Assembly: GCA_002269645.1 (NCBI GenBank)
Contig: NIVC01000130.1
Span: forward strand, 496,001-560,000
DNA: 64,000 nucleotides
Reading direction: 5' to 3'
Source of the DNA: Macrostomum lignano
Taxonomy: Eukaryota
Positions 1-64,000 of the stretch are shown here, piece after piece. The notes below the pieces were generated by a model. It was not told the origin of the DNA. It ran no database searches and worked only from the letters and a program-made list of their open reading frames with translations. Position 1 is the first letter of the stretch. The number at the start of each line of letters is the position of its first letter. The position numbers and the translations under genes are program-made.

Positions 1-1822
1 GACTATCTCCAAATATTCTTTTTGATTTTTTTAGAATTCTAGCTTATCAAAATTATGATATTTATGAAAAGTTAGAACCTTTTTTAATCTTTATAATTGA
101 ACAAAAATGGTAAATTGTATCATAAAAGGTAATTAGCTATAAAATATAGAACCAATATATAGGTTATATTATATTATACTATATTATTTATAATTATAGG
201 GCTAGGCCAGCCAATAGGTATCTAGAAAAATATTAGAATCCTTAAGTTCAGTCTCTATATTGGAATAAATAGAAAAAAGCATCCAACTAGGCCATCCATC
301 GCAATTTTGAAATTTTCTAGATTGTGTTGCAACTAGAGTTTAGGTAGGTATTGTGATATAGTGTGGTGCAGTTTTTGGGTAAATGGCAGGAATAACTATG
401 ACTCTCTTATTAAGGCTAAATACCTTATAATCTAATTAGTACAATGCCTATATTTGGTTTGAATGTGTTCTATATATGGAATTTTGCATTTTTGAGATAC
501 ATTTTTGACCCTCTATTATGCATCTGTATATTTTCTATACTTATTCTAATAGAGTTCAGTCAGCATATAATAAACTATTTTTGATATATATTAAAGTTTT
601 GCTAACATATTTACTAATAGTTTAAATTGCAAAATTCTAAGTGTTTTAAAGCAGATTAGGTCTATTTTCTTTTTTCTATATTTTATCATTATTGCTTGCA
701 ATATGGCTAGAAATCCAACAGCAACTACAACTATTATATCACCAGCTGATTTGCAATCTATGTGCGAAGTTACACAACTGAATCTAAATCATTCTTTTAA
801 ACTATTGAACACTTCAATGAGTTTTTGTATGACATGTTTTGACATGGTTTGTCAGTTTTATTGTTAACAATCATAAATCTTCATTAACAGTTTCATTTAA
901 AATGAAAAAATAATTTAACATATAAAACTATAGTTATGCTGTCTGAAAATATGTTAGCAAAAGTTATAGGCCTATATACATTTAAGTTTTGACCTGTCAA
1001 AAATTATAAATAGAAAATTTAGGCCTACTTTTTTTATTTTTCAATAGGTTGGCTTTATTGCTTAAAAATAACAATCAAGATTCAATCTTTATTAAATTTA
1101 AAATATTTAGGCTAAGCCTAGCTTGCAAGAGGAAAAAGAAGTGTCTTTACAACTAGCATCTTAACTTTTTATCTCTTGTCATAAATATCTGTTTTCAGGC
1201 TATAGGCCTATAGGGTAGGGCAACAAAGCTAACTAGCTGAACAATAAAGAAAGACATTTTTAAACAAAAACTGAGACTTTTTAAATACCAATTTTAGAAC
1301 TAGAATCAAGAGATTGACAAAGAGTAAAACTCTTTTTTGGAATATTTTTATATTGAGAGAAAGAGAACTAAGCCAAAAGCTAGACAACTAGGCCTAGTAC
1401 CATATTAAATACTACAAAAATGCTTACCTTTACAAAAAATCTGTAGACTTGTTCTCTCAAATTACTTTCTTTCCATGTTTAGCCTATTTAGAAACAAAAA
1501 ATAGACCTACCTAACAACCCTTCTAAAACTGAAATATGAGACATTCTCTCAGGAAGCTTGTAGGTTCTATGAATCTATGGAGCAAGAAATAGTTTTAATA
1601 TTCTTCATTACCTAACTGAGTGCCCACAAACACTAGAAATTAGGAAAAATAGCATACTTTTGTAAATACCTTCTAGACACCAACCAGATAGGCTTACATT
1701 AAATAAGGTATGCTACAAATGAAAATAGTCAGAAAACAGCTTAATGGAGTAGGCCTAGCTAAAATTTACAATGCCATGTACAGTTAAAATTATTTACTTG
1801 AAATATAGGCCTATAACATGTA

Positions 1823-3750
1823 GGCATTCTTTCGGATGACAATCACCTGAAAAGTGACGATCACCAAAGATTCACCAATGTAAAAGTTCTGGGTAATTGA
1901 AATTGAAAGTAAGAAAGCGAGTCAAACAAATTGTCCAGAAATTAAAAAACCCAACATTGGGGCTATCAGTCGTGAATCGTGTATTTCGTAGTAACCGCCA
2001 CGTGTATTAAATCAATTTCGGATGGAATGATTGTCTTCCGAAACTACAGCTTGGCAATTCTAGAAAAAAATTAGTGTCTCAAAGTTTAATATCTAGTGAA
2101 CATAAGTCAGTTTTGGAAGACGATCATTTTAATATGAAGGTAGCCCTGAAATAATCGCGTTCCGAAAGTACAGAGTTTTTATTGTCTTAGGAGCAGTAAT
2201 CATTTCATTCAACAGACAGAAGTTCAAAGTTGAGGCCAAAGAGGCGCTCATCCGAAACCCGTGGAGCACCATCCAAGGGGTAGACGTGCTTTAAGTCCTG
2301 GAAGAACTCATGGACAAACTGTTTCATTTCTTTGTTACGGTGGGAGCGGTACATTAGCTCGACTAGGTATGAAGCGAAGTGTAGTGCGCTAGTTCCACGC
2401 ATGTTCTTAAATTTGGCTTTTGCAGTACCCCAAAAGCCCTCAATGCAATTCGTGTGTATGTCTTTCTTCTCGCCATTTCATTCAATAGTCGTCTTAAAGT
2501 GCTCTTTGTGGCAGACAACCCAGTGACTGTAACCCATGTGTTCCAAGTCAAGGTAAGCAGACCAGCCGTCACTGAATACAGTCGTTCCGGGGAGAATGAA
2601 CTTCTCAATTAAAGGTAGAAGAGTTTCTTTTGACCTGTTTTCAACAGGCCAAATGACAGTACGGCCATCGTGTCTGTCTGTCATGCCGAAAATCCAAATT
2701 TGTTGGCCCAGTTTCGCACCTCGGTTATATTTCATCTTTCGGCCAAAGAGGGACTCATCTATTTCAACGATGTGTACATGTCCGACACCGCCAAGAGAGA
2801 TCGTATCTCGACGTGTCTTGAACCATTCACACATTACGTCTCGAATGAAGTGGCCCCATTGCACGGCTGCCTCCGCTTCAATGCCGTACATGGCGCGCAG
2901 TGAACTGTGGGTTATAATATGGATGCACCCCCCCCCTCAGTTTCGGAAGGCGATCATTCTAATTGTAATTTGTACATTGTAATGATCGTCAACCGAAAGT
3001 ACATGGCTTACCTTTGCGGAGTCTTCAGAAGATTACCAATGCAGTACCCAATGATGTCCATTGGATTCAGTTTAGAATTCTCGAAAAAAGTTCCCCTTCT
3101 AATGGAGACTCTTTTTTCATGTGCTCCAAATGGCAAACCAGCTCCCTTCTTGCACCGGAACACGACGCCGTCTGTCGAATTATGGGCCTTGACAATGTTC
3201 ATTGACGATGCACAGGGCAGGGCATGGTTTCCGGAAGCAGTCCTTCTCTTTGAAGAAGGCCAATCCAGTTTTCAGCTGTAATAAAGCGCCATGACATGGG
3301 ACACACCAGTTCCTCGATATGCTCCAGTGGCTTCAAATCAACAAACAAGCCGGCATGTTCAATTTTCCGTTCTTTGGCAGGTTTTGAGCATGCCATAGTG
3401 AGTGCTACTGAAATATGAGAAAGAAAAGCTGTAGTTTCGGATCACGATCATTTGTATTCAAAAGTATCATTGAAATGATCGCATTCCGAAACTGATTATA
3501 TACACGTCCATGACAGAAATAATGCTATTGATGTTGCTGGTTTTAAATTGGAAAGTTTCTCTGTTTTTCTGTAGTTTCGGATCGCGATCCTTTCTATTCA
3601 AAACTTATATTGAAATGATCGCCTTCCAAAACTAATTATATAGTTGCCGTTTTACCATGATTTCTACAGCACAGTATACCATTTTCATAGGTGATCGTCA
3701 ACCGAAACTTGTAAGAAACAGAATGATCGTCATCCGAAAGAATTAATGCC
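1823..3750 (-). mobile_element. Merlin (IS1595/ISXO2-like) DNA transposon, full length but defective
   Basis: Imperfect TIRs: GGCATT-CTTTCGGATGACAATCA at 1823 versus the reverse complement of 3724-3750, GGCATTAATTCTTTCGGATGACGATCA. Flanks AACATGTA (1815-1822) and AACATGGA (3751-3758) form an 8-bp TSD with one mismatch. Internal DDE transposase. Confidence 0.9.
2205..3396 (-). pseudogene. Merlin/IS1595-family DDE transposase pseudogene (one intron, 2905-3011)
   Basis: Motifs VEIDESLFGRKMKYNRG, FSDGWSAY and HTNCIEGFW. Frameshift at ~3200 (CPVHRQ/MNIV). GT-AG intron joins TPQS-SLRAMYG in frame. In-frame TGA at 2478-2480 lies between HFKTTIE and NGEKKDIHTN. Confidence 0.88.
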
Positions 3751-4984
3751 AACATGGATATATATATGTATAACAGAATAGTACTAAGTCTGCTTCTTAG
3801 GCCTATTCCTACCATCATATTCTTGTACAGTCCCTTGGCATATTTACTCGCAGAATAGTATTACCATTTACCAATACCGCTATATGCTTTCAATAAATGA
3901 CTAATTATTTTTATTCATTTTTGCAATAACTTTTGTCCATTTATCACCTTATGTATTTCCTATTTAATCGCCATTAAGTTGTTAGATGTTAAAAGTTGCT
4001 CATTTTCAGGCTTTCAAATAATATAGGGCCTATATTTACAATAATTGCCAAATATTATGAGCAATCCTTCTATTCAATATTTTTCATTGACAGAATAATG
4101 CTTAATTACCTATTTTAAATCGCATTGTGAGCTTTGTACTCACAATGGTTTTTGCCAAAGTACACTAAAGTAGGCCTACTTTCTGCATATTAATGTACTA
4201 AGCAGGGGGGACTTGGGAGTCTGTAAGTTTGAGTATGGAACAGATGGAGCTTTGGCGTCTTGCAGGCTTCTAGATTGATAATGTTTCCTTCCAGATAATG
4301 CCTTCTTCTTCCAGATAATGCCCTCCGGGTCGTTCTCAAAATCAGGAATTACGCGATAAAACAAGAAATAAAATCTTCGACCCTGAACCAGCCTTTCATG
4401 CAAAACAAGCAACAGGGTAAACGTAGCTGTTGAAAGAAAAGTACTTTATTTATCAATCGAAACAGTGAAATTGGTACGGTTGTCAAAGCAACTGTCTACT
4501 GAGTCATTTCATCAATTTAATATTTCCATTTCTTCGATGTAACGCTAAGACGGTGTCATGTTTTGTGAAAAAATTCAATGGGAAAGAAACATCAGAAATA
4601 AACTATTTTGCACAGGAAGGAAGAAAAGAACATTAGAATTTGCTTCTTATTAAAGAATGACTGCTTAGTGATTTGTTCCTTGACTTAAACACAATCTTTC
4701 ATCACTTAAACGCATCACTGTTCTAGTTACTAGCAGTTAAATTGTACAAATATATTGCTAGTTTTATAGGTAAAAGCAATGCATATGGCGTCTTTTGGCG
4801 TTTTTTGTGCCTTATAATGTGATCTTTGTATTTGTAATGTTTTTATATGGATTAGTGCACCACAGTTGTTGCAATATTTTTTTATACAATTAATTGCTAC
4901 TAAGACAGGCACAAGCCAATAAACGTTGGGACCATAGTTTTGCAACACTGGAATAAGATAATGACCAAAAAAAGCAGTAGAGTG

Positions 4985-5355
4985 GAGAACTGGGTGTCTT
5001 ACAGGAGCATTTTTGTGCTTTTTTAAATACATTGCCTCTGAGCCCCACAATTAAGCAAAGCATCTGAAAAACATGCACTTTTGCATGTGTCAAAATGTTG
5101 GGACTGCCATCATGGGTCACTGAAAGAACTGATTGGGCCGAATTTTTTGGAGAGTGTTAGACTAGGTGTCTTATGGGAGCATTTTTTTGCATTTTTAAAT
5201 ACATTGCCTCTGAGCCCCACAATTAAGTAAAACATCTGAAAAAAACATGCACTTTTGCATATGTCAAACCATTGGGACTGCCATCATGGGTCACTGAAAG
5301 AACTGATTGGGCTGAATTTTTGGAGAATGTTTTACTAGGTGTTGTGTAGGAGCAT
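4985..5355. repeat. ~172-bp tandem duplication (2 copies plus partial), possibly subterminal region of a DNA transposon
   Basis: ACATTGCCTCTGAGCCCCACAATTAAG...GGGACTGCCATCATGGGTCACTGAAAGAACTGATTGGG occurs at ~5030 and ~5203. Confidence 0.75.
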
Positions 5356-5690
5356 TAATTTTTTAAAAGAAAATATCGCATATAAGCCACAAAAATATGT
5401 TAACAATTTAGAAACCAGGCAATACATACAAACTGTAATTTATGAGTAAGGGATCCAGTAGCATTTTAAACTTGAAATTAAAATTGATGTTTTAAATTAG
5501 ATATTAGATCTCAATGACTGAAAGAATATGAATCAAGTGGCTTTACTTGTAGAAATTGGTCCATCAAAAAAAGTTTTGGCCATTTGGAAAATTTTACTTT
5601 GAAATGTACAGTTTCTTGCAAAAAAATCCGGAATTTGGTGTCCCAATAAGCAAGTAGCTATTAGCATTATTTAACTATACTATAGTATAA

Positions 5691-6593
5691 AACTATACGG
5701 CGAAGTACCACAAAGAGGTACAGGCGGCGCACTTTGGCGACAAGGATCAGGTGGTGCTTCATCAAGGCGTGGCCTACATGGCTGGACATCAACCTTGCTC
5801 ATTCGCAACGGTATCAGGAGAGAGGAGTAAGACGGCGGAGGCCATCGCCGCTCATCTACAACCAGTCCTTCGCCACTTTAAGGAGAAGCACGATGTCGAT
5901 AAGGACGCCTTTAGCCAACTGGACCAGATCGTCATCGTCTCTGATTCGCCATCCAGCCAGTATAGAAATCGCAAGATGGTTTTCTTATTCGACCGCCTGA
6001 TGAAGATCATGAGGGTGTCAAGCTGGCGTTGGATCTACACAGAGGCCGGACACGGCAAGGGTGCTGCGGATGGAGTTGGAGCGGCTATCAAACGCCGCTG
6101 CGATGAAGTCGTGGCTAGCCGGCAGGACGTTGTAACACCTCAGGATGTTATGGAAGCCGTCAGATCGGGTAGCCCTCTGCACATACTCACATGGTTGGTT
6201 CAGCCAGAGGACATGAACTATTTCACAAGCATCATCACCTTCGTGGGTGAGGACCTCTGCGGCATGCCAGGCTCGAAGTCGATGCACGACGTCTCAAGGA
6301 CTGATGGTGGGCCGATCACTTACCGTCAGCTGTCCTGCATGTGCCCTGGTACAGCAGTAGCCTGCCCATGCCACGAGATGAAAGTGTGGGCGCCGCTGAT
6401 GCTGCCGGAGGCGCCAGCTCCTGATACTGCAACGAGTGGACTCAGATGTGGGCGTGGAGGTGGACGTGGACGCCGAGGTGGACGAGGACGCGGAGGTGGA
6501 CGCCGAGGTGGACGAGGACGCGGAGGTGGACGTGGACGTGCAAGTGGTGATGAAAAGGCGTTGCTCCCTTATGACTTTTGCAACGAACCTTAG
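5691..6593 (+). pseudogene. 5'-truncated cut-and-paste transposase, Sola-like (DDD type), with RG-rich tail
   Basis: The frame extends upstream of the listed ORF to NYTAKYHKEVQAAHF-x4-QVVLH. Motifs SDSPSSQYRN and YTEAGHGKGAADGVGAAIKR follow. The first catalytic Asp block is missing. The Sola assignment is from recalled motifs. Confidence 0.65.
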
Positions 6594-6761
6594 GTAGCTC
6601 ATCTCATCTCTCTAACTATCCTATATATCCTATATACTAAAAATGAAATCCTATCCTAATTGTACGTGCTATATACCATTAAAGTAGGGGTTGATTTGCT
6701 CACATATATATATTATATAAAGTTAGGCGCAAGTAGTACAAGTAAGGTGAACCATTCGTAT

Positions 6762-7665
6762 TTAAATCCGAATGCGGAACGAGGCCTCCATCGGCTGCGG
6801 CAGAGACAAGGGAGTTGGCCTCCTTAGAGTCGGCATCTCCAGCGGCGTTGAGGTGGGCGGTGCAGCAGGCTCCGCTGTTGCAGCAGGATGGACTGCGGCA
6901 GCGAGCTGTTGTATTAGCTGTTGGTTCTGCTGCATCTTCGCGGTCATCAATGCGTTGACATTGATGCTAGGAGTTGTCGGGTTGAGGGTGGCAGCAGTGA
7001 CCGGCGCAGTAGGAGTAGCAGCCAGTTGTTTTGGGCCCCGGTCGGTCCCGGCGAGGTCGTAGCGGTCGTTAAAGTTGGGTGTCAAAGAGGCATCAGGACC
7101 AGTGGGGGCTCCAGAACTAGTGCCAGCGGTGGCAGCAACAGCGGTCGGAGTGGGCGGCATGGTATGCGCCAGAGCAGTAGTGGTTGCAGAAGTGGAGGTG
7201 GTGTCGCCGGCATCCATCGAACGCATAATAACCATGAATTATTTGAAGAGTTGTGAACGCTCTGCTACCAAATTTGTCGCTTGGACAACAAACTAATGAG
7301 CAGTTAGTAAATGGAGTGTATTTCGTGGCAGTGGAAGCAAAAGGTAAAGCAGAAAGAAAGGAACATGGACGCGCTTGAGGGGAGCAAAGCTAAGAGAAAC
7401 CTGTAACGGAGAGGAGGTCTTGTACATAGATATAAAAGTGGTAAACGCAAAGGATGAGGTCACTATTGCTGGAATTGCTTGGCTAAACGGTAGGGATGAG
7501 GTCATAGACAGTAAATAAGGTTAGCTGCAACTAATTAATGTGTTAAAGGGACTAAAAGTACATGAAAACGTAAGACGAAGGTGAAGGCCCAAAAGAGGCG
7601 AAGTATTGGAGGATTATAATCCGACACCCATGATGTCAAAACTCGGTCCATCACATCCTGTTACA
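6762..7665 (-). mobile_element. Truncated LTR retrotransposon: 5' LTR (~7275-7665), PBS and gag-like N-terminus
   Basis: The minus strand starts TGTAACA at 7665 and ends ...GACA at 7275. TGGTAGCAGAG (7270-7260) matches the 3' end of animal initiator tRNA-Met. An Ala/Thr/Pro/Gln-rich ORF follows at 7235-6762. No pol or second LTR is seen. Confidence 0.7.
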
Positions 7666-9354
7666 TTTCTTTAAACTAGTGTTAAATGCACACTATGTTT
7701 AAAATACTATCATTCTTCATGCACTATTTTTATTGATTCAGGGGCAGTCAAGTCCAAGCATGACTGTTTCGATAGCTTCATTATATAGTTCCTTCATGCC
7801 TACATATACAGATAAATGTTTTTTAATTTACCCATTTCATCAAATTGTTTTCAGTTGTTTTTGTCCTGCAGTAACGTTTGTAAATCCTTTTGGATTGTAA
7901 TACTTTAGCATAAACCAGTCAGTATACATGTACTTTTTAAATTTCTTCTTGTTTAATAATATTGTATCCATTCATAGCAGACTAGAGTATATAGCTGTTT
8001 GCAAGACTACATTTCTTGCAAGAATAAAAAATATAAGACAAGAAAATGTCTTATTTATAATAAATAATCACATTTAGAGTCGAACATAGATAATTCTACA
8101 GAATATCAGGCTGCATTCATATGTACCATATATTAAGATGTTCAAACTCCAATATTCCATGCATATTTACAATGCAACAAAGCTTTTTGCAATCATATTT
8201 CATTTCTGTGCTTGATTTGTTTTGTCTCTTCTTTCCAGTTTTTGCATCTTCTTGCACTTTTTGAGACTATACACAATGCACACGAATTTTCTCAGCTCTT
8301 TATATGCCATGTGTGCTATATTTAAACTGCCTTTGTAATTTCGTACTTACTATAAAGCTTCTCTATTATACACTACACTCATGCTTTAATTTTGCTGTAG
8401 ATGTATAAATATATTCTTTTTCCGTCTGAAGCAGAATTCTGAGTTAAAATATGAGTACATATAGATCTTCCTATAGATTTTTGAATCATCCAAAAGGATA
8501 ATGTGATACAAAAACTTTGCAATCATTCTTGAAACCACAGATATGAATTAGCGCCTAGCGGGATACTAAATTTCGCGCATAAATGCACATATCAGTCGTT
8601 CACGCTAAGAAATGTAGCTAACAATTTTCAGATAATGTTTTGAATTACTATATTTGCGTTTTCCAACGCAATGCGCGTTGTAATTAATTTGTAAATAGCA
8701 AGAAAATGTCACGAACAAAGCAATGTAATACTTGAGTTAGTAGCAGGCTGTTGCGAGTTGTTCAAATTGTTCAAAGTTAAACGAATGCGTATCATAGGTA
8801 TACAGTTATATTATAACAAAATATGTTCATTTAAGGGTTCGGCGCTGCTTAAACAGAAAATTAATTAAATGAAATGATCTATTTTAAAATAATAAATTAC
8901 TCTATAGACTTTGACGATGATATGCTGGTGTATTTCTAGTTTTCGTGCAATAAAATAATTCCGATGATAATATTTAAACAAAGCGGCATTTCATGCTGTC
9001 CTGACATTTTGTTGTGGTTTACGACACAAAATACGTTTGTTGCATCTATATTGCGTTCTTATGTAAAGATTGCGTCACGAATTTTTAAAGAAAAAAAACG
9101 GAAGCATAAGCAGTGCCTGATTTTGAGAACGACCCCTCCAGATAATTCCTTCCAGATAATGCGCGTTTCCTTCCAGATCTCAGCTTTCAGCTTCGTACTC
9201 ACAATGGTTTTTGCCGAAGTACACTATAGTGATAATATCGTTAAAATTTACAAGAATTGAACCTCTGTACATGCACTTTTTGGTATATTTTTATTTTAGC
9301 CTTTATTGATAGGTTTTTTTTGGTTTTATTTGTTTGTTTTAAGTTTTGATTAGG

Positions 9355-9614
9355 GGCCTTTTCATATTGCTTGTTCTGGTTCCAGAACCAGAACCAATTT
9401 GTGAAGTATAACTTTTTGTCTCCATAACTAGAGAGAGATAAATGCTATAAAGTTTTTATTATTGAATGACAATCGCCAAGAAAAAAGTGAAAAATTGTGC
9501 AAAGTGAGGCTGTTAAGGCAGTCAAATATTCAACGGAATTAAATAGTTATACTGCTGTTTTTCTTGGAAGATCCAAACCGATTCTGATTCTGGAATCGGT
9601 AATATGAAAAGCCT
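9355..9614 (+). mobile_element. ~260-bp MITE, copy 1
   Basis: TIR GGCCTTTTCATATT ... AATATGAAAAGCC; body shared with 9882-10159. Confidence 0.75.
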
Positions 9615-9881
9615 CTAGAGCCTCAGAATGTTTCTTCATACGGTGTTTTAGTTTTTAAAAAGGCATTACATCGAGTATCGTATTTTGCTTATATAAAGTT
9701 ATTATATATGTAGAATTCGCTTAAACGAAATATGGTAAACCAATGTTAACGCATATAATGATTGCTAGAGTTTATTTTGTACTATTTCAGACATGTTTCT
9801 TGGTTATTTTTCGTTTTTTACTTGTATTTTGTTTTATTTTTTGGTACTGGTTCTGGTACTGAAAGTATAGACGTGTCGTTT

Positions 9882-10159
9882 GGCCTTTTCATATTGCTTG
9901 TTCTGCATGGTTCTAGAACCAGATCCAATTTGTAAAGTATAACTTTTTCTCTCCTTAACTAGAAAGAAGGATATACGTGCTTTAAAGTTGTATTTATTGA
10001 AAATTTGCAATAGCCATGAAGAAAACTAAAAATGTGCAACGTGAGGCTGTTAAGGCAGTCGAAAAAAATTCAACAAAGTTAAATCGTTAGGCCTATACTG
10101 CTTTTTTTCTCAGAAGATCCAAACCGATTCTGGTTCTGGAATTGGTGATATGAAAGGCC
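9882..10159 (+). mobile_element. ~270-bp MITE, copy 2
   Basis: GGCCTTTTCATAT ... ATATGAAAGGCC termini; internal GTGAGGCTGTTAAGGCAGTC and GAAGATCCAAACCGATTCTG shared with copy 1. Confidence 0.75.
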
Positions 10160-10559
10160 TAGTTCTGTGGTTAGTCCATATAGTTCATCTGTAAAAACCG
10201 AAAAAAATCCATAAAAATACCATATTTAATACAAATTTGTTATTATCTGATTGATACCTATAGGCTTATTTTTATCACTTATGGAATAAATTGAATTGCG
10301 AATTGCTATACATCAACTTTATACAATACTTGTTTTTTAAATTCCTTACTTACTTTTTCTTTTTGCTTTGTTAGTCGTTAAAGCTCGTTCAAAGTTTCGT
10401 AGATAATATTTAGGCACTCTTTCAAATACTATATTTGTAATGAAATTATAGCTCAATTTTTAATCTTGTACTTTATTTAGAATTTCTTAATTTTATATTT
10501 ATTTTATTTATATTATTTTTAATTGCAGTAGTAATATTGTAGTAGTATATTATGTATTT

Positions 10560-10948
10560 AACATTCACCGACACTTATTCAGACACTTCTACAGAGTACA
10601 GACACTTTAGTTTCTGTTGTACGAATTGTAGGAACAAGCATTAAATTTGTTTATTCCTAACAAACTATCAGTAAACTGCTTTATTTTAAGCTTTTTTGCT
10701 TTATTTTATTAAATATGAATCATGAAATTTGTTATTCTGCATAGATTCTTTTCACATGAAGAAGAATGTTAAATTTGTCCAGGACACTTCCTAATTCATA
10801 TTTAATAAAATAAAGCAAAAAAAGCTTAAAATAAAGCAGTTTACTGGTAGTTTGTGATGAATAAACAAATTTAATGCTTGTTCCTACGATTCGTACGACA
10901 GAAACTAAAGTGTCTATAGAAGTGTCTGAATAAGTGTCGGCAAATGTT
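10560..10948. mobile_element. Foldback/MITE with ~160-bp inverted arms
   Basis: CCGACACTTATTCAGACACTTCTA...TTTATTAAATATGAAT is mirrored by ATTCATATTTAATAAA...TAGAAGTGTCTGAATAAGTGTCGG; spacer ~80 bp. Confidence 0.85.
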
Positions 10949-11656
10949 TCATATGTAGTATATTCGTAGGTTATCTACTTATTGTGTTATTAATTAGTTT
11001 AAAAGAAATATATTCAAATTGGAAAGAGCGTCGCGCTGGGACGGTTCGACGGTCAACTCCGGCTACTGGGTCGTGAGTCACAATGTAGTTTAGCATCTTA
11101 ACACTTAATAACAGCATTCATTAGCATTAGAGCCTTAGGATTATTCAATTCAGTATTCTACTTCATTAGATCATTGACGTTAATAAAAACGCCCAACTAA
11201 GTAGTCACAGTTGCAGTCAATCGTTCAGGTGCTCGCTCAAGTATAAGCATATCGAACTTGAACTAGGCCTACTTAACTTATTATTGCTCACTTCGATTTC
11301 AAATCTGATTGCCATACTTGTTATTGACTTTATTATTTTTAGATAATGTTTCTATATCCTACTACTAGGTACTAGTACACAGTACACATGAGCCCAGCCC
11401 AACATTTTGAAAATTCAAACAAGACCCAAACCAAACCTCTTTCTTTATATATTATTGCAAAACTAAACTGGTACGTACTTATGCATAAGTTTTTCCTTCT
11501 ACTCTTGATCTTTTATTTAATACATTGAAATATACTGGCCAAACAAGCTTCTTGCCTAAGCCAAACTTACTACTAATACTACTACTAGACTAGGCCTACG
11601 AGGGCCTACTACTACTACAATCAGTTCAAATTTTCTAAGAAAAAACAGCATAACTA

Positions 11657-11928
11657 GGCCCCTTTTTTCATTTGTTGAATTTTGACTGCTTAACAGCCTC
11701 AAGGCTCAATTAGAACATTTTTTTACTTTCTTGAAGAAAGTAAAGTTTCTTCCTGGCTAGGCCCTTATTGCCATTTAATAATTACAAATTTATAGCACTT
11801 ATAATTAGTTTATAAATCACTTATAAATCTCTTTAGGCCTAGGCCTAGTCTAGTCTAGTTTATGAGACAAAAAGTTAAATTTTACAAATTGGATCTAGTT
11901 CTAGAACTAAAACAAGCAAATTCTAGGC
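11657..11928 (-). mobile_element. Degenerate inverted copy of the same MITE
   Basis: GACTGCTTAACAGCCTCA and TTTACAAATTGGATCTAGTTCTAGAAC are reverse complements of segments in copies 1 and 2. Confidence 0.55.
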
Positions 11929-13353
11929 ATTATTTTAGACATTATTATGGTCTAAACATTATTCTAGACATATTTTAAAGAAAATTTATATTTAATTTTT
12001 TCTATTTCAGTTTAAATGTACATAATAATAAAAATGTTATAAATTGAGGTCGGGAGGGGGTTTAAAAGAAACTTCTGGGGCCGTGGGGTTTTTATTCGTT
12101 TGTCCCAGCCATTCAAATTGGTGCACTTTGAAATTTCAAACAAACTTAAACAAAAACCTCGGCCTGCAAAAGATGGGGAGCTCTGCTGCTAAGTTCCTAA
12201 TCCTCAGGCTCAAGGGGGGGGGGGTAGCTGTGGTCGCAGCTGAGTGGTCTAGTTTTGCCAACGTTCAGAAGGCCAAATGCAGAGATTTGTAGCCAATAAG
12301 GGAACTTCAAAAAAAGCTAGATTTGTTGAGAGTCTTGCTAATAGTAGTAGGTTGCTGCCACCATCGCAATTGTGCGCGGGAAAAGCTCTAAAGCTTGAAA
12401 CTAGCTTGAGTTTGCTCTAGCGCTTCTCAGTAGACCTCTAAGGGTCAAATAAATGCTTCCAAGGTCACAAAGGCTAAGACACTGTTTTCACACACAAATA
12501 TTAACTTGGCCAGAGTAACTAAGTGGCCAGTTGAGCTGGATCTTATTATTGACGGTTAAAACAATAGTTTCACATATAGTAGCAATTGACTAACTTAAAT
12601 CTTAATTGTTAAACTGATGGGCAAGGCGAGGAGCTGGTTGGGTCGGGATGCTGGGCTTACAGGTAGGGTCCCCTGACTCCCCTCAAATATCTGGAGCTCG
12701 GAATTCGGGACGGGTGAATTCAGATGAGAAGGGGGTTCCAGTTGAGAGTCTGGCTAGAAAGGAAAGGCGCAGACTCTTAAATGTGCTCTCATGAGCCACT
12801 GGGAGAAAAAGGGTGGTTACCCTAGGTGGGACAGGAGAGATACTAGGTGGGGAGAGAGGAGGGTACAATGGGTAGTGACAACTAAACATTGGGTGGACCC
12901 TAGGGAAAACATGGTAAAACAAAACATTACGGGAGGTGGAAAGGAAAAATACATTAGGCAAAAAGCGGATTCCTCATAGGGAATGATGTCATAAAAATGC
13001 GCAATTCACTGAGTGAGCAAATTCACTCAGCAGAAACAAAGTTTCATTCAGTGGAAGCAGTGGGAGGCCGCGGCTTCCATATCCCCCGGCAGGCACAATA
13101 AAAGTCCCATGTCAGGGCCATCACTGTGAACTGGGCGGGCCGCAGCGTCGCTTGGCGGCTGGCTGCAGGGTCGGGGTGGCGGCTGGTGTGGCGGCTTGTC
13201 TAGTGCTCAGCTCGCTGAGTTGCTGGAGCTCGCCTGGGCAACCCTGTCGCAACAGCCCAGCCTCCCAGTATGCCCAGAAAAACAGGGTGGCTAGAGCCGG
13301 TTGTGGGCCACCAAGTCGCCAGAGCCGCTGCAGGGCCTCCGCACAGGCCCCTG

Positions 13354-14160
13354 GATGAGGTAGGCAGCGGTCGGCTGGGGCAAAGCACCAATCATCGACC
13401 GCCAATCAGCGTCAACATGGCAGCAGTGCCAGTAAAGGGCATTGTCCAGGGTGGCAGCAAGGGCCTGCCACTACTGGCCTTACAGTTCCGAGTTTGGCCA
13501 GGCAGCGTATGCCCAAGCAGCAACCATCCGCTATTCCTCTTCCAAAAGTTGGCTAGCCAGCCCTGGCAACGAGGGAGCTGGCTGGGTATCTAGAGGCTCG
13601 CCAATTACCCTGATGACTCCTCCTAGATGAGGTAGGCAGCGGTCGGCTGGGGCAAGGCACCAATCATCGACCGCCAATCAGCGTCAACATGGCAGCAGTG
13701 CCAGTACAGGGCATTGTCCAGGGTGGCAGCAAGGGCCTGCCACTACTGGCCTTACAGTTCTGAGTTTGGCCAGGCAGCGTATGCCCAAGCAGCAACCATC
13801 CGCCATTCCTCTTCCAAAAGTTGGCTAGCCAGCCCTGGCAACGAGGGAGCTGGCTGGGTATCTAGAGGCTCGCCAATTACCCTGATGACTCCTCCTAGAT
13901 GAGGTAGGCAGCGGTCGGCTGGGGCAAGGCACCAATCATTGACCGCCAATCAGCGTCAACATGGCAGCAGTGCCAGTACAGGGCATTGTCCAGGGTGGCA
14001 GCAAGGGCCTGCCACTACTGGCCTTATAGTTCCGAGTTTGGCCAGGCAGCGTATGCCCAAGCAGCAACCATCCGCCATTCCTCTTCCAAAAGTTGGCTAG
14101 CTGGCCCTGGCAATGAGGGAGCTGGCTGGGCATCTAGAGGCTCACCGATTACCCTGATGA
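13354..14160. repeat. 272-bp tandem triplication inside a GC-rich decayed ORF
   Basis: GATGAGGTAGGCAGCGG starts at 13354, 13626 and 13898. Confidence 0.9.
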
Positions 14161-14724
14161 TGGGCGCATCAATATTCACCCAATTGTTCGGCAGGTGGTC
14201 AAGTCCAAGTAACGCGAGCAGGTCTTCCTCCATGGTCGCTGCGTGTCTTAACCAACAAAGTAGGTCTGGAAGAGCCGATTGGACTTGGTTCCAATCCAGG
14301 CAGTTGGGCTGGTCTTTATATGGGCCGTCTGCACTCAGTGGAAACGATTTTCCCACCAAGTGTAAGAAAACCATACACTGAGTGGAAAGAATAAGATTGG
14401 GGGCTCGCAATAAAAGTGCCCAAAACATTTAACAGGCATACATGGGGCCATTTAATAAATGATAAAATTAGTTATCATTGGGCCAGCAGAGCTGAATGCC
14501 CTTACAATTAAATGGGGGGGGGTGGAAGAAAGCTGACCACGCTGGGTCATAAAACTGACAATCATCCCATAAGAGACACTGCTGGGGATGCTAACGCTAA
14601 ACTGGCTAGGAGTGAATTACTTGGCTCCATGCCAAATTTAGAGACCGGATTGAAAAGGAAGAGCCTCCCTAGCGCTTAGGGGGCCGGGCCTCCTTACAAT
14701 AGCAAGGGCTTCAAAGCTTACAAA

Positions 14725-15215
14725 GAGTAGAAATAGAATGCAGCTTGTGAATTTGGGACCAAGTGGAATCCAATATAGTACAAGTACATTGAATTAAAAT
14801 TCTTGTGATTGCACCAAGAGGAATGCAAATGATGCCAGCCTCGCCCAAACAAAGTGCTAAGAGGCCATATGGCTTAATAGGTTAATGGGATTAAATAGAT
14901 GCAGCTTGTGAATTTGGGACCAAGCAGAATCCAATACAGTACAAACGGGGAATAAAGTCTTGTACTAGCACCAAGAGGAATGCAAAATGAGGTTGACAGC
15001 AGAGAAACTTGTAAAATAGCACCAAGAGGAATGTAGTTGTGCCAGCCTCGCACAAGTGAAGTGCATAGGAAGCCTTATGGCTTAAATTAGACAGCAGTTA
15101 TGAAATTCTTGTGATTGCACCAAGAGGAATGCAAATGACGCCAGCCTTGCACAAACAAAGTACAAGGCTGGCGCAACTGCATTCCTCTTGGTACTATTTT
15201 ACAAGAGTTTCTTAA
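14725..15215. repeat. Mosaic of short direct and inverted repeats (GCACCAAGAGGAATG core)
   Basis: Core seen five times in direct orientation and once inverted (~15180); GCAGCTTGTGAATTTGGGACCAAG seen twice. Confidence 0.7.
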
Positions 15216-17811
15216 CTGCTTCTAAGAATTTCTACTAGTTTTAGGCCTAAGCTTTGCTCCAAAGAGTTTAGAAAAAAACATGAGTTGCTAATAACAAAAT
15301 TGCCCTTAAATAAATGTCACCTTTTAAATTTTGGCTTTGCTTTGTCTACAGAAAGCTGATAGTTTACATAGGCCTTGACCCTCAAACTTGTTAAGCCCAC
15401 GCGCATGTAGCTCACTGTAGAAAGCTGAAAGGCCTATTATTACCATTGTAAAGTCTAATGATCTAATGGTCTAATGATCTATTAAATATCTGTAGCCTAT
15501 AGAACATATAGAGCCTATAGGTCAATAGACCTATTACTAGACTAGGAGGCCTTATTTAGTTTTAATTAGATCTAGTCGACTGTAACTAGGCTAGTTGCAA
15601 TATAGTTTGTTTTGGTGATAAATGTCATAAGTTATTTTGGTATAGTGAACAGAGGTTTTGCTGATAAATAAGCCTAGTTTAACAAAATTGTTATTTGTTA
15701 TTGAGCAAAGAAATTAAACTGACATATTGCTTTGCCTTTATTTTTATAATTTCTTGACTCTTGTCTTTGTTAGCCCTATTCCAGGATTGAATTCTTGCAC
15801 AAAAGTTGTTATGCGTTTGTGCATGCTTGTCAAATTTTTGCACACTTGCGCCCTGAAAATGAGCCTACTTGCACGCTCTTAAAGAAATGTGTGCACACTC
15901 CATCATATGCGCTTGTGCAAGAAGCTGTTTGCCACAGAATCACAGACAGGATTTGACTTTTAAATGCATTCAACATGGTTATGTGCCATGTGGCATATGC
16001 GCGCTCAAGTTTTCCTACTTTTCATAGTCCAGAAGGTTGTTTTATGCCAGAAAATTTCAAAATAAAAGTAAAACAAAGAATAACAGTTTTTAGCAAAAAC
16101 AGTTACTTTAAAGTTTAGTAAAACTCTTATAATTTTTAAAGAATATTTTCTCTAAAAATATTGTGTTCAAGCTAATTTACACTTGAAATACAATTTTGTA
16201 ATTTATGTTGGTGTAGAATTCAAAAACTAGAAAAATGAAATTTCATTTTTTGCGCATGGGCCATGCTCCGCATTATGACTTATTTTTATAGCTGGCATGC
16301 GTGCTTGCACACTGCTCCAAAAATGTGTGCGCGTGTTTTCCTACCCCCAAGCAAGAATTCTATCCTGGGCCCTATTGCAGCAAATAGGGGTATACATGGA
16401 TGGCGTCTTGTGCACATATGAAAATTTGAAAATCTTGCGCCAATAGATTTTATTGTAAGCACACCTATAGATTGTGTGCGCATCACAGGTGTTGTCTATG
16501 CTGCAAAATGTAGCTTTGCGCACTGTAGTGGTAACACATAATACATGTATGAAATAGACCTGCTCGCGCTGCCGCTGCGCAGTGGTAGCACATGATGATG
16601 ATACATGCACAAAATAGATCTGCACCATGCCACTTCAGTGTTGGCACATGATAGATGCACAAGCACAAGATAGAGCTGCATTAGAGCAGATAGAGTTGCA
16701 GTTTGCTGGCCAAAGTTTGCTAGCTGAAGTTTGCTAGCAAAACCCATGAAGTTGTAGTTTACTAGAGACAATTTTGCTTGTCCAATTTGGCAAGAAACTT
16801 AGTGTACTTATATTAGGACTATTAGATTTGCACTTAATCGCTCTATTGACTATCCTTTTGTTGTATTGATTAGCAGTGATGCAAATCTCTCAATTTATCT
16901 TAATATGAGCGTATTAAAACTGACATGGTACTTGTATGTATGTATGTTGTAATTGAACTCTATAATACTAGCAAGTCCGTGTCAAAACTTATATGGGGAA
17001 ATTGCAAATTTTTCTAACTATAAAATGAAAACTCTATGGATCTTTGGACAAATTTCTTTGCTCAGGCCTATGGACATGGTATTGAACAACTCAGAGCACA
17101 ACATCATAGTTATTATTAGTAATTAGAAGAAACTATAAAATACCAAATGAAAAAAAAACTGGTTTGAGTGTAATAAATTCAAAAGTATGTTATTATATAT
17201 ATTTTTATTAAACTGCACATGCAAAATTCTAAATTTGACAGAATCTTTTTGCTACTACTACAGTACATTGGTTCACCAAGTTATTAACTTAGTTTTAATA
17301 AAATTAAATACATATGCACAAACCTAATTCACTACCACCTGCAGCATTGTCAGGCAGTTGTCACTGCAGGCATTTGGTATTGAAATGTGTTTCTATAACC
17401 ATATTAATATTCTGTGTTTTCTGTCTAAAAAACCTTTTTATCTATATCTTCCATAGCTATATACATAATTAAAGTAGAACTTTACTATTTGTAATACTAA
17501 TTATTTGGTTTATTCAAAATATTATTACCTTTAAAAAACTATATCCATGCTTTTTATAAAGTGTTTTTATATGAGTTTGTGCACAAATTTAAGTTGTGAA
17601 AAAAATTATAATCAAGAATAGGAGGGCCTTCCATAGTCGCAACCAAGCTCTGATAAAACTTACTATTAAAGCTAAATCTCCAGATTGCATTATGGGACAA
17701 TGGCAAAAGCAAGATGGCATATGCGGCATTAATTAATAGCTCACCAATGTATATGTAACCTTGCATGTATATTTTAATTGGGTAAATCTCTATTAATCTG
17801 ACATTCTGCAG

Positions 17812-19171
17812 CACTCGAGCCCCAAACCATCCCGTGAACTCAACGTCAATCTCAAGAATCCCAAAAGCCCCATGGAGACCCGTCACAGGAAGGCGGCCTC
17901 GCCACAGCGCCGCAGGGACACCAGCAGGTCCCGGAGTCGAATCTCGCGACCATCGCTGCCAGCCTCCGCTGCCGCCAGCTCCTCACCGGCTGGCAGGGGC
18001 GGTCGGCGCCACGGCTTTGCTGGTGGGCGGAACAGCCTGGCTGGCGGGGTGCCGAGACAACTGCGATATGATCCAAGCATTGAGCTGCGGCAGGTGCGTG
18101 CGCTTGCTGGGGTATTGGGAGCATCCCAGGTATCCCAGGTACTGAGCAGCCGCACCCTATCCCAGGTACTGAGCAGCCGCACCCATCCCAGGTATCACAG
18201 GTTCTGAGCAGCCGCACCCATCCCAGGTATCACAGGTTCTGAGCAGCCGCACCCATCCCCAGGTGAAAGAGCGCACCCCATTCCAGGTATCCCAGGTACT
18301 CAGCAGCCGCACCCCATTCCCAGGTATCCCAGGTACTCAGCAGCCGCACCCCATCCCAGGTATCCCAGGTTCTGAGCAGCCGCACCCATCCCCAGGTAAA
18401 GGAGCGCACCCCTTTCCAGGTATCCCAGGTACTCAGCAGCCGCACCCCATCCCCAGGTATCCCAGGTACTGAGCAGCCGCACCCCATCCCCAGGTGAAGG
18501 AGCGCATCCCCATGTACACGGACTGGGCCAAGCAGGACGAGCTGTTCGAGACGACGCGACTCGACAGGCAGCGCTACGAGGCCAAGCAGGCGCAGAAGCG
18601 GCTGTCGCAGAGCCTCAACAGCAGCGTGGGAGGCAACTTGAACTCATCGCTGAACTCAAACGCCTCAGACGGCAGCTGCTTCGAGATGGAGGACGATGAG
18701 GCGGTTCTGCTGCGTCGGCAGCGCGACATCGACAAGTCGAAGAACCTGACGGCGTACGCGAACTACGTGAAGTCGGTGCCGAAGCCTCTGCGGGAGAAGG
18801 GCGACCCGCGAACTCCGAACAAGTTCGTGCGAATGTCCCGCAGAGCCTGGGACGGCTGCGTCAAGCAGTGGAAGCTGCAGCTTCATCGCTGGGATGACGC
18901 AGCCAGCAGCAGCGCTGGCATCTCGCCGCGGTCCTCGCCATCGTCCACGCCGCCGCCACCGCCTGCGAAGCTTCCGGCTGACGATGAAGACGGCGACTCT
19001 CGGACCCTCACCGCTGCACCTGCCGCCACCTCCAGCGTCCAGCCCGACGCTCTGCACAGCGGCTTGACCAGCGACGTTCAGGGACTCGCTGTGGGAGCCG
19101 CCTGTCCCAGACTCACCCGCAAGAGGTCCTCCGCCCTCACCGACTCGCCCTCCAAGAAGCTCAAGCACTGA
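17812..19171 (+). CDS. SLBP: Histone RNA stem-loop binding protein (SLBP-like); exons ~17812 (or ATG 17872)-18093 and 18494-19171
   Basis: RNA-binding domain EDDEAVLLRRQRDIDKSKNLTAYANYVKSVPKPLREKGDPRTPNKFVRMSRRAWDGCVKQWKLQLHRWD, with TPNK and SRRxWD conserved. Phase-0 intron CAG|GTGCGT ... CCCCAG|GTG. The 5' end is uncertain (in-frame acceptor at 17811). Confidence 0.9.
18120..18493. repeat. Intronic minisatellite (CCCAGGTA / CTGAGCAGCCGCACC modules) in the SLBP-like gene
   Basis: Direct reading of the repeated modules. Confidence 0.9.
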
Positions 19172-19560
19172 GTTGAATGTGCTGCTCAAATACTGAGTTG
19201 TGTGCTGCTCAAATATTGAGTTGAATGTGCTGTTTAAATATTGAGTTGAATGTGTTGCTCAAATATTGAGTTGAATGTGCTGTTCAAATATTGAGTTGAA
19301 TGTGCTGCTCAAATATTGAGTTGAATGTGCTGTTCAAATATTGAGTTGAATGTGTTGCTCAAATACTGAGTTGAATGTGTTGCTCAAATATTGAGTTGAA
19401 TGTGCTGCTCAAATACTGAGTTGAATGTGCTGCTCAAATATTGAGTTGAATGTGCTGCTCAAATACTGAGTTGTGTGCTGCTCAAATACTGAGTTGTGTG
19501 CTGCTGTGTGATGCTCAAATGCTGAGTTGTTTGCTGCTCAGTGATGCTCAAATACCGGGT
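19169..19560. repeat. ~25-bp tandem repeat TGAGTTGAATGTGCTGCTCAAATAT in the SLBP-like 3' UTR
   Basis: About 14 units; the first unit begins at the TGA stop codon. Confidence 0.9.
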
Positions 19561-21249
19561 TATTTTTATTCTTTTACGGTTTGCAGTTAATTTATTGCAT
19601 CATGGTGCTAACTGAAGTTTTTATATATTTTGTATTTAGTTAATTATCGTTTTTATGCACTTCAGGCTCCATTTGGTAGGGAATTTGACGCTGGAACGCC
19701 TGTTTTTTCATTTTGTCATTATTAATTTTATTATCAACGCAGTCTGCTGTTCGTTTCGTGTTTCGATAGTAATTTTTCTATGTATCTTGTTAGTGTTGTC
19801 TGTATTTGTCGTTTGTCCTACTATGAGTAGGTGAATAGCAATTTCCTGTCTACAATTTCTCCATTTTAGATCTGAAAAAGTCCGAAACTGCAATTATATT
19901 TTTGTTTTTAATTTTGTAAACTGTATTTACAATAATTAGTTTTTGTACATAGCTCTAACTTAATTGTGCAACTGTAAACTAATCATGTCTAGTTGTGTCA
20001 AGGTAGTATTTTTTTTTTGTAATAAACATGCTTTGTCAGGTACTTTGCGAATGGTGTCTAAGATTAAGTGACACTTTCTGCATATTAGATTTTTTAAGCT
20101 AACAAGTTTAAAGTCATTGGAAAGTGAAAAATCTCATCTCATATTTTGACTTCAAACTTGTTCAATTAAAAATCAAATGGGCAATATCGTATCACTGCAT
20201 TTTAGACACCCATCGTCATCATTGTATATTTTTTATATTTGAAAATTGTGCTTATTTTGTCGTTTTAATTGACTTTTGATTTCACTTATTAATTGATAGT
20301 CAGATAGGAACTGAGGTAAAAAACAACCCATGCGTGTTACACGTCAGCAAAGTGACTTTAAATATTTGATTAATTAATTAGTTGCTATCGCAACAATCAA
20401 ACAGGCTACAATAATAATTAAACCACTTTAAAGCTCACTTTCAGGGAGGTTATTGACATAGATTTTGTTTTGCGGGATTTAATCAATCACTTTCCCGGAC
20501 GTATTGCAAGGATATTTGTATGTATCGAAATAAGCGAGCTTCTCTCTAAAAATCTTCTCTCTTCTCTCTAGACTCTAGAAATTTCTTAATGAAATTGTCT
20601 ATGGTAAGAATGTGGGGCTTCGCCCCCACACCCCCAGCAGGGGCTTCGCCCCCACATCCCCATCCCCAACTTCAACCATAGACATACAAGTATGGCTCCG
20701 GGATTTATCTGAATACATCCCGCAAAATTAAAGTAGTTTAGTATAAGATATTCTATGGGTTTGAGGTCGGTATGTGATTAAATCCCGAAAGCCGAAGAAT
20801 ATCTTATACTTATTTGTTTTCAAATAAGTGCTCATAGTTTCCCGGATAGGGCAACTTATGTGGCATTGTTCTCACTCTATTTGCTTTCTCGTTACCTAAA
20901 CTCATTTGAGCGACACTTACCATTTAATGTCGGGGATTTTCGGTAAAGCACAACTTTCCCCATAGACAAAGCTTTGGAACAAAATAAAAAATCCTATTTT
21001 TACTTCCACAAATTTTTATAGAAAACTCAAAACAGACGCTTAAGTACAAGTAGTATTATTTGCTTATGAATTTGCCCAGGTCAAAAAAGTTTAACGGTAA
21101 ACGCGTCTTGTGTGTGGCGACCCCCCAGTCCTCGGACTGAACAGCCGTAAGCAGCCTTCAGATGCGCCGCGCAATAGCTGCGGCTGAGCTGTCGGTTGCA
21201 AATTTCGCCTAATTGGGGCAGGTGTAGTAAATTATTATTATTTGCCTCA

Positions 21250-22705
21250 TTGCCTGTCAACACGTCAGCTAAAGCAACTACAAAAAATGTTTTTTAGCAA
21301 CATATCGGCAGGCTACAATATTTCTACTTGCTGCTCAAAGTTTCCGGATAAGATGATTTTTTGGGCTTCTAAACAGTAGCCTAATGTTGTCTTAACTAAC
21401 TTGAGCTACAGAACTTCTCTAGGGAATTTTCCTTGACCAATTCCGCTGACTCCTGAACACATACAAGCGCGCCAATACTCAAACACACGCTCATATAGGG
21501 TGTACAGCGTCTCCATTGACTTTCCAATTGTCAGGCATGTGCACTCTCTGTGCCTTAGGGGGCTGGCCTTCATGGCTGTGATCTCACGACAGCCCCCTGA
21601 TCAGGCTGCTCAGGGAATCGAACCAGGCTTTGTGTGGCTCCTCCTGACTTAATTCCCACCTTTAGAAACTTGAAAAATTAGCAAAAAAACCTAATAAGCT
21701 TTATTAACATTCAGCCATGTATCAATTTTATTAAAAGCTCTGCTTGTTTTGGCATTAAGCCAACCTATTGACAACTTTGAGCTTATTGATAGACGGAATC
21801 AATGGCTAAGATGAGCAAAAGTTTGCACAACCGGATAAAGGTGATAATTATAAACTCTTGTTACAAAAACTGTCATCTTACTGATTGCAAACTACAGTTG
21901 TACACGATTGAAAAGACCATTCCTTATTTTGCCTGTTACACGTCAGCTCAACGGCATAGTTCAGTATGCGACTTTGAGCAACAATGAGCAGGCTATATAA
22001 TAGTAATATTAGTAATTAATATTGCCGGCTCATAGTTTCCGGATAAGACGACATTTTTATGGCTTTCTCAACTAGTGCAACGTCGCCTTAACTAACTTGA
22101 GCTACACGTGCTATTAGGATTGGTCTCATTTGTTTTTCATCACATTGAAGTACAATTCCTATAGCGGAGTCAATGCGGCACTGGATGAGTACCATTGCTT
22201 GACCCTTGGTTCGAATCCCGGGCTTGTGTACAGAAATTAGTTTGGGGTTTGTACTATTCACAGCCCTGATGGCCACCCCCCCTAAGGCCCAGAGTGTACA
22301 TGTCTGACGATTAGAAAGTCTGGGCCGTTGTACACCCTGGATGAGCATGTGTTTGAGTGCGTGCCAGCGTACAGTATTGACGCGCTTGTTACCGCCAGTG
22401 CTGGTTTGTGAGATATCGCCGAAGTGATTGCTACAGGATGCTTGCAGCCGTCCTGCAAATATTAGTTTTTAAAGAAACACACTTTATTTTGCCTGTTAAC
22501 ACGTCAGCCCAGCGGCATGTAGTTTAATATGCGACTGTTGAGCAACAATGAGCAGGCTATATAACAGTAATGATAAATATTATTACTGGCTCGTAGTTTT
22601 CCGGATAAGACGACATTTTTATGGCTTCGTTGGTCGGTGTATGGCTTCTTGCTGTTGCCGCTGTGTCTATCAATAGCCCTGCTTTCGTCTTAACTAACTT
22701 GAGCC
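21250..22705 (+). repeat. Three degenerate copies of a ~170-220-bp dispersed repeat (~21250, ~21930, ~22483)
   Basis: Shared GCCTGTT(A)ACACGTCAGC...GCAGGCTA...TTTCCGGATAAGA...TTAACTAACTTGAGC. Confidence 0.7.
22165..22390 (+). mobile_element. tRNA-derived SINE-like element; related copies at ~21455-21640 (-) and ~40180-40570 (-)
   Basis: Pol III B-box GGTTCGAATCC followed by a body CTAAGGC...GGGCCG(T/C)TGTACACC...TGTGTTTGAGT; parts of this body recur in the other copies. No full tRNA cloverleaf. Confidence 0.6.
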
Positions 22706-22859
22706 ACATTTGATGTCCTGTAGCTGCAGTGGTGAATGCAGATATATTTCGTATTTTTGGAAATATAATTTCGAGTTTGCTTAGGCCCGGGTGTACCTCC
22801 TAGTATTTGTTTGTCCATGATAGTAGCAAACTTTTACAACTAGTTGCTATACTGCTACT

Positions 22860-23120
22860 AGAGTTACATCTCGGTTGCTATGCGGATACAACCGTTGCTA
22901 TGCTTTAAAAATCCAGTTGCTATGAGGATGCGACCGTTGCTAAGCTCAAAAAAATCCAATTGCTATGCGGATGCAACCATTGCTGAGCTTAAAGAATCCA
23001 GTTGCTATGCGGATACAACCGTTGCTAAGCTTTAAAACACTAGTTGCTATGCGGATGCAACCGTTGCTAAGCCTAAAAACTCCAGCTGCTATGCGGATAC
23101 TGATATCGTTGCTAAGGTGA
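22860..23120. repeat. Minisatellite with GTTGCTATGCGGATACAACC core upstream of HEMK1
   Basis: About 5 units of ~51 bp, each with two GTTGCTA half-sites. Confidence 0.8.
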
Positions 23121-23247
23121 TTCTGGTTAAAAAAAGCTTACTGTGCAGCTTAATCGATTGTTTAACTCCACGTTTCGTGTTTAACTACTTGACCCAGCCT
23201 GTTCCTTGTTCCAGCCTGGCCTTTAGTCGCAGGCGCCAGCATTAACA

Positions 23248-23261
23248 GTTGCTATGACAAC
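23248..23261. promoter_or_regulatory. Perfect RFX X-box (GTTGCTATGACAAC) overlapping the putative HEMK1 start codon
   Basis: Matches the DAF-19/RFX consensus GTHNYYATRRNAAC at every position. Confidence 0.4.
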
Positions 23262-24645
23262 ACGTGTATCCAAGCTACGCAGTCGTCTGCATCGCCTATT
23301 TTCCAAGGTCGGCGTGCCCGATCCCGGAGCGAGCGCCAATTACCTGTTGGCTCACTGCATAGGCCAGCGAACGGTGAGAGGTGCACTTTTACTGGAATTC
23401 TAGGAAATGAAGCTAAGCCATGATATCCGTTGCTATGGGGCTAATAAACCTGTTGCTATGGAGCTAATAAACCTGTTGCTATGAAGCTAATGATATCCGT
23501 TGCTATCGAGCTAATGATATCCGTTGATATGGGGCAAATGATATCCGTTGCTATGGCGCTAATAATATCCGTTGCTATCGAGCTAATGATATCCGTTGCT
23601 ATGGGGCAAATGATATCCGTTGCTATGGAGCTAATGATATCCGTTGCTATGGAACTAATGATATCCGTTGCTATGGAGCTAATGATATCCGTTGCTATGG
23701 AGCTATAGATTACAGCTGTTATATCGTGCTATAGATATGTTTTGACCTTTTATACATGTATATTGTCTATGGCTATTATTTCTGAGCCATTAACCTTTCC
23801 GCGCCGGAGCTAGAAATGCAAAAGCTCCGTTCCTGCCGACATGGTCAGCTGGGCTGGCCATAGACTATAGCTATAATCTTAATGCCCCGCTGTGCAAAGC
23901 CACTCTAGCCGAGAAGGGTCGGACATTTTATACTTGGCTTGGACAAATCTAGGGTCGAAAAAAGCAGTTTCAAAGTGCATTTTAACTTAATGATCTCTAT
24001 ATAGATTATGCAGTGTGTACACTCGATATCTAGCAATAGCCACTACAGCACTTTGTAAAAGTAAATCAGCTTTTAAAGCTCTGCTGACCATCCTGCAGCT
24101 TAAAGTTAAGACCCCGCTATTTCTTAATACAAAAAGGAAAATTTCTGCTTTAGTTTGGCATATACACCAACAAATGTAATTGCCGCTACGATCAAGCACT
24201 AGACTTCGACTTCCTTTACTTATAACAGTACCCATCTATTCTTATCTAATCTACCTGTCTATTCAAATTATCGAGTTCTGCATGTTTACTATTTGTTTAC
24301 TCCTAGCTGACCCGGGAGCACAGTCGTTTAGAATTAACTGCCCAACAATTATCGAAGCTAACTGGCCTATGCAACAGAAGACTTCAAAGGTAACTAATCA
24401 AGTTTAAAGTTTCTCATAAAGTCATATCGTAATAATTCTCGTTAATAAAATTTTCAAGGGAGCCGCTGCAGTACATTCTTGGAGAATGGGATTTTCGCGA
24501 TGTCAGTTTGGTTATGCGAGCTCCCGTGTTCATTCCCAGGCCCGAGACGGAGGTGGGTTTCCGGTACATGTAAAATCTCCATTCTGTTTGTCTTGCCTTT
24601 GCCTGTCTGTCTCTGTGTCTGTGTGTGTCTGTCTGTCTGTCTGCC

Positions 24646-24726
<81 letters not shown>

Positions 24727-24749
24727 TAGTGTCTGTCTGTCTGTCTGTA

Positions 24750-24824
<75 letters not shown>

Positions 24825-24837
24825 GTGCCTGTCTGTG

Positions 24838-24888
<51 letters not shown>

Positions 24889-24889
24889 G

Positions 24890-24944
<55 letters not shown>

Positions 24945-24945
24945 G

Positions 24946-24986
<41 letters not shown>

Positions 24987-27900
24987 GCCTGTCTGCCTAT
25001 CTGTCTGTCTGCCTATCTGTCTGTATCTGTCTGTCTGTCTGTCTGTCTGTCTTTCTGTCTGTCTGTCTCTGTGTCTGTCTGTCTGTCTGTCTTACCATCA
25101 GCCAAAGTGTCTGCCCCATCCCCGCAGAAGCTGGTAGACCTTGCAAAGCAGTGCTGGTCCGCAGTCGGAGCTTCATCATCGCACCCGCACAGCCTCTCCC
25201 GCCCTCGCCTGTTCAGCGAGGTGTGCACCGGCTCCGGTGCCGTGTCCGTCTGTCTGCTTCGCGACCTGCCGCAGGTCAGCAAAATGTTTTCCAATGTTAT
25301 TGCAACAGTTTTTCCCTTCTAAGACAAAACTGCAGAAGCTTCTGTAGTGTCGCCGTCAATGTTGCCCTTCTAATTTCCTGGGGAATTTCTCTTCTTTGAA
25401 CGGCCTTGATTAAAAAAGCGCCTACAAAGAAAAACGGCTTCTTGGCTTTGACTTGCTTTTGCTACCTAATGATGAGGAAATTGGACACCCGGTTACCTGA
25501 GTCTGGCAATTAGCTGGCTAACTTTGATATCATATTAGTTACTATCTGTGCTGACAGTGTCTCCCAGAATTGATCAGTTATCTTAAATCAATATTGAAAT
25601 TATCCTAAATGGCCGATGCGATTATCCTAAATCACTACAGCTTATCTTAAACTCACTAATGAGATTATCCTAAATCACTAATGAGATCATCCTAAATCAC
25701 TAATGATATTATCGTAAATCACTAATGAGATTATCCCAAATCACTAATGAGATTATCCCAAATCACTAATGAGATGATCCCAAATCACTAATGAGATCAT
25801 CCAAAATCACTAATGAAATCATCCTAAATCACTAATGAGATTATCCCAAATCACTAATGAGATTATCCTAAATCACTAATGAGATCATCCTAAATCACTA
25901 ATGAGATTATCGTAAATCACTAATGAGATCATCCTAAATCACTAATGATATTATCGTAAATCACTAATGAGATCATCCTTAATCACTAATGATATTATCG
26001 TAAATCACTAATGAGATCATCCTTAATCACTAATGATATTATCGTAAATCACTAATGAGATCATCCTTAATCACTAATGATATTATCGTAAATCACTAAT
26101 GAGATCATCCTTAATCAATAATGAGATTATCCCAAATCACTAATGAGATTATCCTAAATCACTAATGAGATGATCCCAAATCACTAATGAGATGATCCCA
26201 AATCACTAATGAGATTATCCCAAATCACTAATGAGATTATCCTAAATCACTAATGAGATTATCCCAAATCACTAATGAGATTATCCTAAATCACTAATGA
26301 GATTATCCCAAATCACTAATGAGATGATCCCAAATCATTAATGAAATTATCTTTAATCACTAATGAGATTATCTTTAATCACTAATGAGATTATCCTTAA
26401 TCACTAATGAGATTATCCCAAATCACTAATGAGATGATCCCAAATCATTAATGAAATTATCTTTAATCACTAATGAGATTATCTTTAATCACTAATGAGA
26501 TTATCCCAAATCACTAATGAGATAATCCCAAATCATTAATGAAATTATCTTTAATCACTAATGCGATTATCTTTAATCACTAATGAGATTATCTTTAATC
26601 ACTAATGAGATTATCTTTAATCACTAATGAGATTATCTTTAATCACTAATGAGATTATCCTAAATCACTAATGAGATTATCCCAAAAACCGGCACAATTC
26701 AGGCGCACTGCCTGGCCATTGAGCTTCTGCCCGAAGCTTGCCATCTGACCTGGGAGAATTGCCATCGCAACGGCGTCTCTAATCGGCTTCATTTGATCAA
26801 CGCGTCCCTAGCAACGCCCGGGTTACTAGGACGCGCTCCGCCACTTTCGCTAATAGTTGCTAATCCACCCTACGTGCCGGAACTCGATATGCGACAATTG
26901 CAACCGGAAGTGACCTTCGAATCGCCCGTTGCTTTGCGCGGCGGCGGCATCGGCGGTTTGGGAGTCATTGTTCAGCTCATGGACTTCGCCGATGCCCGAT
27001 TAGCAACTGGCGGGTGAGTCATTTGGATTGGCTGGGTCGTAAAGCGTATGGTAGCTCTTGAGGTCATGAAGTCGTAGGCTAAAAAGTAGCTTTCAGTCAA
27101 TTCTCTGGGGTTCATACAGATAGGTCATGAAAATTTTGGTCATTGATATTGGTCATAACAAATATGGTCATTGTTGTTGGTCTTAACAAATTTGGTCATT
27201 CATGTTGGTCATAACAGTTGGGGTCATTATTATTGATCATATAAAATTGGTCATTGATATTGATGGTAAGAATTAGGGTCATTAATATTAGTCATAACAA
27301 TTGGAGTCATTATTATTGGTCATTGATATTTATGGTCATAGGTGGTCATGAAGAAATGGGTTCATTAATATTGGTCATAACAATTGGGGTCGTTATTGGT
27401 AATTGATATTGATAGTAATAATTAAGTCATTAACATTAGTCATAACAATAGGCTCATTATTTTTGGTCAATAATATTGATGGTACGAATTAGGTTCATTA
27501 ATATCGGTCATAACAATAGGGGTCATTATTATTGGTTATTAATATTGATGGTAAAAATTAGGTTCACTAATATTGGTCATAACAATAGGGGTCATTATTA
27601 TTGGTCATTAATATTGATGGTAAGAATTAGGTTCATTAATATTTGTCATTAAAATTGGGGTCATTGTTATTAGTCATCGATATTGATAGTAAAAATTAGG
27701 GTCATTAATATTGGTCATTACAATTGGGGTCATTGTTATTGGTCATAACAAAATGGGTCAATATTATTGGTCATTAATATTGATGGTAAGAATTAGGTTC
27801 ATTAATATTTGTCATTAAAATTGGGGTCATTATTATTGGTTGTTGATATTAATAATAAGAATTAGGTTCATTAATATTGGTCATAACAATTAGGGTCATT

Positions 27901-28229
27901 GTTACTGGTCATTGATATTGATAGTAAGAATTAGGGTCATTAATTTTGGTCATAACTACCGTGGTCAATGATATTGGTCATATTATGGTCATTATAATTA
28001 ATGATCACTTCATTCGCTATTGCAGCGTATAATTTCGTGGTTATTAGTTGAAGAATGTTTGATCTATGAGTGTTAATTTTTTATTTTAAGGTGGCTGGCA
28101 TTCGAAATGGACTCAAGTCATGGTCAACTGTTAAGAGATCGGTTCCAAAATCGAGGCTCGTTGCGCCTGGATCGCATCGAATCAGACTTTGCTGGTAAAG
28201 AGAGATTCTGCTTGTACAGGAAATTGTAA
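23254..28229 (+). CDS. HEMK1: HemK/PrmC-family release-factor glutamine N5-methyltransferase; exons 23254-23373, 24307-24389, 24459-24552, 25128-25274, 26703-27013, 28091-28229 (~297 aa)
   Basis: Spliced product contains [29 protein letters not shown] motif [10 protein letters not shown], the NPPY catalytic motif and DFAGKERF. All splice phases are consistent. An additional upstream exon is possible. Confidence 0.92.
23420..23705. repeat. 24-bp minisatellite GATATCCGTTGCTATGGAGCTAAT (HEMK1 intron 1)
   Basis: About 12 units; explains the ORF at 23481-23708. Confidence 0.9.
24600..25092. repeat. (TCTG)n microsatellite
   Basis: Direct reading. Confidence 0.97.
25615..26685. repeat. ~22-bp minisatellite AATCACTAATGAGATTATCCYA
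   Basis: About 48 units, ending just before the 26703 exon. Confidence 0.95.
27120..27990. repeat. Degenerate AT-rich satellite with GGTCAT core
   Basis: Recurrent TTGGTCAT(A/T)ACAA and GGTCATTAATATTG. Confidence 0.8.
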
Positions 28230-28404
28230 ATTCTTTATTGTTATCGTTTTTTGGTAATTATAAATATACTGCATGCTAATGCTAGGCCCTTTTTATTTGA
28301 AACCTTAAACATAAATTGCATTGGCTTGGTTTGTTTTTTTAGTTGCTTTTTTCGCAGAAATTATCTCCTGTAGAACTTGGTCATTTGCAGGCTTGCGTTA
28401 GTCA

Positions 28405-29410
28405 TGCACTGATTTAGTCACCAGTCATGTTGTTTATGTACTGTTTTGGTCATGCACTGATTTACTCACCAGTCATGTTGTTTATGTACTGTTTTGGTCA
28501 TGCACTGAGTTAGTCATGTACTTAGTTGGTCATGAACTGGGTTGGTCATGTACTTAGTTGGTCATGTACTTAGTTGGTCATGAACTGAGTTGGTCATGAA
28601 CGAGTTGGTCATGTACTTAGTTGGTCATGTACTTAGTTGGTCATGTACTTAGTTGGTCATGAACTGAGTTGGTCATGAACGAGTTGGTCATGCACTGAGT
28701 TGGTCATGAACTGAGTTGGTCATGCACTGAGTTGGTCATGTACTTAGTTGGTCATGCACTGAGTTGGTCATGCACTGAGTTGGTCATGTACTTAGTTGGT
28801 CATGAACTGAGTTGGTCATGAACGAGTTGGTCATGAACGAGTTGGTCATGTACTTAGTTGGTCATGTACTTAGTTGGTCATGTACTTAGTTGGTCATGAA
28901 CTGAGTTGGTCATGAACGAGTTGGTCATGAACTGAGTTGGTCATGAACGAGTTGGTCATGCACTGAGTTGGTCATGAACTGAGTTGGTCATGCACTGAGT
29001 TGGTCATGCACTGAGTTGGTCATGAACTGAGTTGGTCATGCACTGAGTTGGTCATGAACTGAGTTTGTCATGCACTGAGTTGGTCATGCACTGAGTTGGT
29101 CATGCACTGAGTTGGTCATGTACTGAGTTGGTCATGCACTGAGTTGGTCATGTACTTAGTTGGTCATGCACTGAGTTGGTCATGTACTTAGTTGGTCATG
29201 CACTGAGTTGGTCATGTACTTAGTTGGTCATGCACTGAATTGGTCATGCACTGAGTTGGTCATGTACTTAGTTGGTCATGCACTGAGTTGGTCATGCACT
29301 GAGTTGGTCATGCACTGAGTTGGTCATGCACTGAGTTGGTCATGCACTGATTTGGTCAGGCACTAAGTTGGTCATGTACTGAGTTGGTCATGTACTGAGT
29401 TGGTTGTGCA
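28405..29410. repeat. 16-bp minisatellite GTTGGTCATGCACTGA
   Basis: About 60 units with TACTTA/AACTGA/AACGA variants. Confidence 0.95.
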
Positions 29411-29894
29411 CTGAGACGTCCCAGTCCATTAGGGATTAATAAAGAGAGTTGCTCTGTTATTAATCTTACTCATTGATCGCTAAGTGAGTTGCAGAGTTGC
29501 TTCACTCTGTTCCCGATAATGCACTCTATTCTCAGAATTAGGATGCAGAAAAAAAGGGCAATAGATATTAATATATACATGTATTCGGTCTGTATCGATC
29601 GATACTGGTGGTTTCTTTCAGAATCTGTCTCCTTCTGTCTGTGTGCGCTGGCTGCCTCGAGGTAGGCTGGTGCATCTATAATCGGCTTTTAACCAATAAA
29701 AGATGAATATTAATAACTAATAAACTTCTGAAATCTGTTTCTTTACAAAGGTGGAATTTTAGCTACAGTCAACAAATATGTACATTACATTTACAGACTT
29801 GCGTCGGTATGTAAGCTGTCCTCATCTTAGTTTCTCACGTTCTCAAACCTGTCCTCATCTCAGTTCTCACGCTCTCAAACCTATCATTATTTCA

Positions 29895-30100
29895 TTTTCT
29901 CATGCCCTCAAACCTGGCATTATATCAGTTTCTCATGCCTTCAAACCTGGCATTATATCAGTTTCTCATGCCCTCAAACCTGGCATTATATCAGTTTCTC
30001 ATGCCCTCAAACCTGGCATTATATCAGTTTCTCATGCCCTCAAACCTGGCATTATATCAGTTTCTCATGCCCTCAAACCTGGCATTATACCAGTTTCTCA
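29895..30100. repeat. 33-bp minisatellite TTTCTCATGCCCTCAAACCTGGCATTATATCAG
   Basis: About 6 units. Confidence 0.9.
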
Positions 30101-30436
30101 TCACAGAATATTCGGTATATTCTGTAGTTTCTCATATTCAGTTGCTTACAAGTACATGCATGAGTTTCTAACAACGTACAAACGCATTAAGAGCCTATAT
30201 GCACATGTACTTGATAAGCATCTCAAAAGCCCTTTATGCCAGGGTTTTCAGCGGTCACTGCATGCCAAACGCACATTGCTATTGGCTAATCAATAAACAA
30301 CCAATAGCAACATTTTTATCGAATGCTTCGCGCATATTCTATTAGTATTTTAGACAAGAAAAATACAGTCTAGGATGGACACATTGTCAATCATTATAAA
30401 CTGACGTTTAAATTCGACATTCTTCTGGTAATGCAG

Positions 30437-30565
30437 CATCAACCGTTTAAATCATCCACGCCGGTCCGCACTGGTAGTGCAAAACAGCGGGTTCTTAAAC
30501 GGACCAACACTTACAGTCCGAGCGAGTTCGTTGCTAGGATACGGGCTGCTGAAAATGCCGCTACG
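30437..30565 (+). CDS. Probable isolated coding exon (HQPFKSSTPVRTGSAKQRVLKRTNTYSPSEFVARIRAAENAAT), possibly an N-terminal exon of the RhoGEF gene
   Basis: AATGCAG acceptor, 129-nt open phase 0-0 exon, ACG|GTGAGA donor. Confidence 0.5.
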
Positions 30566-30571
30566 GTGAGA

Positions 30572-31280
30572 CTGACTACTGTCTGACAATGCCATTCTCT
30601 ACTGTCTGACAATGCCATTCTCTACTGTCTGACAATGCCATTCTCTACTGTCTGACAATGCCATTCTCTACTGTCTGACATGAAAATGCCATTCTCTACT
30701 GTCTGACATGACAATGCCATTCTCTACTGTCTGACAATGCCATTCTCTACTGTCTGACAATGCCATTCTCTACTGTCTGACAATGCCATTCTCTACTGTC
30801 TGACATGAAAATGCCATTCTCTACTGTCTGACATGACAATGCCATTCTCTACTGTCTGACAATGCCATTCTCTACTGTCTGACAATGCCATTCTCTACTG
30901 TCTGACAATGCCATTCTCTACTGTCTGACAATGCCATTCTCTACTGTCTGACAATGCCATTCTCTACTGTCTGACAATGCCATTCTCTACTGTCTGACAA
31001 TGCCATTCTCTACTGTCTGACATGAAAATGCCATTCTCTACTGTCTGACATGACAATGCCATTCTCTACTGTCTGACAATGCCATTCTCTACTGTCTGAC
31101 AATGCCATTCTCTACTGTCTGACAATGCCATTCTCTACTGTCTGACAATGCTATTCTCTACTGTCTAACAATGCCATTCTCTACTGTCTAACAATGCCAT
31201 TCTCTACTGTCTGACAATGCTATTCTCTACTGTCTGACATGAAAATGCCATTCTCTACAGCCTGACAATCCCATTCTCTA
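30572..31280. repeat. 23-bp minisatellite ACTGTCTGACAATGCCATTCTCT
   Basis: About 29 units, some with a 5-bp insertion; starts immediately after the 30566 donor. Confidence 0.95.
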
Positions 31281-31886
31281 TTGCCTGACTGTACCCAAAT
31301 GGTATTTGCTTCTGTGCTTCTGTTCCAGAAAAATGGGAAGATACCTCACCAGCCAGGCATATGAAGATGAAAGTCATAGCGGTTTTATTGCATTGTAATT
31401 CGTGACCAGCACAATAAAACCAACCATGGGCACACAAAAACACGAAATTAATTTGTTGCTTTCTAACTTTGGCATTTCTTAGAAATGAACATCGTATTAA
31501 TTACGGTCGTAAATTCCTGAGCTAATGGATCTTTGTTTTTTGTTATACTAGACTCAGAAAATGATGACATCTGTTTCTGCGAAGGCTCGTTTTAGTCCAC
31601 CATCATGAGGCTGAATTTGATTAATGTGTACAATGAGTGGTCTCTAGCTTGTAGAATGGTTTTTTTCATTAAGTTTTGTTCATTTAGTTTGATCATTTTC
31701 GATAATCTCAGAAAAAGCCCTCTTCGATTTAAAAGAGACAAACAGACAGACTCGACAGACAAATAGCATTTTTTATTTCAAGCCCTAAGTTAGGAATATC
31801 ATTTATTCATATTTAATGAGGCACTACTTTGGAATACAAAATAGGCTGAATATTGAAAGCAGAACTAGCCGAGGTTGGAGGGAGAG

Positions 31887-32350
<464 letters not shown>

Positions 32351-32909
32351 GAGAGACAGGAGCAGATGAACTCAAGAACAGAGAGTACATGAAAGATTCG
32401 AAGACACACTCAGAAGCTCCGCCTCCTCATCCCACCGCTCTGTCTCACCCGCTCTGTCTCGGCATTCGAGTGCAGCGGCAAAGAAAGCCCAGTGGAGCTG
32501 ATCGAGTCCTGGGCGACTCGGAGTGTGTCAGCCACCCTTTTTTGAAGCTGTTCAAACAGACACACCTCACAGGACTATCGAATCTGGCTTGAGGGGCTTC
32601 TTGAGTCTTCAGCCCCTCTCTGCCATGATCGAAGTCCTTGCCTATGTTAGATCCCCTGCTCCCCTGCATCATCTTCTTTCTTTTTCCTTCATCATCATGA
32701 GCTAGTTCGCTTTCGAGTTCTGGCATTCGCTGGGTGTTGCAAGCCCGTTAAGGGGATGAGCAGAGCAGAGAGGGGCTGAAGACTCTGAGGAGTTGACGCG
32801 TTTTGGATTTACTATTAATCTAGGCGTCTGACAGCTCAAAAAATAAAAATAGTTCTTTTTAGTTCCTCTTTTAAATTTTGTTAGATTTTTTCTTATAGAT
32901 TAGCCATAA

Positions 32910-34025
32910 ACATGGCCTCAGAACGGCCTCAGAATGGCACTAAACATGGCGCCACAATGGCACTAGACATAGCGCCAGAATGGCACTAGACATGGCGCCA
33001 CAATGGCACTAGACATAGCGCCACAATGACACTAGACATGACGCCACAATGGCACTAGACATGTCGCCAGAATGGTACTAGACATGGCGCCACAATGGCA
33101 CTAGACATGTCGCCAGAATGGCACTAGACATGGTGCCAGAATGGCACTAGACATGGCGCCACAATGGCACTAGACATGTCGCCACAATGGCACTAGACAT
33201 GTCGCCAGAATGGCACTAGACATGGTGCCACAATGGCACTAGACATGGCGCCACAATGGTACTAGACATGACGCCACAATGGCACTAGACATGGCGCCAC
33301 AATGGCACTAGACATGGCGCCACAATGGCACTAGACATGGCGCCACAATGGCACTAGACATGGCACCGGAATGGCACTAGACATAGCTCCAGAATGGCAC
33401 TAGACATGGCGCCACAATGGCACTAGACATAGCACCGGAATGGCACTAGACGTAGCACCGGAATGGCACTAGACATGGCGGCACAATGGCACTAGACATG
33501 GCACCGGAATGCCACTAGACATAGCACCGGAATGGCACTAGACATGGCGCCACAATGGCACTAGACATGGCGCCAAAATGGCACTAGACATGGCACCGGA
33601 ATGGCACTAGACATAGCACCGGAATGGCACTAGACATGGCGCCACAATGGCACTAGACATAGCACCGGAATGGCACTAGACATGGCGCCACAATGGCACT
33701 AGACAGGGCACCGTAATGGCACTAGACATAGCTCCAGAATGGCACTAGACATAGCACCGGAATGGCACTAGACATGGCGCCACAATGGCACTAGACATAG
33801 CACCGGAATGGCACTAGACATGGCGCCACAATGGCACTAGACAGGGCACCGTAATGGCACTAGACATAGCTCCAGAATGGCACTAGACATAGCTCCAGAA
33901 TGGCACTAGACATGGCGCCACAATGGCACTAGACATGGCGCCACAATGGCACTAGACATAGCACCGGAATGGCACTAGACATGGCACCGGAATGGCACTA
34001 GACATAGCGCCAGAATGGCACTAGA
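32910..34025. repeat. 23-bp minisatellite ACATGGCGCCACAATGGCACTAG
   Basis: About 48 units. Confidence 0.95.
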
Positions 34026-34504
34026 TAATACGGCAAAAGGGGAATTTTAAGGCGTGAAATCTTGCCTTATTTCCGCGGAGGAGGGGAAGAGTCATGGGGG
34101 TTGCAGAGGCTGCCCTTTTCCGCTCGGATTCCAGCTGGACCCAGCCCAGTAATTAGTCAATTATACCGCCATGAAGTGCTCTTGAGCTTGTGTAATTAAT
34201 CTCCCCTGTTCTATCCCTCCCGCTATCTCGCTAATCAAACTAACTCCAAGAAATCAGTTTACATCTTCAACCTCGTTGCTGACGACAAGAGGTAGGCGTG
34301 TCAGTATCCTAAGAAGGCTTCTTCTTGTCAGCTTCACTAGAAACTAACTACATTTGGATACTTCTGGCTAGTATCTAGCTGGCGTGACATTAGCTTCCTG
34401 AAGCAGCTGCTCGAAATGTTACTGAAGTACAAGGTCTAAAAAGAATCCTTTAGTGTAAGCCTGTTGTAGACTTAGACATAGTGATGTCATCTTGAATTGG
34501 AATG

Positions 34505-34995
34505 AGGTCAGTCTCCCAAATAACTCTGGATGAGGTGACGTCAGTCTCCCAAATAACCCTGGATGAGGTGACGTCAGTCTTCCGAATAACCCTGGATGAG
34601 GTGACGTGAGTCTTCCGAATAACCCTGGATGAGGTGACGTCAGTCTTCCGAATAACCCTGGATGAGGGGACGTGAGTCTCCCGAATAACCCTGGATGAGG
34701 TGACGTGAGTCTCTCAAATAACCCTGGATGAGGTGACGTCAGTCTTCCGAATAACCCTGGATGAGGGGACGTGAGTCTCTCAAATAACCCTGGATGAGGT
34801 GACGTCAGTCTTCCGAATAACCCTGGATGAGGGGACGTGAGTCTCCCAAATAACCCTGGATGAGGGGACGTCAGTCTCCCAAATAACCCTGGATGAGGGG
34901 ACGTGAGTCTCTCAAATAACCCTGGATGAGGGGACGTCAGTCTCCCAAATAACCCTGGATGAGGTGATGTCAGTCTCCCAAATAACCCTCGATGA
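34505..34995. repeat. 33-bp minisatellite GATGAGGTGACGTCAGTCTTCCGAATAACCCTG
   Basis: About 14 units; several contain the palindrome TGACGTCA. Confidence 0.93.
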
Positions 34996-35244
34996 AGTGA
35001 CTTTAGTCACACGAATAATCCCAGAAAGTGACGTCATAGTGTTTAAATAGTGCCTAACAAGCCCTGATAACATTACGTCATAGCTTAGCTCGAATTTGAC
35101 CTGGCTGAAGTGACAGTACTTCTCAAGATCACGTAATTTCCTAAATGTCCCCTTAGAGATTCTTTTTAAACTTGAGCAATTCGGCAATATTCAATTTTTC
35201 AAGCACACTGCAGTTAACCTACCGTGTCGAAACCATTGAATCAG

Positions 35245-48966
<13,722 letters not shown>

Positions 48967-49722
48967 AAAGCCTAATGCTGGACGATTGGAATGGTGAAAC
49001 TGGGCGCGTAGCCAGGATTGTTGGAAAAAACTTTACAGGTATTCAGCCACGAATTAGTCTTTTTGCGATTCACCAACTGCAGTTTCTTTTACCTTCTCAT
49101 TCACTTAATGCAAATATTTGTACAGATTTGAATAATATTTGTGTGCCATTTTAAATATGCCCGGTCCCGTTCACAAACTCTAAAAATACCTATTTTTTCA
49201 CTCACCAACTTCGCTTAATTATTTATTTCGCCAGTCTTGTTTTATTCACAAGCTTCAATTCAATTCATTCAAAAAACTAAACACTTTTGTGATTTATTGA
49301 AAACAAAAATTAACAATAATTTCACAGTAAATGTCGTTTTTGAAACGTATGAATCAACATCTATATATTAAATTTTAATTGTCCTTCGACAATGTTGTTT
49401 TTAATTAATCGCACTGTCGTTTATAACAAATGCTTTGTGCTGATTTTCAAAATATAATAAAATAATTTTTTGTGTGTAATATAGTTGTGCAGCAAATATT
49501 CTATTCTAGAGTTTTATTTTTTATATTTATACATTGTAAAAGTGAACCGCATAATACATATAAATTAATTTTACTTTCTTATATACTACAACAAAAAATT
49601 GTGCAGTTATTGGAATAGAAAAAATTAAACCGAAAAATGAATTTTTTAGCTGTTAGTCTGTATAGTTGCTGTCGATCGTAGTGTGCGCGCTTATTCAAGC
49701 GATACATGCGAGTTGTGAATAA

Positions 49723-50892
49723 TGAAGTGAGCACTAGTTTAGTGTTAGGTGCCCCCTTTGTCAGCTGTGCCCTGCGCCCTCCTGAGCTGTTGGCTGCCGC
49801 TGGCCGCAGCTCTCCCTCCCTCTCTCCCTCTCCCTCTCTCTCTCCCTCTCCCACTCCTCTCTCTCCCTCTCCCTCCCTCGTTGTCCTTTTGTCTGCCTGC
49901 GCTCCCTTTTGTCCCCCCCTTTTTCCGGTTCGTTTGCGTTCCCAGCGTCTGAGCTTCTCCGCTCAGCCTGTCCTTGTTTCATTCTTTGTCTGTCTCCTTC
50001 CCCCCTTTTTGTGTGGCTGCGTTCTCTTGGCTCGAGTCCAGCCAGTTCTGGCTGTACTCTCTGTCTGGCCGTACGGGAGCGGATCACGTGCCCCGGCGCT
50101 CTGTCCTTTTCTTGCGCTGCCTTGTGCAATCTCGGGTGTCAGGCTCTAAATTAGGAATGGCGTCCTTGCCTCTCAAATTGAGGGTTCCGCGCCTGTTTCT
50201 AAAAATAGAACTGATTCACGCCAGATTGGGGGCAGTGAGAGCGGCCTCGCGCACTCTGGCGCAATGGGGTGTTGCACGGTATGGTGAAATCGATCCGCTA
50301 CCCTATAAGTACGGGCCTCTCGTGCCTCTGTTTGGCAACCCCCCCGACCGCCCGACTGACCGCCCCCTCTGTGAAACCTCTCGTTTACCTGTGCGTTAAT
50401 TCTTCTGATAACTGCTCTGTTGGAAGTCCAGCGCAGCTTGCGCTAGGCCTTAGCCAACCTATCTGATTTCTGATCCATCTGCGGCTGTGTGTCCTCGAGT
50501 GTGCTAAATCCCAACCGAACTAACAGAGACTAGCACAGTTCCTCATCCCCACACTTGAGCCCGGCAGGACCGCTGACGAGGTGTGCACCGGTACAAACGG
50601 TCAAATCTGCACGACGTGCTGAGTTCTCGTGTCTCGTTTCTTTCGCTCAGCCCGGAGTCTCCCTCACCGAAGGACAAGATCCGAGCGAGCTGGTGGCAGC
50701 ACTACCAACACTACCAAGGATTGCTAGAAGACTTCCTGGGAGAGTCTACCAAGAGCTCAAAGTAGGCAGCTCACGTGACTGACAGGGAAGTAGCCGGAAT
50801 AACAGAGTACTTCACTGGTGGCAGCGGTGGGATTCAAAGACCTACCAGGCCACCTCTAGACGCTATCGAGGAAAGTTCAAGCAACCACTTCA
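49723..50892 (+). repeat. 5' LTR (1170 bp)
   Basis: Direct repeat of 59087-60258. Confidence 0.95.
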
Positions 50893-50893
50893 C

Positions 50894-50911
50894 TGGTGGC
50901 AGCGGTGGGAT
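50894..50911 (+). other. Primer binding site, tRNA-Leu
   Basis: TGGTGGCAGCGGTGGGAT is complementary to the 3' 18 nt of eukaryotic tRNA-Leu(AAG)-type (...ATCCCACCGCTGCCACCA). Confidence 0.88.
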
Positions 50912-50980
50912 CCGACTTCGAAACACCCAAGCCAACCGCCCTTTTTCGAGAACGACTTTTCGGTCAGCTACGAGATCAGC

Positions 50981-52156
50981 ATGTTCAACGAGCGAGACGA
51001 GAGCCGGAGTAGCAGCCGGCTGGATCAGCACATCAGCAGTTCGAGGCCTGCGGCAGCAGACGCCGCCGCGGCAGCAGCAACGACCGGTGACTTCTGTCAG
51101 AGGCCCGCGCCGAGGCGAAGTGTACGAAGCGAGGTGTCCGAGGACCCGCCAGATGAGCTTCTGCGAGGCTTGGATGACCTTGGCCAGACCGTCAGACCAT
51201 TGGACCTGAGGACCATGATGGCAGCGCTGCAGCAGCAAATAGAGCGACCGGTGAGTAAACAGATTAAGATTGTTAAATTTACTCCAAGTCAAGACATTCA
51301 TGTCTGGCTTGCCGCGTTCGAGCAGCGTTGCGAGATGGAGCGAGTCGTCGACCCGTTCGAGATGAAGCAGCACCTCATCGCGAGTCTAGATCTGTCTACT
51401 GCGTATCCAGCCCTGCTCAGCATGCATCTGCCAAGGTTCGCCAGCTACGAGGAGGTTAAACAGCGTTTAATCGAGCGATTTGCGCGCCATGGTGGCGCTG
51501 ATGAGTATCGAGAGCTTCTAAGGAGGCGTCAGCAAGGCAAGAATGAGTCCGTAGAAGAGTACGCTGATTCGCTGCGCACCCTAGGAGAGCGTGCATACCC
51601 GAGGATGCATCCCGAGGACCGCGAGAAGGAGCTGGCTGATCAGTTCCTTGCCGGCCTGCGGACAACCCCAGATTTGCGAGAACGACTGTATTGGGTGCGC
51701 CCAAACAACTTGCTTGCCGCAATTCGAGAGCTGCACCGTCTAGAAGGTGCCAGAGAGCTGGCCCAGCGCTCCGCTCAACCCCCGGTTAGAATGTTGGACG
51801 GGGAGCAGGACGCTCGCCCGATATCAGACGCCACTGCCCAAGCCCTGTTGGCTTTGACCGAAGTACTCGAGAAGCAGCAGAAGCTGCTCAGCGACTTGGC
51901 TCAGCGTGATCAGCAGCAGCAGACGAGCCCGCCGACGAAGGCCATGATCTGCTATGGCTGTGGTCAGCCAGGCCACCGTAACGCCCAATGCCCGCTCCGC
52001 CAGAACCAGGGAAACGGCCAGCCGGAGAGCGCCCACGGCACCGCCCTCCAAAGAGCCCAAGCCCCGGCTACTTGGCAGACTCCGAGAGGTCACGAGAAGA
52101 AGAGGATGTCGGCTGTGCAGGCGCCAGTGCCCAGTCCGACAGTCGCTCGTCAGTAA
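50981..52156 (+). CDS. gag: Gag (capsid plus CCHC nucleocapsid knuckle)
   Basis: 391-aa ORF; CYGCGQPGHRNAQC knuckle. Confidence 0.93.
   Translation: MFNERDESRSSSRLDQHISSSRPAAADAAAAAATTGDFCQRPAPRRSVRSEVSEDPPDELLRGLDDLGQTVRPLDLRTMMAALQQQIERPVSKQIKIVKFTPSQDIHVWLAAFEQRCEMERVVDPFEMKQHLIASLDLSTAYPALLSMHLPRFASYEEVKQRLIERFARHGGADEYRELLRRRQQGKNESVEEYADSLRTLGERAYPRMHPEDREKELADQFLAGLRTTPDLRERLYWVRPNNLLAAIRELHRLEGARELAQRSAQPPVRMLDGEQDARPISDATAQALLALTEVLEKQQKLLSDLAQRDQQQQTSPPTKAMICYGCGQPGHRNAQCPLRQNQGNGQPESAHGTALQRAQAPATWQTPRGHEKKRMSAVQAPVPSPTVARQ
52009..52015 (+). promoter_or_regulatory. Likely -1 ribosomal frameshift slippery site G GGA AAC
   Basis: X XXY YYZ heptamer in the gag frame just after the knuckle; pol is in the -1 frame and reads G-K-R-P after it. 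Confidence 0.7.
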
Positions 52157-55100
52157 GCGAAGCGGAGCCCGGAGGTTTCGTGGACACCTCCGATGATCAA
52201 AAAATCCATGCGCGTGAGGCTGATCCGTACGTCACCGGCCGATTGGCGGGCCGAGAAGTCCCTTTCCTACTAGACAGCGGCAGTCGGAAAAACTTTCTTG
52301 GAGCGTCGACCTGGGCCAATGTTAGACGTCGGATGCCTCGTTGTATTATATCGCATGCTATCCCGGATTGCGTGACCATGTACGACGGTACGCAGCTACC
52401 CCTTGCGTGTAAGGTGATCATCCCGGTGGAGTTCGGTGATGTCGTCGCGGACACCGAATTCCTGGTCACGGTCACCGATTGTGAAAATTTGCTTGGTATT
52501 AATTTCATGCGTGAGCACTGCCAGAACTTGGACTTCGCTCAAGGAATGCTAAAGTTCAACAATGGCGCGTGCATTCCCGTTCGATATTCGCGCCGTGAGC
52601 TTCAATCATGCCGGGTGTACACCTCCGAGAAGTGCACTCTGCCGCCGAGAAGCTCAGCGCTGTTGGCCGTCCAGTTGGATGTCGGCCACCCCGAGAACCG
52701 AGGATCGCCATCAATCGTCGAGCTGGTGAAGTCGAGACTGCACCCCAGCTGCAACACTCTGGAAGCAGCTCCAGCTCTGATGACGATGCCTGAAGGTCGA
52801 GGCTACATCGAGGTCGTCAACACTGCTGACTGTGAGGTGTTCCTGCAGTCGGGCATCCGCGTTGGTGTTGCGACACCACTTAGAACTGCCGACTTGATGT
52901 ACCTGGAAGAAACGCCGGAACCTGAAGTGCGACATTTGCCAAGGAGCCCTGAAGAGCCCAGCACAGCTTGGCTAGAGGAAGTCGAGATCAACAGCGAGCT
53001 GTCCGAAGAGCAACGACAGAGAGTGCGAGATCTACTAGTTGAGTGTCAAGCAGCCTTCTCGAAGCATCTGCTAGACGCTGGCCTGACACACCTGGTGACC
53101 CACGAGATCATCCTGAAGGATCGGACACCAGTTGCGCTACCACCGCGCAGGATCCCGCCTCATCTGAAGGACAAGCTAGACGCCCTGCTAGACGAGATGC
53201 TGGCGAAGCACATCATTCGCCCAGCTTATTCTAGCTACAACTCGCCAATGCTGATAGTGCCCAAGAAGGACGGCAACATCAGGCTGGTGCATGACTTCAG
53301 AGCTCTCAACGACAAGTGTGTGTATCACCCGTACCCGCTGCCGCACATTCAGGAGACCTTCGCGAAGCTGCGTGGTGCCCAGTGGTATTCTAGCTTGGAT
53401 CTCGCCCAAGGATTCTGGCAGATCCCGCTGCGCGACTGCGATCAGCACCTGACGGCGTTCTCTGTGATTGACCGCGGACAATTCTGTTTCAATGTTCTAC
53501 CGATGGGTCTCCACGATAGTCCAGGCAGCTTTCAGCGTTGTATCAATAAGCTCCTGGACGGCCTGACGCCAAAGACCGCGCTTGGCTACATGGATGACAT
53601 CGTGGTGCACTCTGTGACCTTCGAGGAGCAGCTGGACAACCTGCGGACTGTACTCCAGCGGATTATCGCAGCCAACCTCAAGGTCAAGCCGAAAAAGTGC
53701 CATTTGTTCCTCAAGGAGCTGCATTATCTAGGTCACGTCGTGACTCCCGACGGCCTGAAGACCTGTGAGGACAAGATTGCGCAGATCCGTGATTGGCCCG
53801 TGCCACAGTCCGTTACTCAACTGAGACAATTCCTAGGCCTCGCCAATTACTACCACAAGTTTGTCAACGGCTACGCTGGATTTGCTGCGCCGCTGCATGC
53901 CCTGACTCGAAAGGACATCGGCAGCCTGCGGCAGCATTGGACTGATGAGCACCAGGTAGCGTTCGACACGTTGAAGAAGAAGTTGTGTTCGACTGAAGTT
54001 CTCGCTCTGCCTGAGTTTAACTCAGATCCTGATGTGAAGTTTGTCCTAGACACTGATGCCTCAGACATTCGCATAGGCGCTTGTCTTGGACAACGGCAAT
54101 CCGACGGCGTCGAGCGCCCAATTGCATTCTTTAGCCGGAAGCTTCGTGATCCTGAGAAGCGCTACACGGTCACGAAGAAAGAGCTGCTTGCAATCGTGGA
54201 CGCGATGCGACATTTCCGTCATTATTTAATTGGCAAGAAGTTTGAAGTTCGTTCTGACCATCGGGCCTTGCTGTGGCTGCTGAACCAGACGCAGGTCACA
54301 GGCATCTTGGGCCGTTGGATTGAGCGACTGAGCGAGTTCCGCTTCCAGCTTCACCATCGCAAAGGCAAGGACCACGCCAACGCCGACGCCCTGTCAAGAC
54401 GCCCGGAGACACCACCGGTTGACTTCGAACATGGCCGACTGCTTGAGCATCCCGGTTCTGCAGCCCGACACGATGATGACACCAGCTTGGAGCCGGACTT
54501 GGACACCACCCGGAAGGCCACTGCAAGACCAGCCCTTTCGAAGAAGGTCCGCACTCGCAACAAGGAGGCCAAGACTGCCCTGGCCGAAGACCTGAAGGCC
54601 ACCGCGCCAGCAGCCCTTCAGCACGACGACCATCGCCGCAGTCAACGCCAGGAGACCGGTTTGGACACCAACCCGGAGGCCACTGACACCTCAGCCCTCC
54701 GCAGCGACGCCCACGCCGACTGCTGTTACTTGGAGATTCGCCCGGACAAAACCTCGGAGGCCACTGCTGACGTAGACTTCCTTGATGATGTCCAAGACTG
54801 CGGGTCTCGGAACCTGGAGACGCCCATGGACTACGACTCAGAGGCCACTGAACAAGCAGCCCTCCTGATGACAGCCCACAACGCGAATCCAGACCAGCAA
54901 TGTAAGTTCAACTCCCCGGAGTTTTGCGCTGAGAGTTCTCGCCGTGTTGACAGAGGCCAGACTCTCGCGACGGCTGCAAGGTCAACGCTCTGTCCCCCGA
55001 GCCGACAGACAGCTGCTCATCGCCTGTGCGGAAAGTCGAGTCCCCCTTTGCGACACCGCCCAGTGCAGGAGAAGACTCACCCAATGACGACGATGATCGA

Positions 55101-58100
55101 GCCGACGGCTACGGCTGCCTGCGACGAGGCGTGCTTCACGTGTTGCGTCTCGCCCTACAGCCAAGAGTCGCCTGGGCTGTGCAGTGGAGGCAAGTGCACT
55201 GCTCCAGCTGCAGAAATTCCTGTCAAGAGAGCGACGATGAGAACTTCGAAACGGGATCAGCGATCGTACGCCGACGTTGTGAGACAAAGTCCCTCGGAGC
55301 GACCTAATCCTGACGCCGACAAGACGGAGTCGCGTGATCAACGGCGAGCCACCGAAGCGGAGACTGCGGGAGTCATGACCCCTCAGCCATGCCGCGCTGT
55401 GCTCACGGATTTTCTGAGGTTGCCGATGACGCGGCAACAGTTTGTCGACGCGCAGCGCGCCGACCGAGCTATCAGCTACGTGCTCAATCTGGTTAAGAAC
55501 GAAGCCCCGAAGCCAGAGTTTGATGCCCGATTGCGCCTGTCGAAGGAGCAGCGGAACCTGCTCGGTTATTTTGAGAATTTGCGAGTGGAGGACGACTTGC
55601 TGATGATCGACCTGACTGATGGCCAGCAGTCCCGAAGGTTGTCCTGCCCGAAGCCCTCGATGCCCAGGTGCTCCAGGAGCTCCACAGTTCGCCACTGTGT
55701 GGACACCTAGGCCAGACAAAAACGCTGAAACGACTGCGAGAACGATTCTGGCGGCCCGGATTAGCCCGTGTCACCGAGAATTTTATCAGCAGATGCCGTG
55801 CCTGTCTCGAAAGCAAATCGCGAAGGCGAGACAAAGTTCCAGTTCAAAGCTTCCCAGTCTGCGAAGTACTAGGAAGAGTACACTGCGATGTAGTAGGCCC
55901 TATTGCCCAGAGGAGCAAGAGTGGGAACCGCTACATATTGACCTTGTGCGACGCGACGTCGAAGTACCCGTTCGCCTATCCGATGAGGAACCAGAAAGCC
56001 AAGACGGTCATCAAGATCCTGCAGGAGCGCTTGATCCCTGACTTTGGTGTACCATGCTGGATACACACTGACCAAGGAACCAATTTCACGGGCTCAGCCT
56101 TCAAGAAGTTCTGCGACCTGTTTGGCATCCGGCATACGACGACAACACCGTACAATCCAGCTTCAAATGGTCAGGTCGAGAACCTCAACAAGCAGCTGAA
56201 GAGCGTTCTCACCTGCCTCCTCGAGCGAAACCACAACGACTGGGACACCTTCCTTCCAGCCTGTCTGATGGCTCTCCGCTCTAGTGTACACCCGGTGACA
56301 GGATTCACGCCCCACTACCTGGTGTTTGGCCGTGACTTCCGACTGCCGATCGACAACGCGCTGAAGAAGCTGCCCGAGTATGCCGACTTGCCTGACTATG
56401 TCAAGGACTTCCAGCGCCGATTAGACGAAGCGACTGAGCTAGCTAAAGAACGCCTGCATCTGCATCAGCAACTTCGAGACGAGCACTACTCCAACCTGCC
56501 GAAGGCCAAGAAGCTCAAGCCCGGTGACCTGGTTTTCCTCAACAACCCGGTGCTCGAACCGGACGAGGCGGCGAAGTTTCATCGACCCCGCAAAGCACTC
56601 TACGAAGTCGTAAAACCCAAAGGCGAGGTAGTCTACAAGATTCGCCGTAGACTGCCCAACCCGCGAGCCCGACGGGATGAACTTGTTGTTCATCGCCGCA
56701 ACCTGCTCCACGTTCCTGACGCTGACTACGCGATGATTTCAGATCCCGAAGTCGAGAAGGCGAAGAAGCGCAGACGGCAGCCAGATGATCCTGACGGTGC
56801 AGGACCCGCGACCCTGCCACCGGTTCCCGAGGAAGAGCTCGAAGATCCCGATGACAACGAGGACGATGATGTGAGGCCGGCTCTCTGGTGGTACTTCCGG
56901 CCTCTGGCAATCCCGGAGGTGCAGCCAGGAGGTGGACCGAACACGACACCAGCGAACCAGGCAAGTGCACTTCGGCGTGAGCCAGTGCCGTATGGTGAAT
57001 GCCACTTGCGTGAGCCTGTTTCTAATGCATCTGTGCCTGCTGCTTCCTTTTCGCCCGTCCATGTCCCTACTCCCCCCGAACCTTTTTCTGCGGTACAGTC
57101 TCGTGTACCATCGCCATGCACCACTCCGGTGGAAGCGCCTGTAGAGCCTGTAGGTTTCGGTAGGCTAGCTAGGGATCGTAGGCCTCCAGAGAGGCTCCTT
57201 ATTAGCGACACTAGGCCGCAAACGTACGCTAGTCGCACCGCCCGCATGCGCGCACAAAATTTAACTCATTCCAGCGCAGAAATGCACCACTCGCGTCCAC
57301 CAAAGCGAGCTGACCGCTCAAGCTCCGATGAGCGAGAGCGACGCCGACCCCGACCGGCTTTCTGCTCAGCGTACCAAGGCCCCGCGATCGGAGCAGCCGC
57401 CGGGCAAATTGAAGGCGCCCCGCGACTGGCCGCAGCCCCCCGGGTCCACCCTCGACTCCGGTTGGGCCTGCAAGATCGTGGGAGATCCCAGACGCCTCGG
57501 CCAGGCCATCGGTCACCACCCCCGGAGCGACAAGACCCCGCCCCGGCTCGAACACGCCGTCCCCGTCGCCGACGCGGCAGGCGCGCAGTGGCCCCAGCCC
57601 AAGAGGTCATCGACCTCACCCGAGATTCGCCCCCGCAGGTTCGCCGGCTGAGGGATCCCGGGCCAAGCAGCGATGGACCCGCGACCCGTCACCTTCAGGC
57701 AAATAGCCCCGCCGTCCTTCGCACCAAGTTTTTGAAGCAGGCGCCCAATGACCTTCCCCAGCCTGCAATCAGCGGCATGCCACGGGTGTCCAGCCCGGCG
57801 GTGTTGAGCGAGCGACGGCCTAGTGCGGCCGACCCGACGGCCGGCGAGCGCCTGGAAGATCTCGACAGCAGTTCCGACTCCATTAGGCCAGCTCCCGAAG
57901 CATCCGAGCCGCCGAGTGAGACTGCAGCAGTGACCGCAGAGCCGACCTTGACCCCGGCCAACCGGTCTCCGCCACCGGTCGACATGGCTACGCAGACATC
58001 GGAGGCGGATATTTGGAGCGACGACGAGGCGACTTATTCGTGGAGCCAGCTTGCCGCGGAGCTTCAACAGGCTCTGCCCGTGGCCCCGCCGCCATCACCC

Positions 58101-58490
58101 GCCGTCCCGCCGCCGGTTGAAAACGCCGAAGCCCAAACAGATACGTCGTTGGACCCCCAGGAGGTCTTGCCGACTTCGGCCACCCTGGTCCAAGACGCGG
58201 CCGCTGACCTGGCCGGCTACCTGATCCGCGCCGCGAGAACTGGCGAATGGCCGGCCTTTGACGACGTCTTCTGGCCGTTTCTCCGAGCAGCACCGGACCG
58301 CATTCGCCAAGCTGTACTCGATATGGCGGCAGAAATCGCCGCCCCAGGCCTAGCCGCGGCACCCCACCCGATGACGGCACGGGCGGTCGCCCGCCAGATG
58401 GCTAGGGAAATGGCCGGGCACCCGCCGACCGTCCCGGAGGCCTTGGCGCGTCTCGGTCGACCTGCCGGTGAAGATCCTCACGGGCTGTGA
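52009..58490 (+). CDS. pol: Pol (aspartic protease, RT, RNase H, integrase, long C-terminal extension), interrupted by a 1-nt frameshift at ~55636
   Basis: LLDSGS protease; YMDD RT; LDTDAS RNase H; HHCC (LH-x6-GH...RCRAC); DDE core HCDVVGP / HTDQG / GQVENLN; GPY/F-like module. The frame switch joins DGQQSR to VVLPEALDAQVLQELH. Confidence 0.93.
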
Positions 58491-59075
58491 GACCGTCGAA
58501 CAATTGAAGTCTGCCGCGCGAAGCCCATGAGCCCCTTTTTAAACCTACCTAGGCCTCCCATTTGTCGGCTTGAATCCTAGTTTGCCCTTCTTATTTTCTT
58601 GCCGTTTTGCCGTTTTTGTGCACCCTATCTGGGTCTCACATGTCGAGATCGTCGTGGGCCGCGCTCCTTTCTCTCTTGCTGCTCACCCAACCTTTGCTCA
58701 TCACGCGTTTTGACCTCCCTTTTGTGCATGCTCCCAGGGCTCTGCCAATTGACTCCCGGCATCCCACCAACATATTTAGGCGCCTTCGCTTTGTTTTAAT
58801 AGTTGGGCCGGCGCCCCCGTCACTATTTCAGGAAGCTAATAGGGCGTCAGCTCGCATTTGAAATCCAAAGTTGGTTCAAACCTTCTGCTTAATATTACAG
58901 CATTTGCCGCTCAAGTTAATCAGGAATTCATCGTTTTACCAGTTTCAGGTACAATCTTTGCCAACCTTTTGTCACCAAATCTGTTAACGCCAAATATTTA
59001 TCATTTGTCTTAAGTACAATTTAACTTGTTTGTTTTAAATAAAGCGGCTACGCTTGCACTCCGCCTCATCATTTG

Positions 59076-59086
59076 AACGGGGAGAG
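59076..59086 (+). other. Polypurine tract
   Basis: AACGGGGAGAG immediately before the 3' LTR. Confidence 0.8.
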
Positions 59087-60258
59087 TGAAGTGAGCACTA
59101 GTTTAGTGTTAGGTGCCCCCTTTGTCAGCTGTGCCCTGCGCCCTCCTGAGCTGTTGGCTGCCGCTGGCCGCAGCTCTCCCTCCCTCTCTCCCTCTCCCTC
59201 TCTCTCTCCCTCTCCCACTCCTCTCTCTCCCTCTCCCTCCCTCGTTGTCCTTTTGTCTGCCTGCGCTCCCTTTTGTCCCCCCCTTTTTCCGGTTCGTTTG
59301 CGTTCCCAGCGTCTGAGCTTCTCCGCTCAGCCTGTCCTTGTTTCATTCTTTGTCTGTCTCCTTCCCCCCTTTTTGTGTGGCTGCGTTCTCTTGGCTCGAG
59401 TCCAGCCAGTTCTGGCTGTACTCTCTGTCTGGCCGTACGGGAGCGGATCACGTGCCCCGGCGCTCTGTCCTTTTCTTGCGCTGCCTTGTGCAATCTCGGG
59501 TGTCAGGCTCTAAATTAGGAATGGCGTCCTTGCCTCTCAAATTGAGGGTTCCGCGCCTGTTTCTAAAAATAGAACTGATTCACGCCAGATTGGGGGCAGT
59601 GAGAGCGGCCTCGCGCACTCTGGCGCAATGGGGTGTTGCACGGTATGGTGAAATCGATCCGCTACCCTATAAGTACGGGCCTCTCGTGCCTCTGTTTGGC
59701 AACCCCCCCCCGACCGCCCGACTGACCGCCCCCTCTGTGAAACCTCTCGTTTACCTGTGCGTTAATTCTTCTGATAACTGCTCTGTTGGAAGTCCAGCGC
59801 AGCTTGCGCTAGGCCTTAGCCAACCTATCTGATTTCTGATCCATCTGCGGCTGTGTGTCCTCGAGTGTGCTAAATCCCAACCGAACTAACAGAGACTAGC
59901 ACAGTTCCTCATCCCCACACTTGAGCCCGGCAGGACCGCTGACGAGGTGTGCACCGGTACAAACGGTCAAATCTGCACGACGTGCTGAGTTCTCGTGTCT
60001 CGTTTCTTTCGCTCAGCCCGGAGTCTCCCTCACCGAAGGACAAGATCCGAGCGAGCTGGTGGCAGCACTACCAACACTACCAAGGATTGCTAGAAGACTT
60101 CCTGGGAGAGTCTACCAAGAGCTCAAAGTAGGCAGCTCACGTGACTGACAGGGAAGTAGCCGGAATAACAGAGTACTTCACTGGTGGCAGCGGTGGGATT
60201 CAAAGACCTACCAGGCCACCTCTAGACGCTATCGAGGAAAGTTCAAGCAACCACTTCA
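59087..60258 (+). repeat. 3' LTR (1172 bp)
   Basis: Direct repeat of the 5' LTR. Confidence 0.95.
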
Positions 60259-60483
60259 ATAAACATATGCAGAAAAAGACAAAACAATTTCATGAAAATC
60301 TATATATCTGACCTATTAAGCAGGAAACGTTTGTTTTAGATAAACAAAACAGTTTTTTATATTTTATTTGATTTTCAAAAAATTGCGGTTTTTTGGTTAA
60401 AAAAACGCGAAAAAAGAATTAGAGAGCTTGGCAAAAAGTAGGAAAATAAAAAATGAATTTTTTTGTTTTTCTGAAGCAGAAAT

Positions 60484-61295
60484 TGTCACGTTATTTGATG
60501 TTGGCCGTGACCCTTAAAAGGGCCGTTTTAGTCCCAAAATAAGTTGAAGTCAACTTAGGCGAAGTGGATGGTGTAGCGGAGCACTTGGCGATAAAGGCAG
60601 GAACTGCCGTAGTTGTCTTTATTGTTAATATCAGTATTAAGTTTGGTTGTTACTGGCAATAAACAGACTATAGCTTTCTGGGCACTGGCGGCTGCAACAA
60701 TGGGTTGAATATAATTTGGATATGAAGTCAAGTGGCAGGCGAATGACACAATGGCGATGTGACGAGAGCAGTGGCTATGAGCACAGTGAAGGCAGTGAAA
60801 CGTAGTGGCGAGTTTGGCGTCGGTCGTGGCGTGAGACAGTCAAGTAAGTGTGTGAGCAGGCTGGCCCAGGCAGAAGGGCCGTGGTGAGAAATAAGGAGGC
60901 TCGAGGCAGCCAGACAAACAGATAAGACAGCTAAGAGGCAGCAGGGAAGAAAACCAAGAGAGGAGAGAGAGAGAGGAGAGTGGAGTGCCCGCCGCCAGGC
61001 GGGGGGTTTAATAAAAGAGCGCAGAGGGGGGTAGCGCGAGCACGAGTGATTTCATTGGCTGGCGAGAGAACTTAAAATTATCGATCGTGCCAATTTTATA
61101 CGGTCGCGAGAGAGGATAGCAAAATATACAGTGAATTAGAAATTGCCACAAAATCGTTGGGCACTACTACAAGTAAACGTCGCAATAAACAAATGGAAAA
61201 GTTTAGTTGAAACGGTGAAACTGAAGGGTTGAAACTATAGAGAAACAGCAGTCCAACGGCCCTTTTCGGGACCACCTTAAACTGACAACGTCACA
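60484..61295 (-). mobile_element. Solo LTR of a different family (812 bp)
   Basis: TGTCACGTT...AACGTCACA termini; 5-bp TSD GAAAT (60479-60483, 61296-61300); on the minus strand a CCAAT, a TATA-like TTATTAAA and a CT-rich leader occur in order. Confidence 0.82.
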
Positions 61296-61587
61296 GAAAT
61301 CAGTAAAATTCAAATAGGATGTTCAAAGTTATTGACATTCCACGATTGATTTGAAACTTTAACAGATGCAGATATATATTATTTAGTTGTGACAAATACA
61401 GAATCTTTTTAACTACAGCAACCAGTCAAAAATATGAAGACCGAGTTCTTGTTTTACATAAAATACTTTTTTTGCGAATCAATCAGCCAAATAACAAACT
61501 GCAAATGTTCGCTCGTGCCTCGTATGACTTAATAAGTTGACGTTTCTCTGAGGCCGCGTGAATGGGTAAATCGCCAAAAAAGTTTTT

Positions 61588-63848
61588 CTAGAAAGTCGAC
61601 CCGTTCGAACTCGTAAAGAAATTTATCCGACTGGCAAACAGCTTTGCAGCGTCGAATACATTCGAAGCAACAGTACGAGCATTGTGCGGGTAGCCCAGGT
61701 GTCTGAACCGGTGAATAGCGATTGTGCCGCTACTGACATCGCTGTCCAATCGAAAACCTTTGGACTTCATCCTTAAGCAGCCTTTTTCTTCTTCGAATAG
61801 CGCCTGCTTGTTACGGCGCTTTAAGTTTGCGGACGCTAAGATTGATAACTCTGAAAAATTGTTGAATATAATTGACAGTTTATAGTAAATGGATTGAATG
61901 ATCTTTTGCAGAAGTAAATGTAGTTCTAGATAATCAGGGAACTTAGAGGGATTGAGAAAAGGATATCTATCCTGATTGTGCCTAAACCAATCACCGAGCT
62001 ACAAGACCGGCAGAGGGAACAGGAGAGTGTTTCCAAGTTTATCAACTGGTCCCAGCCAATCACCGAGCTTCGAGACGGGCAGAGAGAGCAGGAGAGTGTG
62101 TCCAAGTTTAAAAAGTGGTCCCAGCCAATCAGCGTGCTTCGAGACGGGCAGAGGAAACAGGAGAGTGTGTCCAAGTTTATAAACTGGTCCCAGCCAATCA
62201 CCGTGCTGCGCCACGGGCAGAGGGATCAGAAGGGTGTCCTATATTTTGAACAGGCCAATCAGCGAACAAAGAGGGGTTGCGAGTCGTTTATTACGCGCGC
62301 ATAATGTTAATGTTAAAAACCAAAAGCTCACTGTTTTCTCCTGACGGATGGTAGCATCTCCAGCGATAATTCTGATTAGAGTCCATCACGGGTGACATGA
62401 CGTAATCGGGCAGCAGATCCACTGGATGCCGGCCCCCGTCCTGACCCTCCTCCCAGTAGGCCTTGAGCGCTCGGGTCAGCAGGTCCGGTCCCGTCGAGGA
62501 CACGGGGTCGCCGAATTTGCGCACCTTGAGCAGCTCGGCGATGCTGCGGTTGAAAAATGGGTGACCCGGCGTGGCGCCCATGCCGGAGTTCATGGCGTTG
62601 AAGCTGCGGTTCCACACGATCTGCGCCTGCATGGTGTTCTCCTGGTCCACGAAAGCCGAGTAGTTGGCCAGGCTCGGAAAGAAGGGACGCCTGCACTCGA
62701 CGTCCATGTCGATGTAGATGCCTGGAATGGAAGGAAGCATAGGTTGTGTAGTACCGAAAACAGAATACGCTCGTACAGCACAGAATACAGTACAGAATAC
62801 AGCACAGAATACAGCACAGAATACAGCACAGAATACAGTACAGAATACAGCACAGAATACAGTACAGAATACAGCACAGAGTACAGCACAGAGGCACCTT
62901 ACCCCCAAACTTGTGCAAGATGAAGTATCTGGCGGCATCAGACTTTTCCAGCGGATGCTTGAACTCTTTGAACTTCCACTCTAGATGGGGATAATGCACT
63001 TTAATCAACTGATCAATGTCTCTGTCAGTCCATAGGTAATATTTCATGTCGGGATTTAGCTTCACGCAGGACTCAATGTACTTTTGGTAAGCCGTTATCA
63101 CTCGTGAGGTTGAAAAAGTTTGATGGAGAATTTTCGGAATTCGTCGATTTCCAGTGCCAGTAATAATGAGCCTTTGAATTGTGCTGTAATTCCCTGTTAA
63201 TTCCCTGCTACCGCTGCTGTTTCGGTCTCTTGCGGGATGAAATTTCGAGAATGAAAAGTTGGCTACTCTTGGAATCTTGAAATTGTTGACAGGCAAGTAG
63301 AGGAAGGCCTGCAAATTGAAAATTTTGGGTTCGGCATCATATAGAGGATAAATATCAGCACAGATCCCTAAACAACCTTTTCTAACGAGAAAATACGTTC
63401 ATTGAAACGATGGTATCACCGGTATGCAACACCCAGTACCACTGGTATATTGAGCTGCAACACCAGGTATCACCGGTATATTGAGTAGCTGCAACACCCG
63501 GTATCCCCGGTATATTAAGTAGCTGCAACACCCGGTATCACCGGTATATTGAGTAGCTGCAACACCCGGTATCACCGGTATATTGAGTAGCTGCAAAACC
63601 CGGTATCACCGGTATATTGAGTAGCTGCAACACCCGGTATCACCGGTATATTGAGTAGCTGCAACACCCGGTATCACCGGTATATTGAGTAGCTGCAACA
63701 CCCGGTATATTGAGCTGCTATCGGTACATGTACACCTGGTATCACCGGTAAAAGGAGCTACCACAGAATAAACAGAAACTGTAAAGCTCACCATCACAAA
63801 TATGCTCGCCACAATTGATTTTATTAAAAGAATTTGTTTTTTTAACAT
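61588..63848 (-). CDS. Glycosyltransferase family 32 (Gly_transf_sug; SUR1/OCH1-like), type II membrane protein; exons 63848-63792, 63308-62903, 62721-62332, 61850-61588 (~371 aa)
   Basis: N-terminal hydrophobic anchor ILLIKSIVASIFVMAFLYL; IPKILHQTF, LWTD, KSDAARYFILHKFGGIYIDMD (DxD), STGPDLLT. All splice phases are consistent. Confidence 0.9.
61975..62225. repeat. ~71-bp minisatellite with CCAATC (GT32 intron)
   Basis: About 3.5 units of CCCAGCCAATCACCG...GGAGAGTGTGTCCAAGTTT. Confidence 0.85.
62770..62892. repeat. 12-bp repeat CAGAATACAGCA (GT32 intron)
   Basis: About 10 units. Confidence 0.92.
63415..63752. repeat. 34-bp minisatellite TGCAACACCCGGTATCACCGGTATATTGAGTAGC (GT32 intron 1)
   Basis: About 9 units. 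Confidence 0.92.
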
Positions 63849-64000
63849 GATTTGTTTTATGTTCAGACGCAGAGATTACAGACACAAGCTTATTAGAAAA
63901 ATTGTTTTATAAAACCCTTGGCAACCTAAGAATACAGAGTTTTTAGTTCTAAGGATCAGCAGTATTTTGGGGTTGAGCAGAGGCAAAACAGTGCAGTGAA

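Follow-up and report, generated by a model that had tools for sequence, protein, structure and literature searches.

The window, a 64,000-nucleotide stretch of Macrostomum lignano DNA, carries a Gypsy element that we call young, with 5' and 3' LTRs identical in 1170 of 1172 aligned columns. As expected of Ty3/Gypsy elements, it has LTRs, a primer-binding site, a polypurine tract, a target duplication, and gag followed by protease, RT, RNase H and integrase. The best integrase matches outside M. lignano reached 26-38% identity, and a 15-nt pattern scan found no heat-shock elements in the LTR. Beyond integrase lies a further open reading frame, ORF3. The features are:

49723-60258, + strand: Gypsy element
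49723..50892, + strand: 5' LTR (TG...CA), 4-nt target duplication ATAA; the primer-binding site is repeated inside it at 50816
50894..50911, + strand: primer-binding site, presumably of tRNA-Leu type
50981..52156, + strand: gag, with a leader of ~90 aa, a capsid-like domain and one CCHC knuckle
51251..56742, + strand: GT-AG intron that takes out most of gag and pol; donor CCG/GTGAGT, acceptor TTTCAG/ATC
51982..55710, + strand: pol, first frame (protease, RT, RNase H, ~330-aa insert), changing frame close to the end in this copy
55620..56715, + strand: integrase (H2C2, core, GPY/F-type C-terminal module)
56907..56996, + strand: near-invariant synonymous block around the GC donor
56961..57274, + strand: GC-AG intron of 314 nt; donor CAG/GCAAGT, acceptor TTCCAG/
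57162..57227, + strand: motif RxxRxRRxPxRL...[KQ][ST]Y at the C-terminus of Pol; in most sister families Pol stops past it
57269..57274, + strand: YTNCAG acceptor, 7 nt upstream of the ORF3 ATG
57282..58490, + strand: ORF3, 402 aa, ATG at 57282, in the same frame as integrase
57549..57584, + strand: arginine-rich stretch, 9 of 12 residues basic
57606..57620, + strand: VIDLT, predicted SUMO-interacting motif (SIM), followed by RDSP
57978..58001, + strand: VDMATQTS, predicted LC8 site; next come an amphipathic WxxLAxEL helix and PPxSP
58116..58142, + strand: VENAEAQTD, weak second LC8-like motif, unconserved
58170..58487, + strand: conserved C-terminal domain with five helices, belonging to no known family
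59038..59043, + strand: AATAAA, 49 nt upstream of the 3' LTR
59087..60258, + strand: 3' LTR, preceded by a polypurine tract; inside it is a further acceptor for the GC donor, with its AG ending at 59933

The AATAAA possibly serves as ORF3's own poly(A) signal; it lies 49-51 nt upstream of the LTR in 14 of 14 ORF3 types.

The open reading frame downstream of integrase

The initial annotation described a frame that continues for ~590 codons past the GPY/F module and includes the 402-aa ORF3. We found a single frame, open throughout from 55620 to 58490 (956 aa), and the positions given for VIDLT, VDMATQTS, VENAEAQTD, the ATG and the string TTCCAG/CGCAG/AAATG were all confirmed. Integrase_p58_C of Pfam matched aa 328-361 of this frame, below the cut-off. 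The pol of this copy shifts frame at ~55620-55710, past the RNase H insert and ahead of the integrase zinc finger, and a full Pol-ORF3 protein is therefore impossible from this copy itself.

ORF3 had been proposed to be neither an env nor a chromodomain protein, and our analyses agree. Its hydropathy maximum (19-residue window) is 0.99 and its N-terminus is not hydrophobic, so that the hydropathy scan gave no signal peptide or transmembrane anchor. In ten other ORF3 types the maxima were 0.75-1.68, seven of them peaking within the helical domain. Pfam searches with the 956-aa frame and with ORF3 found no chromodomain, no env model and no family on ORF3; no Pfam family at all, GDSL, DEDDy and J-domain included, scored above the cut-off in ORF3 or in 17 C-domains.

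The predicted helical C-terminus was likewise recovered, as five helices in the predicted structure of the last 106 aa (pLDDT 84). A full HMMER scan of 1.84 billion proteins gave three matches, all of them versions of ORF3, and searches with residues 205-402 and with a C-domain profile (~8000 candidates scored each) matched only the window's own protein. ORF3 sequence searches of the PDB reached E values of 0.11 and 1 at best, and Atlas searches gave no usable match. Foldseek, suggested at the outset for the C-terminus, returned no match for the C-terminal domain in the databases searched (best E 1.4 in PDB, 1.1 in BFVD); the best VIA result had a Z of 6.2 and an rmsd of 3.2 over 85 aligned residues. 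The most distant sister ORF3 (L187-L200) was modelled with its helices in the same order (pLDDT 69); fold searches gave no match for either model. Sequence comparison did not show the L187-L200 ORF3 to be homologous (hhalign 0.1%, profile scores at the level of shuffles). We found no description of ORF3 in the literature searched, though an earlier classification of M. lignano LTR elements (ref. 16 of PMC12801592) could mention it; two motifs were not found in the supplements of PMC12801592.

In the sister families, ORF3 is a separate ORF at 16 of 19 loci and fused to Pol at three. The closest of these families (L204/L205) has a separate, homologous ORF3, and the ORF3 acceptor and ATG are kept across families regardless of the frame relative to Pol. 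Judged from these arrangements, the integrase fusion is secondary and lineage-specific, because ORF3 stands apart in most sister loci. The fusion first proposed thus holds as an open frame in this family, but not as the general state. If ORF3 nevertheless worked as a part of integrase, it would travel with the pre-integration complex and target or transport it via SUMO or dynein. The frame is indeed open for 1776-1789 codons upstream of ORF3 in the deep types L122, L134 and L138, a second family is fused too, and the linker frame is kept across types. However, in the fused family an invariant splice makes Pol stop within 9-23 residues in 12 of 13 types and so separates the two again, the public gene models are free proteins, and most sister loci lack the fusion. 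We regard a role as part of integrase as improbable.

Splicing and the ORF3 message

The RNA-like runs are of guessed type (13 were guessed to be RNA, none is recorded as RNA), and four were examined for joints. Three of the four join 51250 to 56743, the only splice shown by RNA-like contigs. The GT donor of this intron is kept in 30 of 30 loci and its acceptor at 56742 in 13 of the 24 loci with the region.

The second intron left its trace in genomic DNA. Among 46 loci, 41 have the GC donor, two have lost the intron and three lack the region. Exact loss of the GC-AG intron was seen at three genomic loci that represent two independent insertions, one shared by L126 and L136 and the other, L171, with another ORF3 type, while none of the other internal deletions listed obeys the splice rule. 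A 3-nt CAG microhomology at the intron-less junction makes template switching formally conceivable as its origin. These intron-less copies show cis use of the acceptor at 57274 with the GC donor. That this acceptor is real and used, as first proposed, is thus supported by exact intron loss and by a gene model, but the LTR as its donor is not: no LTR-to-57275/57280 joint occurs among the joints listed for the four RNA-like runs, and the cis donor is the GC site 314 nt upstream. RNA-like contigs traverse 57274 unspliced, one of them identical to this copy. The same donor also appears to reach the 3' LTR, since the public gene model P0006 follows the L046 frame over 709 aa to the GC donor and then reads DR-stop, letters that only the LTR acceptor supplies.

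Several other products were considered and rejected. A fusion of the gag leader to ORF3 fails because the observed splice shifts the leader to another frame with a stop at 56874, and a direct splice to 57275/57280 is also out of frame. No joint was seen for two candidate donors, 56871 and 56995, or for a candidate in-frame acceptor close to 57098, and 56871 is unconserved. At a putative protease site, H[FS]/SAEM, conservation is higher in the nucleotides than in the residues (SAEM, SAAM, PCSAEM, with the upstream codons shifted), so that a splice signal fits better than a protease site.

ORF3 might be expressed by cis-splicing only, with its role unchanged: the gag donor would be joined to 56743 and the GC donor to 57275, and ribosomes would reinitiate 93 nt after a 133-codon gag-leader ORF. 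Both splices are individually supported, and the longest ORF of the doubly spliced form is exactly the 402-aa ORF. Yet the two splices were not seen together on any molecule, the acceptor at 56742 is absent from 11 of 24 loci, reinitiation after 133 codons is inefficient, and in the sister families no cis donor within 900 nt is strong (best 4.6 versus 8.9 bits). This makes an exclusively cis-spliced origin rather unlikely in our view.

Trans-splicing of a spliced leader (SL) offers the other route. The ORF3 acceptor matches [T/C]TNCAG, the motif that ranks first among SL acceptors in M. lignano (PMC8629364) and that cis acceptors may fit too. YTNCAG is present at ORF3 in 28 of 30 loci of the family (TTTTAG in the other two) and lies 7-30 nt upstream of the ORF3 ATG in all 19 sister loci with the Pol end motif (20 fetched), against a background of 55 among 803 ATGs. 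The published M. lignano gene-model pipeline trims models at mapped SL sites (PMC5730564). The model P0005 begins AE-M, that is, at the acceptor, and so fits, indirectly, a product of SL trans-splicing. P0002 and P0003 begin at the ATG after the acceptor, where a singly spliced RNA would give 414 aa, and P0004 begins one residue past the ATG and not at the acceptor; all of these models are known as protein sequences alone, without coordinates. Ten sister-family forms of ORF3 have no recorded protein. Among the loose ends and joints listed for the contigs of X1, X2 and X5, which drop rare forms, there is no SL-like end and no joint at 57275/57280. The M. lignano SL itself ends in AUG (PMC8629364); joined at either AG, this start would not share the frame of ORF3, so that leaky scanning would be needed. 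Taken together, ORF3 is likely made as a free protein from RNA using 57274, and we lean slightly towards SL trans-splicing as the main route to its mRNA.

Selection, exchange and conserved motifs

We analysed 19 elements in depth out of 96 matches in the genome. The initial annotation had named a dN/dS near 1 as speaking against a functional protein; we found dN/dS below 1 in every computable pair out of 16, with values, where computable, of 0.00-0.40 in the C-domain, 0.08-0.32 in the N-terminus and 0.20-0.74 in the middle. ORF3 is almost certainly a real gene, under purifying selection. No pair exceeded a dN/dS of 1 in this pairwise test, which thus gives no hint of positive selection and no direct evidence for an arms race.

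Forms of ORF3 that differ widely are carried by backbones that are almost the same. Whereas RT is 97-100% identical among the 19 elements (15 scored), ORF3 types share 20-72% identity, with a C-domain median of 34%; between the window and L115, nucleotide identity is 99.7% in RT and 45% in ORF3. Synonymous sites are saturated in ORF3 only, gag being close to saturation. Divergent versions on a near-identical RT thus point to ORF3 as a recombining cassette.

Within this divergence the SIM-type motif and the first TQT motif are retained, a check suggested in the initial annotation. Of 14 ORF3 types, 11 contain [IV]DLT (shuffles: mean 0.08, maximum 2) and 13 contain [TVIC]QT (shuffles: mean 1.4, maximum 6), counts for which the shuffles ignore common descent. 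PPx[ST]P is found in 14 of 14 types. [IV]DLT is mostly followed by D/E/S and SP, which fits the PIAS/RNF4-type SIM consensus, a [VI]-[VI]-D-L-T core with an acidic or phosphorylatable flank; its alignment position differs among several types and three of 14 lack it. LC8 clients carry [D/S]-K-X-[T/V/I]-Q-[T/V]-[D/E] in a disordered region (PMC3078936), of which D-M-A-T-Q-T-S matches the anchor, not all positions. The second LC8-type motif (AQTD), also put forward initially, is weak: it has no T/V/I at -1, and the ORF3 alignment shows no conservation of it. Sister families lack exact [IV]DLT and TQT and have only looser look-alikes. The arginine-rich stretch (8-9 of 12 residues basic in seven of 14 types, 5-6 of 12 in the others) is likely a nuclear localisation or RNA-binding sequence. 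On these motifs, binding of SUMO is probable, and binding of LC8 is equally so.

Candidate roles of ORF3

The motif match could be incidental and ORF3 a cytoplasmic factor for particle assembly or transport. TQT motifs are common in disordered linkers of varied proteins, and the SIM is missing in three of 14 types and loose in sister families. ORF3 has basic, NLS-like stretches, however, and its SIM is kept at shifting alignment positions, as functional short motifs are. A purely cytoplasmic role is therefore very unlikely.

The closest precedent is CERV of the C. elegans element Cer1, a nuclear protein made from spliced, partly SL1-trans-spliced mRNA, which exports genomic RNA and depends on phosphorylated Ser, presumably a target of a proline-directed kinase (PMC10309623, PMC3315495). 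Both are non-env accessory proteins of Gypsy elements with novel sequences, CERV being made, and ORF3 likely made, from spliced and partly SL-trans-spliced mRNA, and in both cases splice sites must be skipped for genomic RNA. In contrast to CERV (517 aa, three structured domains, Cys loop), ORF3 comes after integrase, consists largely of disordered sequence plus a single helical domain, has SIM and TQT motifs, is hypervariable, and would have an internal, operon-like SL site; PMC10309623 makes no mention of SUMO. By analogy with CERV and Rev, the arginine-rich stretch could bind element RNA, perhaps the block at 56907-56996, for nuclear exit of unspliced genomic RNA. Strong splice sites in the element need skipping, X1 and X6 show the spliced form with part of gag uncovered, each ORF3 has 7-13 SP/TP sites, and the block over the GC donor is invariant (synonymous difference 0.00-0.03 versus 0.09-0.40 in integrase). 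If the RNA target is invariant, its binder should be conserved as well, but the basic stretch is strong in just seven of 14 types, and no conserved export signal was seen in ORF3 by eye. The block showed no fold beyond chance (z -1.0), almost no covariation (two-sided change in one of 35 pairs) and no Rfam match. An RNA-export role is the foremost alternative for the function of ORF3, but seems to us doubtful.

Third ORFs in the env position offer further comparisons. The errantivirus env gene has the same position, an acceptor just upstream and a donor early in gag. The env-like third ORFs of Boudicca and Saci-3 share this layout, as described in PMC2582038. As for env genes, cis use of the acceptor and free-protein gene models indicate a subgenomic RNA with an acceptor before ORF3, but ORF3 has no signal peptide or membrane segment and the gag-donor splice is out of frame with it. 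The non-env ORF3s of bdelloid LTR elements (GDSL esterase, DEDDy exonuclease) are likewise modular, family-specific third ORFs in the env slot; as PMC5408684 presents them, they are captured enzymes of known families, whereas ORF3 here has no catalytic or otherwise known domain and varies within one RT family.

In Drosophila, the piRNA silencing complex dimerises through LC8/Cut-up, and SUMO serves as a scaffold for its effectors (PMC7861614; PMC8490990). The LC8/SUMO silencing link is known from Drosophila, not from flatworms. Panoramix/PICTS, a disordered protein with TQT motifs as ORF3 is, acts in SUMO-dependent transposon silencing (PMC7861614; PMC8490990), but it is a fly host factor and homology is not implied; it may be what ORF3 would mimic. 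Dynein transport, the initial reading of the LC8 motif, is accordingly less likely than dimerisation (PMC7861614, PMC3078936).

We favour, with slightly less than even confidence, a conserved, recombining third gene whose free protein, likely made via SL trans-splicing at 57274, is a predicted LC8-dimerised, SUMO-docking nuclear counter-silencing factor. The LTR transcript would be handled like an operon: GC-donor splicing, to 57274 or to the 3' LTR, would end Pol just past integrase, SL addition at 57274 would yield a capped ORF3 message, and the Pol-ORF3 fusion would arise from unspliced RNA only. The basic stretch would bring the protein into the nucleus, LC8 would pair two chains at TQT, the paired SIMs would dock on the SUMO-modified silencing machinery at the element, and a host partner would be bound by the helical domain. 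Counter-silencing, argued by analogy, is tentative and falls short of probable. A wider proposal, of an operon-like clade in which the host SL at an internal site yields an LC8/SUMO-mimicking counter-silencing protein and a pool of at least 14 diverged versions is swapped onto one enzyme backbone, is speculative and on balance unlikely.

Few accessory proteins of animal LTR retrotransposons beyond Env are known, and in the literature surveyed CERV is the only one with a tested non-env function. ORF3 brings in a protein domain that the HMMER scan met in no other organism, in a worm that is transgenic and RNAi-tractable. If the SL junction is confirmed, a retrotransposon expresses a downstream gene as a host operon does. 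A fixed enzyme backbone with a pool of old, selected, divergent accessory alleles is a pattern that suggests conflict with the host, and ORF3 may help the element escape host silencing.

The Gypsy element and its third gene

The following features were annotated:

49723-60258, plus strand: young Gypsy element with LTRs, target duplication (ATAA), PBS and polypurine tract
62291-63398, minus strand: exons with a 12-nt tandem repeat inside

From its motifs, we take the second to be a probable DXD-type glycosyltransferase gene. Dense tandem-repeat arrays, whose periods range from 12 to 89 nt, lie in 40000-48500; two are mutually inverted copies.

The two LTRs of the Gypsy element agreed in 1170 of 1172 aligned columns, and Pfam found gag, protease, RT, RNase H and integrase, which is the Gypsy order. 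A frame change lies within pol near 55620-55710 in this copy. Each LTR holds an internal PBS copy (50816 and 60182), 78 nt ahead of the true PBS; elsewhere, L115 has three such copies in tandem, and L116 and L111 have two. An insert of low complexity (~330 aa, about 54400-55400) separates RNase H from the integrase zinc finger; its T(P/S)EAT-like words are repeated, and it is far shorter in the sister protein P0007.

The third gene, ORF3 (57282-58490, 402 aa), carries the predicted SUMO-interacting motif (SIM) VIDLT at 57606-57620, the TQT motif VDMATQTS at 57978-58001 and a second TQT-like motif, VENAEAQTD. The coordinates and motifs of the initial annotation were all right on re-inspection of the sequence. 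From ORF3 to the 3' LTR end there is a single AATAAA (59038-59043), which lies ahead of the polypurine tract in all 14 ORF3 types; contigs extend into the LTR despite it.

Scoring 132 candidates in the genome with the C-terminal half of ORF3 gave 96 matches. From 45 stretches fetched over the whole score range we analysed 19 elements with a long ORF3 (14 distinct types), excluding broken and partial copies. Among the computable of 16 pairs, dN/dS was 0.00-0.40 in the C-domain (last 106 residues), 0.08-0.32 over residues 1-60 and 0.20-0.74 in the part between. No pair had a value above 1. Judged by these comparisons, ORF3 is a gene under selection. The motif [IV]DLT occurred in 11 of 14 types (shuffle mean 0.08), [TVIC]QT in 13 (1.4) and PPx[ST]P in all 14 (1.5). 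The proposed motif conservation thus holds for the SIM, whose alignment position differs in several types, and for the first TQT motif; the second is not conserved. Across the clade as a whole, SIM and TQT do not recur in their exact form, sister families showing looser strings.

Five helices were predicted for the C-domain (pLDDT 84). It had no match in Pfam or PDB sequences and no clear one in the Foldseek search suggested earlier or in VIA (best VIA Z 6.2). Among 1.84 billion proteins, a profile scan hit only three, each a version of this ORF3. NCBI assigns close relatives of ORF3 to Macrostomum lignano.

Separation of ORF3 from Pol

ORF3 had been described as fused to integrase, and in the window the frame is indeed open into it. 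The linker between integrase and ORF3 finishes with a motif that marks the end of Pol in one sister family. This motif was present in 19 of the 20 sister-family loci that we fetched (~five families). The third ORF was separate from pol in 16 of these 19 loci and fused in 3, and YTNCAG stood 7-30 nt 5' of its ATG in all 19. L201, L204, L205 and L206 have C-domains that share homology with that of the window (hhalign 88%, E 3e-6), with profile scores of 14-18 bits versus shuffle maxima of 2-7. In the closest sister on the integrase tree (L204/L205, support 93/92) ORF3 is separate; in the most distant families its homology is judged from position and predicted helix order only. On this comparison, the integrase-ORF3 fusion is secondary. 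A role of ORF3 in integrase targeting is a weaker proposal, because most sister families hold ORF3 separate.

RNA-like contigs from three of four runs contained a GT-AG joint, 51250 to 56743; one run, of RNA or of DNA, crosses this site unspliced. The gag-side donor at 51250 was intact in 30 of 30 genomic loci. The spliced RNA includes ORF3, and its gag leader ends at 56874 in a different frame. A GC donor (CAG/GCAAGT, 56960/61) was present in 41 of 46 loci. The ~90-nt block around it, 56907-56996, shows almost no synonymous change and exceeds the length a donor requires. A hairpin predicted there would bury the donor, and the block folds no better than chance.

In three genomic loci, the sequence missing is exactly the intron between this GC donor and the AG at 57274, the acceptor proposed in the initial annotation. 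Two are one insertion with common flanks; the third is an independent copy whose ORF3 is of a different type and which, the gap aside, matches L131 at 99% identity. None of the remaining internal deletions listed obeys splice rules. The intron-less copies most plausibly arose by reverse transcription of spliced RNAs; the junction carries CAG microhomology. Up to the GC donor, P0006, a gene model, agrees with the L046 frame; it then ends DR-stop, an ending that no acceptor other than one in the LTR provides. Whichever splice is made from the GC donor, Pol stops soon past integrase, within 9-23 residues in 12 of 13 types.

Exact intron loss speaks for use of the acceptor at 57274 in cis. Against spliced-leader (SL) trans-splicing there, no joint or SL end at 57275/57280 was among those listed for RNA-like contigs, and contigs cross the site unspliced. 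In the available text of the sources, the SL acceptor motif that ranks first in M. lignano is [T/C]TNCAG (PMC8629364), and the published annotation cut gene models at mapped SL sites (PMC5730564). Compared as protein sequences, P0005 begins AE-M, that is, at the acceptor, and P0002 and P0003 begin at the ATG 3' of it, not at the in-frame ATG upstream. P0004 does not begin at the acceptor, and none of ten sister ORF3 forms was found as a recorded protein; both count against SL use. Since contigs can show the presence of an RNA form and not its absence, SL trans-splicing at the ORF3 acceptor, suggested by motif and model starts, is likely, short of demonstrated.

Variable ORF3 on a constant backbone

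Elements shared 97-100% identity in RT and 90-100% in the integrase core, versus 20-72% among ORF3 types. At the nucleotide level, the window element and L115 were 99.7% identical in RT, 98% in the linker and 45% in ORF3. Similarity breaks at, or soon 3' of, the ORF3 ATG. Synonymous sites are saturated in ORF3 (median pS ~0.69 versus 0.33 in RT and 0.60 in gag capsid); thus ORF3 versions are old, not merely fast-evolving as proteins. Their groups track three backbone subfamilies, with far longer branches. The simplest reading is that recombination would have spread one backbone across many retained ORF3 versions. Two further loci, L146 and L147 (G000:C550, C757), have backbones 90-95% identical and ORF3 C-termini that match that of the window barely or not; they are possibly further types or broken copies.

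Possible roles of ORF3

ORF3 combines a basic stretch, a predicted SIM with acidic/SP flank, a predicted LC8 site with an amphipathic helix behind it, and one domain predicted to fold. As far as the available text of these sources goes, LC8 mainly dimerises disordered clients and, in Drosophila, a piRNA silencing complex (PMC7861614), and SUMO scaffolds effectors of piRNA silencing there (PMC8490990). The genome holds 20 LC8 (Dynein_light) matches at E <1e-15, at least eight of them (L207-L214) intron-less and near-equal.

Because of this anatomy, the LC8 and SUMO roles in Drosophila and the retained diversity, we favour a role in which ORF3 would act as a nuclear counter-silencing adaptor; pairwise dN/dS of ORF3 gave no arms-race signal. 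The main rival is a Rev-like factor that would serve unspliced RNA, since CERV of the Gypsy element Cer1, the nearest tested precedent, exports unspliced RNA (PMC10309623; PMC3315495, as far as their available text goes) and the window element, too, has splice sites that need to be skipped.

Non-env third ORFs and spliced accessory genes are already known kinds, and SL trans-splicing of Cer1 mRNA is also known. The ORF3 observation is real. As far as the literature was searched, the C-domain and the SIM/TQT combination are new, as are an internal SL-type acceptor plus a GC-AG switch unlinking ORF3 from Pol, and a pool of ORF3 alleles on one backbone.
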